From Candidatus Methylomirabilales bacterium (GTDB taxonomy: Bacteria > Methylomirabilota > Methylomirabilia > Methylomirabilales > CSP1-5): 61,887 nt of DNA. Location: positions 1-61,887 of the forward strand of contig JBHIAH010000008.1 in the NCBI GenBank assembly GCA_046758505.1, in the 5' to 3' direction. Shown here piece after piece: positions 1 through 61,887 of the stretch. The notes under the pieces were generated by a model, which was given only the letters and a program-made list of their open reading frames with translations, searched no databases and had not been told where the DNA came from. Both the position numbers and the translations under genes were made by a program. Positions within the stretch are counted from its first letter, which is position 1, and each line of letters opens with the position of its first letter.

Positions 1-471
1 GGGGGGGACACCATAGAGCACGCGGTAGCCCCGTGTCAATATGCAAGGTTTGCACACCCCCCTTTTCGCGAGAAACGGGCGATATGCCCGGTGTCAGAGA
101 GGATCTTCGCTTCTCTTTTTCCTTCTAGAAAAAACCAGCGGCCCGTCGGCCCGGATCACAAGACCCACTGGTGACACTAGCTCCTTTCGCCCCCAGCTCC
201 AATTACCGCATCACAGACCGGAAAGCCTCCGGGGTGGGAGGCAGTTTGAGCCCCCGCATGGGTTCACACGAGTGCCGCAATACCTCAATAATCAAAGCCT
301 TGGGTATCGACAATCTTTCACCTCAGGTCACCGATTCGGCAACCCCTCCTCCCCTCCCGAATTCCGGCAACGCGGACTGGCCCCGCTTGCCTCAAATCCG
401 GCTGTCAAAACGGGTCGAGGTCGTGTACCATCATGGCGAGAAGATGCCCACGAGAATAAGGGAGGCACGAC

Positions 472-663
472 GTGCGGATCAAGACCGCGCATAAGATTTT
501 GATTGCCAGCGCCATCGCCTTTTTTCTCTTCTTTGGCATCTGGAAGTTCCGCGCCTACGCCGCCACCGGAGAGGGGGCGACCCTGGTAAGTGGCCTCGTG
601 TCGGTGCTGGTCGCTCTCGGTTTTGGAGTCTACTTTCAGTCGCTCCGCGGCAGAGAGTTCTAG
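472..663 (+). CDS. small two-helix membrane protein, unknown function (63 aa)
   Basis: GTG start preceded by SD AAGGGAGG (458-465); two hydrophobic segments; stop 24 bp before rnc. Confidence 0.7.
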   Translation: MRIKTAHKILIASAIAFFLFFGIWKFRAYAATGEGATLVSGLVSVLVALGFGVYFQSLRGREF

Positions 664-687
664 CCGTGCGAGACCGGGAGATGCCGC

Positions 688-1410
688 GTGAAATCCTTCG
701 GAGACGCTGAAGAGAACGCTTCGTGGGTCCAGGACGCCGAAAGGACGCTCGGACATCGCTTCCGGAACCGGGCCCTCCTTCGGGCCGCACTCACGCATCC
801 CTCAGCCGGCACGGACGGAAGCGCCTTCGCACGCCTCGAGTTCTTGGGTGACGCGATCCTCGCCCTCGTTGTGAGCCTGCACCTGTATCACCACCACCCC
901 GACCTCTCGCCCGGAGGACTCACCCGGCTCCGGGCCGGTACGGTGAACCGCACCATCTTAGCCCAGGCAGCGACCCGCCTGGGTCTTCCCCCCTTACTCC
1001 GATTGGGAAAGGGAGAGGCCTCCTCGGGTGGCCGGCGGCGGCCCGCACTCCTCGCGGCGGCGCTCGAGGCGGTCGTGGCCGCCCTCTTTCTCGATCGAGG
1101 CCTCAGGCCGGTCCAACGGTTCCTCGAAGGGCATCTGCTTCCCCTGCTCAGCCCGAACGCTGGCCTCGATCCCAAGTCTGAGCTTCAGACGCTCCTCCAG
1201 GCCCTCTTCAAAACCCGCCCGTGCTATCATCTCATCCACCACTGGGGTCCTCCGCACGCCCCTCGCTTTGAGGTGGAGGTGGAAGTGCGAGGTGTGCGGC
1301 TTGGAGGGGGAACGGGGGGGGGCCGGCGCGAGGCCGAGCAGGCCGCCGCCCGGAGCGCTATGGCCCATCTACGGAGAAACCACAATATTTTGCGTTCATC
1401 TGTCGGATGA
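688..1410 (+). CDS. rnc: ribonuclease III
   Basis: ALTHPS, RLEFLGDA signature, LGKGE, C-terminal dsRBD (DPKSELQ...GPPHAPRF...AEQAAA). Confidence 0.93.
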   Translation: MKSFGDAEENASWVQDAERTLGHRFRNRALLRAALTHPSAGTDGSAFARLEFLGDAILALVVSLHLYHHHPDLSPGGLTRLRAGTVNRTILAQAATRLGLPPLLRLGKGEASSGGRRRPALLAAALEAVVAALFLDRGLRPVQRFLEGHLLPLLSPNAGLDPKSELQTLLQALFKTRPCYHLIHHWGPPHAPRFEVEVEVRGVRLGGGTGGGRREAEQAAARSAMAHLRRNHNILRSSVG

Positions 1411-1434
1411 CCACATGATTTAGCGTGATTTCCC

Positions 1435-1463
1435 TTGACACGTGTGCAGAGCTATGCTAGCCT
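1435..1463 (+). promoter_or_regulatory. sigma70-type promoter for smc-ftsY
   Basis: TTGACA(1435-1440)-N17-TAGCCT(1458-1463) with extended -10 TG. Confidence 0.55.
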
Positions 1464-1535
1464 GCCGAAAATTTATCAAGCATAAAGGGTTAGGCGAAGT
1501 CCACGAGTCGATTACACGCTTTCTAAAGCCTTTTT

Positions 1536-1581
1536 GTCCGCTGTCCAATTGACCTTGGACTTCGGACGTTGGACATTGGAC
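1536..1581. repeat. 7-nt periodic inverted repeat array (GTCC/GGAC type)
   Basis: GTCC at 1536, 1543; GGAC at 1557, 1564, 1571, 1578 (period 7), in the smc leader. Confidence 0.7.
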
Positions 1582-1594
1582 CCAGAGGAGCCCC

Positions 1595-4500
1595 ATGTAC
1601 CTCAGCAATCTGACCCTGTTCGGATTTAAGTCTTTCGTCGACCGGGTAAGTATCGATTTCCAATCCGGAGTCACAGCCCTCGTCGGCCCCAACGGCTGCG
1701 GCAAGAGCAACATCCTCGACGCCATCCGATGGGTATTGGGCGAACAGAGTTCCAAGGCCCTGCGGGGGAACCGCATGGAGGACCTGATTTTCGCCGGGAA
1801 CACCCATCGCAAGCCGGTGGGTATGGCGGAAATTTCTCTCACACTGTCAGATATTCAGGGCAAGCTCGCCGTCCCGTACGACGAAGTGACCATCACGCGG
1901 CGTCTCTACCGATCCGGCGAAAGCGAGTATCTTCTCAATCAGAATCCCTGCCGCCTTAAAGATATCACCCACCTCTTCCTCGACACCGGGCTCGGCCGGG
2001 AGCCGTACGCCCTGATCGAACAAGGAGCCATCGGATCGCTCTTAAACGCAAGGCCCGTCGACCGCCGCGCCCTCTTGGAGGAGACGGCGGGCACGATGTC
2101 GTACAAGGTCAGGCGGAATACCGCACTGGGGCGGCTCGAGGCAGCAGAGCACAATCTGCTCCGGGTCAACGACGTCCTCCAAGAGCTCGAGCGGCAACGC
2201 ACCTCGCTCCACCGGCAGGCCAAGAAGGCCGAGCGCTACCAGCGTCTGACGCGCAGGCTGAGGGAGATCCAGGCCTTGCTCCTCCTCACGGAAGACCGCC
2301 GCCTTGGAGAAGAGCTGCACCGAGTCATCCATGAGGACACAGCGCTCGCCGAAGCGCAGACGGCGTGCCAACTCCGAGCCTCGACAGAGGAGACCTCCCT
2401 GGAGACCGGCCGCCTCCAGGACCAGGACCTCGAAAAGCGGATCAGCGCTGCCCAGGAACGGCTGTACAGCCTCCGGAGCCAGCGAGAGCGAGAGGAAGCG
2501 GACGTGCGGTCCCGGGAGGCCATGCTCCAGGACTTGCGCCAACGGGCAGAGGAGCACCTTGAGGGACTCCGCGCAGCAGGGGAGCGGCTCCATCACCTTG
2601 TCCAGGATCTCGAGGCCGACGCAAAGATGCGGGCCCGGACGGAAGAGGAACTCGAGGGCGCTTCCGGACACCTGCGGCAACTCAACGACGCCCTGGCCGC
2701 CGTGGAGGGAGAGCTACGAGAGAGCGAGGAGGCCCTGGAACGGCAGAAGGGGGAGATCCTGGCACTCACCGAGCGGCTGGTCGACCAGCGGAACCAGGTG
2801 GCCTCTCTCACGGAGCGCCGCCGTCTTCTCCGCCAAGAGCGCGAGACCCTCGAGCGACAGCTCGCCGCGTCCCAGGCAGAGGCGCAAGCCGTCACGGGCC
2901 GCGAGCACGAGTTGACCGCTCGCCTGCAAGACCTTGATACCCGCATTGGAAACCTGACCGGTGAGGAAGCGGCACTTGCTGAGGAGCTGAGCGCGCTCGA
3001 GGCCCGCCAACAATCGTTGGGCGACCAGCGAGCGGGCCTGCGCGAAAAACTCAGCGGGCTCGAAGGCCGCCTCAATTCTCTCCAGGAACTCGAGGCGAGC
3101 CTCGCCGGACTGAACGAGGGCCAGCAATTCCTCCTCAAAGGGAAGACCGGCGGGGTCCCGATCTGCCAGACGATTGAAGGTCCGCTCTCCCGATTCGTTC
3201 GCGTCGAGGCCGCCTGGGAAAAGGCCGTGGAAGCCCTCCTGGGTGACCTCCAGCAGGGACTCCTCACGCCGAGCGCCGCCGATGCCCTCGACCTGCTCCA
3301 GTACCTCGAGCGCGAGGGAACCGGCTGGGCCACCCTGCTCCCCCGCGAGGAGGAATGGCTTGCCGTGAATGGTGAGCCCGGCCGCCTCCAGGAGGCCCTC
3401 AAAGCCGCAGAGGCCCCCCTTGACCCTGCCGTGGCCCGGCGGGTTATCGGGCCCGCCCTCCGACTGGTGAAGGCGCCCGAGGAACTTCAGCCGCTCCTCC
3501 GTGCCCTGCTGGGGGATGCCGTGATTGTGCAGGACCTCCCCACGGCCCTGGTCCTCCTCCGTTCACTCCGATGTCCCGCCCGGGTAGCCACCGCCTCTGG
3601 CGCGGTCCTGAGCTCGCGAGGCCCCATACAGGGCGGAAACACCATCGCCTTGAGCCTCTTGAGTCGCCGGAGAGAACTCGAGGAGCTTCCCGCCGTTGTG
3701 GGCCGGGTGGCCGAAGAGCTGCACGCCATGGAGGGCGAATGGGAGACGGCGCAGGAGACACTCCTCCAACGCCAGCACGCCAGACGCCTGCAAGAGCAAG
3801 CCCGCAGAGAAACGGAGGCGGCCCGCCACGAGGTGGAGCGCTCTCTCGCCGAGGTCCGCACGGTCGCCTCTCGTCTCGCGAACCAGATAGAATTTTTGAC
3901 CTCCGAGCTGGCCCGCCTTGAGAAAGAACTCAGCGAACTCGCCCCTGCGCTGCAAGGCACGCAAACCAACGTGGAGGCCTGGGGGCGGCAGGAGGAATCG
4001 CTCAAGGCAGAGGCCGCCGAGCGCGATCAGCAGGTCACCCGATTTCGGGTGCACCGGCAAGAGGTGCAGCGGGACGTGGCAGAAGTCCGAATCCGCATGA
4101 CCTCCCTCCACGAACGGCGCGAGGCCTTGCATCGCTCTATCGAGCGTCTCGAGGCTGATCTGAGCCGCGAACGCACCCATGAGGCGGCGCTCCGCCAGGA
4201 AGAGGAAGAGGGGCGGTCGCGAGAGGCCACGCTCGCGGAAGAGATCGTCGCCCTCCGACAATCCCATGGGGTCTTACAGCAACAAGAAGAGCAGGAGGCT
4301 CACGCAGTCCAGAAGCTTCAGGGGGAAAGGGATCACCTCCGGCACACACTCCTCGCCCACGAGGAGGCGCTGAGGGCTGCGCGAAAGGAGCTCACCGACA
4401 TCCAACAACAGCAGGCCACGATCGCCACGAGGCGGACAGCCCTCAGCACAGAGCGGTCGCTGCTGCAGAAACGCCTGCAGGAGGAGATCCCCGAGGCGGA

Positions 4501-5224
4501 ACACCTCCGCGATCGCCTGCAGGAGGGAGATCCCTCGCAAGATCCTGAGACCCTCACACAGGAAGGGGACGAGCTCCGTCAGAAGATCGCGACGATGGGC
4601 CCGATCAACATGGCGGCCCTGGAGGAGTACGAAAGCCTCTCGGAACGCCATCGCTTCCTGACGGACCAGGCAGCGGATCTGACCGCCTCCACCACCTCGC
4701 TGAAGGCCACCATCGCCGAGATCAATCGGACGATCCAGGACCGCTTCACCGAGACTGTGGCCGCTGTCAATGAGCATCTGGACCGTTTCTGGCGGCAGCT
4801 CTTTCACGGGGGCGAGGCGGAGCTCGTCCTGAGTGAGGACGCGGAGGCCGAGGAGCCTGGCGTCGAGATCCGGGTCCGGATTCCGGGAAAGCGGATGACG
4901 ACCCTTTCCCTCCTGTCCGGCGGTGAGAAGACCCTCGGGGCCATTGCCCTCCTGATGGCCTTGTGGGCGACCAAACCCAGCCCCTTCGTCGTGCTGGACG
5001 AGGTAGATGCCGCCCTGGATGACGTGAACGTGGACCGTTTTGCCTCCCTCGTTCGTGAACTCGCCCCCACCTCTCAGTTCATTCTCATGACCCACAATCC
5101 CCGAACCATCGAAGTGGCCTCTCTGTTGTATGGGATCACCATGCAGGAACCGGGCGTTTCACGCCTGATTTCGGTTCGGCTCGGGCAACAGGCGGAGCAG
5201 GCGGCACCCGCAACCGCACCCTGA
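1595..5224 (+). CDS. smc: chromosome segregation protein SMC
   Basis: GFKSF, Walker A GPNGCGKSN, long coiled coils and hinge, LSGGE signature, LDEVDAALD Walker B; SD AGAGGAG. Confidence 0.97.
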   Translation: MYLSNLTLFGFKSFVDRVSIDFQSGVTALVGPNGCGKSNILDAIRWVLGEQSSKALRGNRMEDLIFAGNTHRKPVGMAEISLTLSDIQGKLAVPYDEVTITRRLYRSGESEYLLNQNPCRLKDITHLFLDTGLGREPYALIEQGAIGSLLNARPVDRRALLEETAGTMSYKVRRNTALGRLEAAEHNLLRVNDVLQELERQRTSLHRQAKKAERYQRLTRRLREIQALLLLTEDRRLGEELHRVIHEDTALAEAQTACQLRASTEETSLETGRLQDQDLEKRISAAQERLYSLRSQREREEADVRSREAMLQDLRQRAEEHLEGLRAAGERLHHLVQDLEADAKMRARTEEELEGASGHLRQLNDALAAVEGELRESEEALERQKGEILALTERLVDQRNQVASLTERRRLLRQERETLERQLAASQAEAQAVTGREHELTARLQDLDTRIGNLTGEEAALAEELSALEARQQSLGDQRAGLREKLSGLEGRLNSLQELEASLAGLNEGQQFLLKGKTGGVPICQTIEGPLSRFVRVEAAWEKAVEALLGDLQQGLLTPSAADALDLLQYLEREGTGWATLLPREEEWLAVNGEPGRLQEALKAAEAPLDPAVARRVIGPALRLVKAPEELQPLLRALLGDAVIVQDLPTALVLLRSLRCPARVATASGAVLSSRGPIQGGNTIALSLLSRRRELEELPAVVGRVAEELHAMEGEWETAQETLLQRQHARRLQEQARRETEAARHEVERSLAEVRTVASRLANQIEFLTSELARLEKELSELAPALQGTQTNVEAWGRQEESLKAEAAERDQQVTRFRVHRQEVQRDVAEVRIRMTSLHERREALHRSIERLEADLSRERTHEAALRQEEEEGRSREATLAEEIVALRQSHGVLQQQEEQEAHAVQKLQGERDHLRHTLLAHEEALRAARKELTDIQQQQATIATRRTALSTERSLLQKRLQEEIPEAEHLRDRLQEGDPSQDPETLTQEGDELRQKIATMGPINMAALEEYESLSERHRFLTDQAADLTASTTSLKATIAEINRTIQDRFTETVAAVNEHLDRFWRQLFHGGEAELVLSEDAEAEEPGVEIRVRIPGKRMTTLSLLSGGEKTLGAIALLMALWATKPSPFVVLDEVDAALDDVNVDRFASLVRELAPTSQFILMTHNPRTIEVASLLYGITMQEPGVSRLISVRLGQQAEQAAPATAP

Positions 5225-5245
5225 CCCGGGCTGGGCATTCACACG

Positions 5246-6154
5246 ATGGCAGAGCATCCCGCCCCCTTCTCCCGACTTATCGCTGGCCTCCGCAAGACCC
5301 GAGCGGTTTTTGTCGATCGGATCATCGAGCTGCTGAAGCGCCCCCGCGTCGACCACCATCTTCTCGAGGAACTCGAAGAAATCTTGATCACCGCTGACAT
5401 GGGGATGCCCATCGCCCGGCACCTCTTACGCGGCCTCCCCCCTGACACGACAGCCCCCGAGGAGCTTTTCCATCTCCTGCGTCAGCAGGTTACAGCCATC
5501 CTGTCGGGGCCGGAGCACCGCATCGCAGAGGGACGCCCCCATGTCGTATTAACCCTCGGCGTAAACGGGGTAGGCAAGACCACCACCATCGGTAAGCTCG
5601 CCTTCCGGGCGACGCGCCACGGGAAGCGCGTGCTCCTGGCCGCCGCGGACACGTTCCGCGCTGCTGCCATCGAGCAGCTTCAGGTGTGGGGGGAAAGGGC
5701 TGGGGCAGATGTCATCGCGCATCAGGGAGGTGGCGATCCGGGTGCCGTGGTCTTCGATGCGCTCCGAGCGGCCCAGGCCCGCGGGACGGATCTCCTGCTC
5801 ATCGATACGGCGGGCCGCCTCCACACCAAGAAAAACTTGATGGAGGAACTCAAGAAGATTCAGCGCGTCGTTGGCCGGAACCTTCCGGGCGCCCCCCACG
5901 AGACCCTGTTGATCCTGGATGCCACAACCGGCCTCAATGCCACCCTCCAGGCGCGGGAGTTCCACCAGGCGGTCGGGACCACCGGGCTCATCATCACTAA
6001 ACTGGATGGGACGGCCAAAGGGGGGGCGGTCGTGGGGATTGTGGCCGAACTGCACATTCCAGTCCGGTACGTTGGGCTGGGCGAGGGGATCGAGGACCTG
6101 GAAGCCTTCTCCCCCTCGGCATTCGCCGCAGCCCTTTTCACCACAGAACCTTGA
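5246..6154 (+). CDS. ftsY: signal recognition particle receptor FtsY (no long acidic N-domain)
   Basis: [32 protein letters not shown] motifs; follows smc. Confidence 0.96.
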
Positions 6155-6187
6155 GGCGAATCCCGGCTCACGCGACGCCGATTGACC

Positions 6188-6217
6188 TTGACACCCTCGA
6201 CCTCCTGGTGATAGCGT
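6188..6217 (+). promoter_or_regulatory. possible sigma70-type promoter for the rib operon
   Basis: TTGACA(6188-6193)-N18-TAGCGT(6212-6217) with TG extension. Confidence 0.4.
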
Positions 6218-6260
6218 GAGCCGAAAGTGCGTGCGAAATCGGCCTCTTACGGGGACACGG

Positions 6261-7382
6261 ATGCCTGAGAGAAATCCGGCATACATGCAGCGGGCCCTCA
6301 GCCTCGCAGCCCGAGGGAGGGGGCGGACCAGTCCCAACCCAATGGTGGGCGCCGTTCTGACGCGGCACGGCGCGATCGTCGGCGAAGGGTATCACGCCTA
6401 TGCGGGGGGTGATCACGCCGAGCTGTCCGCCCTCAAGGCAGCGGGTGGATCAGCCCGAGGCGCAACGTGCTACGTCACCCTCGAGCCGTGCGCCCACTAC
6501 GGGAAGACCCCTCCCTGCACGCAGGCCCTCATCGAGGCGGGAATCACCGAGGTGGCAATCGCCACCTACGACCCCAATCCCCTGGTGGCGGGGAAGGGGG
6601 TGCGAAGCCTCCGAGAGGCTGGCGTCTCCGTCAAGGTGGGCCTCCTTCAAGAGGAAGCGGTCCGACTGAACGAGACCTATGTGAAATACATGCGCACGGG
6701 AGAGCCGTTTGTCTTTCTCAAGGCCGCGCTGAGCCTGGACGGGAAGTTGGCCACCCGGACCGGCGACTCGCAATGGATGACCGGTGCGCTGGCCCGGCAT
6801 CGCGTTCATGAGATGCGCAACACGTTGGACGCGGTGGTGGTGGGCATCGGAACGGTCTTGAAGGATGACCCGATGCTCACGACGCGCTTGGGAGGACCGG
6901 AGGACCGTGACCCCTTGCGGGTGATTGTGGACAGCCGAGGGCGCCTTCCCCTTACGGCCAGGCTGTTCAGGGCCGGGTCCCCGCCTCCTTTGGTTGCCGT
7001 GGGACCCCGGACTTCGCCCGCGCGCCTCCGGCGACTCCAAGAACGGGGGGCAGAGGTCACAGTGCTCCCCCCGGGCGAAGGGGGGCTTTCCCTCCCCGCC
7101 CTGACCCGTGAATTGGGCCGCCGCCAGATAACGTCGGTCATGATCGAAGGAGGGGGAAAGTTGGCAACCTCCGCGCTCCACGCAGGCATCGTGGACAAGG
7201 TGATCCTGATGGTCGCTCCTATCCTGATCGGAGGCAAAACGGCCCCAACCCTTCTCCAGGGAGACGGGGTTGAAAAACTGGCGGAAGCGCTCCGGGTCAA
7301 GCAGTTGACGGTAGAGCGCATAGGCGAGGATCTTGTACTGGAGGGGTACCTGACCGAGTCCGAGACCCCCTGGGTACCGTAA
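6261..7382 (+). CDS. ribD: bifunctional deaminase/reductase of riboflavin synthesis
   Basis: TSPNPMVG, HAE, TLEPCAHYGKTPPC zinc motif, SLDGK reductase domain; ATG at 6261 preferred over the ORF start at 6216. Confidence 0.96.
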   Translation: MPERNPAYMQRALSLAARGRGRTSPNPMVGAVLTRHGAIVGEGYHAYAGGDHAELSALKAAGGSARGATCYVTLEPCAHYGKTPPCTQALIEAGITEVAIATYDPNPLVAGKGVRSLREAGVSVKVGLLQEEAVRLNETYVKYMRTGEPFVFLKAALSLDGKLATRTGDSQWMTGALARHRVHEMRNTLDAVVVGIGTVLKDDPMLTTRLGGPEDRDPLRVIVDSRGRLPLTARLFRAGSPPPLVAVGPRTSPARLRRLQERGAEVTVLPPGEGGLSLPALTRELGRRQITSVMIEGGGKLATSALHAGIVDKVILMVAPILIGGKTAPTLLQGDGVEKLAEALRVKQLTVERIGEDLVLEGYLTESETPWVP

Positions 7383-7386
7383 AGAG

Positions 7387-8034
7387 ATGTTTACGGGTAT
7401 CGTAGAGGACCAGGGACGCGTGCTCCGCCTCAGGCGGGGCGAGCAGGATGCCCGCCTGACCATCGAGGCGGGTGGTCGAATGACGGATCTGGCGGTCGGC
7501 CAGAGCATCGCCGTCGACGGTGTCTGTCTCACCATCACCCAGCATGATGGAGCCACGTTCACCGCCGACCTCTCCCCGGAAACCCTCGACCGAACCACCC
7601 TTGGAGACCTGACGTCCCACACACAGGTCAACCTGGAGCGGCCGTTGAAAGCGGACGACCGGTTCGGCGGGCATTTCGTCACCGGGCACGTGGACGGCGT
7701 CGGCCGGATCAGCCGGCGCGAAACCGTGGGCGACTCTACGTGGATGTGGATCGACTTCCCCCCTCCCCTGGGAATCTACATAGCGCCCAAGGGTTCCATT
7801 GCAGTTGACGGGGTGAGTCTCACGCTCGTCGAGGCTGGGAAGAGCGCTTTCTCCGTATGCCTCATCCCCCTGACACTGGCAATGACGACACTGGGGTGGA
7901 AGGAACCCGGGAGCCGTGTCAACCTCGAGGTGGATCTCTTGAGCCGCTACCTCGAGCGGCTTCTCGCCCCCGCCGCCGCGCGAGACCGACCCTCCCTCAC
8001 CCGTGCACTTCTCCATGAGCAAGGCTTCGCGTGA
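7387..8034 (+). CDS. ribE: riboflavin synthase
   Basis: MFTGIV N-terminus, [20 protein letters not shown]. Confidence 0.96.
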
Positions 8035-8067
8035 ACGGGATGGGACGATTGCGAACGGGAGTCAACA

Positions 8068-9285
8068 ATGCCGTTTGACACCATCGAAGACGCCATCAAA
8101 GACATCCGGGATGGGAGGATGGTTATCGTCGTTGATGACGAGGACCGGGAAAACGAGGGAGACCTGACGATGGCCGCCGAGCGCGTCACGCCCGAGGCGA
8201 TTAACTTCATGGCGAAGTACGGGCGCGGTCTTATCTGCCTCTCCCTGCCCGGCCAGCGGCTCGACGCGTTGAAGATCCCGCTGATGGTTACAGAAAATAC
8301 CTCCCCCTACGAAACCGCCTTTTGCATCTCCGTTGAGGCCCGACGAGGTATCACAACTGGCGTCTCGGCCCAGGACCGGGCCACAACCATCCGGGCGCTC
8401 GTCGACCCGACGACGCGGGCCGATGACCTGGTGCGGCCCGGGCACATCTTTCCCCTACGGGCGAAGCAGGGGGGTGTCCTCGCCCGGGCGGGCCAGACCG
8501 AAGCCGCGCTGGACCTGAGTCGCCTCGCCGGTCTGTCCCCGGCCGGCGTGATCTGCGAGATCATGAACGAGGACGGGCACATGGCTCGGGCTCCCCAACT
8601 CTTGACTTTTGCCACGCAGCACGACCTTCGGGTCATCACGGTGAAGGACCTGATTACGTTCCGGATGCGACGCGAGAAATTGGTCCGCCGCCTTGCGGAT
8701 GTCAGCGTCCCCACCCGCCACGGGACGTTCCGGGCCCTCCTGTACCAGAGCCAGGTTGGCAACGACCAACACCTCGCCCTCACCCTCGGGGATATCACCC
8801 CCGCGGATGCGGTTCTGGTCCGCGTGCACTCCGAGTGCCTCACGGGCGATGTCTTCGGCTCGCGCCGCTGCGATTGCGGTTCACAGCTAGAACGGGCCCT
8901 CAGTCTGATCGGAGCGGAAGGGAGGGGGGTGTTTCTCTATATGCGGCAAGAGGGACGGGGAATCGGACTCGCCGACAAGTTTCGAGCTTATGAATTACAA
9001 GATGCGGGCTACGATACGGTGGAGGCAAACGAGAAACTGGGGTTCCAGGCGGATCTCCGTGACTACGGGATCGGAGCGCAGGTTCTGGTGGATCTCGGCG
9101 TGAGCAAGATGCGCCTGCTCACCAATAATCCCCGCAAGATCGTGGGACTCGAGGGATACGGGCTTCGCATCGTCGAACGCGTCCCTCTTGAGGTCCAGCC
9201 CATGCCGGAGAACCGGGGGTACCTGGCGGCCAAGCAAGAGAAATTGGGGCACCTGCTCCGCGGGATTGGCGAGCGGCGGAGATAA
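8068..9285 (+). CDS. ribBA: bifunctional DHBP synthase / GTP cyclohydrolase II
   Basis: [46 protein letters not shown]. Confidence 0.97.
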
Positions 9286-9307
9286 GGGTGTAACGGGGGG
9301 CGGCATC

Positions 9308-9820
9308 ATGCCACACTATTTGGAGGGGCATCTATCTGCGCAGGGATTTGCCTTTGCCATCGTCCTCAGTCGGTTCAATGAGTTCATCACCGGAAAACTC
9401 CTCGACGGGGCCTTGGACGCGCTCATCCGCCATGGCGCAGATCCGGACAAGATTGACGTCGTGAAAGTCCCGGGCGCGTTCGAGATCCCGGTGGCGGCAG
9501 ACCGCCTGGCCGCGAGTCATCGCTATGATGCGGTCATCTGCCTGGGCGCGATACTCCGAGGAGAGACCCCCCACTTTGACTATATCGCGGGCGAAGCTGC
9601 ACGCGGGGTGGCAGCTGTAGCCGTCAAGACCGGCGTCCCCACGATTTTCGGGCTCGTCACCGCCGAGACCATCGAACAAGCGATCGAACGGGCCGGTACC
9701 AAGCTCGGCAACAAGGGCTTCGACGCCGCCCTGGCCGCCATCGAGATGGCCCACCTGTTTGTGCAACTCGACAAGGAGCGGGGAGAAGACCCCCGCGCTC
9801 GCAGGAAAGGGAATGGGTAA
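9308..9820 (+). CDS. ribH: 6,7-dimethyl-8-ribityllumazine synthase
   Basis: [33 protein letters not shown] at 9308. Confidence 0.96.
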
Positions 9821-10244
9821 ACGGCGGCGCGCGCGTGAGGCTGCGCTCAGCATTCTATATCAACTCGAGTTTCGTCCCGAGAACCTCGCCGAGGTCTTCT
9901 GCGCCTTCTGGGCGGATCATCCCCTCCCGCCTGAGGTTCGAACCTTCGCCGAGCAGCTCGTTGCCGGAACCGTCGCGCATCGGGAAGAAATCGACACCTT
10001 GATCGCCCGCCATGCGGAACACTGGCACTTCTCCCGGATTGCTCTGGTCGACCGAAACATCCTTCGCGTGGCAACCTACGAATTCATCTTCCGGAAAGAG
10101 ATCCCGGAAAAGGTTATCCTCAACGAGGCGATTGAAATCGCCAAGCAGTACGGGAGCGAGGACTCCGGCCGGTTCGTGAATGGGATCCTGGATAAGATCC
10201 GCACCATCACCCGCCCTCCGCTCTTCGAACCTGCGGAACGATGA
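9813..10244 (+). CDS. nusB: transcription antitermination factor NusB
   Basis: RRRARE N-terminal arm, [24 protein letters not shown]; follows ribH. Confidence 0.95.
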
Positions 10245-10708
10245 CCCCATCATCCCCGGACTCCCTGCAAGAGGTCACCGGAGACACCCTGGTTCTGTTC
10301 CATTTCGAGGACATTCCTGTTCCCCGGAACAGCCTCGGGACGGTCGACTGGTATCTCTCGGGTGCTGTGTCCCGACTCGCAGTGGACGGCAAGTTCACCG
10401 GCGCCTTGGGGAGCGCGGTCCTGTTTCACCCTGCGGGCAAGTTTCGGGTCGAAAAGATTCTGGTCCTCGGTCTGGGGCCGCGAGCAGCGGTCGATGCCCA
10501 CACTCTGCAGGCGGCCGCGCGACACCTGCGCGGACTGCTCGACAACCTACACGCCCGAGACATTCGGATCGTTTTGCCTGACCCTCTCCCCGTCCCACCG
10601 CATGAGGCAATGGAGCTCTTCTCGACGACCTTCCCCTTCTCGAAAGAACAGAGAGCCGATTCCCCCCGCATTCGCTTCCTCACTTCTCAAGGGGACAAAA
10701 CGCCCTGA
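10241..10708 (+). CDS. stand-alone M17 leucyl aminopeptidase N-terminal-domain protein
   Basis: VDWYLSGAVSRL..GKFTG..G....ILVLGLG pattern resembles the PepA N-domain; ATGA overlap with nusB stop. Confidence 0.65.
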   Translation: MTPSSPDSLQEVTGDTLVLFHFEDIPVPRNSLGTVDWYLSGAVSRLAVDGKFTGALGSAVLFHPAGKFRVEKILVLGLGPRAAVDAHTLQAAARHLRGLLDNLHARDIRIVLPDPLPVPPHEAMELFSTTFPFSKEQRADSPRIRFLTSQGDKTP

Positions 10709-10762
10709 CAAAGCAAAAGATCTCTGCGAGGCGTTGAGCCGCAACCGGAGGGGAAATTCAGG

Positions 10763-12004
10763 CTATTCGTCGTAACGGCGGAAGACCGTCGTGGCGTTGG
10801 TTCCCCCGAAGCCGAAGGAATTATTGAGGGCAACCCGGATCGCGCGTTCCCGCGCCTCGTTCGGCACATAGTCCAGGTCGCATTCGGGGTCAGGATGCTC
10901 GTAGTTGATGGTGGGGGGGAGAATCCCGTGCTTGAGGGACAAGATGGTGGCTGCGGCCTCAATCGCCCCGGCGGCTCCCAGCGTATGGCCAATCATGGAC
11001 TTGATGGAGCTGACACCCAACCGATATGCATGGTCGCCGAACACGTGCTTGATCGCCAGGGTCTCATTGGCATCGTTGTACGGGGTGGAGGTCCCGTGGG
11101 CATTGATATAATCTACCGCTTCCGGAGGAAGGTTGGCATCCCGAAGCGCCGCTTGCATGGATTGAACCGCCCCCTCCCCCTCGGGAGCCGGAGCGGTGAC
11201 ATGATGAGCATCCGCGCTCATCCCGTACCCGATCACCTCACCATAGATGGTTGCTCCGCGCGCCAAGGCGTGCTCCAACACCTCCAGGATAAGCACGGCC
11301 GCCCCCTCACCCATGACGAAGCCATCGCGCTCCTTGTCGAACGGACGACTGGCCCGCTGCGGTTCGTCGTTCCGCAAGGAGAGGGCCTTGCAGTTGGTAA
11401 ATCCGGCGACACATAGGGGGGATATCACCGCCTCCGTCCCTCCGGCCAACATAACGTCTGCTTCACCCCGCTGGATGAGGCGGACGGAATCCCCGATCGC
11501 GTGATTACCGGTGGCGCACGCCGTAGAGATGCAAGAATTCGGACCCTTGGCCCCCAGCTGCATCGAGATGCGCCCTGAGGCCATGTTGGGAATAATGCCG
11601 GGAATAAAGTACGGACTCACCCGATCGGGTCCCTTATCCAAAAGAATTCGGTGCTGTTCCACCAGCATCGGGATCCCACCCATACCCGTCCCGACCAGGA
11701 CGCCGACCCGATTCCGCATCCCATCGGTCACCTTCAGGTGGCCGTGCTCGGCTGCCATGATGGCTGCCACCAGGCCGTACTGGACAAAGGTGTCCATCTT
11801 GCGTGCTTCTTTTTTTTCAATCCACTGGAGCGGATCAAAACCCTTTACCTCTGCGGCGATCTGGCATCCGTGACCGGTCGGATCATACAGGGTGATCCGC
11901 CCCACCCCTGAGGTGCCACTCAAGATGGCTTTCCAAAAGAGATCAGCCCCAATCCCGACGGGGGAGACAACCCCCAACCCCGTCACCACGACACGCCTCA
12001 TCAC
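10763..12004 (-). CDS. fabF: 3-oxoacyl-ACP synthase II
   Basis: RRVVVTGLG, TACATG, NAHGTST, KSMIGHTLGAAG, NSFGFGG. Confidence 0.97.
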   Translation of the reverse strand: MMRRVVVTGLGVVSPVGIGADLFWKAILSGTSGVGRITLYDPTGHGCQIAAEVKGFDPLQWIEKKEARKMDTFVQYGLVAAIMAAEHGHLKVTDGMRNRVGVLVGTGMGGIPMLVEQHRILLDKGPDRVSPYFIPGIIPNMASGRISMQLGAKGPNSCISTACATGNHAIGDSVRLIQRGEADVMLAGGTEAVISPLCVAGFTNCKALSLRNDEPQRASRPFDKERDGFVMGEGAAVLILEVLEHALARGATIYGEVIGYGMSADAHHVTAPAPEGEGAVQSMQAALRDANLPPEAVDYINAHGTSTPYNDANETLAIKHVFGDHAYRLGVSSIKSMIGHTLGAAGAIEAAATILSLKHGILPPTINYEHPDPECDLDYVPNEARERAIRVALNNSFGFGGTNATTVFRRYDE

Positions 12005-12036
12005 ATCTCTCCGCGAGCTGGGCGCCTTCCCTCAGC

Positions 12037-12279
12037 TCAGGTACGGTCCGTAATATACTGTACGGCGTCTTTCACGTGGACGATCTTCTCCGCATCCTCA
12101 TCCGGGATCTCAATCCCGAATTCCTCCTCAAGAACCATAATCAACTCCACGGTATCCAGGGAGTCAGCCCCCAGGTCCTCGACGAAAGAGGCATCAGGGG
12201 TCACCTCTGCCTCATCCACCCCAAGCTGCTCTACGATAATCTTTTTCACCTTCTCGGTGACATCCACGGTCCCGCTCAC
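12037..12279 (-). CDS. acpP: acyl carrier protein
   Basis: [14 protein letters not shown] phosphopantetheine site; position in fab operon. Confidence 0.97.
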
Positions 12280-12298
12280 CTCCTCACCTCCTCACCTC
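12275..12298 (-). repeat. 3x tandem GAGGTGAG octamer spanning the acpP ribosome binding site and start
   Basis: CTCACCTC at 12275, 12283, 12291 on the + strand. Confidence 0.8.
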
Positions 12299-12324
12299 CA
12301 GTCAAAATGAGCCTCGCATGCGCG

Positions 12325-13065
12325 TCACATCCGTATGCCCCCATTGATATGGATGACCTGGCCCGTGATGTAGGCCGCTCGATCCGAGGCAAGAAAAACC
12401 ACTAGCTCCGCTACCTCCTCTGGTTTTCCAAATCGCCCCAGCGGAATCTGCGAGCGCATCCGCTCCTGAAGTCCCGGATCCAAGGATCGCGTCATATCCG
12501 TTTCCACAAATCCCGGGGCCACCGCGTTGACCGTAATGCCCCGGGAGGCCACCTCCTTGGCGGTGGCCTTGGTCAGACCGATGATCCCAGCCTTGGCGGC
12601 CGCGTAGTTTGCCTGCCCGGGATTTCCCATGACCCCCACCACCGAGGTGAGATTGATGATGCGTCCCTCCCGCTGTTTGAGCATGGGTCGCAGGCCCGCC
12701 CGCGTACAGTGAAACGCGCCCCTCAGATTCGTACTCAGCACCGCTTCCCACTCTTCATCCTTCATCCGAAGCACGAGATTGTCCTGGGTGATCCCCGCAT
12801 TATTCACCAGGATGCTGATCGACCCAAACCGCTCGAGACAGGCCTCAATCATCTGCTCGACCTCCGAGGCCTGGGTTACATCGGCCTTGACCGCCAACAC
12901 CTCGCCCCCCGACGCACCCAGGTCTGCCGCGGCCTTCTCCAGCGAGATCCGGTCCCGACCACAGAGGGTAACCGCCGCTCCCTCCCGGATCAACGCGACG
13001 CTGATCGCCCGGCCGATCCCGCGCGATCCTCCCGTGACAATAGCTACCTTCCCGTGCAGGGTCAT
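12325..13065 (-). CDS. fabG: 3-oxoacyl-ACP reductase
   Basis: TGGSRGIG, VNNAG, YAAAK SDR motifs. Confidence 0.96.
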   Translation of the reverse strand: MTLHGKVAIVTGGSRGIGRAISVALIREGAAVTLCGRDRISLEKAAADLGASGGEVLAVKADVTQASEVEQMIEACLERFGSISILVNNAGITQDNLVLRMKDEEWEAVLSTNLRGAFHCTRAGLRPMLKQREGRIINLTSVVGVMGNPGQANYAAAKAGIIGLTKATAKEVASRGITVNAVAPGFVETDMTRSLDPGLQERMRSQIPLGRFGKPEEVAELVVFLASDRAAYITGQVIHINGGIRM

Positions 13066-14003
13066 GACTGTGCTGTTGCCGTCAGGGTCTCATCCAAGCT
13101 CTTCCGGTCCTCGATGTGGTACACCCGTACGCTCCCATCGATCCGCTTGATGAGACCCGAGAGCACCTTTCCCGGACCCACCTCAATAAAAGTCTCTACC
13201 CCTTCCCGGATCAGGCGCTGGATGACCTCGACCCAGCGTACCGGATGATCAAGCTGCTCGATCAGGCTCTGCATCACCGCCGGGGCGCTCCGTTTCGGCT
13301 CCCCATCGCGGCTGGCAATAAATGGGATGCCCGGAGCATGAATATCGAGGCTGCCCAGGACGGTCGCAAATTCCTTCGCAATGGGCCGCATGAGGCTCGA
13401 GTGAAACGGGGCACTCACGGTGAGCGGCTGGACCCGTTTCGCCCCCCTGGCCCGCGCGGCCGCGGCCGCCCGATTCACCGCGGCGGTATGCCCCGCAATC
13501 ACGGTCTGCATCGGTGCATTCAGATTCGCCACCTCTACCACTTCACCCCCGGCCACCTCCCGGCATATGGCTTCTGTTACATCGGGCCCGAGACCAATGA
13601 TGGCCGCCATCGCGCCGTCACCCACGGCGACCGCTCCCTGCATCAGTTCCCCTCGACGCCGAACCGCCCAAAGGGCATCCGGATACGCGAGGGACCCGGC
13701 GGCCACCAGGGCCGAATATTCCCCCAGGCTATGACCAGCCACCCAGTCTGGGCGGATCCCATGGTCCAGCACAACGGCCCACGCCATGATGCTCACCGCC
13801 AGCACCGCCGGCTGCGTGTTCGCCGTCAGGCTGAGCGTCTCCTCTGGCCCGCGCAAGCACAACTCCTCCAGACCCATCCCGAGGACTTCACTTCCCTTCG
13901 CCATCAGGGCTTGGGCTGCGGGAAATCCCTCCACCAGCTCCCGGCCCATGCCGACATTTTGCGATCCCTGTCCTGGGAAAACGAATGCAGTTTTTCCCGC
14001 CAT
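13062..14003 (-). CDS. fabD: malonyl-CoA:ACP transacylase
   Basis: FPGQGSQ, GHSLGEY, SAPFHS; ATG at 14003. Confidence 0.96.
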   Translation of the reverse strand: MAGKTAFVFPGQGSQNVGMGRELVEGFPAAQALMAKGSEVLGMGLEELCLRGPEETLSLTANTQPAVLAVSIMAWAVVLDHGIRPDWVAGHSLGEYSALVAAGSLAYPDALWAVRRRGELMQGAVAVGDGAMAAIIGLGPDVTEAICREVAGGEVVEVANLNAPMQTVIAGHTAAVNRAAAAARARGAKRVQPLTVSAPFHSSLMRPIAKEFATVLGSLDIHAPGIPFIASRDGEPKRSAPAVMQSLIEQLDHPVRWVEVIQRLIREGVETFIEVGPGKVLSGLIKRIDGSVRVYHIEDRKSLDETLTATAQS

Positions 14004-14064
14004 CGATCCCGGCCCGCGGTGAGCGCTGGGTCCCCCTTCCCGCTCGTGCGCCGACGGGGCCCGT

Positions 14065-15048
14065 TCACCACCGGACCGCCGCCGACCCCCAGGTGAGACC
14101 TCCTCCAAAGGCCACGAGAAGGACAAGGTCTCCTTCGTGAACTTTCCCCAAGCGGACCGCTTCATCCAGGGCTAACGGGACGGAAGCGGCCGACGTATTC
14201 CCGTGCCGAGCGATATTCGTGATGACTTTTTCGGGTGGAAGAGACAGACGATGGGCAAGCGCCTGAAGGATCCGAGCATTGGCTTGGTGGGGAACAACCA
14301 CATCCACGTCGGGAATCTCGAGATGGTTGTGTTTGAGGGCCGCCATGCAGGCATCCTCCATGGCCCGGACCGCGATCCGAAAGACTTCATTCCCGTTCAG
14401 CATCTTGATCTTGTTCAGACGTTGTTCGAGGACCTCAGATGTGACGGGGCACCGGGATCCTCCCCCGGGCGTCATGAGGAGCTCCCACTGCGATCCGTCC
14501 GAGTAGAGGTGGGTCGAAAGAATCCCGCGCTCTCCCCGCTGCCCCTGCAGGACGGCCGCCCCTGCCCCATCGCCAAACAGAACGCACGTGTTCCGGTCGT
14601 TCCAATCAATCAACATGGACAGGGTTTCCGATCCCACCAGAAGAATGGTCCGATACGTCCCGGTCCGGATAAAGTTGTCGGCCACCGCGAGCCCGTAGAG
14701 GAATCCCGAACACGCAGCAGAAATGTCCAACGCCGCCGCTCGTCGGGCATGCAGGCTATCTTGGAGCAGACACGCCGTGGCCGGGAAGGGCAACGCGGGG
14801 GTGATGGTGGCCACCAGGATGAGGTCAAGATCCATGGGATCCAGCGCGGCCGCCGCCAAAGCCTGGAGTGCCGCTGTCTCCGCCAGCGAGGCACTATCCT
14901 CCCCCGCACTGCAGACTCGCCGCTCCAAGATCCCGGTCCGGGTCGTTACCCACTCATCGCTGGTGTCAACCAACTGCTCGAGGTCCGCGTTGCGCAGAAT
15001 ACGCGATGGCACCGCCGACCCCGTGCCGATAATCCGGCTCCGCTCCAT
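14065..15048 (-). CDS. fabH: 3-oxoacyl-ACP synthase III
   Basis: AACSGF, PHQAN, GNTSAAS, FGGGLTWG. Confidence 0.96.
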   Translation of the reverse strand: MERSRIIGTGSAVPSRILRNADLEQLVDTSDEWVTTRTGILERRVCSAGEDSASLAETAALQALAAAALDPMDLDLILVATITPALPFPATACLLQDSLHARRAAALDISAACSGFLYGLAVADNFIRTGTYRTILLVGSETLSMLIDWNDRNTCVLFGDGAGAAVLQGQRGERGILSTHLYSDGSQWELLMTPGGGSRCPVTSEVLEQRLNKIKMLNGNEVFRIAVRAMEDACMAALKHNHLEIPDVDVVVPHQANARILQALAHRLSLPPEKVITNIARHGNTSAASVPLALDEAVRLGKVHEGDLVLLVAFGGGLTWGSAAVRW

Positions 15049-15057
15049 AACTCCCCC

Positions 15058-16089
15058 TTAGCTCTGGGCGACCCCTTCCCGGATGCTCTCGATGACGCGA
15101 TTCTTGACGCACTCCCCTGCGACCCGGATTCCGTTCTTGATCGCCTTTGCCGTGGATCGCCCGTGGCCGATAACAACCACCCCGCTTACACCCAAGAGCG
15201 GGGCACCACCGTACTCCGTGTAGTCGATCCGTCGCTGGAACCGCTTCAGGGATCCGCGTAGAAACAACAGCCCTGCCTTTCCGGCAGGGCCACGGCTCAG
15301 CCCCTCCTTGAAGAGGGTGAGCATCATCCACGCCGTGCTCTCGGCCATCTTGAGCGCGACATTGCCGGTAAAGCCGTCGCAGACCACCACATCGGCCTTC
15401 CCGTTAAATACATCCACCCCCTCCACATTCCCGATAAAATCCACACCGGGCACATCTTCCAAGGCGCGAAAGGCCTCCTTGGTCAACTCGTTGCCCTTGG
15501 TCTCTTCCTCTCCGATGCTCAGGAGGCCGACCCGCGGCTTCGCGTTTCCCAAAATCTTCCGGGCATAGACGGTTCCCATGATGGCAAATTGGACAAGGTG
15601 CCGAGGCTTACAGTCTACGTTCGCTCCCACATCAAGGAGGATGGCGTACCCGGCCAGCGTGGGGAGCTGCGCCGCAATGGCGGGCCGCTCCACCCCCGCC
15701 AGCGGGCCGAGGATGACCAAGCCGGTGGCCATGACCGCCCCGGTATTTCCCGCACTGACCATGGCCTCTGCCTCTCCCTCCCTGACCAGGTCTACGGCCA
15801 CCCGGATCGATGAATCCTTTTTTTTCCGCAGCACTACCGAGGGGGATTCGCGCATCTCCACGACCTCGGGAGCATGACGAATGCGGATATCCAGGCCCCG
15901 CGTGTCAAATCTCGAAAGTTCTTGGACGATCTCGTCCTCGATCCCGACGAGGACGACGGACAGCCCCAACTCCCGCGTCGCCGCCACCGCCCCCTCCACG
16001 GTGACAGCCACTCCGCCATCCCCCCCCATGGCATCGAGCGCCACGGTCACACGACTGCGATGCGACACCCAAAACGGTGTAGTATCCAT
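15058..16089 (-). CDS. plsX: phosphate acyltransferase PlsX
   Basis: ALDAMGGD, SAGNTGA, DVGAN, CDGFTGN, GHGRS. Confidence 0.96.
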   Translation of the reverse strand: MDTTPFWVSHRSRVTVALDAMGGDGGVAVTVEGAVAATRELGLSVVLVGIEDEIVQELSRFDTRGLDIRIRHAPEVVEMRESPSVVLRKKKDSSIRVAVDLVREGEAEAMVSAGNTGAVMATGLVILGPLAGVERPAIAAQLPTLAGYAILLDVGANVDCKPRHLVQFAIMGTVYARKILGNAKPRVGLLSIGEEETKGNELTKEAFRALEDVPGVDFIGNVEGVDVFNGKADVVVCDGFTGNVALKMAESTAWMMLTLFKEGLSRGPAGKAGLLFLRGSLKRFQRRIDYTEYGGAPLLGVSGVVVIGHGRSTAKAIKNGIRVAGECVKNRVIESIREGVAQS

Positions 16090-16124
16090 GCCGGCTTGTC
16101 ATCCGGGAAGCTGATGCTCCCCTG

Positions 16125-16307
16125 CTACGCCTCTTCCCGCTTGACCACCTCGCGGCCCCGGTAGTAACCACAACCAGGACAGACCCGATGCGGCAGCATA
16201 GGCTCCCGACAACGAGGGCAGATTGACAGCGCAGGGAGTGAGAGGGAGTCGTGCGTCCTCCGTTTCCTCGTCCGCGCGTTGGAATGACGACGCTTGGGAA
16301 GCCCCAC
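16125..16307 (-). CDS. rpmF: 50S ribosomal protein L32
   Basis: PKRRHS..R..KRR, CxxC...CxxC; SD GGAGGTG favours GTG at 16307. Confidence 0.95.
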   Translation of the reverse strand: MGLPKRRHSNARTRKRRTHDSLSLPALSICPRCREPMLPHRVCPGCGYYRGREVVKREEA

Positions 16308-16322
16308 GATCTTCACCTCCGC

Positions 16323-16835
16323 CTACAATAAGGACTCCAGCTTCTTCCATCGAGGATCACAACCCGTGGAGGAGCACAGACAGGTCCCCCGATTCAGGTT
16401 GATCCCGCATTGGGGACAGAGTCCGCGACACCCTTCGTGACAGAGCGGCTGCACCGGCAGCGCGAGCAGGACGTTCTCGCGGACGAGTCCCGCGACGCTG
16501 ATCTTTGCCCCGTCGAGAAAGTTCACATCGAGCTCGTCGCGTCCCAGTTCGTGCTCTTCCTCTACGCGCCCTCCCAGGGGATCACGATATCGCACCTCAA
16601 ACCCCTCACACATTGCAAGCGTAAACACCTCAAAACACCGACTGCAATGGAGCCGGAGGTCAGAGGAAACCTGCCCCCGCACCCAGACCCCACTTGGAGT
16701 CCGGCAGAAATGAAGGGTGGCCTCAATCGGCCGGAGAAGCGAAACTCTCTCCCCGGAAGGATCCGGAAAATCCTCGGCCTCGCGAAAGTGAATATCCAGA
16801 CCCTCGTCAGGGATCTGGGTGATGTCAACGAACAT
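16323..16835 (-). CDS. yceD: DUF177/YceD family protein
   Basis: CSRC and PLCHEGCRGLCPQCG motifs, DPRW; canonical position before rpmF. Confidence 0.9.
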   Translation of the reverse strand: MFVDITQIPDEGLDIHFREAEDFPDPSGERVSLLRPIEATLHFCRTPSGVWVRGQVSSDLRLHCSRCFEVFTLAMCEGFEVRYRDPLGGRVEEEHELGRDELDVNFLDGAKISVAGLVRENVLLALPVQPLCHEGCRGLCPQCGINLNRGTCLCSSTGCDPRWKKLESLL

Positions 16836-16862
16836 TCAACTTCACCCCATAAAAGTTGGCGA

Positions 16863-16891
16863 ATTATACTGAGGGGACCTAGGCATGTCAA
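16863..16891 (-). promoter_or_regulatory. consensus sigma70 promoter for the yceD-rpmF-plsX-fab operon
   Basis: minus strand TTGACA(16891-16886)-N17-TATAAT(16868-16863), perfect consensus. Confidence 0.85.
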
Positions 16892-16956
16892 GTGAAAAAC
16901 CGGGCGAATGCATGGATAAGTCCGCGACGGGACAGCATTCCTGCCCCCGAAGCCCC

Positions 16957-17415
16957 TCAGACCTTCTCACCCCGACCGTCGGTAGGATTCACGCGGGCGT
17001 ACTCGAACGTCTCAAATCCCGCAAAAAAGTACGGGACCTCATACGCCGCCGACTCCGGCGAGTCGGACCCGTGGACTGCATTCCGTTCAATGCTGGTGCC
17101 GACATCCCGCCGAATGCTTCCGGGAGACGCTTGGGCCGGATCCGTAGGCCCCATGATGGCGCGCACGGTCGAAATGGCCGCCTCCCCCTCGAAGACTATC
17201 ACCACCGAAGGCCCCGAGCTCATAAAGACAGTCAGGCTTTCGAAAAAGGAACGTTTCCGATGGACACGATAAAACTGTTCCGCCTCCTGCTTGCTCAGGT
17301 GGACCATTTTGAGGCCGCAGATGCGAAGCCCCGCCTCTTCGAATCGGCGGATGATCTCCCCGGTTTTCCCCCGGGTGACCGCGTCCGGTTTCACAATGGC
17401 CAACGTGCGCTCCAT
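16957..17415 (-). CDS. ndk: nucleoside diphosphate kinase
   Basis: MERTLAIVKPDA, NAVHGSDS; ATG at 17415. Confidence 0.96.
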   Translation of the reverse strand: MERTLAIVKPDAVTRGKTGEIIRRFEEAGLRICGLKMVHLSKQEAEQFYRVHRKRSFFESLTVFMSSGPSVVIVFEGEAAISTVRAIMGPTDPAQASPGSIRRDVGTSIERNAVHGSDSPESAAYEVPYFFAGFETFEYARVNPTDGRGEKV

Positions 17416-17438
17416 GCCTTCCCCCCGTCCTGAAGCAA

Positions 17439-17553
17439 AGGCCACCTGGGACGCAGGTGGCCTCCATCTGAAGCGCCGTAACCCTTACGGCGCAGCTCTC
17501 CGATATGCTGTTCCCGCCTCGTCCTTCGATTTACAAATACGGCATCGAAGGAC
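17439..17553. repeat. three perfect hairpins in the sucD-ndk intergenic region
   Basis: AGGCCACCTG/CAGGTGGCCT (17439-17463), GCGCCGTAA/TTACGGCGC (17473-17493), GTCCTTCGAT/ATCGAAGGAC (17521-17553). Confidence 0.75.
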
Positions 17554-18428
17554 TAGCCACCCCGCGTGGCGCTCTCGACCATCACCCCCATCTCGGCCGG
17601 GGACCGGCAGACGCGGATCCCTGCTGCTTCCATGGCCTTTACCTTCTCTGCCGCCGTTCCCTTCCCCCCCGCGATGATCGCGCCGGCATGTCCCATCCGC
17701 CGGCCTGGCGGGGCCGTCATGCCCGCCACATATCCGATCACCGGCTTCTCCAGGTGCGCCCCGACGAAGGCCGCGGCCTCCTCTTCGGCCGTCCCGCCGA
17801 TTTCCCCGATGAGCATGATAGCCTTCGTCTCGGAATCGTCGCCAAAGAGGCGGAGCACGTCCACGAAGTTCATCCCATTCACCGGATCCCCTCCGATGCC
17901 GAGGCAGGTGGACTGACCGATCCCCCGTTGCGTAAGCTGGTGGACGACCTCGTACGTCAGGGTCCCACTCCGCGACACCACGCCGACGGCACCCGCCTTG
18001 TGGATGTGGCCCGGCATAATGCCGACCTTGGCCTGCCCGGGGGTGATCACGCCGGGGCAATTCGGTCCGATCAGCCGACTGCGGCTCGAGGCGAGAAACT
18101 GCCTTGCTCGCACCATGTCGGTGACGGGAATGCCCTCGGTAATGCAGACGATGACGGGGACATCGGCGGCAGCCGCCTCCATGATGGCGTCTGCGGCGGC
18201 GGGCGGGGGTACAAAGATCAGGGTACAATTCGCCCCTTCATGTTCGACCGCCTCGACGACCGTATTCCACACCGGGAAACCATCATGGGTCGAACCCCCC
18301 TTGCCCGGGGTGACACCCCCAACGACGGTCGTGCCGTACTCCTTGCATCGCGCCGCGTGGAACGCCCCCTCGCGCCCGGTGATTCCTTGGACGACGACCC
18401 GCGTATGCTTGTCGACCAGAATACTCAT
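17553..18428 (-). CDS. sucD: succinyl-CoA synthetase alpha subunit
   Basis: [28 protein letters not shown]. Confidence 0.97.
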
Positions 18429-18445
18429 GCTTCGCTTCGCTCTCC

Positions 18446-18567
18446 GTTCACAGTTCTCGGTTCACAGTTCACGATGCACTGCAGAAAAACAAATCGTCAA
18501 TAGAAAATGATCATTCGTTGGCATTTGAAGTTTCACCAATGACGATTCACGATTGACCATTGACGAC
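18446..18567. repeat. 7-nt periodic array plus 76-bp conserved core (copy 1)
   Basis: GTTC at 18446, 18453, 18460, 18467; 18492-18567 matches 59064-59139 at 67 of 76 positions by manual alignment. Confidence 0.85.
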
Positions 18568-18592
18568 ATTCGTGTCGGTCATGGAAAAACCG

Positions 18593-19762
18593 TCATCGGC
18601 CTGTGCTTTCCGCAAGCTGCACGGCCTTCCGCGCCCCATCGGCCATGTCCTCTGCCGTCCTGAGGGCAAGCCCCGACTCCGCCAGCATCTGCTTGCCCAA
18701 CTCAACGTTCGTGCCCTCCATGCGCACTACAACGGGGAGTCGGAGCCCGAGCGTCTTCACCGCCGCGATGACCCCCTCAGCCAGACGGTCGCACCGGAGA
18801 ATGCCGCCGAAGATATTGATGAACACCGCCTTCACGCTCGGGTCAGACGACAGGATGCGAAATGCGTTCTCGATCTGCTCGGGAGAAGCCCCGCCGCCGA
18901 CGTCCAGGAAGTTCGCCGGCTCCCCGCCGGCCAGCTTGATGATGTCCATCGTGGCCATGGCGAGCCCCGCGCCGTTCACCATACAGCCGACGTTGCCGTG
19001 GAGCTTAATGTAGTTGAGGTTGAAACTGGACGCCTCCACATCGAGGGGATCCTCCTCGTTGAGGTCCCGCAGGGTCCGGATCTCCGGATGGCGGTAGAGC
19101 GCGTTGTCGTCGAAGTTCAACTTGGCATCCAGCGCCAGGAGGCGCCCCCCCGTGGTCACCACCAGCGGATTAATCTCGGCCAGCGAGCAGTCCTTCGCGA
19201 GATAACACTGGTAGAGGTTCACGATCGTCGCAACACCAACCTTGAACACGTCGCCCGAGAGCCCGAGTCCGAGCGCCAGGGACCGGGCCTGGAAGGCCTG
19301 AAGCCCGAGCGCGGGGTGTGCCCACGCGCGATAGATCTTTTCGGGAGATTTCGCCGCCACCTCCTCGATCTCCATGCCGCCGGCCTCGGACGCCATGACC
19401 ACCGGCGACGCCCGGGCCCGGTCTAGCGTCACCGAGAGGTAGAGTTCCTGCCGGATGGGAGACGCTTCCTCCACCAGGACGCGTTTCACCTCGATCCCCT
19501 CCGGCGGCGTCTGCGGCGTCTTGAGGCGCATCCCCAGGATGGCGCGGGCCGCGGCCTCTGCCCCGGCTGGATCGTCCGCGAGCTTTATTCCGCCTCCCTT
19601 TCCGCGTCCCCCGGCATGGATCTGCGCCTTCACCACCACGGTGCCACCGAGGCGCGCCGACACCTCCCCGGCATCGGAGGCTGTCGTTACGACTTCTCCC
19701 TTGGGAATGGGAATGCCGTACGACGCGAGAATCTGCTTCGCCTGATACTCGTGAATTTTCAC
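18593..19762 (-). CDS. sucC: succinyl-CoA synthetase beta subunit
   Basis: KIHEYQAK, KAQIHAGGRGKGGG, NGAGLAMATMD, NIFGGI. Confidence 0.97.
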   Translation of the reverse strand: MKIHEYQAKQILASYGIPIPKGEVVTTASDAGEVSARLGGTVVVKAQIHAGGRGKGGGIKLADDPAGAEAAARAILGMRLKTPQTPPEGIEVKRVLVEEASPIRQELYLSVTLDRARASPVVMASEAGGMEIEEVAAKSPEKIYRAWAHPALGLQAFQARSLALGLGLSGDVFKVGVATIVNLYQCYLAKDCSLAEINPLVVTTGGRLLALDAKLNFDDNALYRHPEIRTLRDLNEEDPLDVEASSFNLNYIKLHGNVGCMVNGAGLAMATMDIIKLAGGEPANFLDVGGGASPEQIENAFRILSSDPSVKAVFINIFGGILRCDRLAEGVIAAVKTLGLRLPVVVRMEGTNVELGKQMLAESGLALRTAEDMADGARKAVQLAESTGR

Positions 19763-19775
19763 GCGTCCCTCAAGG

Positions 19776-19822
19776 ATTCAGGGTTCATAGAAAATCGCCT
19801 CCGCCTATCCTGAACCATGAAC
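19776..19822. repeat. short 7-nt periodic inverted array (TTCA...TGAAC)
   Basis: ATTCA 19776, GTTCA 19783; TGAAC 19811, 19818. Confidence 0.55.
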
Positions 19823-19931
19823 GCCGTACACTCCTCGAGGGGTCTTCTTCTCCCGAGCAATGTTCGGGGGCGGGATCGCTTGAGGCCGGGCGATCTCATG
19901 GGCCATCACTCTCTGTTCGTTCCAGCGCGAT

Positions 19932-20711
19932 TCACTCTTCAAAGGGGTGCCCGATGGCTGCCGTGATTCGGCGCGAGAACTTGGCCGTCAAGTAATCCCG
20001 GTTCATGCGCGCGATGAAGTCGATGGGGATCCCCTTCGGACAGACGGCTTCGCACTCGCCGTAATTGGTACAGCTGCCAAACATCTCCTGCTGCATTGTC
20101 GCCACCATTCTCTCGACGCGGTGCCAACGTTCAGGTTGTCCTTGCGGCAGCAGTCCGAGGTGGGAAACCTTCGCCCCGGTAAAAAGCTGCGCGGCCCCGT
20201 TCGGACACTGCGCCACACAGGCCCCGCACCCGATGCAGGCGGCCGCATCAAAGGCTAGATCGGCGACCTCCTTCGGGACGAGGATCTCGTTGGCCTCGGA
20301 ACCGCTGCCTGTGTCAACGGAAATGAAGCCACCGGCCTGGATGATCCGGTCGAAGGCGCTCCGGTCGACCATCAGGTCCTTGATCACAGGAAAGGCGCGC
20401 GCCCGCCACGGTTCGATCGTGATGGTCTCGCCGTCTGTGAAATGCCGCATGTGGAGCTGGCAGGTGGTCGTGCCGGCCATCGGTCCGTGCGCCCTTCCGT
20501 TGATCATCATGCCGCAAGATCCGCAGATGCCTTCGCGGCAATCGTGATCGAATGCGATGGGCTCTTCGCCCTTCTCAATCAGCCGTTCGTTAACCAAATC
20601 GAGCATGTCCAGGAACGAGATGTCGGGACTGATGCCAGTAGCCTCATACTTGACCATCCGCCCCTGGGCATCCGACTGCGCCTGGCGCCAGACATATAGC
20701 CTGAAATTCAC
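19932..20711 (-). CDS. sdhB: succinate dehydrogenase/fumarate reductase iron-sulfur subunit
   Basis: [33 protein letters not shown]. Confidence 0.95.
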
Positions 20712-22627
20712 TATTTATAACTCCTCTGCGTCAAATGGACGTTCTCAAAGTTCAAGGGTTCCTTGTGGAGCACCGCAGCTTCACCGGCCCCCGCGAATTC
20801 CCACGCCGAGACGTACGCGAAATTTTCGTCGTCACGCATCGCCTCTCCCTCCGGCGTCTGGTGCTCGATGCGAAAATGGGTCCCACACGATTCTTCCCGC
20901 TGGAGTGCGTCCCGGAACATCAGCTCGGCAAGCTCAAGGAAATCAACCACCCGGCCCGCCTTCTCCAGGGACTGATTGACCCCCTCATTTTCCCCCATTA
21001 CCCGCACGTTCTTCCAAAACTCCTCACGTAAGCCCAGCAGATGCTCCAGGCCCCGCCGTAGGCCCTCTGCACTCCGCGACATGCCGCAGTACTCCCAGCA
21101 GATCCGGCCTAGCTCCCGATGCAAGGAATCCACGCTCCGCGAGCCACGCGTCGAGAGTAGACGTTGGACCTGGTCAGTGACTTCAGCCTCCACTCGCCGG
21201 AACGCGGAGTGGTCTGTATCAACCTTGGGCTGGTTGAGGAATTGGCCGAGGTAGTCGCCGATGGTCACGGGCAGAATAAAGTACCCGTCCGCCAGACATT
21301 GCATCAGAGAGCTGGCTCCCAGTCGGTTGGCTCCATGATCGGAGAAGTTGGCCTCGCCAAGCACATACAACCCGGGGATCGTGCTCATGAGATTGTAGTC
21401 GACCCAGAGCCCACCCATTACGTAGTGAGGTGCCGGGTAGATGCGCATCGGCACCGTGCGGGGGTCCTCCCCAGTGATTTTTTGGTACATGTCCAGGAGG
21501 TTGCCGTAGCGTTCGTCGATGGTCTTTACCCCCACGTGTTGGATGGCATCCGACAAATCGAGGTAGACGCCAACCCCAGTCGGCCCCACCCCGCGACCTT
21601 CATCGACCACTTCCTTGGCGTTCCGCGAGGAGACATCGCGCGGCGTCAGGTTCCCGAAGGCCGGATACTTCCGTTCCAGAAAATAGTCACGCTCGGCCTC
21701 GGGGATCTCCTTGGGATGTCGGGTATCCCCTTTTCGCTTGGGAACCCAGATCCGGCCGTCATTCCGCAACGACTCGCTCATCAGGGTGAGCTTCGACTGG
21801 TACTCCTCGCTCGGAGGAATGCAGGTCGGATGAATCTGGGTAAAGCAGGGATTCGCAAAGAAGGCCCCACGTCGGCACGCGCGCCAGATAGCGGTGACGT
21901 TACATCCCTTCGCGTTGGTCGAGAGGTAGAAGACGTTGCTATAGCCGCCGGTGGCCAGGACGACGGCGTCGGCGGCGTAAGACCGGATCGCCCCGCTGAC
22001 CATGTCGCGGCTTACGATCCCCCGCGCGTGGCCGTCCACCACCACCAGGTCGAGCATCTCCGTCCGTGGATGCATCGCGACCCTTCCCTGAGCGATCTGC
22101 CGAGACAGGGTCTGGTACACCCCCAACAGAAGCTGCTGGCCTGTCTGACCTTGGGAGTAAAAGGTTCGGGACACCTGCGCCCCTCCGAAAGAGCGGGTGC
22201 CGAGCAGACCGCTATACTCCCGCGCAAACGGGACACCCTGCGCCACACACTGATCGATGATCTCGAGGCTCACCTGGGCCAGACGATAGACATTCGCCTC
22301 CCGGGAGCGGAAGTCGCCCCCCTTGATGGTGTCGTAAAACAGCCGCCTGATACTGTCCCCGTCGTTTCGATAGTTCTTGGGCGCGTTGATCCCTCCCTGC
22401 GCTGCGATGCTGTGCGCCCGCCGTGCGGTATCCTGGTAACAGAAGCAATCGACGTGGTAGCCCAACTCGCCGAGTGTCGCCGCCGCGGCCCCCCCCGCGA
22501 GACCCGATCCGACCACGATCACCCTGAACTTCTGCCTGTTGGCGGGATTGACAAGCTTCAGTGCGAACCGATGATTATCCCACTTGTCTTCAATGGGGCC
22601 AGCAGGGACGTGTGCCTTCAACGCCAT
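20711..22627 (-). CDS. sdhA: succinate dehydrogenase/fumarate reductase flavoprotein subunit
   Basis: [36 protein letters not shown]. Confidence 0.96.
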
Positions 22628-22640
22628 CGTGAGTTACCCC

Positions 22641-23384
22641 TTAGGAAATCCAGCCGGTAAGCACCGCTACCGGGAAAGAGATGTTCCCTACCGTGATAAG
22701 CCATGCGAAGGCAATGGCAAAGTTACGACGCCAGTGGTTGAACCTGGGATGATTCCAGCCGAGCGACTGAAAGAGGCTCCAGAGCCCGTGGTAGAGGTGA
22801 AGCCCGAGGGCAAGTTGCGCGACGATATAGAAGCCTGCTACCGGCCATCGCTGGAAGCTCATGACTACGTTATGATAGACGTCCCCGGGTATGAAGCCGG
22901 TGTTTACGGTGCCCCACGTGAGATCCAGCAGGTGGTAGATCACGAAGAGCACGAGGATCACCCCGCCCCATCGCATCGTCCGTGCGGCGTAACTCGCCGC
23001 GACGGTTCGCCTCTGCTCATACCCGAGCGGCCGCGCCTGTTGGTTCATCAAGGTCAGCTGGATGGCAGCGAGGATGTGTAGGCCGACCGCGACCAACAGA
23101 ATGATACGCACGATCCACAGGAGCGTCCCGTACGGAAAGAACGGCTCACCCATGACCCGGAGGTACTCGGCGTAGTGGTTCAGACTTTCCCTCCCCAAAT
23201 ACAGCTTCATATTTCCCAGCATGTGCAGCAAGACATAGCCGAACAGCGCGATGCCGGTCACCGCCATCACGGCTTTCTTGCCCACCGCCGACCGATAGAA
23301 ATCCCCCACGGAGGCCATCCCGGTTTCTCTCGAAATCAGCTTCCCCTCCACCACGCGCCCCACAGATTTCACTTGATTGCTCAT
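22641..23384 (-). CDS. sdhC: succinate dehydrogenase cytochrome b subunit (single membrane anchor)
   Basis: SAVGKKAVMAVTG, HMLGN, His-containing TM helices (LHLYHG); start uncertain (23384 or 23318). Confidence 0.9.
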   Translation of the reverse strand: MSNQVKSVGRVVEGKLISRETGMASVGDFYRSAVGKKAVMAVTGIALFGYVLLHMLGNMKLYLGRESLNHYAEYLRVMGEPFFPYGTLLWIVRIILLVAVGLHILAAIQLTLMNQQARPLGYEQRRTVAASYAARTMRWGGVILVLFVIYHLLDLTWGTVNTGFIPGDVYHNVVMSFQRWPVAGFYIVAQLALGLHLYHGLWSLFQSLGWNHPRFNHWRRNFAIAFAWLITVGNISFPVAVLTGWIS

Positions 23385-23418
23385 GGCACTCCAGTCGACC
23401 CCGAGGTCAGACCCCATC

Positions 23419-23434
23419 CGCACGCCGTGTGCCA
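23419..23434 (-). promoter_or_regulatory. possible sigma54 (-24/-12) promoter upstream of sdhC
   Basis: minus strand TGGCAC-ACGGC-GTGCG with exact GG-N10-GC spacing. Confidence 0.35.
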
Positions 23435-23546
23435 TACGGCACGAGCGACTGTTGCCGGCATTCCCGACGCCAGCATGAGGCGTTCGCTTCTCCCCGGTCC
23501 CTCGACGAGCCGGGTCATGCCTTGGGTGGGTTTCGGTTTCGCCCGA

Positions 23547-24655
<1,109 letters not shown>

Positions 24656-24901
24656 CTACCCCATATTGCCGATGATGGCGTCCCCGAACTGGGAGCACGT
24701 GAGCTCGGTGGCCCCCGTCATCAGCCGGGTAAAGTTCTAGCCCGCATTATTCACGAAGACACTCCGTGCGTGAATAATCCGGGCTAGGTCACCCGCTTCT
24801 GCTGGGGGGATTATGGGGTCGTCGGGGGCGATGAGTTGGCCGTTGGTGAATTGGATCTTGATTCCCGCCAAGGAAGGCCCTCGCTGTCCCTTACTCGTCA
24901 C
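24656..24901 (-). pseudogene. icd: isocitrate dehydrogenase remnant (internal deletion, frameshift, insertion)
   Basis: 24901-24806 reads (GTG)TSKGQRGPSLAGIKIQFTNGQLIAPDDPIIP, like the Icd N-terminus; 24804-24656 reads QQKRVT*[insert]NFTRLMTGATELTCSQFGDAIIGNMG*, like the Icd C-terminus; directly upstream of mdh. Confidence 0.88.
24737..24787. mobile_element. 51-bp palindromic MITE-like or IS-end element
   Basis: CTAGCCCGCATTATTCACG-N13-CGTGAATAATCCGGGCTAG: 19-bp inverted repeats with one mismatch; removing 47 bp restores the icd C-terminal register. Confidence 0.7.
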
Positions 24902-25014
24902 CGTTTCCCCCGGTCAAGTCACAATGCGTCAAAGGAGATGTGAGGTACTCGGCCCACAGGGCGAGCGCCGTCTGATATTCTATTCGGCAGGCCTCCTGCA
25001 TTTCAGCGAGGATA

Positions 25015-25043
25015 AACTTACCATAACACGGGGGAGATGTCAA
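25015..25043 (-). promoter_or_regulatory. sigma70-type promoter upstream of the icd remnant / mdh operon
   Basis: minus strand TTGACA(25043-25038)-N17-TAAGTT(25020-25015) with TG extension. Confidence 0.6.
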
Positions 25044-25087
25044 GACCGATGCCGTCGTCGTTTTTCCATATGAAACAGGAAACCATG

Positions 25088-26329
25088 TCAGGCGCGGGCA
25101 AGAAGATTCGCTGCCACCCGAGACCCGCCCCGGGCAGCGGCGGAGAGGCCACATCCAAGAGGGCTTTCGTGCGAGATAATCAGGAGATTCGTCGGCCGGA
25201 GCCGGCGGTAAGAAAGCAGAATATTTTCCTCCCGCCGCCGTCGGGGTGGAACTGAACAGATCGTGGCCCTTCCCCACCCCGGGAAGACCCGCTCCAAGAG
25301 ACCCATCATGTCTTTTGATGGCCCCTGAAGCATCCGGATTGCGACGGTGCGTTGCTGACGGGGCCGATCATCCGGATTGTCCGCGCTGCTTACGGCAAGG
25401 TGCATGGCCGTCACCGCAGCCCCCTCCCCCGGACCAGCATCGACCAAGAGGACATTCCGCCTCATCTCCCCGGGAATCAACGCTTCGTCTACAAGGACAT
25501 GGGAAACGTGATTCCCGGGGGTCCCCTCGGACTCCACCACCGCATATCGACAGGAAACCACCTCCCCGTGGGTCATCACGACGGCGTGCACCGCTCCCCA
25601 TTTGCGCTTGACCTCCCCTACGACTCCCTCGCGGATTTCTCCACCCAAGCTCCGGAAGCGGGAGATGAGCTGCCCGGTGAATGCTTTTGTTCCACCGCGG
25701 GGGGCGAAGACACCTCGCTGGAGATGGCCAAAGGCCGCAGCGGCCATGGCAACGGTGGTCCGGCACGGCTCGACATGAAAGCAGGCGGCGGCCACCGCTT
25801 CGACCATATTACAAAACGGGCACGGCAGTCCCAACCCCTCCAGAAAAGGCCGGAGACGACGCCTGCCGATCAGGCGGGCGGGGCTCCAGGAAGCGATGGG
25901 CAAAATGGGAACCTCCTTCTGCCTCCCAATCTTTCCGGAGAGATGGCAGAGGCGCTCCGAGCAGTTGAGGATCGCTCGCCAGGAGCCGGGAAACTCTCGT
26001 TGAATTTCTCGCTGCCAGACGGGTCCTAAACCGTAGAAGCCCACGCGGTGGGGGGAGAGGACCACCTGGATCCCCGGCTGCACGCGAACCACAGGGGATC
26101 GACCCTCCTGGACAGCCAGCACAGGATGGAGAACCCCCTTCTCCTCGAATCCCCAAAGTAGGTCCGGAGACCGGTCATGCTCGAACCCCTCCTGGACCCA
26201 ACACATCGAATCCTCGGGCGGCCTCTCCGTGAGCAAGAGCACCCGCCAGCCTCGTTGGGCCAGCAGGGTCCCACAGGTCAGGGCTCCAAGCCCTGACCCG
26301 ACAATCAGGCAGTCAGTCTCTTGGCGCAT
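25088..26329 (-). CDS. FAD-dependent oxidoreductase, phytoene desaturase-like superfamily
   Basis: N-terminal DCLIVGSGLGALTCG Rossmann motif, PRGGT..F...L...F...GG; start overlaps der stop. Confidence 0.6.
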   Translation of the reverse strand: MRQETDCLIVGSGLGALTCGTLLAQRGWRVLLLTERPPEDSMCWVQEGFEHDRSPDLLWGFEEKGVLHPVLAVQEGRSPVVRVQPGIQVVLSPHRVGFYGLGPVWQREIQREFPGSWRAILNCSERLCHLSGKIGRQKEVPILPIASWSPARLIGRRRLRPFLEGLGLPCPFCNMVEAVAAACFHVEPCRTTVAMAAAAFGHLQRGVFAPRGGTKAFTGQLISRFRSLGGEIREGVVGEVKRKWGAVHAVVMTHGEVVSCRYAVVESEGTPGNHVSHVLVDEALIPGEMRRNVLLVDAGPGEGAAVTAMHLAVSSADNPDDRPRQQRTVAIRMLQGPSKDMMGLLERVFPGWGRATICSVPPRRRREENILLSYRRLRPTNLLIISHESPLGCGLSAAARGGSRVAANLLARA

Positions 26330-27668
26330 GCCGGCCCTCCCCCCCGGGAGAGCGTCCCCCGCGAAAGCGGAGCCGAATAGGGTTGCCCTCGAACCCGTAC
26401 GTCGCCCGAAGCTGATTCATGAGATACCGCGCATACGACGGCGAAATGCTGTGGGGATCGTTCACGAAGAGACCAAAGGTTGGCGGCCGACAGCCGATCT
26501 GGATGGTATGCCAGATCTTAATTGGCCGCTTCCGGCGGGTGGGGGGAGGATGTGCAGCCACGACCTCGTTGATGAAGCGATTGAGTTTCTCAGGGGGAAT
26601 GCGGCGGTCTCGTTCTTTGAGCACGCGTTCGACCAGGCTAAAGATCTTGTAGATGCGTTGCCCGGTGAGCGCCGAGACGAAGAGGACCGGAGCATAGTCG
26701 AGATGTCCCAGTTTCTCCCGAAGATGGCGAAGGTGCTCATCGGCGGCCCGGGGACTCCTCTCCACCAGATCCCATTTGTTGACCAGCAGAATGGAGGCAC
26801 ATCCCGCCTCCTGCACAATACCGGCAATCCGAGCATCCTGGCGGACCACGCCGGTGGTCGGATCAAGGAGGATAAGCGCCACATCACAACGCCCGACGCT
26901 CTTGATGGCACGCAGGGTGCTGAAGTACTCCAACGGATAGTCCGTCCGAGCTTTTGACCGGATTCCCGCGGTGTCCACCAAAAGATATCGCTGTCCCTGG
27001 TAGGTAAACGGGGTATCGACGGCGTCCCGAGTGGTCCCGGGATCGGGACTGACGATCACCCGGGGCTCGCCCAAGATCCGATTGACCAGGGAGGACTTTC
27101 CCACATTGGGCCGTCCGACCACGGCAACGGTCACAGCGCCTCCGGTCGCTTCCCCCTCCTTCCCTGGCGGAAGAAGGCCCAGGACGTGATCCAGGAGCTC
27201 CCCCACCCCGATTCCGTGCTCTGCTGAGACGGACAGGACCTCGGCGAACCCCAGCCGGTAGAACTCGGCAGCATGGGAGCCCCTCATCGCGGTGTCCACC
27301 TTGTTGGCCACTGGGATGACCGGTTTGTGCGCCTTCTGCCTGAGCAGCTGGGCAATCTCCTCATCCAACGGGGTCAATCCCTCCCCGGCGTCCAGAAGGA
27401 AGAGAATCAGGTCCGCGCCCTCCATGGCCAGGTGGGCCTGCTCGACGACCCGCCGGCTGATGGGGGCGGGGGCCTTCGGTTCAAAACCGCCGGTATCCAC
27501 TAGGAAGAAGGACCGCCCCCGCCACCGGACCGTCCCGTAGTTACGGTCCCGGGTGACGCCGGGGGTCGCCTCCACAATCGCACGCCGTCCTCCCACCAGC
27601 CGGTTGAAGAAGGTGGATTTCCCGACATTGGGACGACCCACGATGGCAACTGTGGCCAGCCTTCCCAT
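26313..27668 (-). CDS. der: ribosome biogenesis GTPase Der
   Basis: two GRPNVGKS G-domains, GVTRD/GTTRD, DTGG/DTAG, C-terminal KH-like domain (FEGNPIRL); ATG at 27668. Confidence 0.96.
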   Translation of the reverse strand: MGRLATVAIVGRPNVGKSTFFNRLVGGRRAIVEATPGVTRDRNYGTVRWRGRSFFLVDTGGFEPKAPAPISRRVVEQAHLAMEGADLILFLLDAGEGLTPLDEEIAQLLRQKAHKPVIPVANKVDTAMRGSHAAEFYRLGFAEVLSVSAEHGIGVGELLDHVLGLLPPGKEGEATGGAVTVAVVGRPNVGKSSLVNRILGEPRVIVSPDPGTTRDAVDTPFTYQGQRYLLVDTAGIRSKARTDYPLEYFSTLRAIKSVGRCDVALILLDPTTGVVRQDARIAGIVQEAGCASILLVNKWDLVERSPRAADEHLRHLREKLGHLDYAPVLFVSALTGQRIYKIFSLVERVLKERDRRIPPEKLNRFINEVVAAHPPPTRRKRPIKIWHTIQIGCRPPTFGLFVNDPHSISPSYARYLMNQLRATYGFEGNPIRLRFRGGRSPGGEGRHAPRD

Positions 27669-27850
27669 ACTCACCCGTCCCCGTGTATCACCTCTACCAG
27701 AGTAGCATACTGCATCGGTACACGACACGCAACGACGCGGCAGCGCCGCGCGACCGAAGGTACGTCTGTCCGCGATTCGCACGGAAGCAGAGACGAGCTG
27801 GCCGGGGAAAAAGGGGGGGCGAGGAAACGAACGGAGAAGAGTGCCGTCTT

Positions 27851-28399
27851 TTACGCGGGTGAGGCGTTCCGCAAACGGGAGATCAACTCGGCTGTGCCGC
27901 GGTAGATATAGGCCAGCCCGGACAGAAGGGTCACGACCGCCGTTCCCCAGATGAGAGGACCAAGGCGCGCACCCTCCTCCGGCACGGCCATGGCCGCCAC
28001 GATGGTAACGATCTGCAGAACCGTGGCCAGTTTTCCCACCGATGATGGGGGATACCCCAGGCGGCCACTCACCGTGTACAGGATGCAGGATCCCACGATC
28101 AAAATGAGATCCCTCCCCACACACACTCCCGGAAGCCACAGGGGAAGACGTTCCACGATGGCCAAGGTAAAGAAGGACGAACCCAAAAGGATCTTGTCCG
28201 CAAGTGGATCGAGAATCCTCCCGAATTCTGTCCGCTCTCGCCAGGACCGGGCCAAGAAGCCATCGAGTCCATCGGTGACCCCGGCCATCAGAAAGACGAG
28301 AAGCGCCCAGACAACCGCTCCCTCGAGGAGGAGTAACACGATCAGCGGCGCCAACATCATGCGGAGAAACGTCAGCCCATTGGGGAGGTTGAAGATCAC
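27851..28399 (-). CDS. CDP-alcohol phosphatidyltransferase family protein
   Basis: NLPNGLTFLR, DGLDGFLAR...G..LDPLADK signature. Confidence 0.9.
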   Translation of the reverse strand: MIFNLPNGLTFLRMMLAPLIVLLLLEGAVVWALLVFLMAGVTDGLDGFLARSWRERTEFGRILDPLADKILLGSSFFTLAIVERLPLWLPGVCVGRDLILIVGSCILYTVSGRLGYPPSSVGKLATVLQIVTIVAAMAVPEEGARLGPLIWGTAVVTLLSGLAYIYRGTAELISRLRNASPA

Positions 28400-28492
28400 G
28401 GTTTCTGCACCCCTCCGTCCACCCCTGCCGAAAACCTCGCAACAGCCTCCCCCGCCCTCCCCATCACATCACCGGCCTCAATCACCCATGCG

Positions 28493-29629
28493 TCAGATGC
28501 GGACGCCCGCCTCCGACCGAGCCGCGCTCTCTTCGACGCCATCGAGGGTCTCGGCAATCAGCCCCTTGAGCTCGGCGAGCCCTGCACCGGTCCTCGCCGA
28601 CGTGACCACCGAGTGCGGCCGCCGGCTCAGAAAGGCGACCCCCTCCGCATGCGGGAGTCTATCCACCTTGTTGTACACGTTGACCAGCGGCTTTGCAGCC
28701 GCCCCTAGTTCCTCCAGGAGCGTCCATACCGCGTGCTCTTGGCCCTGCCAGTCCGGGTGAGAAATATCGATCACGTGGAGCAAGAGATCTGCCGTCCGGA
28801 CCTCTTCTAGGGTAGCCTTAAAGGCCGCCACCAGTTGATGGGGGAGCTTCTTGATAAATCCCACGGTATCGGACAAGAGGACTGCCCGCTTCCCGGGGAG
28901 GATTACCTTCCGCAATGTAGGATCCAACGTGGCAAAGAACTGGTCAGCAACCGGAAGCCCGGCCCCCGTCAACGCATTCAGCACGGACGACTTCCCGGCA
29001 TTGGTGTACCCCACCAGGGCTGCGGTCGGGATAGCCTGTTTCCGTCGATGCCGACGCAACAGCGCTCGATGACGTCGGACCTTCTCCAGGTCCGCTTCGA
29101 TCTTGACGATGCGGCGGCGAATCCGCCGACGGTCCACCTCAAGCTGGGTCTCTCCAGGCCCCCGGGTGCCGATCCCACCTCCCAGCCGGGAGAGGTCACT
29201 GCCACGACCGGTGAGACGCGGAAGCAGATACCTGAGCTGGGCGAGCTCGACCTGTAGCTTGCCCTCCTTGGACCGCGCCCGCTGGGCAAAAATATCCAGG
29301 ATGAGCCCGGTCCGGTCGACCACCTTTCGCCGCAGCGTTGCTTCAAGATTCCGCTGCTGGGAACCGGTCAGATCTTCATCAAAGATCACCAGGTCCATCC
29401 CCCCTTCGCAGATCTTTCTGATTTCCTGGGCCTTCCCCGGACCGATCAGGGTGCGGGGATCGGGCAGGGATCGCTCTTGGACGAGGCGGGCGGCAGGCTC
29501 GGCCCCCGCCGAGACGGCCAGCTGGGCCAGCTCCTCCAGGGAATCTTCAGCCTCCCATCGGGGCTGGTGCGGCTGCCTGCACCCAACAAGAAGCGCCACC
29601 TCACGCTGGGCAACAGACGTCATTTTCAT
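28493..29629 (-). CDS. hflX: GTPase HflX
   Basis: ILDIFAQRA, GGGIGTRGPGETQLE, GYTNAGKS, DTVGFI; ATG overlaps tyrA stop. Confidence 0.96.
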   Translation of the reverse strand: MKMTSVAQREVALLVGCRQPHQPRWEAEDSLEELAQLAVSAGAEPAARLVQERSLPDPRTLIGPGKAQEIRKICEGGMDLVIFDEDLTGSQQRNLEATLRRKVVDRTGLILDIFAQRARSKEGKLQVELAQLRYLLPRLTGRGSDLSRLGGGIGTRGPGETQLEVDRRRIRRRIVKIEADLEKVRRHRALLRRHRRKQAIPTAALVGYTNAGKSSVLNALTGAGLPVADQFFATLDPTLRKVILPGKRAVLLSDTVGFIKKLPHQLVAAFKATLEEVRTADLLLHVIDISHPDWQGQEHAVWTLLEELGAAAKPLVNVYNKVDRLPHAEGVAFLSRRPHSVVTSARTGAGLAELKGLIAETLDGVEESAARSEAGVRI

Positions 29630-30498
29630 CGAAGTCGTCCGCGCACCTCTTTGGCCCGCTGAAACTCGTGCATCAAGCGCGCTCCATCCTGGGTTCGAAT
29701 CATCGCCTCTATTCGTTCGAGCCCCTCCCGGAATCTGGCGATGGCCTCCAGGATTTCCGTCCGATTTCGAATCAGGATGTCCCGCCACATAATCGGATGC
29801 GACGCCGCGATCCGGGTAAAATCACGAAGCCCTCCAGCACTGAATCTCAAGAGTTCCGCTTCGCCGTCGGCAAGGTTGTGGATGGTTCCAATCAACGCAT
29901 ACGCCACCACATGGGGCAGATGGCTGACCAGGGCAAAGATCTCATCGTGCCGGAACGGGTCCATCAGAACCACCTCGGACCCGACCTCTTCCCAGAGGCG
30001 AATGATCTTCTTGAGTGCATCCTCCGGGGTCCGGCACGTTGGGGTGACCACACAGAGACTTTCCCGAAAGAGGTCGGACGACGCGGCCTCGGGCCCGGAG
30101 CGCTCGGTCCCAGCGATGGGATGCGAAGGGACGTAGGCTCGACCGGCAGGCATGGCTTCCTCCACCTCTTCCACGAGACCGCCCTTCACACTCCCCACGT
30201 CGGTCACAATGCACCCAGGCGCAAGGTGTGGGGCAATCGCCCGGACGACCTCCACCATCGCCCCCACCGGGACCGCCACCACGACGAGGTCGGCACCGAC
30301 CATCCCTGCGGGAAGATCGGCCACCTGGTCCACGAGGCCCAACGCACGTGCCCGGCTCAGGTGGCTCCGGTCGGTATCCAGACCAACCACACAACCGCTC
30401 ATCCTCCCCCGGCAGGCTTGAGCGAGACTGCCACCGATCAGCCCCACGCCGATAACCGCTACCCGTTCAAACAGCGGCCTGTTCCCTCCGTCCGCCAT
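29626..30498 (-). CDS. tyrA: prephenate/arogenate dehydrogenase
   Basis: IGVGLIGGS, TDVGSVK, HPIAGTERSG, SHLPH, DFTRIA. Confidence 0.94.
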   Translation of the reverse strand: MADGGNRPLFERVAVIGVGLIGGSLAQACRGRMSGCVVGLDTDRSHLSRARALGLVDQVADLPAGMVGADLVVVAVPVGAMVEVVRAIAPHLAPGCIVTDVGSVKGGLVEEVEEAMPAGRAYVPSHPIAGTERSGPEAASSDLFRESLCVVTPTCRTPEDALKKIIRLWEEVGSEVVLMDPFRHDEIFALVSHLPHVVAYALIGTIHNLADGEAELLRFSAGGLRDFTRIAASHPIMWRDILIRNRTEILEAIARFREGLERIEAMIRTQDGARLMHEFQRAKEVRGRLR

Positions 30499-30517
30499 GC
30501 CATCCTCTCGGTGTACG

Positions 30518-30604
30518 GTTCATGGTTCACGGATCATGGTGGATGGGTCACCGTCCATGCATCCTGAAGTCCTCACTATGAACCATGAACGCTCAACTAT
30601 GAAC
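30518..30604. repeat. 7-nt periodic inverted array (GTTCA...TGAAC)
   Basis: GTTCA 30518, 30525, GATCA 30532; TGAAC 30579, 30586, TCAAC 30593, TGAAC 30600. Confidence 0.8.
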
Positions 30605-30634
30605 GTCTCCCCCCATGCTCGAAAAGAGGATCGG

Positions 30635-31648
30635 TTACAGGGCCCGACCGACGATGGGTGCCAGTGCTCGCATCTGATCCATGAGTGCATGGAACCGGTC
30701 AGGGATCAAGGCCTGGGGTCCATCAGAGAGGGCCACCTCGGGTTGTGGATGGACCTCGACCATGACCCCGTCCGCACCCACGGCGATGGCAGCCAGAGTC
30801 AGCGGGGAAACGAGATCCCATTTCCCGGCTGCATGACTCGGATCGACGATCACCGGCAGGTGTGAGAGCTGCTTGAGCGACGGCACGGCCGAGAGGTCCA
30901 GGGTGTTCCGGGTATAATCCTCAAAGGTTCGGATGCCGCGCTCGCAGAGGACAATGTTATAGTTCCCCTCGGACATGATATATTCGGCAGACATCAGGAG
31001 TTCCTTGATCGTGGAACTCATCCCCCGCTTGAGGAGAACCGCCTTGCGGTGAATACCCACCTCCTTGAGGAGGCGAAAGTTCTGCATGTTCCTGGCGCCG
31101 ATCTGGATCATGTCGGCATACTTCATGACAAGCTCCGCGTCCCGAGGATCCATCAACTCGGTGACGACCGGGAGGCCGGTGATCTCCCGCACTTCGGCCA
31201 GATACCGGAGCGCTTCCTCCCCAAGCCCCTGGAAAGAATATGGAGAGGTCCTCGGCTTGAAGGCCCCACCCCTGAGCAGGGTGGCCCCGTCCGCCTTGAC
31301 CTGCCTGGCGGTATCCAGCAGCATCTGACGCCCCTCCACCGAGCAGGGGCCGGCAATCACGGCCAACCGCTCTCCCCCCACCGCCACGCCGTTGACCTCT
31401 ACCACGCTTGGCTCGGTCTTGAATTCGCGGCTGGCAAGTTTGAAGGGTTTCACAATGGGGAAGGCCTCCTCGACGCCGGGCAGGGCCTGGAAGGGGACAT
31501 TCCGAAGGATCCGTTCATCCCCAATGGCGCCGATGATGGTTCGCTCCACCCCTTTGGAGATATGGGGCTTGAGTCCGTGCTGGGTAATTCGCTCCACCAC
31601 CTGATCGATATCCGCTTGGGTGGCGGTGGATCGCATCACGATGATCAT
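30635..31648 (-). CDS. aroF: 3-deoxy-7-phosphoheptulonate synthase (type I-beta with N-terminal regulatory domain)
   Basis: IAGPCSVE, KPRTSPYSFQG, QIGARNMQN, DPSH. Confidence 0.95.
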   Translation of the reverse strand: MIIVMRSTATQADIDQVVERITQHGLKPHISKGVERTIIGAIGDERILRNVPFQALPGVEEAFPIVKPFKLASREFKTEPSVVEVNGVAVGGERLAVIAGPCSVEGRQMLLDTARQVKADGATLLRGGAFKPRTSPYSFQGLGEEALRYLAEVREITGLPVVTELMDPRDAELVMKYADMIQIGARNMQNFRLLKEVGIHRKAVLLKRGMSSTIKELLMSAEYIMSEGNYNIVLCERGIRTFEDYTRNTLDLSAVPSLKQLSHLPVIVDPSHAAGKWDLVSPLTLAAIAVGADGVMVEVHPQPEVALSDGPQALIPDRFHALMDQMRALAPIVGRAL

Positions 31649-32808
31649 TGCTCGCTCCTCCCACCTGTGGAATTCGAGGACCGCACCGCCGTCCTCATCA
31701 TGCCGACAACCTCGGCCAGGGCCTGAATAGCCCGGGCGTTTTCCCGCGGCGTTCCCACGGTCACACGGATCTGCGTCGGAAGACCATACGCCTCCATGGA
31801 CCGGACGATGACCCCCTTGCGGAGGAGGGCGTCGGCGACCGCCTTCCCTTCAACCTCGACGTCTACCAAAACGAAGTTGGTCACACTCGGAACATGGGAA
31901 AGCCCCAGTTCGTCCAAGCTGGACTGGAGGCTCCGCCGGCCTGCCTCGGTGATCCGGAGCGTTTCCTCGAGGTGGGCCGTATCCTCGAGGGCAGCCAGGG
32001 CTGCCGTCTGCGCCAATGCGTTCACGTTAAAGGGCTGCCGCACGCGGTTCAGAATCGCCACCATCTCGGCGGGGGCAATCCCGTACCCGATCCGAAGTCC
32101 CGCGAGGCCGTACGCCTTTGAAAAGGTCCGGAGTGTCAGGACATAGCGTCCATCCCGGATATGCCGAAGGACATCCGGCCGAAGATACCGGGGGACATAC
32201 TCCCGGTATGCCTCATCGACCACCAGGATGACATCGGCGCACAGCTCGCGCACAAAATCATGTAGGTGTGCGGGAGAGACGCAGGTCCCCGTCGGATTAT
32301 TTGGGTTGCCGAGAAAGACCATCTTGGTCCGATTGGAAACCGCCTGCCGCATCCCACGGAGATCGTGCGTAAAATCCTTGAGGTGAACTTCCCGGATCCG
32401 ACCTCCCACTGCCTGGCACACACTCCGATACACGAGAAAGGCCGGGTGACCCATTACCACCTCATCACCGGGTCCCAGAAAGGCTCGGGTGACGAGCTCG
32501 AGCAGCTCATTGCTTCCGTTGCCGAAACAGAGTTCCTCAGGGCGTACGCCGAGCCGCCGACTCAGTCCCTGGCGCAACGCGCGGCAGCCCCCATCCGGGT
32601 ACCGATGCAGTCCGCCCAGGGCCTCCCGAATGGCCTGGAGGGCTCTTGGGGAGGGGCCCAGGGGATTCTCGTTCGAGGCGAGCTTGAGCACGTCATCGAG
32701 CCCGAGCTCTCGCTGCACGTCCTCGATCGGTTTGCCGGCGCTATACGGAATGAGCCGGAGCATCTGCGGCTGCGCTAACTCCTCGAGCGATTTGACGTCT
32801 CGCTTCAC
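31645..32808 (-). CDS. hisC: histidinol-phosphate/aromatic aminotransferase
   Basis: KLASNENP, NPNNPTG, DEAY, RTFSKAYGLAGLRIGY. Confidence 0.94.
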   Translation of the reverse strand: MKRDVKSLEELAQPQMLRLIPYSAGKPIEDVQRELGLDDVLKLASNENPLGPSPRALQAIREALGGLHRYPDGGCRALRQGLSRRLGVRPEELCFGNGSNELLELVTRAFLGPGDEVVMGHPAFLVYRSVCQAVGGRIREVHLKDFTHDLRGMRQAVSNRTKMVFLGNPNNPTGTCVSPAHLHDFVRELCADVILVVDEAYREYVPRYLRPDVLRHIRDGRYVLTLRTFSKAYGLAGLRIGYGIAPAEMVAILNRVRQPFNVNALAQTAALAALEDTAHLEETLRITEAGRRSLQSSLDELGLSHVPSVTNFVLVDVEVEGKAVADALLRKGVIVRSMEAYGLPTQIRVTVGTPRENARAIQALAEVVGMMRTAVRSSNSTGGRSEQ

Positions 32809-32890
32809 CGTTCACCGTCTCCTGAGACTGTTCACAGTTCAAGGTTCATGGCTCATAGCTCTTAAAAATTCGAATCCCGAAATTGCAACT
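32803..32890. repeat. 7-nt periodic array between pheA and hisC
   Basis: GTTCA 32810, 32830, 32837, 32844; GCTCA 32851; followed by AAATT/GAAT heptads. Confidence 0.75.
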
Positions 32891-32920
32891 ACCCGCGATC
32901 ATCGGTCGTCGATTCCGGGC

Positions 32921-34000
32921 TCAGCTCTTGGCCCGAAGGGGTTCCTTGGGGTAAGAGCCCAAGACCTTGAGAAAGAGGCAGTCCTCCCGAAGCGCCTCCA
33001 GGGCAGCCTTCACCGGCGCATCGTCGGCATGCCCCTCAAGGTCTACATAGAAGATATATTCCCAGACTCGGTACCGTGAGGGCCGTGACTCGATCTTCGT
33101 CAAATTGATTTGGTTCTGGGCAAAGGGCTCCAGCATGCGATACAGTGCCCCGACCCGGTCCCGGATGGTGAACAGGATGGAGGTCTTGTCGTGGCCGCTC
33201 GCGACACACGGCGCCTGGCCGATCACGAGGAACCGTGTGAAATTGTACGGACTATCCTCAATGCGCGAGGCGACCACCTCGAGATCGTAGAGGCGGCTCG
33301 CCAGCTCAGACGCGATAGCCCCTGCCGTCTCATCCTGAGAGGCCAGCTCCGCCGCCGTCGCCGTCGAGGAAACTTCGAGGAGGGCGATCTTCGGCATGTT
33401 GGCCTCCAGCCATCTTCGAGATTGGGCGATGGCGTGAGGGTGGGAGTAGATCTTGACAATCCGCCCCTTCTCTCCATGTTTCGAGAGGAGGTGATGCGAA
33501 ACCTCCATCAAGATCTCACCGCAAATCTTCAGATCGGAGTCGACAAACATGTCGAGGGTATGACTGACGACACCCTCGGTCGAGTTCTCGACCGGTACGA
33601 CCCCATAATCCGCCTTCGCCTTTTCGACTTCGCTGAAGACCTCTCCAATCCCTCGCAGCGGGATATATTCCGCCAGCAGGCCGAATCGCTTCATGCACGC
33701 CATATGAGTGAAAGTCGCCTGCGGCCCGAGGTAGGCCACCTTGAGCGCCTGCTCGAGCGACAGGCAAGCCGACAGGATCTCCCGGTAGACCCCCTTGACC
33801 GCCCTTTCGGGAAAAGGTCCCCGATTCTCCCGCGTGAGCCGATCGATGATCTCTTCCTCGCGTTGAGGGGAATGGTACGCAATATTCCCCTTGGTTTTTT
33901 CTTCACCGACCCGCACAGCGATCTCGGCTCGGCGATTTAGGAGTTCAAGGATCTGGTTGTCAAGGGCATCGATCTGCCGTCGAAAATCTTCAATTCCCAT
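32921..34000 (-). CDS. pheA: chorismate mutase/prephenate dehydratase (P-protein)
   Basis: RRQIDALD CM domain, PVENSTEG, NFTRF, INLTKIESRP ACT domain; ATG at 34000. Confidence 0.95.
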   Translation of the reverse strand: MGIEDFRRQIDALDNQILELLNRRAEIAVRVGEEKTKGNIAYHSPQREEEIIDRLTRENRGPFPERAVKGVYREILSACLSLEQALKVAYLGPQATFTHMACMKRFGLLAEYIPLRGIGEVFSEVEKAKADYGVVPVENSTEGVVSHTLDMFVDSDLKICGEILMEVSHHLLSKHGEKGRIVKIYSHPHAIAQSRRWLEANMPKIALLEVSSTATAAELASQDETAGAIASELASRLYDLEVVASRIEDSPYNFTRFLVIGQAPCVASGHDKTSILFTIRDRVGALYRMLEPFAQNQINLTKIESRPSRYRVWEYIFYVDLEGHADDAPVKAALEALREDCLFLKVLGSYPKEPLRAKS

Positions 34001-34056
34001 GGCCGTTACCTTTGACGTACCCGCCCCGGCTGCACCCATTGCCGCGGCCGTTCCCG

Positions 34057-34629
34057 TCACGAATTTTCCGTGTTCGTCTCCGCGGTCGCATTCGCCTCCT
34101 GCCGCGCAGGGGCGAGGACCTCGATTTCCTGGGGTGAGGGGAGGTCCGTAATATCGTGAAAGCCAAAATATTCCAAAAAGGTCCGCGTCGTTCCATAGAG
34201 AAGTGGCCTCCCCACCTCTCGCTTTCGCCCAAGGACCCGGATAAGCCCTCGTTCCATGAGGGTCTTCAGGACCCCATCTACCAACACGCCCCGCACGACT
34301 TCGACCTCGGCCTTCGTGATCGGTTGCCGGTAGGCAATAATGGCCAACGTCTCGAGGGCTGGGCGGGAGAGCCTGGCCGGCCGCGTCTTGGCGAGCCGGC
34401 TCAGCCATGGGTGGAGATCGGGTCGGGTCGACATCCGAAAACCCCCGGCGACCTGAATGATCGTCAAGCCTGATCCTTTTGTTTCATAGCGTTCCTGAAG
34501 ATAGTTCAAGTTCTGGATTATGTCAGCCTTCTCCTCCTCACCCAGGATTGCCTCAAGCTGTTCGATCGAGAGCGGATCCGGCGACGCAAAGAGCAACGCC
34601 TCTAAGATCGCCATCGCCTCTTCGCTCAT
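34057..34629 (-). CDS. scpB: segregation and condensation protein B
   Basis: EALLFAS, LSRPALETLAIIAYRQPIT, GRPLLYGTT. Confidence 0.96.
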   Translation of the reverse strand: MSEEAMAILEALLFASPDPLSIEQLEAILGEEEKADIIQNLNYLQERYETKGSGLTIIQVAGGFRMSTRPDLHPWLSRLAKTRPARLSRPALETLAIIAYRQPITKAEVEVVRGVLVDGVLKTLMERGLIRVLGRKREVGRPLLYGTTRTFLEYFGFHDITDLPSPQEIEVLAPARQEANATAETNTENS

Positions 34630-35336
34630 GTCACCGCCCCCAAGATTACGATATCCCCGAAACGAACCCGTTGTTCCACCCGAACTGCCCCACGCCGCAG
34701 CAGCTCCAAGAGCGCCAAGAAGGTAACCACCACGACCCGCCGATTCGGAACCTCAGAAAACAACGCGTGAAAGGTCACGGAGGTCTCACCGGCCAGCCGG
34801 TCGAGGATGGCCACCATTCGCTCTGCCATGGTTACCGGATGCGGAGTAAGTTCCAACACACCTTGGTCGTTCGCGCGCGCCAGGACATCCCGGAAGGCCG
34901 TGAGCAGGTCGAACAGACTGACTTCCAACGTCTCTCCGCCCGCGGGCACGTCGAGAGGCGTCGTACGCAAAAAAAACTGTCGTTGCCGATCCTCCCGCTC
35001 CTGTAAATCCCCGGCGGCTGCCCGAAAGCGCTCGTACTCCAGAAGCATATCGACGAGGGACGTCCGGGGATCTTCCGCGTCGACCTCTTGCCCGTCGGCG
35101 ACAGGTTCCACTGGCAGCAGCATCCTTGACTTGATATACACCAATGTGGCCGCCATCACGAGAAACTCTCCTGCCACCTCAAGATCGAGCTCTTGGAGTA
35201 CCCGCAGGTACTGGAAGTATTCGTCGGTGATCCGCGCGATCGGAATATCGTAAATGTCGATCTGGTTCACGCGGATGAGATGCAGCAGTAAATCGAGCGG
35301 CCCCTCGAATGCCGGCAGCTTTACCTCGTAGACCAT
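34626..35336 (-). CDS. scpA: segregation and condensation protein A (kleisin)
   Basis: FEGPLDLLLHLI, YIKSRMLLP, TFLALLEL; ATG at 35336. Confidence 0.95.
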   Translation of the reverse strand: MVYEVKLPAFEGPLDLLLHLIRVNQIDIYDIPIARITDEYFQYLRVLQELDLEVAGEFLVMAATLVYIKSRMLLPVEPVADGQEVDAEDPRTSLVDMLLEYERFRAAAGDLQEREDRQRQFFLRTTPLDVPAGGETLEVSLFDLLTAFRDVLARANDQGVLELTPHPVTMAERMVAILDRLAGETSVTFHALFSEVPNRRVVVVTFLALLELLRRGAVRVEQRVRFGDIVILGAVT

Positions 35337-35722
35337 GTCCCCTCCTCCGCCAGGACCAGATACGGCAGCATCTGCTGGAGCCGGTTGGGGCCAATCCCGG
35401 GGACGCCCTCCAAATCCGAGACCCGTCGAAAGGGCCCATGGAGCGTGCGAAACTGCACGATCGCATCGGCCAGGGCAGGCCCAATTCCCGGCAGGGTGGC
35501 CAGGCGCTCCGCATCGGCCCGATTCGGATTCACCCGCGCCCGCCTCGCGGGGGAAAATACGCCGGCTTCCGCATGGGGCTGTCCCGTGACCCCTGAACGG
35601 AGCGCAAAGCCCGACCCCTCCTCCACCCTCCCGACGCCTCGGAAAACCACAAGGCTCACGAGGACGAGTAAGAGCAGCCCCCCAAAGGCCGCATCCGCCG
35701 GGGCGAAGCCCCGAAATCTCAT
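35321..35722 (-). CDS. comEA: ComEA-like helix-hairpin-helix DNA-binding protein
   Basis: N-terminal TM, VNPNRA...LPGIGP...VPGIGP tandem HhH motifs. Confidence 0.8.
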
Positions 35723-36951
35723 CGGTCCCCCATCGGCTGGACCCCCAGCTGAAAGGCATCGTGCAGGACCCGCACCGCCAGCTCCGTGTACTTCTCTTCG
35801 ATCACGCAGGAAACCTTGACCTCCGATGTACTGATCATCATGATGTTGATATTCTCTGCCGCCAGGGCGGCAAACATCTTGGCCGCCACCCCCGAGTGGG
35901 TCCGCATTCCGACCCCTACAATAGATATTTTGGCAATGCGATCGTCCCCCAAGACCTGGTCCGCCCCGATATCTCGCGCGACACCATCGATCAGCTCCAT
36001 CGCCTTCTGAAAATCAGGCCTCGGCACGGTGAAGGAGATGTCGGTGCGCCCATCTTGGCTGATGTTCTGCACAATCATATCCACCACGATCCCCGCCTCC
36101 GCCACTCGGCCAAAGACTTTGGCGGCGATCCCGGGGCGATCAACCACCCGGGTCAGGGTAATTTTGGCCTCGCGCTTGTCAGAGGCAATCCCCGAAACCA
36201 CGACCCTCTCCATGTCTCGATCCTCCTGGACCACCAGGGTCCCTGCGTTCCTGGTGAAGCTTGAGCGCACGTGAATAGACACGTTATAGTTCTTGGCATA
36301 CTCGACCGCGCGCGCCTGGAGCACCTTGGCCCCCAGGCTGGCGATTTCGATCATCTCCTCGTAGGTGATCCGGGGAAGCTTCCGAGCCGTGGGGACCAGA
36401 CCGGGATCTGCGGTGTACACCCCCTCGACATCGGTATAGACCTCGCAGACATCGGCGCGGAGGGCGGCCGCCAGGGCGACGGCGGTGAGATCCGAGCCTC
36501 CGCGGCCGAGGGTGGTGACCTCTTCTTCGGCATTTACCCCTTGAAAGCCGGCCACGATGGCGATCTCGTCTTCGCGAAGTGCCTGCCGGATCCGCTCGAC
36601 GTCAATGTTGAGAATCCGGGCCCGAGTGTGCACGTTATCGGTGAAAATGCGCACTTGGGTCCCGGTGAAGGAGCGGGCCTTCGCGCCAGCCGCCTGGATG
36701 GCCAAGCAGAGCAGGCCGATGGCGACCTGTTCCCCCGTCGCCAGGATGACATCCAGCTCTCGTGCATCAGGAGACTCGGTGACCTGATAGGCCAACTGAA
36801 GGAGGCGATCGGTCTCGCCCGCCATGGCCGAGACCACGGCCACGACGTCATTGCCGGCTGCCTTGACCTCCACGATGCGCCCAGCGACATGCCGCAGCCG
36901 CTCAATATCCCCAACCGAGCTCCCCCCATATTTCTGGACGATCAGGGACAA
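35719..36951 (-). CDS. lysC: aspartate kinase
   Basis: [19 protein letters not shown], two ACT domains, ISTSEVKVS; probable TTG start at 36951. Confidence 0.96.
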
Positions 36952-36952
36952 T

Positions 36953-37522
36953 TCATTCCCCCTTCGACCGCACCGTGACTCCGAGGCCGAGTTGCCGCCG
37001 AAACCGGGCGAAGTAGTCGATCCCGGAGACCACACTCAGGAGGAGCGCCACCCCCACCGCTGCTCCGCCCAGGCTGAGCGGGAGGCCGGGAAGCCGCCAA
37101 GTCCCCGGATCGAGGATCAGAAAGATCACCGCAATCACCTCCGCCACCATCTTGTACTTCCCGAGCTGGGAGGCGGCGATAATCAGCCCTTGGGAGGCAG
37201 CGATGCCCCTGAGCCCGGTGATGGCAATATCCCGTCCAATGATGACTGTGGCCACCCAGGCCGCCACCCGCCGAATCTCTACCAGGGAGATGAGCGCCGC
37301 AGCGATTAACAGTTTGTCGGCAATGGGATCCAAGAGCTGCCCCAGGGTGGTTACCTGTCTGCGGCTCCGGGCAATCCGACCGTCCAGCCAGTCGGTAAAG
37401 ACCGCAGCAAGAAAGATCACGGCTGCCGGATAATTCCGGGGCTCAGCGTTGGCGATAAGGAAAATCACAAGGAAAGGGACGAGGAAGATGCGAACCAGGC
37501 TAAGCGTATTCGGCAGATTCAC
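36953..37522 (-). CDS. pgsA: CDP-diacylglycerol--glycerol-3-phosphate 3-phosphatidyltransferase
   Basis: [20 protein letters not shown]...[15 protein letters not shown]; probable GTG at 37522. Confidence 0.88.
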
Positions 37523-37653
37523 TGAAGGCCACCTGGCATTATGCGACCGAGCAAACCACGTTCGTAGCCGGGGCTCTCCTCCGGAGCCGCAGCCCCTTTC
37601 CGATACCGGGAACCCGGGGTCCGGAGGGACCACCCCGATCCATGCTCATCACC

Positions 37654-39561
37654 CTATCCTCGCTGAGAGGATTCCCGGCCAGGACCAAGACGCTCTCGCA
37701 GGTCCCGAACCCGCACCCGAATATCCCGAAACCTTGGCGTTTCGCTGTGGATGGCCAAAAGGGATTCGAGCGCCTTTTTCACATTCCCGAGTGCCTCATA
37801 GGCCGTCGCAAGATCGTAAAGGATGCCCCACCGCTCATCGGTGCCCGCCTCTGTCGTGGCAAGGCCCTTGAGCAGTTCCTCTACCGCCCGCTCTGGCTTC
37901 CCTTTGGCCAGATAGCACACACCCATGAGGCTCGCACATCGCACCCGATACGTGGCATCGTTGGCGGCCAGTCGCAATTCTTCAATGGCCTTATCGTGGA
38001 GCTCCAAGTCCTTATAGGCGATCCCCAGATTGTAATGCGTCTCATAGTCGGTCACATCTAGCTGATCCCGGATCCCCTGCTCGAGCTGGTAGAGCATACC
38101 CTGCACCTCTGGCTCGAGATCCGGCGGCGTGCGGGTTCCTTCCTCGCTCAGCTCCTCACTCAGCTCACCGGCGAGATCCACGTACTCCCCCTCGGAACCT
38201 TTCACCTCCGCCACGTGAAAAATGGATGGCTTCTTGATGTCTGGCGGAAGGACTTCCTCCTTCTTCGGCCTTCCCACCGACCGCTCGATTTCCGCCAAGT
38301 GCTGTTTGGCCAGCGGATGTGCCGGATCCCGAACGAGAATCCGCTGCAAGATCGCCTGGGCCTCCTGGAACATTCCCTGTTCCAGGTAAAATTGTGCCTC
38401 CTGGAGCTCCTCCTCCGACGTCTGCGTCTCAATGAGCCCTCCCGGCTCTGAAGACTCTTCTCCGAGCGTGATCAGGGCCTCAGAACCCTCGGAGGCATCC
38501 AATTCGATGGTTGCCGGCTCGGTCTCCTCACCCGATTCGACCCCTCCCACCATGGAGAGATCTACCTCCACGATCTCCTCCGGGCCCACGCCCTTCTCGG
38601 CCTCGACGGCGGGTTCTTCCCCAGCGAGGCGGTCGTCGGGCAGGGATACGACGACCCCGGGCTCTGCCTCCAACCACCCCCCCACTTCATCAGGTAGCTC
38701 GATGGCCGGTGTCTCCTGCTCAAGAGCCGGTCTCTCTTGTTCGACGACCGGTACCTCCTCCTCGAGAGATGGCGGCTCATCCTGCTCCACGGTAGACCCC
38801 GGCAGGATCTCGAGGGGCGTGGCCTCCACCGCCGTTTCTGTCGGCTCCCCCGGACTCCCCTCCCCGGGGAAGGCGGTCTGCAGTACTTCATCAACCCTCG
38901 CCTCGGCCACGGCAGGGTCAAGCGAATGGAGCCGATCAGTGAAGAATGCTGCATCGGTGTCCCGCCCCTGAGACTTCAAGAGCTCCACCGCCCTTTCGTA
39001 GATGTATCGAGCATCCTCGCCCTGGCCGGCCCCGACGAGGTGCTCTTCCAGGGCCGTGAGCCTGGCCAGCGCCCCCTCCGTCCGCCCGGGCCTGACCAGG
39101 ATCCCCGCAATCTTGGAAAGGGTCAGGCGATTGCCCGGATCCATCCGGAGTACCTTTTCGTAGACATCCAAGACCTCGGCCAAATCCCCCCGCCTGAGAT
39201 AGTAGTTGGCAAGCCCCTCGAACTGAAGCTTGGCTTCCGCGAACAGCCCTTGCTCGGCATACATCTCCGCACAGGCTAGCGAGGCTTCGGTGTGCAGCGG
39301 ATCGATCTTGAGCACCTTCTTATAGACCGCGATGGCGCGCACTGAAAGGCCATCAACCCGGTAGACCTCCCCGAGACGCATGAAGTTCGCGATCGCTTCG
39401 ATCCGATTCCCCGTCCGGGCCAAGAGATCCCCCAGGGCGTTCAGCACGTTACAGTTGTTCGGATCGGCCCGGAGGATCGCCTGGTATTCAGCGATGGCCT
39501 GGTCCAGTTTTCCTTGCTGGACGTACGCAAGGGCGGTTTGAAGGTGCTTTCGCTTCTCCAT
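37654..39561 (-). CDS. tetratricopeptide repeat protein with central acidic linker
   Basis: N-terminal TPRs (AIAVYKKVLKIDP), Glu-rich low-complexity middle, C-terminal TPRs (THYNLGIAYKD). Confidence 0.85.
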   Translation of the reverse strand: MEKRKHLQTALAYVQQGKLDQAIAEYQAILRADPNNCNVLNALGDLLARTGNRIEAIANFMRLGEVYRVDGLSVRAIAVYKKVLKIDPLHTEASLACAEMYAEQGLFAEAKLQFEGLANYYLRRGDLAEVLDVYEKVLRMDPGNRLTLSKIAGILVRPGRTEGALARLTALEEHLVGAGQGEDARYIYERAVELLKSQGRDTDAAFFTDRLHSLDPAVAEARVDEVLQTAFPGEGSPGEPTETAVEATPLEILPGSTVEQDEPPSLEEEVPVVEQERPALEQETPAIELPDEVGGWLEAEPGVVVSLPDDRLAGEEPAVEAEKGVGPEEIVEVDLSMVGGVESGEETEPATIELDASEGSEALITLGEESSEPGGLIETQTSEEELQEAQFYLEQGMFQEAQAILQRILVRDPAHPLAKQHLAEIERSVGRPKKEEVLPPDIKKPSIFHVAEVKGSEGEYVDLAGELSEELSEEGTRTPPDLEPEVQGMLYQLEQGIRDQLDVTDYETHYNLGIAYKDLELHDKAIEELRLAANDATYRVRCASLMGVCYLAKGKPERAVEELLKGLATTEAGTDERWGILYDLATAYEALGNVKKALESLLAIHSETPRFRDIRVRVRDLRERLGPGRESSQRG

Positions 39562-39622
39562 CCTGATCCAATTTCTCCATGAGGGGGCCCTAACCCCCAA
39601 AAATCACACAATCCGCTCGTTT

Positions 39623-39651
39623 ACCGTACCAGAGCAGAACGTCGCTGTCAA
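39623..39651 (-). promoter_or_regulatory. possible sigma70-type promoter for the TPR-pgsA-lysC operon
   Basis: minus strand TTGACA(39651-39646)-N17-TACGGT with TG extension. Confidence 0.45.
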
Positions 39652-39700
39652 GGCGCATTCCTGCTGGCCACACCGCACAGAATGGTATGGGATCGGCGTT

Positions 39701-40519
39701 TTATCGGCGAAGGGTCCATTCCGGGGTTCCGTACCGTTCGACTACGAGCCTCCGGACCAACCTCCACTCTCGCGGTGTCAGCCTACCCGGCTCCAAGGCG
39801 ACGCCTACCCCCTCCTCGAATCCCCCCCGCATCGCCTCGACCATCTCCTCCCAGGAGGGGGACCGGCCGAGAACCACCCTCAGGGCGGTCGCCCGCACCT
39901 CGAGCCCTCTCGCCTGCGGAAAGATGGCGCTCCACACGGGATGATCTATTGCGATCAAGAGGGACCCCTGCTGAAGGAGCGCGCGGTTAAACCGCCATTG
40001 CGCCGACCCGATCAGCTTCCTCCCATCGACGGTCAGCTCGTACCGCCCCGCGGAGAGGAAACAGAGCCCCCTGGCATCCCCCGGGGTGCGATCACCCCGG
40101 CTCAGGTGTGCCGTCACCCCTAAACGTTTCAAGGCGAGGAGGAGGCAGTGGCTGATCCACCGGTAATCTTGCAGGACTCCCCGGCTCCCCCCCGCGATTG
40201 GGAGGGCAAGGCTGTAGGTCAGCTCGTGCTCGTGGAGGAGGGCCCGGCCTCCCGTCAGGCGACGCACCACGACAATTCCTCGCTGACGGCAGGTGGAAAG
40301 GTCCACCTCTCCACGAACGGGTTGACTGTATCCAAGGGAGACGGTGGGGAGAGCCCAGCGGTATACGCGAAGAGTGGGAGGACTCCAGCCTCGGGCGCAC
40401 CCGAGCGCCAGCACTTCATCGATGGCCATGTTGGTTGGGCCGTCTCGGGGCCCATCCGGAATAAAACGCCAGCGGCCTCGCTGATTCCCCTTCCGGGAGA
40501 TGTTCACGCCCTCGGACAT
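39701..40519 (-). CDS. lipoate-protein ligase / octanoyltransferase (LplA/LipM family)
   Basis: NMAIDE, PTLRVY.W..PTVSLG, RRLTGGRALLH, KLIGSAQ. Confidence 0.88.
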   Translation of the reverse strand: MSEGVNISRKGNQRGRWRFIPDGPRDGPTNMAIDEVLALGCARGWSPPTLRVYRWALPTVSLGYSQPVRGEVDLSTCRQRGIVVVRRLTGGRALLHEHELTYSLALPIAGGSRGVLQDYRWISHCLLLALKRLGVTAHLSRGDRTPGDARGLCFLSAGRYELTVDGRKLIGSAQWRFNRALLQQGSLLIAIDHPVWSAIFPQARGLEVRATALRVVLGRSPSWEEMVEAMRGGFEEGVGVALEPGRLTPREWRLVRRLVVERYGTPEWTLRR

Positions 40520-40523
40520 CGAA

Positions 40524-41381
40524 TCATTCTTTATCGATGTCTCGATGCCGCACCGCCACCTCCCGGCCCTCCGCCTGAAACTGGTGGGCCAGATACTCAG
40601 CCGCCGTCACCGACCGGTGACGCCCGCCCGTGCAGCCGAGCGCGACGGTCAGATAGGCCCTCCCCTCCTCGATATAGAAGGGAATGGCAAAACGGAGAAA
40701 CGTCCACAACTGCTCCAGATAGGACCGGCCCCTTGGATCTTCCAGGAGGAACTTGGCCACCTCGGGATCATGACCGGTGAGGGATCGCAACTCCTCCCGG
40801 AAGTGCGGATTGGGAAGACAGCGGAGATCGAAGACGAGGTCGGCCTCGGGGGGAAGGCCGTGCCGGTATCCGAAGGACACCAGGGTAATGGCTGTCTTGC
40901 TACCTGGTCGGTGGTCGCGAAAGGATTTGACCAAGAGCCGTCGGAGGTCATGGATGGTGAGATCGCTCGTGTCGAGCACCATGTCCGCCTGCGTCTTGAG
41001 CTGGGCCATCCGCTGCCGTTCCAAACTGATTCCGTGGAGAACGGAACTCTGCAGCGCCAGCGGATGGGGCCGACGGCTCTCACTGAAGCGCCGGAGCAAG
41101 ACCTGGTCATCCGCCTCCAAGAAGAGGACGCGGACAGAGTGTCCGCGCTGCTTCAGTGTCGCCAGGACCCCCTGAAGCGGCTCCAGAAACTCTCCTTCCC
41201 GAACGTCGATGACGAAGGCAACCCGGTCGATGCGTGGCTCCGAATGGGCGCAGAGGTCCGCGACCGTGGGGATCAGGGAGGCAGGAAGATTGTCAACACA
41301 AAAAACGCCCAGGTCTTCCAGGGTCTTGATCGCCTGGCTCCTTCCAGCACCTGACATCCCCGTAACGATGATGAACTCCAT
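40524..41381 (-). CDS. rapZ: RNase adapter RapZ (YvcJ family P-loop protein)
   Basis: TGMSGAGRS, DNLP, RRFSESRRPHP, GCTGGRHRSV; ATG at 41381. Confidence 0.94.
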   Translation of the reverse strand: MEFIIVTGMSGAGRSQAIKTLEDLGVFCVDNLPASLIPTVADLCAHSEPRIDRVAFVIDVREGEFLEPLQGVLATLKQRGHSVRVLFLEADDQVLLRRFSESRRPHPLALQSSVLHGISLERQRMAQLKTQADMVLDTSDLTIHDLRRLLVKSFRDHRPGSKTAITLVSFGYRHGLPPEADLVFDLRCLPNPHFREELRSLTGHDPEVAKFLLEDPRGRSYLEQLWTFLRFAIPFYIEEGRAYLTVALGCTGGRHRSVTAAEYLAHQFQAEGREVAVRHRDIDKE

Positions 41382-41473
41382 CGCTTCACAGCCGTCGGTT
41401 CGCCGTCCACAGACGGAAACGGGACAATACCAAAGGAGAACCGTCACCCGTGAACGCGAACCGTGAAGGACAC

Positions 41474-41995
41474 CTACCTCTCGGGCTCGATGAGCCCATA
41501 GTTACCCTCGTGGCGTCGATACACCACATTGATCTCATCGGTCTGGGCGTTTCGGAACACATAAAAGGTATGGCCGAGCAGATCCATCTGCAAGATCGCC
41601 TCATCGAGGGACATCGGCTTGATGGCGAAGCGCTTGGTCTTTACCACCCAGGGCCCCTCATCCTCCTCCAGCGGTGCCATCGCGATCTCAGACCTCCCGC
41701 TCCGATTCGCCTGGTGCAGGATCTTCCCCTTGTATCGCTGTAACTGGCGCTCCAACTTCTCAACCACCAAGTCGATAGACGAATACAAATCTGCAGTGCT
41801 TTCCTCCCCCCGAATGGTGAGGTCCCGCACCCGGAGGGTCACCTCGGCGATCTGACGGTATTTCTGGAGGGAGAGGACGATGTGCGCCGACGTGATCTTT
41901 TCGAGGTACTTCTGGAGCCTTCCCACCTTCTCTTCCGCGTACTGCCGGAGAGCCTCGGTCACCTCCAGATTGCGCCCGGTGAGAAAGATCTGCAT
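41474..41995 (-). CDS. hpf: ribosome hibernation promoting factor (long HPF)
   Basis: GRNLEVTEALR, DLYSSID, KPMSLDEA...YRR..GNYGLIE; follows rpoN. Confidence 0.94.
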   Translation of the reverse strand: MQIFLTGRNLEVTEALRQYAEEKVGRLQKYLEKITSAHIVLSLQKYRQIAEVTLRVRDLTIRGEESTADLYSSIDLVVEKLERQLQRYKGKILHQANRSGRSEIAMAPLEEDEGPWVVKTKRFAIKPMSLDEAILQMDLLGHTFYVFRNAQTDEINVVYRRHEGNYGLIEPER

Positions 41996-42043
41996 AGCGA
42001 ACCTCCTCGGGAAAGGGGATGCGGGGAGGGGAGTGGAGAAGAC

Positions 42044-43462
42044 TTAGTATCGCCGACGCCGGCTAGAGGAGGGGATCTTGAGCTGTCCCCGATACTTGGC
42101 CACGGTCCGGCGGGCAATCTCGATCCCTTGTTGCCGCAAGACCTCTACGATCTTCTGGTCCGAAAGAGGCTTGCCCGAATCTTCCGCGGTGAGAAGCCTC
42201 CGGACCAACTCTTTGACCGTGAGGGAAGAGACCGCCTCACCATCAACGGCGTGCACCCCGCGATGGAAAAAGTACTTGAGCTCAAAGAGACCCTCAGGGG
42301 TATGCACGTACTTGTTGGTGGTCACTCGGCTCACGGTCGACTCGTGCATACTAATATCCTCAGCCACCTCCTTCAGGGTCAGCGGCCGCATGTGGGTGAT
42401 GCCCTTCTCCAGGAACTCCTGTTGAAATTTCACAATCGACTCGGTCACCTTGAACAGGGTACGCTGGCGCTGCTCAATGGAACGGATGAGCCACAGGGCT
42501 GACCGCATCTTTCTCTCCACGTATTCCCGAGTCTCCTTGGAACTCGATCGTCCCTTGCCCAATAGCCCCCGATAGTACGAGCTGATCCGGAGCCGGGGAA
42601 GACCATCCTCGTTAAGGACCACCACAAACCGATCATCGACCTTGAGGATATAGACGTCAGGAGTGATATAGCGAGGTTCCTCGGTGTTAAAGGTCCGCCC
42701 CGGTTTCGGCTCAAGGGAACAGATGAGGAGCAGGGCATCCTGAACCGCCTTGATGTTGACTTTCAGCTTCTCTGCGATCCTTGTGAGATAGCGCCCTTCT
42801 AAATCGGCGAGATGGTCGGCGATGAGGCTCCGCGCCAGGGTAACCTCTGCTCCCCCCGTCAAGCCATCGAGCTGCAGGAGCAAACATTCCCGCAGATCCC
42901 GCGCGGCCACCCCGACAGGATCGAAGCTCTGGACCAAGCGGAGCGCCTCCTCGATCACGGGCAGCGGTGCCGATTCCTTCCCCCCCAGTTCTTCCAGGGT
43001 AATCGTCAGATACCCGTTCTCATCGAGATTCCCGATGATCTCGCCGGCCCACTGGATGAGTGCCGGATCCGAGGTAGAGAGGTGAAGCTGAAAGAGGAGA
43101 TGGTCCGCCAGCGAGCGCGGCCGGGTCAGGCGTTCCTCGGGGGACCACCGCTCAACTTCCTCCCGCCGAAATTCCCGGCGAAAGTCTGAGGCGTCCTCGA
43201 GATAGCTGTCCCAGTCAAAATCCGCCAGGCGGTCCTCATCCTGTTCCTTCTCCTCTCCCGCTTCTTCCCCCGATGCTTCCGCGGACAGTTGCGCCTCCTC
43301 CACCAGCTCTTCATCCAGGATCGGATTTTCCTCCAACTCTTGCCGCACCGCCTGGATGAGCTCCAACCGGGAGAGCTGCAGCAGGCCAATGGCCTGCTGC
43401 AGCGACTGGGTCATGATCATCCGCTGGGTCTGACGAAGACTGAGACGCAGTTCCATGGCCAT
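42044..43462 (-). CDS. rpoN: RNA polymerase sigma-54 factor
   Basis: LQQAIGLLQL, HESTVSR, RpoN box ARRTVAKYR. Confidence 0.97.
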   Translation of the reverse strand: MAMELRLSLRQTQRMIMTQSLQQAIGLLQLSRLELIQAVRQELEENPILDEELVEEAQLSAEASGEEAGEEKEQDEDRLADFDWDSYLEDASDFRREFRREEVERWSPEERLTRPRSLADHLLFQLHLSTSDPALIQWAGEIIGNLDENGYLTITLEELGGKESAPLPVIEEALRLVQSFDPVGVAARDLRECLLLQLDGLTGGAEVTLARSLIADHLADLEGRYLTRIAEKLKVNIKAVQDALLLICSLEPKPGRTFNTEEPRYITPDVYILKVDDRFVVVLNEDGLPRLRISSYYRGLLGKGRSSSKETREYVERKMRSALWLIRSIEQRQRTLFKVTESIVKFQQEFLEKGITHMRPLTLKEVAEDISMHESTVSRVTTNKYVHTPEGLFELKYFFHRGVHAVDGEAVSSLTVKELVRRLLTAEDSGKPLSDQKIVEVLRQQGIEIARRTVAKYRGQLKIPSSSRRRRY

Positions 43463-43561
43463 AGCTATTCGGCCTGCCGCTGGCGGTTCCCGTCTGACCG
43501 ATCAGTCACCGGCGTCATGACTCCCCTCCCTCGCCATGTGTCTCGGTCATCCGGTGCCAGC

Positions 43562-44326
43562 CTACAAGGCGAACCGTTCCCCAAGGTAGATCTCCCGGGC
43601 CTTTGGATCGGCGGCCAGTTCGGACGCCGTTCCCGAAAGTAGCACCTCTCCATGGTGGATGATATAGGCCCGATCGACGATTTGCAAGGTCTCCCGGACA
43701 TTGTGATCGGTAATGAGGAGGCCAATCCCTCTACTCTTCAGTTGCATCAGCATGCCCTGGATATCGTACACGGCGATGGGATCGATCCCCGCAAAGGGCT
43801 CATCCAAGAGGATAAATGACGGCGAGGTCGCCAGCGCGCGCGCGATCTCGGTCCGCCGCCGCTCACCACCGGAGAGGCTATAGGCCGGTGTCTCGGCCAG
43901 ATGGGCAATGTTCAATTCGTGGAGGAGATCGTCGAGTTGCTTCATTCGTTCGGCCTCGCTCAGGGCAACCGTCTCAAGGACAGCCATCAGATTCTCTTTG
44001 ACGGTCAACCGGCGGAAGACCGATGCCTCCTGGGGCAGAAATCCTAATCCGCGCCTGGCCCGCTGGTAGACAGGCAAGGCGGTAATCTCTTCGTCATTCA
44101 GGAAGACACGACCCCCGTCCGGTCGAACAAGGCCAAGGACCATATAGAAGGTCGTGGTCTTCCCTGCGCCGTTCGGTCCCAGCAGTCCTACCACCTCCCC
44201 GGGGCGGATGGCAACACTGACGCCGGAAACGACCTTTCGCCCCTGGAAAGCCTTGACCAGCTCCTCGGCCCGAAGCCCATCCTCCCGAATGTCCACCTCT
44301 GACGTGACGGCAGATCCTCGACTCAC
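43562..44326 (-). CDS. lptB: LPS export ABC transporter ATP-binding protein
   Basis: [37 protein letters not shown]; upstream of rpoN. Confidence 0.95.
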
Positions 44327-44336
44327 CTGCCCAAGT

Positions 44337-44849
44337 TCACCTCGCCTGTCCCGGCGACCGCTTCGGATAGATGACGGCGGTCACCCGCTCTTTTCCATCC
44401 CCCTCGACCACCTGCCGGTCTTCCTTGATAAACAGGGTTATCCGTGTCCCGCTCACCACGTTTTCCTGACGCCAAGCCCGGGGATGTCCCTCGAGGACCA
44501 CTTTCTCCTGCGGGACGTCATAGGTCGCCCGCTCCGAGACCGCTTTGGTTCCGTCGCTCCGGGTAATATGGACATTGCCAACCGCCACCATGCGTTCAAC
44601 CACTTCCATCTTCTCATCGAAGTTGAACTCCATCCGATCAGCGGTGACGGTCAGATCGGTTGTCCTGGCCACGACGTTTCCGGTGTAGATGGCCCGGCGT
44701 TCCTGCCGACTCACCTCCAGACGATCGGCCGTGACGGTCGTCGCCTGACCCGGTTCATCTCCTTGCACGGACGGGGTCTGCACCGCCAGCACGGACGTCC
44801 CGACCAGGACCGACAGAGCCCACGCTATCCCTCCCCTCCACCGCCTCAT
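44337..44849 (-). CDS. lptA: LPS transport periplasmic protein LptA
   Basis: signal peptide, OstA-like beta repeats (TADRLE, YTGNVV, AVGNV); position before lptB. Confidence 0.85.
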
Positions 44850-45430
44850 CGCCCCTGCTCCCGTTTCCCCGACAGCGTGATCTGGGAGGCGATCCGCTTG
44901 CGGATGGTCATCCGCTCCAAGATCGTGTCAGCCATCATCCCCTTTCCCCGGATCTGGAATCCCTTCTTCTCGACCACGACTGGGACGTCGGTGGTGATCT
45001 GCCGCTTCGCCGCGGACCAGTTCAGGGCCTCGGCGAAAATCTTCGTCCCCCGGCTGGACTCCGATCGGACGTGGCCGATGAGCTTGAGGTCTTTCGTCCT
45101 GAGGTCCACGATCGCCTTGTCCGCAAAAGAAATCAACGTCTCCTTGCCATTGTAGATGACGATCCGCACTGGATTGACCCCCCGGGTGAGGACGGCGACC
45201 CCGCGATCGTCGAACACCTCCGCCGCATCCGCCTCGACGTCCCAGAGCTGTTTCCCCTTTCGTGTTTCGGTGATCCGAACCCGCTTCATGGCCGCATCGG
45301 GCGCTGGGCTGGACGAGACAGGCGTCACCGAGGCCCCCTCCCCCGCTACCGCCACCGGGATCCGTGGTCCGAAAAGATTCACCGCCACGAGAGGAAGCGT
45401 CACGACCAAAACCCAGAACGAGACTTGCAT
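44846..45430 (-). CDS. lptC: LPS export protein LptC
   Basis: N-terminal TM, W.VEAD.A, LNWSA..RQITTD..V...GKGM; position before lptA; start uncertain. Confidence 0.8.
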   Translation of the reverse strand: MQVSFWVLVVTLPLVAVNLFGPRIPVAVAGEGASVTPVSSSPAPDAAMKRVRITETRKGKQLWDVEADAAEVFDDRGVAVLTRGVNPVRIVIYNGKETLISFADKAIVDLRTKDLKLIGHVRSESSRGTKIFAEALNWSAAKRQITTDVPVVVEKKGFQIRGKGMMADTILERMTIRKRIASQITLSGKREQGR

Positions 45431-45534
45431 AGTGCATTTTCCATACCATAGCTCTGGGGTGAAGTAAAGAAGAAAGGTAGGCACCGCGCATTATGCGGGG
45501 GCTTACGGGGCAACCGAAATGGGGTAACGGAGGG

Positions 45535-46704
45535 TCAGGCAAAGGCGCTCAGGCCAGTGATGTCCCGGCCTAGGAGCAGGGTGTGGATCTCGTGGGTCCC
45601 CTCATAGGTGTATAGCGACTCCAGATTCAGCATGTGGCGGACAACCGGGAACTCATCCACAATCCCGGCGGCCCCCAAAATCTCCCGGGCCAGCCGGGCG
45701 ATCTCCCTGGCCTTTTCCACGTTGCTCATCTTGGCCAGAGAGATCTGTGTATGTCGGACCTGTCCCGCCCGCTTGAGTTGCCCCAACCGGAAACAGAGCA
45801 GTTGGGCCTTGGTGATTTCGGTCAGCATCGTTACCAGCTTCTGTTGCACGAGCTGGAATCCGGCGATGGGCCGGCCAAACTGGACCCGTGCCCTGGCATA
45901 CTTGAGGGCCACGTCGTAGCACGCCATCGCAGCGCCCACGGCCCCCCAGGCGATACCATACCGTCCCTGGTTCAGGCACATCAGGGCCACCCTGATCCCC
46001 TGCTCGGTCCCCGGGAGGAGGCTCTCCTGCGGGACTCGGCAGTCCTGGAAGATCAGCTCGGAGGTGATGGACGCGCGGAGGGAAAATTTCCCCTGGATCT
46101 CCCTCGCGGTGAATCCCGGCAGTCCCCGCTCTACCAGGAAACCGCGAATCCCTTCGTCGGTCCGGGCCCAGACGAGCGCGACATCAGCGATCGTACCATT
46201 GGTAATCCACAGTTTACTCCCGTTCAGAACATAGTGGTCGCCCCGCCGGACGGCCTTCGTCGCCATGGCTGCGGGATCGGATCCGTGGTCCGGTTCGGTG
46301 AGTGCAAAGCATCCGACCCGCTCTCCCCTGGCGAGAGGAGGGAGCCACGCCGTCTTCTGCGCTTCCGTTCCAAAGGCGTGGATTGGATACATCACCAGAG
46401 ACCCCTGAACCGAGGCAAAGCTTCTCAGCCCGCTATCCCCCCGCTCAAGCTCCTGCATGATGAGCCCGTAGGCAATATCGCTGACCCCAGGACAGGTATA
46501 CCCCTGCAGATCGGCCCCCAAAACTCCCAGCTCCCCCAGGCGCGGGATGAGTCCCACCGGAAAGGTTCCCTGGCGGTGATGTCCCTCGATGATCGGAAGC
46601 ACCTCGGCATCGACGAAGTCGCGGACGGTGTCCCGGATCAAGCGTTCTTCATCCGTCAACAACTCGTCCACCCGGTAGTAGTCAAGGCCAACGAATGGTT
46701 CCAT
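45535..46704 (-). CDS. acyl-CoA dehydrogenase (glutaryl-CoA dehydrogenase-like)
   Basis: ELERGDSGLRS, FALTEPDHGSD, KLWITNG, TYEGTHEIH; ATG at 46704. Confidence 0.92.
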   Translation of the reverse strand: MEPFVGLDYYRVDELLTDEERLIRDTVRDFVDAEVLPIIEGHHRQGTFPVGLIPRLGELGVLGADLQGYTCPGVSDIAYGLIMQELERGDSGLRSFASVQGSLVMYPIHAFGTEAQKTAWLPPLARGERVGCFALTEPDHGSDPAAMATKAVRRGDHYVLNGSKLWITNGTIADVALVWARTDEGIRGFLVERGLPGFTAREIQGKFSLRASITSELIFQDCRVPQESLLPGTEQGIRVALMCLNQGRYGIAWGAVGAAMACYDVALKYARARVQFGRPIAGFQLVQQKLVTMLTEITKAQLLCFRLGQLKRAGQVRHTQISLAKMSNVEKAREIARLAREILGAAGIVDEFPVVRHMLNLESLYTYEGTHEIHTLLLGRDITGLSAFA

Positions 46705-46933
46705 ACCAATCTCGAGGAACAAGGGAAAAGAGACACGACGAGAGAAAAATACCACGGCCGCTCAGGGAAGACAAGCAACACGTCCGTCCCTGGGGGGGGA
46801 GAAAATCCTTACACCGTGACGCGCGTGACAGTCAGGGAGCCGGCAACGCCGCTACCCTCATCCCGCGGTGCATGCGCTTTGATGATTTTCGATGACGGTA
46901 CCTCCTTTGACTCGAATGATCCCATATAATTCC

Positions 46934-46956
46934 GGCTGGGGGGAGAACCCCCAGCC
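46934..46956 (-). terminator. intrinsic terminator-like hairpin downstream of the Lys-rich peptide genes
   Basis: GGCTGGGGG-N5-CCCCCAGCC 9-bp stem, 11 bp after the peptide A stop, followed by AT-rich GGAATTATAT on the minus strand. Confidence 0.6.
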
Positions 46957-46967
46957 AGGCAGCACTG

Positions 46968-47045
46968 CTATTTCTTTTTCTTCTTCGTGGCCTTCTTCGC
47001 TGCCTTCTTCTTGCCGCCGGCTTTCGCTTTCTTCTTGGCTGCCAT
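46968..47045 (-). CDS. Lys/Ala-rich micropeptide A, MAAKKKAKAGGKKKAAKKATKKKKK (25 aa)
   Basis: ATG 47045, TAG 46968-46970; SD AAAGGGGGTGA 6 nt upstream; below the ORF-track size cut-off. Confidence 0.75.
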   Translation of the reverse strand: MAAKKKAKAGGKKKAAKKATKKKKK

Positions 47046-47102
47046 CCAGTCTCACCCCCTTTCCTCACAGGTCACTTCCAGGAACTCAGCAAGGCACCAC
47101 TC

Positions 47103-47165
47103 CTATTTCTTCTTCTTTGGAGCTGCCTTCTTCGTGGCCTTCTTCGCTTTCTTCTTGGCTGCCAT
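47103..47165 (-). CDS. Lys/Ala-rich micropeptide B, MAAKKKAKKATKKAAPKKKK (20 aa)
   Basis: ATG 47165, TAG 47103-47105; same SD/leader as peptide A (47143-47186 identical to 47023-47066). Confidence 0.75.
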   Translation of the reverse strand: MAAKKKAKKATKKAAPKKKK

Positions 47166-47229
47166 CCAGTCTCACCCCCTTTCCTCGCAGGTCATCCCCC
47201 GGAAATCTGTCCGGTGGATTGGTTAGACG

Positions 47230-47679
47230 CTATAACAGGCGTGTCTGACGATCCTGGGCATAGACGCGCTTGCCCGCAGCCCCCACCCATTGCTCCGCGA
47301 CGTTCAGCGTCGCCTCGAGCTCATACAGGGAAATTGGGCGGTCGGCTGACTCCAGAAAGTGTTGCCCCTTCTTTCGAACTTGGTCCACGTCATCCACCAT
47401 GGAGGCCTCTCCTTCTCCGACGAGGCCGCCGGCCATCTGGAGCAGTGTGCGCGCCTGATCCCGCCCTCGAGGACGCATCCCTTCCGCTAACGTCAGAGCC
47501 CGCGCCGCGCGCAGGATCGCGTGGGCGGCAACGACGTAAGCCCACTCGGCATCAGTACCCGCCATCGCCTGCGCGGTCTTCAGATCCTTCTGGGCCCGTG
47601 CCATAAGACGATTCGCACGCTGCAAATCGGGTGCCACGACCTCGACCATGCCTTTGGCTTTGAGCTGCTCAAAGATCAT
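47230..47679 (-). CDS. HEPN-domain protein (divergent)
   Basis: A..DL.TA....WAY....A..ARAL...G.R pattern typical of MNT-associated HEPN proteins; motif region reads RKKGQH; overlaps upstream gene. Confidence 0.65.
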   Translation of the reverse strand: MIFEQLKAKGMVEVVAPDLQRANRLMARAQKDLKTAQAMAGTDAEWAYVVAAHAILRAARALTLAEGMRPRGRDQARTLLQMAGGLVGEGEASMVDDVDQVRKKGQHFLESADRPISLYELEATLNVAEQWVGAAGKRVYAQDRQTRLL

Positions 47680-48229
47680 GGAGCGACCCGATCAAGGGAA
47701 TCGTCCTCCCCTGTGCGATCTCCCGCAGGAAAGGATCTCCCTCCGCCTTGCGCCGCTGATACTCCCCTTCGTCGAAGACCAGGTAATTGATACCCCGCGC
47801 AATCCGGAGCTCCAGATCTGCCACCACGCGATTCAGTTGCGCCATGCGCGGTCGTCCCACCACCAACAGGTCGATTGCCCCTCCGTCCGGGGATGCGGGT
47901 TCCCCGAAGATCAGCGCCACCCGAATCCCAGTAATGCTCCGAAGCCCCTCGCCAATCGCCTGAGGGACTCCCCGGGTCTTATCGATGATCGCCTTCAATT
48001 CCGGATAGAGGGGAAAGATCTTGTCGACGGTGTAATACCGGAGATTGCCAACCTTGGTGCTCATCAGCAGTCCTGCCTTTTCCAAGTTATCCAACTCCCG
48101 CTTGATCCCCGAGATGTCTCGTTTGATCTCCCGAGCAATCTCCCTCACGTAAAATCGCTCGTCTGGACAGCTCAAGAAAAGCTCCAGCAGTTCCACCCGG
48201 GTTTCAGACGAAAAGAGCCGCTCCAGCAT
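47669..48229 (-). CDS. winged-helix plus nucleotidyltransferase-like (MNT) protein with degenerate active site
   Basis: LFSSETRVELL...FYVREIAR...RELDNLEKAGLL wHTH; IFGE...AIDLLVVG in place of FGS...DID. Confidence 0.75.
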   Translation of the reverse strand: MLERLFSSETRVELLELFLSCPDERFYVREIAREIKRDISGIKRELDNLEKAGLLMSTKVGNLRYYTVDKIFPLYPELKAIIDKTRGVPQAIGEGLRSITGIRVALIFGEPASPDGGAIDLLVVGRPRMAQLNRVVADLELRIARGINYLVFDEGEYQRRKAEGDPFLREIAQGRTIPLIGSLHDL

Positions 48230-48238
48230 CTGGATTTG

Positions 48239-48281
48239 TCCTTTGATGAATTAAATACATCAAGGGATATTTTTTTGTCAA
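48239..48281 (-). promoter_or_regulatory. promoter with overlapping palindromic operator
   Basis: TTGACA on minus strand at 48281-48276; inverted repeat TCCTTTGATG-N9-CATCAAGGGA (48239-48267) covering the -10 region. Confidence 0.65.
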
Positions 48282-48539
48282 CACTTTTTTTCATATTTTT
48301 CAAAAAAAAGTTTGTGGGAATCTGGAGATAGCTCTGGTCGGCTCAGAGGCCCCTTCAAGGGAGGGGGCATATCCTTTGACTAGGAATCGGGAGACCGGGC
48401 AGGAGCGTCCGCTATCCAGTCAGGACGCAGGTCCCCTGGACGCAAAATAAAACAGACCGGCCGTGGAGCAGGGTTCGGGGGGCGGATCGGTTGGGAAGCT
48501 ACTCGGGGAGGAGATCACGCGACCCCTCCCGCTCGAACG

Positions 48540-49559
48540 CTACGCGCCAGGCGCCTGTGTTCCTTCAGGAGGGTCCGCCTCGCCAAAAAACACGGCGCGT
48601 TCAAGGTTCCGGTGGAATATGGTCCACCCCGGGCGGTACGGATCGGGACGATCCTTGACCAGCTTCCGAAAAAGATTCACTTTCCCATCCAGGTTCTCGA
48701 CCGCGTGCAGAATGAGCGCCTCCAGCGTCTTCGGACGTCGCGGCGACCCCCACTCATACTGCCCGTGATGGCTCAGGATGTTGTGGAGCAGCTCCATCCG
48801 AAGCAGAGGCGGGAAGTCGGGAATCTGTTCGATCTGTGCTTCCACAAACAAGACTCCCTGTGTGATGTGGCCCAGCAACCGCCCCTCATCCGAGTAATCG
48901 AACCCGTGCTGCCATGTAAGCTCAAAGATCTTCCCCACGTCATGAAGGATGGCGCTTGCAAGGAGGAGGTCCCGATTGACCGCTCCCCCGTAATGCGAGG
49001 CGATCGCGTCGCACAGCTTCACGACCGATACGGTATGTTCAAGCAGGCCACCGAGATACGCATGGTGAAGCCCTTTGGCCGCCGGAGCCGCCGCCAAGGC
49101 CCCCCGAATACCTTCCTCCCCGCAGATGCGAGCTAAGAGAGAGGTGAGGGGCTCGCTCGTCAACGTCTGGATCATCTCGTCAAGAAAGGCCAACATGGAC
49201 GGTACATCGGCTTCGGTCGTGGGAAGAAACTCTTCCAGAGCCGCCTCGCCGTCACGCGCCAGGCGCAGGCGTTGAATGGTCAGCTGCATCTCTCCCTGAT
49301 AACTCCCCACCACCCCCTGGACCTTTACCAGATCCCCCTCGCGGATCCGTTCTCCAACCCCCTCCGGGTCCTCCCACATCACGGCGGGGAGCTCACCTGT
49401 CCGATCCGCCACGAGGAGGGTCAGAAAGGGGCCGCCGGTCTTCCGGACGCGGAGTTGCGGATTGCGCACGAGGAAGAATGTGGTAACCGTATCGTTGAGC
49501 TGCAGATCCTTAACCGGGACTCTCTCCGCCATTATTGCTTTCGCCTCCGGGACACTCAT
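48540..49559 (-). CDS. yhaM: OB-fold/HD-domain 3'-5' exoribonuclease YhaM family
   Basis: LADRTG-like OB fold (VADRTGELPAVMW), HHAYLGGLLEH, LHDVGK, SHHG; TGATG coupling with upstream gene. Confidence 0.88.
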   Translation of the reverse strand: MSVPEAKAIMAERVPVKDLQLNDTVTTFFLVRNPQLRVRKTGGPFLTLLVADRTGELPAVMWEDPEGVGERIREGDLVKVQGVVGSYQGEMQLTIQRLRLARDGEAALEEFLPTTEADVPSMLAFLDEMIQTLTSEPLTSLLARICGEEGIRGALAAAPAAKGLHHAYLGGLLEHTVSVVKLCDAIASHYGGAVNRDLLLASAILHDVGKIFELTWQHGFDYSDEGRLLGHITQGVLFVEAQIEQIPDFPPLLRMELLHNILSHHGQYEWGSPRRPKTLEALILHAVENLDGKVNLFRKLVKDRPDPYRPGWTIFHRNLERAVFFGEADPPEGTQAPGA

Positions 49560-51079
49560 CACACCTCGGTGGAGGACCCCAGGTGCTGCCGCAGGACCTT
49601 TCCCGAGATGGTCCTGGGCATGCTTTGACAAAACTCCACCTCCCGCGGGATCTTAAAGGCGGCCAGGCGTTCCCGCGCGAAGCGCAAGAGCTCCCCTTTG
49701 GAAGCGGGGTGCCCCGGCTTCAGAACCACGTACGCTTTGGGGGATTCTCCTCGCGTCGGATCTGGCACCCCGACCACGGCCACATCCGCCACCGCGGGAT
49801 GAGCCGCCAACATCTCTTCGACCTCCCGCGGATACACATTCAATCCTCCCACGATGATCAGGTCCTTCTTGCGATCCACGATGTAGAAATACCCGTCCGC
49901 ATCGCGTCGCCCCAGATCACCGGAGTAGAGCCAGCCATCTCTAAGGACTTCCGCGCTGGCTTCAGGCCAATTGAGATAGCCCTGCATAATGTTTGGACCT
50001 TTCGCGACGATCTCTCCCACGTCTCCAGTCCCTACTTCTTTCCCCGCCGCATCGACCACGCGAAGCTCCACGCCCGGGAGGGGCTTCCCCACCGAACCCA
50101 CCTTTCGAGCACCCAAGGGAGGATTCTCGGTCAGCACGGGTGAAGCCTCGGTGAGGCCGTAGCCTTCGTAGATGGGGATGCCGTACCGCGCTTCAAACCG
50201 CTGTAGGACCTCCACGGGGAGGGGCGCGCCCCCGGAGACGGCAAACCGGACCGACGAGAGGTCGACGTCCAGGGACGAAAGCTGGCCCCAGACAGCATAC
50301 ATGGAGGGGACGGCGGCGAACACGGTGACGCGCTGCTTCGCCATGTTCCGGAGGGTCTGTTCCGGAACGAACCGGGGCTCTAACACGATGGCTGCCCCCA
50401 AACTCACGGGAAAGAGCATGAGGACGGTGGCGGCAAAGGAGTGAAACAGGGGAAGAACACAGAGAAAGCGGTCCCGCTTGTCACACGGAACGATCTGCTG
50501 AAATGACTCGATGTTGCTCAGCAGATTTGTGTGCGTGAGGAGGGCCCCCTTCGGGCGGCCCGTGGTCCCAGACGTGTACAGGCAGACGGCCACATCGTCA
50601 GGGTATATGGCCGTCGAGCCACGCGTCGGCCTACCGACGGAGACCGCATCAGGCGTCCCCGATTCCAGCGATCCGGATTCGGTATCCAGGGGGATCGCGT
50701 GCACGGGGCGGGAGAGCCGATCCGCGGCTTCCTGAAGCCCCGGGAGGAAGATCCGGCCGGTGAGCACCCGTCGAATCCCCGCATCTTCAAGGAGGCAGCG
50801 AACCTCCTCGGGCTTGTACAGCGTATTGAACGGAACGACCGTCCCGCCGGCGGCCAGGATCCCGAAGTATGCCTGAATGAACGCGGGGACGTTCGGCAGC
50901 ATCACGCCGACCCGTTCCCCCCCTTCGACGCCGAGATCCCGCAACGCCACGCCCAACCGGACGACCGAGTGCCAGAGCTCGCCGTAACTCATCGACCGGT
51001 CGCCAGCCAGCAAGACGGTCTCGTCGCTGAATTTTTCTGCGGATCGTTGCAGTAGGCGGAGCAGGGTCACGTCGGTCAC
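49559..51079 (-). CDS. long-chain fatty acid--CoA ligase
   Basis: YTSGTTGRPKG, EGYGLTE, SGDLG, DRKKDLIIVGGLNVYPREVE. Confidence 0.92.
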   Translation of the reverse strand: MTDVTLLRLLQRSAEKFSDETVLLAGDRSMSYGELWHSVVRLGVALRDLGVEGGERVGVMLPNVPAFIQAYFGILAAGGTVVPFNTLYKPEEVRCLLEDAGIRRVLTGRIFLPGLQEAADRLSRPVHAIPLDTESGSLESGTPDAVSVGRPTRGSTAIYPDDVAVCLYTSGTTGRPKGALLTHTNLLSNIESFQQIVPCDKRDRFLCVLPLFHSFAATVLMLFPVSLGAAIVLEPRFVPEQTLRNMAKQRVTVFAAVPSMYAVWGQLSSLDVDLSSVRFAVSGGAPLPVEVLQRFEARYGIPIYEGYGLTEASPVLTENPPLGARKVGSVGKPLPGVELRVVDAAGKEVGTGDVGEIVAKGPNIMQGYLNWPEASAEVLRDGWLYSGDLGRRDADGYFYIVDRKKDLIIVGGLNVYPREVEEMLAAHPAVADVAVVGVPDPTRGESPKAYVVLKPGHPASKGELLRFARERLAAFKIPREVEFCQSMPRTISGKVLRQHLGSSTEV

Positions 51080-51102
51080 CCGAGCCGGACGGTTGGCTCC
51101 GG

Positions 51103-51131
51103 ATCATAGCAGAGGGTTTCTGCCAAGTCAA
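51103..51131 (-). promoter_or_regulatory. sigma70-type promoter for the acyl-CoA ligase-yhaM pair
   Basis: minus strand TTGACT(51131-51126)-N17-TATGAT(51108-51103) with TG extension. Confidence 0.7.
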
Positions 51132-51189
51132 TCAAGCGGTGCGGGGAAATCACGCGGGCCGCAGCTCGCCCCTGCGACGCGCGGCGGCC

Positions 51190-52305
51190 TCACGAGGGGA
51201 GCGTCTTGGAGGAATCCATCACGCCGGGCAGGCCGGGTTGCTCGCCTCGGCCCTCAACCGTATCCAGCTTGGCCTCGAACCGGGCCAGCGCGCCCGCCGC
51301 GTCATCGAATCGGTTCTTGGCGTCCGTCAGGTGTTTCCCGGCCAGATCGAATCGCTCCCGGAACTTCCCTAAATCCACCTGGAGCCGCGCGAGGAGTTCC
51401 ATGATCTCCCGGGCATTCTGCTCGATCCGGAGCCCCTTCAACCCTAGGAGAATGGTCTGGAGGTATGCATAAAAACTGTTGGGGGATACCGGGACCACGC
51501 GGCGTTCATAGGCGTAGCCCCGGACGGAATCCTCCATTTCGTCCTTCACGATCACTTCGTAGTAAACATTCTCCGCCGGAATGTACATGAGGGCAAAGTC
51601 CAGTGTCCCTTCGTCGGGAACGATATACTTCTTCGCGATCTCATTCACCCGATTCTGCACATCCTTCAAAAAGGCCTTTCGCGCCATCCTCCGTCGCTCC
51701 TCGTCCCGCCCCTCGGCGGCGTCCAGCATCTTCTGAAAGTTTTCCAGGGGAAACTTGGCGTCTACCGGGACCAGGCGGCTCCCCAACCGGATGACGGCAT
51801 CGACTCGCTCCCCGCTTCGGAAGGCATGCTGGAGCCGAAAGGCATCGGCAGGAAGGATTTGGCTCAAGAGCTGCTCCAGGAGGGTTTCGCCAAAGCTCCC
51901 CCGAAGCTGAGGGGGCCTAAGGATCTGCTGGAGGCTGGCGATGTCCTGCCCCACTTCCAGCATGCGCCGGGTCGCCTCGTCCAGTTTTCCCAAACTCCCC
52001 TGGACCCCCCCGACGACCGCGGCGGCTCGATCCAGCCGCTCCCCAATGGATTGATGGGCCTGCTGAATCAACAGGGCACTCTCCTGGAGCCGCTGACTCA
52101 CCTGGGTTTCCAACTGGTGCAGCCCCTGGCTCACCGTGGTACTGAACTGGGCGACCTGCTGCTGGAGCAGGAGGATTGAGGGGTCTTGCGTGTTGCGATC
52201 TTCTTGGAGGCCCTTGAGGGCTCGCGCCATCAGCCCCAGGCTGACACCGAGCACGAGGAGAAGCGCAATGCCCAGGATGAGGAGGGTGACCGTCCAGGGT
52301 GGCAC
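51190..52305 (-). CDS. rmuC: DNA recombination protein RmuC
   Basis: N-terminal TM plus coiled coil, RGSFGE..LE, VDAKFPLE, DFALMYIPAE. Confidence 0.9.
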   Translation of the reverse strand: MPPWTVTLLILGIALLLVLGVSLGLMARALKGLQEDRNTQDPSILLLQQQVAQFSTTVSQGLHQLETQVSQRLQESALLIQQAHQSIGERLDRAAAVVGGVQGSLGKLDEATRRMLEVGQDIASLQQILRPPQLRGSFGETLLEQLLSQILPADAFRLQHAFRSGERVDAVIRLGSRLVPVDAKFPLENFQKMLDAAEGRDEERRRMARKAFLKDVQNRVNEIAKKYIVPDEGTLDFALMYIPAENVYYEVIVKDEMEDSVRGYAYERRVVPVSPNSFYAYLQTILLGLKGLRIEQNAREIMELLARLQVDLGKFRERFDLAGKHLTDAKNRFDDAAGALARFEAKLDTVEGRGEQPGLPGVMDSSKTLPS

Positions 52306-52315
52306 CGCCGCCTCC

Positions 52316-53173
52316 TCAGTTGAGAAAGTCGTGCAGGTGGCGGGTCTTCGCCCTGGTGAGGAGCTTCCGTTTGGCCCGCTCCTCCACCTGGCGGATCCGC
52401 TCCCGGGAAAGTCTGAATCGTTTTCCGACCTGCTCGAGCGTCATGGGGTCCTCCCCTCGGAGACCATACCGCAACTCGATGATGGCGCGCTCCCGGGGAG
52501 TGAGCTCCTCGAGCAGGCGCTCGATCTCTCCCTCAAAGGACTTGCGAACCAGTTCATCGTCGGCGGGCGGAACCCTCTCGCCCCCGGGGGCAATGAGGTC
52601 ACGCCCTTCCTCCCGCGCCTGAATCTCTTCCAGGGACGTTTGCGGTCTGTTCGTTTGCAGCAGTTCTTCGACCTCCGCGTGCGTCAGGTTCAGCTCCCTG
52701 GCCAGTTCCTCTTCCGTCGGCTCCTCTCCCTCTTGCTGCAGGATCTCGGCCCGCAGGCTCCGCAGTTTGCTGGCCAGCCGGATCTTCCGCGCCGGAAAGC
52801 GTAACGCCCCGCTGGCCCGAGCCAGGGCCTGCATGATCGACTGGCGAATCCACCAGACGGCATACGTGATGAATTTGACCTTGTACTCGGGGGAATAGCG
52901 GCGGGCAGCTTCGAGGAGTCCCAGATTTCCCTCGTTAATCAAATCCAGGAGGGAGAGGCCGTACCCCCGATACTGCAACGCCACCTTCACCACAAACCGA
53001 AGGTTGGCCTCCACCAGCTTCTTGAGGGCCTTTTCATCCCGCTTGCGAATCTGCCGGGCGAGTCGGAGCTCGTCGGCCTTGCGCAGGAGGGGGATCTTCA
53101 CGATCCGCCGGAGATAGGCAGAGAGGGCCTTGTCGCTGATCTCCTCGTAATACTCGGGTGTCCTCCGTGCCAT
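52316..53173 (-). CDS. sigma70-family sigma factor lacking region 1.1 (RpoS/group 2-like)
   Basis: ANLRFVV, DLINEGNLGL, YAVWWIRQSI, TLEQVG..F.LSRERIRQVE. Confidence 0.92.
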   Translation of the reverse strand: MARRTPEYYEEISDKALSAYLRRIVKIPLLRKADELRLARQIRKRDEKALKKLVEANLRFVVKVALQYRGYGLSLLDLINEGNLGLLEAARRYSPEYKVKFITYAVWWIRQSIMQALARASGALRFPARKIRLASKLRSLRAEILQQEGEEPTEEELARELNLTHAEVEELLQTNRPQTSLEEIQAREEGRDLIAPGGERVPPADDELVRKSFEGEIERLLEELTPRERAIIELRYGLRGEDPMTLEQVGKRFRLSRERIRQVEERAKRKLLTRAKTRHLHDFLN

Positions 53174-53201
53174 GGGTCTCGGAACCTGTCATGGGGCCGG
53201 G

Positions 53202-54650
53202 TTAACCCTTCGCCGATGGGACGACGATAAAGCGGGTGTTCTCCCCGCGCTGCACCAACAGCAGCAGGTCAGCCGCAGGGGGGGACCTACGAAGACGCTT
53301 CACCAGATCCAGACGGTCCTGGACCGGCTGGCGGTTCACCTCCAAGATCACGTCTCCCGGTCTGAGCCCGCGACGGAAGGCGGGACTCCCCGGCTCTACC
53401 GAGGAAACCAGGACTCCCCCTTCTTCCACCTGAAACCGTTCCCGTAGCTCAGGCGTCAGATCCTGAACCGCAAACCCATACCGCTCCAGGGGCTTGGGGG
53501 TCACGGCCGTCGTCTCTTCGGTCGGCATCTGTCCGAGGGTCACGTTGAGGGCAAGCTCTTTGCCGCGTCGACTGATCTTCACGGGGACACGCGTCCCCGG
53601 TTTTATGCTGGCGACCATCCGTTGAAGCTGGTGGACATCGGTCACCGGCTTTCCGGCAAACGCTTCAATTACATCGCCCGTCTTGAGTCCCGCCTTCGCT
53701 GCACCCCCCCCTTCGACCACATCGGCGATCAAGACCCCCTCCCCCGACTTGACCTCGAACTGCTTCGCCAATTCCGGAGTCAGGGGCTGGATCACCACGC
53801 CGAGCCACCCCCGGGTCACCCGGCCCGCCGTGATCAGTTGTTCCATAATCTCCTTGGCGAGATTGATCGGGGTGGCAAACCCGATCCCCTGACCGCTGGC
53901 GACAATGGCGGTATTAATCCCGATGACCTCACCGTCGATGTTCAAGAGGGGACCGCCACTATTCCCCGGATTGATGGAGGCGTCGGTCTGGATGAAATCC
54001 TCATAGGCCGTAATCCCCACCCCCGCCCGGCCCGTGGCGCTCACCACGCCGATGGTGACCGTGTGGCTCAATCCGAACGGATTACCGATCGCGATCACAA
54101 AATCACCGGTGCGCATCTTCGCGGAATCTCCCAGGGCTGCCGGATGAAGATCCTTGGCCCCCTCGATCCGAATCACCGCGAGATCGGTCTTGGGATCGGT
54201 TCCGACCACTTTGGCCTGAAAAGTGCGTTCGTCGACAAGGGTCACCTGAATCTCGTCTGCCTGCTCCACCACATGATTATTGGTCAGAATGTAGCCCTTG
54301 GTGTCCACGATGACGCCAGACCCTAAGCTCCGACGCTCGAATTCCCGCGGCAGGTTGAAGAAACGCTCGAAGAATTCTTCCCCGAAGAACTCCCGAAACG
54401 GACCCCGGAGGGGAGGCTCGAGCCGGCGGCGGCCGGTATGGACTTTTTGCGTGGTATTGATGTTTACCACCGACGGCTTGAGCCGCTCCGCCACCTCCAC
54501 AAATACGTTCTGCAAGCGCTCTACCAGGGCCCGCGACTCCCGGTCAGCAGCACCAGGGGAAGGAGCGAGGAGCACAAAAAGGATAACCAGAACGATCCCG
54601 CTCATCCCCCGTCGTCGCATTGGCACAGTCCTCGCGCGCGTCCATCTCAT
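53202..54650 (-). CDS. degP: Do/DegP/DegQ family serine protease with two PDZ domains
   Basis: signal peptide, TNNHVV, TDLAVI, NPGNSGGPL, tandem PDZ. Confidence 0.92.
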   Translation of the reverse strand: MRWTRARTVPMRRRGMSGIVLVILFVLLAPSPGAADRESRALVERLQNVFVEVAERLKPSVVNINTTQKVHTGRRRLEPPLRGPFREFFGEEFFERFFNLPREFERRSLGSGVIVDTKGYILTNNHVVEQADEIQVTLVDERTFQAKVVGTDPKTDLAVIRIEGAKDLHPAALGDSAKMRTGDFVIAIGNPFGLSHTVTIGVVSATGRAGVGITAYEDFIQTDASINPGNSGGPLLNIDGEVIGINTAIVASGQGIGFATPINLAKEIMEQLITAGRVTRGWLGVVIQPLTPELAKQFEVKSGEGVLIADVVEGGGAAKAGLKTGDVIEAFAGKPVTDVHQLQRMVASIKPGTRVPVKISRRGKELALNVTLGQMPTEETTAVTPKPLERYGFAVQDLTPELRERFQVEEGGVLVSSVEPGSPAFRRGLRPGDVILEVNRQPVQDRLDLVKRLRRSPPAADLLLLVQRGENTRFIVVPSAKG

Positions 54651-54688
54651 GGGGCAGTCCTCCCGGGAGATCTCCCTGAAGTTCTCTC

Positions 54689-54717
54689 ACGCTAGCATAG
54701 GGGAAGGGGACTGTCAA
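54689..54717 (-). promoter_or_regulatory. sigma70-type promoter for degP-sigma-rmuC
   Basis: minus strand TTGACA(54717-54712)-N17-TAGCGT(54694-54689) with TG extension. Confidence 0.55.
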
Positions 54718-54722
54718 TGAGG

Positions 54723-55856
54723 CTACGAGGAGGGAGAGATGCGGAGGTCGTCAGCGGTTCCAGCGCGGCCATCCGCTCCAGGGCTCGTCAACCGATAACC
54801 CGACCCCCGACGCTCATAGACCCAGGAACGCCCCCAGGGGTCCTGGGGGTCCCCGGTCAAGAGTCCCTCGGCCTGAAGCGCTGTCAGGGTGTCGGGGTAT
54901 CCCCCGTGTTTCAGGAGGTACAGGTCCAGGGCCCGCGGGAGCTCCCATCGAGTCAGGTGCAGCCGCTGGGTCTGGACGGCAGCCTCTGCCGCCACCTTCT
55001 GGGAAGGGAGGAGGTGAAGCGGATCGTGTCTCGAAGAGAACTGAATCAGGAGGGAGGCCAGCATCACCGCTCCCAAGATCACCGGGAACACCCAGGCGGG
55101 AAATCGCCAGGGGAGCCGCACCGACCGCACCGCCTCGGCGGTCCGGTCCCGCCGCTCGAGTTGGAGGACGCCGGCGGCTACCAGATCGGCGATATTCTTA
55201 TAGGTGTCGAACTCCCCGAAGTCGCACAGTTCCGCAATATCCCGGACCGTTCGCTGCCCCTCCACGAGCTGGAGGATCGCGAGCCCCTCCGGGGGGACCT
55301 GTTCGCGGTAGAGCGGCCGGTCACTCCGTCGGACAACCAAATCCAGCGATGGAATCCGCTGCTCAACCAGCGGCCACTCGTCCATCTGGCGGACCGCTTC
55401 CAGGAGGATGGTTTCCGTCCCCACGGGCGAGATCTGCCCTCGATGCAGATCCACCTGCACCTGAGGGACAAACGTGTATCGCCCATCCCGCCATCGCAGG
55501 GCGCGGTAGAGGGTCTCCAGCACCTGGCGCTGTAGCACGGGTTCAAGATCCCGCGGGGAGAGCCATCGCCCTTCGGCAAGGAAGGGGACGAGCGGTTGGC
55601 CCTTGCGGGCCCGGATTTGCCGCGCCTCCTCCCATCGCTCCCGCGTGATTAGTCCGCGATGAACCAGAATCCGACCCAAGTCCGCCTCGGCGATCTCATC
55701 GCGGGGGGCCGCCCACACCACCATCCCATCCTGGAGCACGACGTTGACCGCCTCCTCGTTCCGGGTCAGGGTGAGGGTCCCGGTCTTCCGCTGCATCCCC
55801 ACCAGCTGCAGAATATCGACGAGGGCAAAGTCTTGCAGTGTGCCTTCTAACGCCAT
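54723..55856 (-). CDS. DUF4388-domain membrane protein with C-terminal GspG-like (pseudopilin head) domain
   Basis: MALEGTLQDFALVDILQL...KTGTL, W.DG.Y.F, LLEAVRQMDEW; single TM; DPWG...Y...SPGADG..GTADD. Confidence 0.8.
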   Translation of the reverse strand: MALEGTLQDFALVDILQLVGMQRKTGTLTLTRNEEAVNVVLQDGMVVWAAPRDEIAEADLGRILVHRGLITRERWEEARQIRARKGQPLVPFLAEGRWLSPRDLEPVLQRQVLETLYRALRWRDGRYTFVPQVQVDLHRGQISPVGTETILLEAVRQMDEWPLVEQRIPSLDLVVRRSDRPLYREQVPPEGLAILQLVEGQRTVRDIAELCDFGEFDTYKNIADLVAAGVLQLERRDRTAEAVRSVRLPWRFPAWVFPVILGAVMLASLLIQFSSRHDPLHLLPSQKVAAEAAVQTQRLHLTRWELPRALDLYLLKHGGYPDTLTALQAEGLLTGDPQDPWGRSWVYERRGSGYRLTSPGADGRAGTADDLRISPSS

Positions 55857-57961
55857 CGCCGCTCCTTCGGCCGCCGACGGTGGTTGCCGGTGTAGGTCAA
55901 TGTAGCGAGCATGTACAGGCAGAGGAGCAGGAGAATGCTGACCGGGCCGTGGTACGGCAGGGATGGGCCGGGCAGATACGTCCCCGAGGCGAGGAATACG
56001 CCGAGGAGGGGGGAGACGACAAAAAGAGTAGCCGTCAGCAAGAGAAATCCCCACAGGGTCCTCCCCCGGTAGAGCCCCTCAAGCCCCGGGACGAGCTTCA
56101 GGGCCAGTCCGATCCATCGCGGCTCCCGCCGGCCCTCCTCACCAGGCACGCTACGGATCGTCGGAGGGACTTCCCCCGCCCGTGCCCGCTCGATAATCGC
56201 ACAGCGGCTACACAGCCGCACCTCACCCAGCAGCCGCTGACACCGGGGGCAGAAGACCTTTCCGCATTCCTGGCACGCCCGTGCAAACCTCCGGCGCTTC
56301 CGGAGCCAGAAGATTCCTCCAAAAGCCACAATATACAGGCCCACCACCCAGGGGAGGCCGGCCAGCGGGACGCGAAAATACCGTCCCCCCCAGAGGATCT
56401 CCGCCATCTCTGGGGACGAAGAATCGAAAGAGAGGGTCTGGCGCCAGAGCTGCGTGGCCGGCACCGGTGCATCGACAAGGACCTGTTTTCTCCCGTCCGC
56501 GGTCGCCCGTTGCATGCGATCCTGGAGGCTCGGCATCTCATACATCGCCCGCGCATACTCCTGCTGCGCCTGCTCGAAGTGGAGGCGCTCCGTCAGGAGC
56601 TGGCTCAGGTTGAAATGCGGATAGGGCAAGTCGGGACTGAGGGCAATCGCCTTTTCATACGCCTGCTGCGCACGAGCCAAGTCGCCCGAGAGAAAGGCCA
56701 GGTTCCCCCGGTTGGTCCAGATCGCCGCAGTCTGGGCTCCTTCCCCCTGGACTTGGGAGTACCACGCGATCCCCTGCTTCAGCTCCCCCCGAGCCCGATG
56801 CACCCGCCCGAGGTAAAACCGGGGCAGGGAATCATGCGGCGCCTCTTCCGCCCACCGAAGCAGCGCAGCCTCGGTGTTCTTCCCCCGGTCCCCCTCCTCC
56901 ATGCGCAGCACCGCCGCATATCGAGGGGAGGCGATCGTCGTGATCAGGGTGGCCAGGAGACGGTATCCTCCCGGGAGCAGTAAGAGCGAAAGGACCAGGG
57001 CGGTTCCCAGCAGGCGCTCCCGACCTCTCAAGTAGATCCCCAGGGGCAACAGAGAGAGCAACAGCGTCGGCAGGAGCCCCAACCCGACGACGATGGGAAG
57101 GAGGTAGATCGCGATCGGAAGGATCCGTGTGGTGAGCGGGGAAAATCTGCGGCGCCTCCATTCCAGCAGGTCATGCTCGAACAGGGGAGTCACCCGAAGG
57201 ATAAACAGCAGTCCCACCACGAGCAGACACACGGGGATGGCGATCAGGAGTGAAGCAAGGACATTCGCCCATCGGCTCAGCCCGTACAAGGGCGAGGTCA
57301 TGCTGATCCACCAGCCCCGGATCAAAGGAGGAAGACCCCGTGGGGAACCCCTCCCGAGGAAAATCCGGGCCCGGGCAAACGAGACCTCAGGGAGGACGGG
57401 GTCAAACTCCTCCGCCAAGGTTAATGCGCTCTCCGCCCCCTGGAGATCGCCACGCGCAGCGCGTGCCTCGGCCGCATGGGCCAGGAACCATCCCAGATAG
57501 GCAATGCGGTCGAGACCCAACCGGTCCCGAATCGCTCGGATCCGTCGGAGCTCGTGGCTCGCCGCATCCTCGGCACCCAGGCGACGAAACGCGCGATGGA
57601 GTAGCCAGCGAACCGCCACGCGGTCCCCCGCCAGTCGAGAAGCTTCGGCTGCCGCAGCCCGCAGGCCCCCCCTCTTGGCAAGGACCGACAGCGCTCCCCC
57701 GGCCAGCGGGACAAAGGGATTGGACGCCTCCGCTTCCCTCACCCCTTCCAGGGCCGCCTCGAGTGCGCCCACGCTGGCACCCTGCGGCGCCCTCCCCTCG
57801 AAGATAAATTGCTCGAGGGCCGGAAGCTTTCCGAAGACGCGATGCCAGACCGCTACGGCCTCTTGCACCTCTTCGAAACCCGCTGTCTCTCCCCAGCCCG
57901 GGATCGCAAGGAAGAGAAAGAGCACCAGACTAATCGTCCTGAGATCCCTCACCCATTTCAC
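55847..57961 (-). CDS. multi-pass membrane TPR protein with Cys-rich putative zinc-binding segment
   Basis: signal-like N-terminus (probable GTG at 57961), TPRs (WTNRGN...YEKAIALSP...FNLSQ), TM helices, CQECGKVFCPRC...CSRC. Confidence 0.75.
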   Translation of the reverse strand: MKWVRDLRTISLVLFLFLAIPGWGETAGFEEVQEAVAVWHRVFGKLPALEQFIFEGRAPQGASVGALEAALEGVREAEASNPFVPLAGGALSVLAKRGGLRAAAAEASRLAGDRVAVRWLLHRAFRRLGAEDAASHELRRIRAIRDRLGLDRIAYLGWFLAHAAEARAARGDLQGAESALTLAEEFDPVLPEVSFARARIFLGRGSPRGLPPLIRGWWISMTSPLYGLSRWANVLASLLIAIPVCLLVVGLLFILRVTPLFEHDLLEWRRRRFSPLTTRILPIAIYLLPIVVGLGLLPTLLLSLLPLGIYLRGRERLLGTALVLSLLLLPGGYRLLATLITTIASPRYAAVLRMEEGDRGKNTEAALLRWAEEAPHDSLPRFYLGRVHRARGELKQGIAWYSQVQGEGAQTAAIWTNRGNLAFLSGDLARAQQAYEKAIALSPDLPYPHFNLSQLLTERLHFEQAQQEYARAMYEMPSLQDRMQRATADGRKQVLVDAPVPATQLWRQTLSFDSSSPEMAEILWGGRYFRVPLAGLPWVVGLYIVAFGGIFWLRKRRRFARACQECGKVFCPRCQRLLGEVRLCSRCAIIERARAGEVPPTIRSVPGEEGRREPRWIGLALKLVPGLEGLYRGRTLWGFLLLTATLFVVSPLLGVFLASGTYLPGPSLPYHGPVSILLLLCLYMLATLTYTGNHRRRPKERRWR

Positions 57962-58013
57962 CCCTGCTGAGTTGCCTGATAGCAATTTCAACCCTTTGCC
58001 AGTGGGGCGGGGG

Positions 58014-58030
58014 TGCATGAAATATGCCAG
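58014..58030 (-). promoter_or_regulatory. putative sigma54 (-24/-12) promoter for the TPR-DUF4388 operon
   Basis: minus strand CTGGCAT-ATTTC-ATGCA, exact GG-N10-GC spacing, about 50 bp upstream of the start. Confidence 0.5.
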
Positions 58031-58043
58031 GCACGTAAAGGCG

Positions 58044-58071
58044 TTGACCGGCTCAACCGCTCTGATATAAT
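58044..58071 (+). promoter_or_regulatory. sigma70-type promoter for the CPBP gene
   Basis: TTGACC(58044-58049)-N16-TATAAT(58066-58071) with TG extension. Confidence 0.65.
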
Positions 58072-58102
58072 GCGTCGCCGCCCCGGGCGGCAAGGAGGCA
58101 TC

Positions 58103-59017
58103 GTGCGATTCAGCGGTCGGCTCACGTGTGTGTTGCTCGGGATTCTCGCACTGAGTGTGATCGTTGCCCCCCTGACCAAGGTGGCCGTTGATTGGCTCCT
58201 CGCAAACACGCCCTCGACCGCCCATCTCCCGGGCATACGACGATATCCGGATGGATCCTACGACTTCGGTCGCGTCTTTCGCCGCCTCCTCCTGCTGTCC
58301 ACCCTCCTGTGCGGCTACCTCGCACGGAGGTGGCTGGGGCCAATTTCCCTCAGGGGGATCGGCACCGGGAGCTCGCGGGGACGCCACCTCGGAAGCGGCC
58401 TCGTGCTCGGAGGCCTTTCCTTCAGTCTCTTCCTTGGCAGCCTCATCCTTCTGGGCGAGCGCTCCCTGGCCCCAGAAGCCCCGGCGAACTGGCCGCTGCA
58501 CGTCGGGGGCGCCCTCGCCAGTGGCCTCTTAGTGGGAGTTATCGAAGAGACGATCTTCCGCGGTTTCCTGCTTGGCGGCCTCCTTCGTGACCAGTCTCCG
58601 TTCGCCGCGGTCCTGCTGAGCAGCAGCCTCTTCTCCGCGGTGCACTTTCTCCGGGCCAAGGCTCCCGTCACCGTGGGCCTCGACCTCTCGGTCGGCGTTC
58701 GGGGCCTCCTCGCCCACTTCCGACCCCTCGTTCAGCCCCCGACTTTCTTTCCCTTCATCGGGCTCTTGCTCGTCGGCATCGTCCTTGCCTATGCGTATCT
58801 CTGGAGCAACTCGCTCCCCTTTGCGATCGGCCTCCACGCCGGGTGGGTTTTTGCGGGAAAGACCGGCGGGCTCCTCCTTCGGGAACGGACCGGAATCATG
58901 TGGCTGTATGGCCCACACGGGGTCCTCGCCGGCGCGCTCGGATGGGCCTTTCTCCTGCTGATGCTTTTCCTGCTTCGTCTCTGGATAGCTCACACGTCGA
59001 CGCCCGATCCCCGCTGA
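58103..59017 (+). CDS. CPBP family intramembrane metalloprotease (CAAX/Abi)
   Basis: EETIFRG, FSAVH, IGLHAGW motifs; SD AAGGAGG before GTG 58103. Confidence 0.9.
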   Translation: MRFSGRLTCVLLGILALSVIVAPLTKVAVDWLLANTPSTAHLPGIRRYPDGSYDFGRVFRRLLLLSTLLCGYLARRWLGPISLRGIGTGSSRGRHLGSGLVLGGLSFSLFLGSLILLGERSLAPEAPANWPLHVGGALASGLLVGVIEETIFRGFLLGGLLRDQSPFAAVLLSSSLFSAVHFLRAKAPVTVGLDLSVGVRGLLAHFRPLVQPPTFFPFIGLLLVGIVLAYAYLWSNSLPFAIGLHAGWVFAGKTGGLLLRERTGIMWLYGPHGVLAGALGWAFLLLMLFLLRLWIAHTSTPDPR

Positions 59018-59025
59018 CCGATGAA

Positions 59026-59254
59026 GTTCATGGTTCATAGTTCAGGGTTCAGGGCAATAGACTAATGGTCAAGAGTCAATGGTCATTCGTTGGCATCTGA
59101 AGTTTCACCAATGACCATTCACAATTGATCATTGACGACTCATCGGTCATCGGTCACCGGCCTGCGGTCGTCGGTCCCAGAGCATGTTCAGGGTTCACAG
59201 GTCACAGCCCAGGACTCTGTTGTCACCATCAACCATGAACCATGAACCCTGAAC
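59026..59254. repeat. nested 7-nt periodic inverted arrays including the 76-bp core (copy 2)
   Basis: GTTCA 59026, 59033, 59040, 59047; core 59064-59139; GTTCA 59186, 59193; TGAAC 59236, 59243, 59250. Confidence 0.85.
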
Positions 59255-59281
59255 CGGCTATAAGCGGTTACCGATCCTCAA

Positions 59282-60088
59282 TCACCGGCTCCGCGCCCTG
59301 TGCACCGCCTGGACGCGAACCGTCGCCCCCCGTCCGGCCCTCAGGACCCGCGCCGCACTCCCCCGATTGCGAAAGATCTCCAGATGGCCTGTACTTCCAA
59401 CAATGGCCCCGATCTCCTGTGTCTTGAGCCTGTCATAGCTCTTCGCCAGGCCGCGGATTGTCCTCCCCTTGATCGAGACCGCGATCCCCTTCCCGGGATG
59501 AAGGGCAGACATCGTATCACTGGAGATATTCGTGATGAGATTCCCGAACCGGTCCACATGGAGGACGGAACCCACCACGACCCCTCCCCCCTTTTCTTGC
59601 ACCACAGGCAGCGTCAGGCGTGCGGCGGTCGTCGTGGCCCTCCCAAACCGCTCGAGCCTTCCGCCCCGCGAAAGGTGGGCTGCAACCGGGGCAAAGATAT
59701 CCCGCCCGTGAAAGGTCTGGCTCACCGGATGGAGGAAGTACGCCTCCGCGGTGATCTCGACGACCCGCCGGATCTCACCGGAGGCAAAGAGGTAGCTCAA
59801 GGCTCCGTTATCCGGCGCAATAAAGGTTCCATGGACTCCCTCGGCTAGGAGAGGTCTGCGCCCTCCTCCCACGCTGGGATCGACCACGACGAGGTGGATC
59901 GTGTCCGGGGGAAAGTAGCGGTATGAACAGTGCAGGAGAAAGGCCGCCTCGAGAACATCCTGCGGAGATACGCCGTGACACAGATCGACGATCTGCACCC
60001 GAGGATTGATCCCCAGGATCACCCCTTTCATGATTCCAACGAAGGGATCGCCACTCCCAAAATCAGTGAGCAGCGTGATGATCCTCAC
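59282..60088 (-). CDS. SAM hydroxide adenosyltransferase (DUF62, chlorinase/fluorinase superfamily)
   Basis: TLLTDFG..D.FVG.MKG, VVDP.VG..RR, SQTFHGRDIFAP, DRFGNLITN. Confidence 0.9.
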   Translation of the reverse strand: MRIITLLTDFGSGDPFVGIMKGVILGINPRVQIVDLCHGVSPQDVLEAAFLLHCSYRYFPPDTIHLVVVDPSVGGGRRPLLAEGVHGTFIAPDNGALSYLFASGEIRRVVEITAEAYFLHPVSQTFHGRDIFAPVAAHLSRGGRLERFGRATTTAARLTLPVVQEKGGGVVVGSVLHVDRFGNLITNISSDTMSALHPGKGIAVSIKGRTIRGLAKSYDRLKTQEIGAIVGSTGHLEIFRNRGSAARVLRAGRGATVRVQAVHRARSR

Positions 60089-60483
60089 CGGCCTACCTTC
60101 ACCAGCATGCCCCGGGCCTCAGCAACGACGAGGCCATCCGCCGTGGCTGCCTGGCTCTCCATCTCCACGGTCCGGCCCCCGTTTTTGAGAATCCTCCCTG
60201 TAAAGTAGAGCCGCTCCCCGACCCTCGCGGGGCGTGTCAGCCGAACCTCCAGCTTCCCGGTCACCGCCCTGACTCCCCGCAGCCACGCGCCGTTGACCAT
60301 CACCTCATCGAGGATGGTGGCGATGATGCCCCCGTGGACGATGTCCCGAAAGCCCTGAAACTGTTTCGTCGGCAGAAAGCTCGTTCGCACTTCCGCCTCT
60401 CCTAGCAGCTCGAAGTCGAGTTGCAGCCCGGCGGCATTCCTTTTCCCGCAGACAAAACACATCTGATCATCCACGAGTTCCAT
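60085..60483 (-). CDS. PaaI/hotdog-fold thioesterase
   Basis: CFVCG..N..GL, QGF..IVHGGIIATILDE; ATG at 60483. Confidence 0.88.
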   Translation of the reverse strand: MELVDDQMCFVCGKRNAAGLQLDFELLGEAEVRTSFLPTKQFQGFRDIVHGGIIATILDEVMVNGAWLRGVRAVTGKLEVRLTRPARVGERLYFTGRILKNGGRTVEMESQAATADGLVVAEARGMLVKVGR

Positions 60484-60888
60484 GTCCCATTCCCCTCGCG
60501 TTTTGTGACAAATTGGGGGATCCTTGATCCGCCGCAACCCAACCGTCCGCTCTCAGGTTCAGAGTGGTTCAACCCTTACCAATGACCGCACAGTCTCCCT
60601 GGGGGCGAGGTGAGCTGGGCCTGCAGCCCGGCGGAACCTGATTTGCGTCCGGCCAGGGGGTTCCGCCCGCCGAAGCGAAGCACAGGCGGGGGATGGCCGT
60701 CCTCCTGTCCATGAGAGTCAGTTCGGTGCGTCACAAGCAATCTTCGCCTGACCAATCCATGGAATGTTCCGCCGGCGAAGGTCCACGCCCCGAGCCATCC
60801 GCAGGTCTTCCGATGCGACCGTTATCTGGGCCAACTTTCCCATTGACTTTTCCCGCCGGCCTCTTTAGATGTGGAGAAAGACGTTGCT

Positions 60889-60975
60889 GCCGAAGTGGCG
60901 GAATTGGTAGACGCGCATGGTTCAGGGCCATGTGGGCGTCAGCCCGTGGGGGTTCGAGTCCCCCCTTCGGCACCA
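60889..60975 (+). tRNA. tRNA-Leu (anticodon CAG)
   Basis: GCCGAAG acceptor stem, GGAATTGGTAGAC D-arm, CATGG-TTCAGGG-CCATG anticodon arm, long variable arm, GGTTCGAGTCC T-arm, encoded CCA. Confidence 0.97.
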
Positions 60976-61289
60976 CCGCTCCCCGGTCTTTCCCGCGTCT
61001 CCCTTTGCGTGACAGGCGCGCACAGGTCTCGCCTCCGACCCCGGCGAGCGTTCTATATCATCTCCTCTCCGGAATCAAGACTCTTTCCCGCGAAGTCTGA
61101 ATCCGTTCTTCATCGAACGGTTGCATCGAAGGACGAGTAACCCTCCGGCTCAGCTCTCCTCACATTCACACGATACAGCTAGGGGCATTGAGGGGAGTGG
61201 GTGTTGCGGTCCCCGAGGCTCCCCCACGCCCGCGGGGTGCTCAGCGAGACCATCGCCGAGCCCCGTACGGCCAGCGGTCAGCTTCAAGT

Positions 61290-61390
61290 ATTGCGGATTT
61301 GGAATTTTGTAGGAGCGCCCCTCGTTTTTCAAATTGGAAATCGAAAATTCGAAATAGGTTGATTGCTGACAGCAGACCGCTGACTGCTTC
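61290..61390. repeat. 7-nt periodic arrays (AT-rich AAAT type and GCTGAC type)
   Basis: AAATTGG-AAATCGA-AAATTCG-AAATAGG and GCTGACA-GCAGACC-GCTGACT runs. Confidence 0.6.
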
Positions 61391-61409
61391 TCTGTTGGCT
61401 AGTGCGGCA

Positions 61410-61887
61410 CTAGGAGGGACGATATCGAACCACGCGGTTTCGCGCACAGGCCCGTCCAAACAGGGAGGCAAAGAAGAGATACAAATAGAAGCTGATGAAA
61501 GAGGCGAGGATCCACAGTAAGGGAGCGGCTGTCCCGAATAAGGCAACGCCGACGAGGAGTAAGATCCCGTACCATATGGCGAGCGCCTTCAAGTACTCGT
61601 TCAGAACCAATTGAATCTCAGCCCAAACTTTCGGGAGCTCAAAGGCCGACCAGATGCGGCCTGTCCGGGCGAGATGTACCTGGGCCATCGGCTCGAGCGC
61701 CGCGGAGATTAGTGCGGCCAAGGAAGAGAGGAAGGGGCCCGCCCCAAGCATCCACAGGAAGAGCGGAAAGGCCGCGAAGTAGACAAAACCCACCAGAAAG
61801 ACCTTGACCCCCTTGATGAAGAGATCGGTGAAGCCCGTCCACTCGGGCAAACGCTCCTCCTCTCCGCCCAACACCTGTTCGAGCAGG
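61410..61887 (-). CDS. DUF4013-like membrane protein (5' end outside window)
   Basis: LPEW..F.DLF.KG.K.F.V..VY, A.TG....AF pattern; multiple TM helices; frame open to the window edge. Confidence 0.65.
   Translation of the reverse strand, partial: LLEQVLGGEEERLPEWTGFTDLFIKGVKVFLVGFVYFAAFPLFLWMLGAGPFLSSLAALISAALEPMAQVHLARTGRIWSAFELPKVWAEIQLVLNEYLKALAIWYGILLLVGVALFGTAAPLLWILASFISFYLYLFFASLFGRACARNRVVRYRPS

Follow-up and report, generated by a model that had tools for sequence, protein, structure and literature searches.

The window analysed here, a stretch of 61,887 nucleotides covering contig JBHIAH010000008.1 of a Candidatus Methylomirabilales bacterium (assembly GCA_046758505.1), carries two very short, lysine-rich open reading frames in tandem on its minus strand. 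These are likely the last genes of a conserved predicted operon that is led by a degenerate toxin-antitoxin-type pair. From the promoter side to the 3' end, the features are the following.

48276-48283, minus: predicted sigma-70 -35 element of the operon, TGTTGACA, with an A/T tract ahead of it
48243-48263, either strand: inverted repeat TTGATG-N9-CATCAA over the predicted -10, candidate operator of the winged-helix protein
47669-48229, minus: ArsR-like winged-helix (wHTH) domain fused to an MNT-fold domain without DxD, 186 aa
47230-47679, minus: HEPN-T-like protein without the conserved His and Tyr, 149 aa
47143-47186 (copy 1, minus) and 47023-47066 (copy 2): 44-bp identical leader/start block, 21 nt upstream plus 23 nt coding
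47172-47182, minus: extended Shine-Dalgarno (SD) site of peptide A, AAAGGGGGTGA, 6 nt before the ATG
47103-47165, minus: peptide A gene, MAAKKKAKKATKKAAPKKKK, 20 aa, 11 Lys, net charge +11, with orthologs in relatives
47052-47062, minus: extended SD site of peptide B, AAAGGGGGTGA, 6 nt before the ATG
46968-47045, minus: peptide B gene, MAAKKKAKAGGKKKAAKKATKKKKK, 25 aa, 14 Lys, net charge +14, with orthologs in relatives
46932-46958, minus: G-C hairpin past the last peptide gene, -25.8 kcal/mol, z -2.3

An earlier note on this DNA had described the tandem pair alone. All that it reported of the two Lys/Ala micro-ORFs was found again in the sequence: their sizes and Lys counts, the 120 bp from start to start, the TAG stop of both, the identical SD 6 nt before each ATG, and the 44-bp identical block. 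What it missed is the conserved operon around them, with its regulator pair and a candidate operator about 1 kb upstream.

Coding character of the peptide genes

In the source genome (G000), only 10 of 116,375 start-to-stop stretches of 10-80 aa contain at least 35% Lys, and among these ten a long SD is seen by eye only on peptides A and B. DNA of the peptide region matches 47 of 61 related genomes, including 25 of 25 high-quality ones. Among 40 loci examined, SD-led peptide ORFs number two in 32, three in one, one in four and none in three. A search pattern that is free of the SD matches 129 of 161 Methylomirabilota genomes, with no match for the reversed-pattern control; this is a lower bound, since the peptides of the source genome are too long for the gap in the pattern and it was missed. 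Within the order, 137 distinct genes encode 96 distinct peptides of 12-32 aa. The proposal that the copies vary by whole codons while keeping their Lys/Ala composition holds over this full set (56% Lys, 28% Ala, 5% Thr, 4% Pro and 2.1% Arg), and acidic and aromatic residues are almost absent.

The substitution pattern is that of coding sequence. In 273 same-length pairs, which are not independent of each other, differences at codon positions 3, 2 and 1 number 617, 193 and 136. At the amino acid level, Ala, Thr, Pro and Gly are under constraint and Arg substitutes for Lys, with CGN making up 9 of 46 Arg codons. In low-GC genomes AAA-AAA is avoided (29 observed vs 45.9 expected; 0 of 2000 permutations as low). 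Pairing of the SD over 11-12 nt is found for 127 of 131 peptides vs 9 of 1913 long ORFs of the source genome. Taken together, these comparisons show peptide ORFs A and B to behave as coding genes under selection. The 11-nt SD of the peptides occurs at 19 sites in the source genome, and the two best-scoring of its five HU/IHF genes (C37:17413-17682 and C4:35246-35512) share it.

The idea that such genes are overlooked by annotation was borne out as well: 0 of 8 peptides are present in a collection of 15 billion proteins in which both upstream proteins are found, so the gene callers behind the catalogue checked have left the peptides unrecorded. Trypsin would leave nothing of them, and standard proteomics would thus be blind too.

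Within-genome identity over a 48-nt block is 0.96 vs 0.88 and 0.79 for the best orthologous copies, and since the identity within the genome exceeds that of orthologous copies, the 44-bp identity is probably due to recent homogenisation, by conversion or re-duplication. As a side observation, the C-terminus of the first peptide reads G-[RK]-G-C or K-G-K-C in one genus of the order (loci L020, L023, L024, L030, L036, L037, L040 and L042) and in some Nitrospirota (L276-L278). This kept terminal Cys may serve a dimer, a metal or a modification.

The upstream pair, its promoter and the Rokubacteria counterpart

The first gene of the predicted operon encodes a protein whose Pfam HTH matches lie below the cut-off and whose fold matches ArsR-type regulators and MNT antitoxins. 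The catalytic motif of MNT proteins is GS-x10-DxD, and DxD is present in 3 of 108 peptide-linked wHTH-MNT sequences vs 7 of 7 paralogs. The second gene product matches PF05168 at E 0.0017, below the cut-off, and its best fold matches are the HEPN domains 2hsb, 3o10 and 1ufb, all weak with E of at least 0.004. His76 is found in 2 of 90 peptide-linked HEPN sequences vs 128 of 143 family homologs, and Tyr110 in 0 of 90 vs 102 of 116, while Arg102 is kept in 90 of 90. The top fold match, 2hsb, belongs to the AF0298 family, for which the upstream His is described as an alternative active site in the available part of PMC3710099. We infer that the wHTH-MNT/HEPN pair has been disarmed, and the word is kept at that strength because HEPN proteins without the motif can still be toxic according to the same part of that source.

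The MNT-fold gene lies directly 5' of the HEPN-fold gene, as MNT-HEPN pairs require, although the HEPN fold matches are weak. The likeness to MNT-HEPN systems (HEPN-T, PF05168; HepT/MntA) lies in gene order, in the overlapping stop and start, and in both folds, as far as these are described in PMC3710099. The operon differs from them in the loss of DxD, His76 and Tyr110, in being core and vertically inherited, and in the peptide genes that follow.

The link between regulator and peptides does not depend on choosing loci by their peptides. From 80 metagenome loci picked by the wHTH gene alone, 14 were too short, and 65 of the remaining 66 carry peptides; GGRGGTG precedes 129 of the 131 peptides in the loci so picked. 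A control stretch gave 7 matches in 65, which on inspection are 8-codon frames that lack an SD and span the promoter A-tract. At one locus (L215) no Lys-rich ORF lies behind the regulator pair. Behind intact wHTH-MNT paralogs with enough sequence, one of them in the source genome, peptides were found in 0 of 6. The paralog pair in the source genome (C57:10589-11149) looks intact, with DxD and His, and has no peptides, which makes it a natural control within the same genome.

A strong wHTH-MNT ortholog is present in 24 of 25 genomes of the order, and the 25th is interrupted by a contig end. The module is core and mostly single-copy, and the wHTH-MNT tree follows the host families; paralogs are patchy. 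The branch uniting all linked wHTH-MNTs has support 92/93 and is not starred. The wHTH gene is present at 19 of 25 Nitrospirota loci; 17 of these 19 also have the HEPN gene and 2 lack it. Gene order in Methylomirabilales is constant for the upstream pair and varies among lineages for the downstream genes. In the window, the downstream gene at 45535-46704 (minus) encodes an acyl-CoA dehydrogenase similar to glutaryl-CoA dehydrogenase, with an NCBIfam match that stays below the cut-off, and it follows the peptides only in family f1. Upstream of the operon lies a YhaM-like OB-fold/HD nuclease gene (48540-49631, minus), likewise below the NCBIfam cut-off, which adjoins in part of the genus.

The predicted -35 element is conserved. 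All 106 distinct upstream regions of linked loci have TGTTGACA within 110 nt of the start of the wHTH gene; TTGACA served to anchor the alignment, and the TG in front of it is invariant too. A consensus promoter scan of the window did not call the predicted -35/-10, because of an 18-nt spacer and a -10 that departs from the consensus. Over this -10 lies the inverted repeat, whose inner arm pairs are complementary in 93, 82, 73 and 100 of the 106 regions. One of these pairs swaps between T-A (56 regions) and A-T (17), and is thus a compensated pair. The right arm is degenerate in many Nitrospirota. From this pattern we infer that the wHTH protein binds the repeat at 48243-48263. Among 22 pattern matches in the source genome, the repeat over the -10 is the only copy with an AT-rich spacer; a search of that genome for a wider regulon gave no second AT-rich operator and no enrichment of the 9-nt spacing.

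At the other end of the operon, the terminator-like hairpin proposed earlier is real and conserved, being present in 73 of 87 distinct loci, but it does not qualify as an intrinsic terminator: there is no U-tract, only 2-6 T occur in the next 12 nt, and the terminator scan was silent. It is likely a 3' end or a stabilising stem. No covariation or compensatory changes were seen in an alignment where the G-run aligns poorly. In five loci of the genus with the terminal Cys (L020, L023, L030, L036 and L042), the last peptide and the hairpin are separated by some 90 nt or more that look conserved. Ahead of the SD and within the spacers, RNA structure in the order is weak on average (mean z about -0.9), and the Rfam search gave one chance match far under the threshold.

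A comparable arrangement with another regulator is found in the Rokubacteria branch (families f9 and f10), where wHTH-MNT occurs only as weak paralogs, in 15 of 74 genomes. Here, the gene ahead of the peptides encodes a PF09952 (AbiEi_2) domain plus an HTH. PF09952 is weakly matched, with 3 of 10 scanned orthologs passing E 1e-5, while the ortholog itself is found in 74 of 74 f9/f10 genomes with E below 1e-108. All 38 orthologs inspected (the 30 best, plus 8 picked from the distant end) carry one or two peptides within about 70 nt of the stop, and all 38 have an inverted repeat after TTGACA with 7-8 of 8 outer pairs complementary. Of ten AbiEi_2 paralogs none has peptides, and nine are followed instead by an AbiEii/NTP_transf_8-like gene of the nucleotidyltransferase-toxin type; comparison of the gene orders shows that the Rokubacteria peptides sit exactly where the paralogs hold that toxin. 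Pooled over both regulator types, 0 of 16 intact paralogs have peptides. The two regulators are both core and mutually exclusive. Homology between them was not detectable by hhalign (0.7%), and because they lack detectable kinship, two unrelated antitoxin-type DNA-binding proteins appear to lead the same cargo in sister lineages. The gene downstream of the peptides in Rokubacteria is recG, and second peptide loci in this branch have no regulator upstream.

The Rokubacteria version can be compared with AbiE type IV systems (AbiEi/AbiEii). It shares with them the leading PF09952-like wHTH gene and the promoter inverted repeat, and differs in having peptides, not a toxin gene, directly downstream; the PF09952 match is weak, as said.

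Occurrence across phyla

Similar ORFs are found far outside the order. A scan of GTDB gave at least 119 stretches, 80 of these named; the counts include a single row from an unpublished genome (G185, locus L050), and no conclusion depends on that row by itself. Titles among the matches listed name Rokubacteria, Nitrospirota, Acidobacteriota, Eisenbacteria, Verrucomicrobiota, Planctomycetes, Eremiobacterota, CPR and DPANN archaea. The pattern did not demand a frame, and 121 of the 129 matches listed are in frame without internal stop, four of them as ends of longer ORFs. In 97 of these 121 the SD is extended by GGA or GGG, an extension that lies outside the pattern. Outside the order the peptides are 10-20 aa long. 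The archaeal set comprises 21 loci, of which 19 are in frame and 17 show an SD-like motif; judged by eye, the majority resemble stand-alone units with a T-rich tail.

Samples searched without regard to the SD gave matches in 24 of 101 Nitrospirota, 7 of 121 Acidobacteriota, 20 of 151 in the phylum of a Woesearchaeota genome, 5 of 101 Bacillota (one in frame by eye) and 0 of 101 Pseudomonadota, rates that are not strictly comparable since the search patterns differ between phyla. Reversed-pattern controls gave 0 in the Methylomirabilota, Nitrospirota, Acidobacteriota and Woesearchaeota-phylum samples. It is worth noting that homology across phyla is beyond proof, because the peptides are so low in complexity; orthology is shown by synteny only. 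In viral contigs there were six matches, only two of them in frame, and in that search the peptides are therefore not a phage-borne family. One viral contig (L329) holds an SD-led family member of 19 aa.

Some record titles are doubtful. Three 'Bifidobacterium' loci have their downstream gene in common with Verrucomicrobiota loci, and a 'Methanosarcinales' record falls within the phylum sample of a Woesearchaeota genome; records with doubtful titles (L046, L058, L065 and L103) were left out of the range claims. Other single observations concern the neighbourhood of the genes. In two genomes of the genus a second site has an 8-codon MATKKVKK frame with a weak SD (L170, L172). Directly upstream of the peptides, two records have other genes for nucleic-acid-binding proteins: a HARE-HTH protein in a record titled Nitrospiria (L093:1739-2251) and an RRM protein in one titled Woesearchaeota (L111:1797-2144).

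Possible function of the peptides

The earlier note had likened the peptides to histone H1, chlamydial Hc1/Hc2, AlgP-type proteins and protamines. Membership in the H1, Hc1/Hc2 or AlgP families was not found, and the likeness is one of composition. At E up to 1, neither peptide has a match in Pfam or NCBIfam, PF07382 and PF07432 included, and the PDB gave no sequence match either to a single peptide or to a profile built from 22 peptides. In the ESM atlas a 32-aa member finds only unnamed clusters at 0.90, with low recognition; the nearest named cluster is HC2 (0.86, 20% share), which is a lead only. Protamines are Arg-rich, and 'protamine-like' fits poorly because Arg makes up about 2% of the residues. 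What the peptides have in common with Hc1/HctA, Hc2/HctB, the AlgP C-terminal domain and the H1 tail is a Lys/Ala(/Pro/Thr)-rich polycation that varies in length by repeat units; with HctA they would also have in common the need for tight repression, which is predicted here and reported for HctA in the available part of PMC3469542. They differ in size, as Hc2 has 165-237 aa (PMC2848022, in the part available) and AlgP a 154-aa tail, against 10-32 aa and no other domain here. By analogy, then, the peptides would work like the tails of known H1-like proteins, yet they fail family membership.

The reading that fits best, to which we give a probability of about 0.5, is that the peptides act as plentiful, non-specific polycations on DNA and RNA, which they would coat or compact, and that a domesticated antitoxin-type repressor limits their dose. 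Nucleoid or RNA binding, as put forward in the earlier note, is plausible. Peptides A (+11) and B (+14) would coat and compact DNA, and RNA too, like a free histone-H1 tail. The winged-helix protein would repress the shared promoter and so cap the peptide dose; without such control, a polycation made from a maximal SD would do harm, hence the need for a repressor. The HEPN protein, if dead, would serve as a co-repressor or as a partner that binds RNA, and this step is the weakest of all. That the operon is read as one transcript is very likely, and high translation of the peptides is likely too. Autorepression by the wHTH protein is fairly probable, and for nucleic-acid compaction as the job of the peptides in vivo the balance is slightly favourable.

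Precedents for the single steps are available from several sources, each consulted in part. Oligolysines of +3 to +31 condense plasmid DNA in vitro (PMC2790876), and DNA binding is described for peptides with KPAA repeats (PMC9239181). In E. coli, chlamydial HctA condenses the nucleoid and, if not kept repressed, kills the cells (PMC3469542). AbiEi autorepresses its own operon (PMC3985639), as shown for the COG5340-type, a different family from PF09952. On these precedents for condensation, lethality and autorepression, the locus can be read as a feedback-limited source of polycations for the nucleoid. Composition does not identify the target, since any peptide of +7 to +14 binds polyanions in vitro. 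Against the compaction reading stand the many copies that lack an upstream regulator (second loci in Rokubacteria, 5 of 25 Nitrospirota loci, and those in Acidobacteriota, CPR and DPANN, where the neighbours vary), the regulator pair without peptides at L215, the negative search for a wider regulon in the source genome, the non-consensus -10 with its 18-nt spacer, and the degenerate right arm of the repeat in many Nitrospirota. There may also be a promoter inside the HEPN gene, separate from the shared one.

A bolder version is more tentative and rather doubtful at present. It takes the domesticated antitoxin as a sensor that would release polycations of 10-30 residues to compact and silence the nucleoid, in an undescribed chromatin or dormancy system, with peptides placed at the toxin end at least twice independently. 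The peptides, ribosomally made, would then have the shortest histone-like genes, and their stand-alone copies from Acidobacteriota to DPANN archaea would make them an overlooked cross-domain class of nucleoid proteins.

Other explanations should be weighed against the compaction reading. The peptides could be conditional toxins or dormancy effectors, kept silent by the antitoxin-type repressor and freed once stress or infection leads to its decay, whereupon the nucleoid would collapse and growth would stall. They fill the slot that a nucleotidyltransferase toxin occupies in nine of ten AbiEi_2 paralogs, the layout arose with two unrelated regulators, and HctA kills E. coli (PMC3469542, in the part available). 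We nevertheless consider this unlikely: the vertical, mostly single-copy inheritance of the module is unlike that of its patchy paralogs, and stand-alone copies in DPANN and Acidobacteriota look unregulated.

Also unlikely is that the peptides are small basic ribosomal or ribosome-associated proteins, filling an rRNA pocket or stabilising ribosomes. The proteins bS22, Thx and eL41 are very short, strongly basic ribosomal proteins, and the peptides resemble them in both respects and in being easily overlooked by annotation. As core genes with a maximal SD they fit this size and charge class, and seryl-tRNA synthetase precedes some CPR/DPANN copies. They differ from this class in having no fixed length or sequence and several copies per genome; length varies between 10 and 32 aa by K/A units, with one to three unlike copies per locus. 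Further points against it are that Pfam, NCBIfam and the PDB gave no match, that the source genome has a separate small basic gene of the bS22-like COX24_C type (C5:43115-43198), which scores above the Pfam cut-off, and that no ribosomal-protein gene was named among 55 upstream ORFs scanned.

It is still less probable that translation itself is what matters, with the ORFs trapping ribosomes or draining Lys-tRNA, stabilising the regulator mRNA, or sensing lysine for the next gene. A near-maximal SD, tandem low-complexity ORFs and a conserved hairpin behind them would suit such a role, and in family f1 the next gene is the one for the acyl-CoA dehydrogenase. However, the downstream gene changes by lineage, being recG in Rokubacteria, while the upstream pair is constant; Ala, Thr, Pro and Gly are constrained as amino acids and Lys is swapped for Arg; and stand-alone archaeal copies are often without a co-oriented gene behind. 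The more specific idea that the ORFs act as a lysine attenuator for this dehydrogenase was discarded: an amino-acid attenuator leader calls for a fixed downstream operon related to the amino acid, and the gene downstream differs between lineages.

Polyphosphate binding, which the earlier note had offered as one option, is weakened and now very improbable. AlgP associates with polyphosphate granules (PMC9239181, in the part available), and the K/A/P composition of the peptides resembles the AlgP tail, from which a role in binding or organising such granules might be argued; but PF02503 and PF03976 (ppk1 and ppk2) were not found in 5 of 5 peptide-bearing genomes, for two of which completeness is given, 96.8% in the source genome and 97%, with controls matching 7/14 and 8/14. 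Finally, chance micro-ORFs in an AAG-rich repeat, an idea suggested by the low complexity and by search patterns that impose start and end, are refuted by the frame and codon data, along with the zero counts of the reversed-pattern controls and of Pseudomonadota and the recovery of 65/66 and 38/38 from regulators.

If the compaction reading holds, the peptides would be a core nucleoid component across a phylum that includes nitrite-dependent methane oxidisers and abundant soil Rokubacteria. They would indicate how small a working H1-like protein can be, and toxin-antitoxin regulators would have been domesticated twice for one cargo. No description of this peptide family was found in the openly accessible papers searched; small-ORF catalogues may list such peptides with no description attached. 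This analysis adds the candidate operators, the loss of catalytic residues and the AbiEi_2 swap. The reading can be tested cheaply, as the peptides are synthesisable and the candidate repressor-operator target is a defined 21 bp.

A last observation concerns three loci (L363, L364 and L398) in which inspection by eye shows, 20-30 nt past the stop, a complement to the SD of the peptide itself, as in fold-back-repressed mRNAs of small toxins. The feature is not general.
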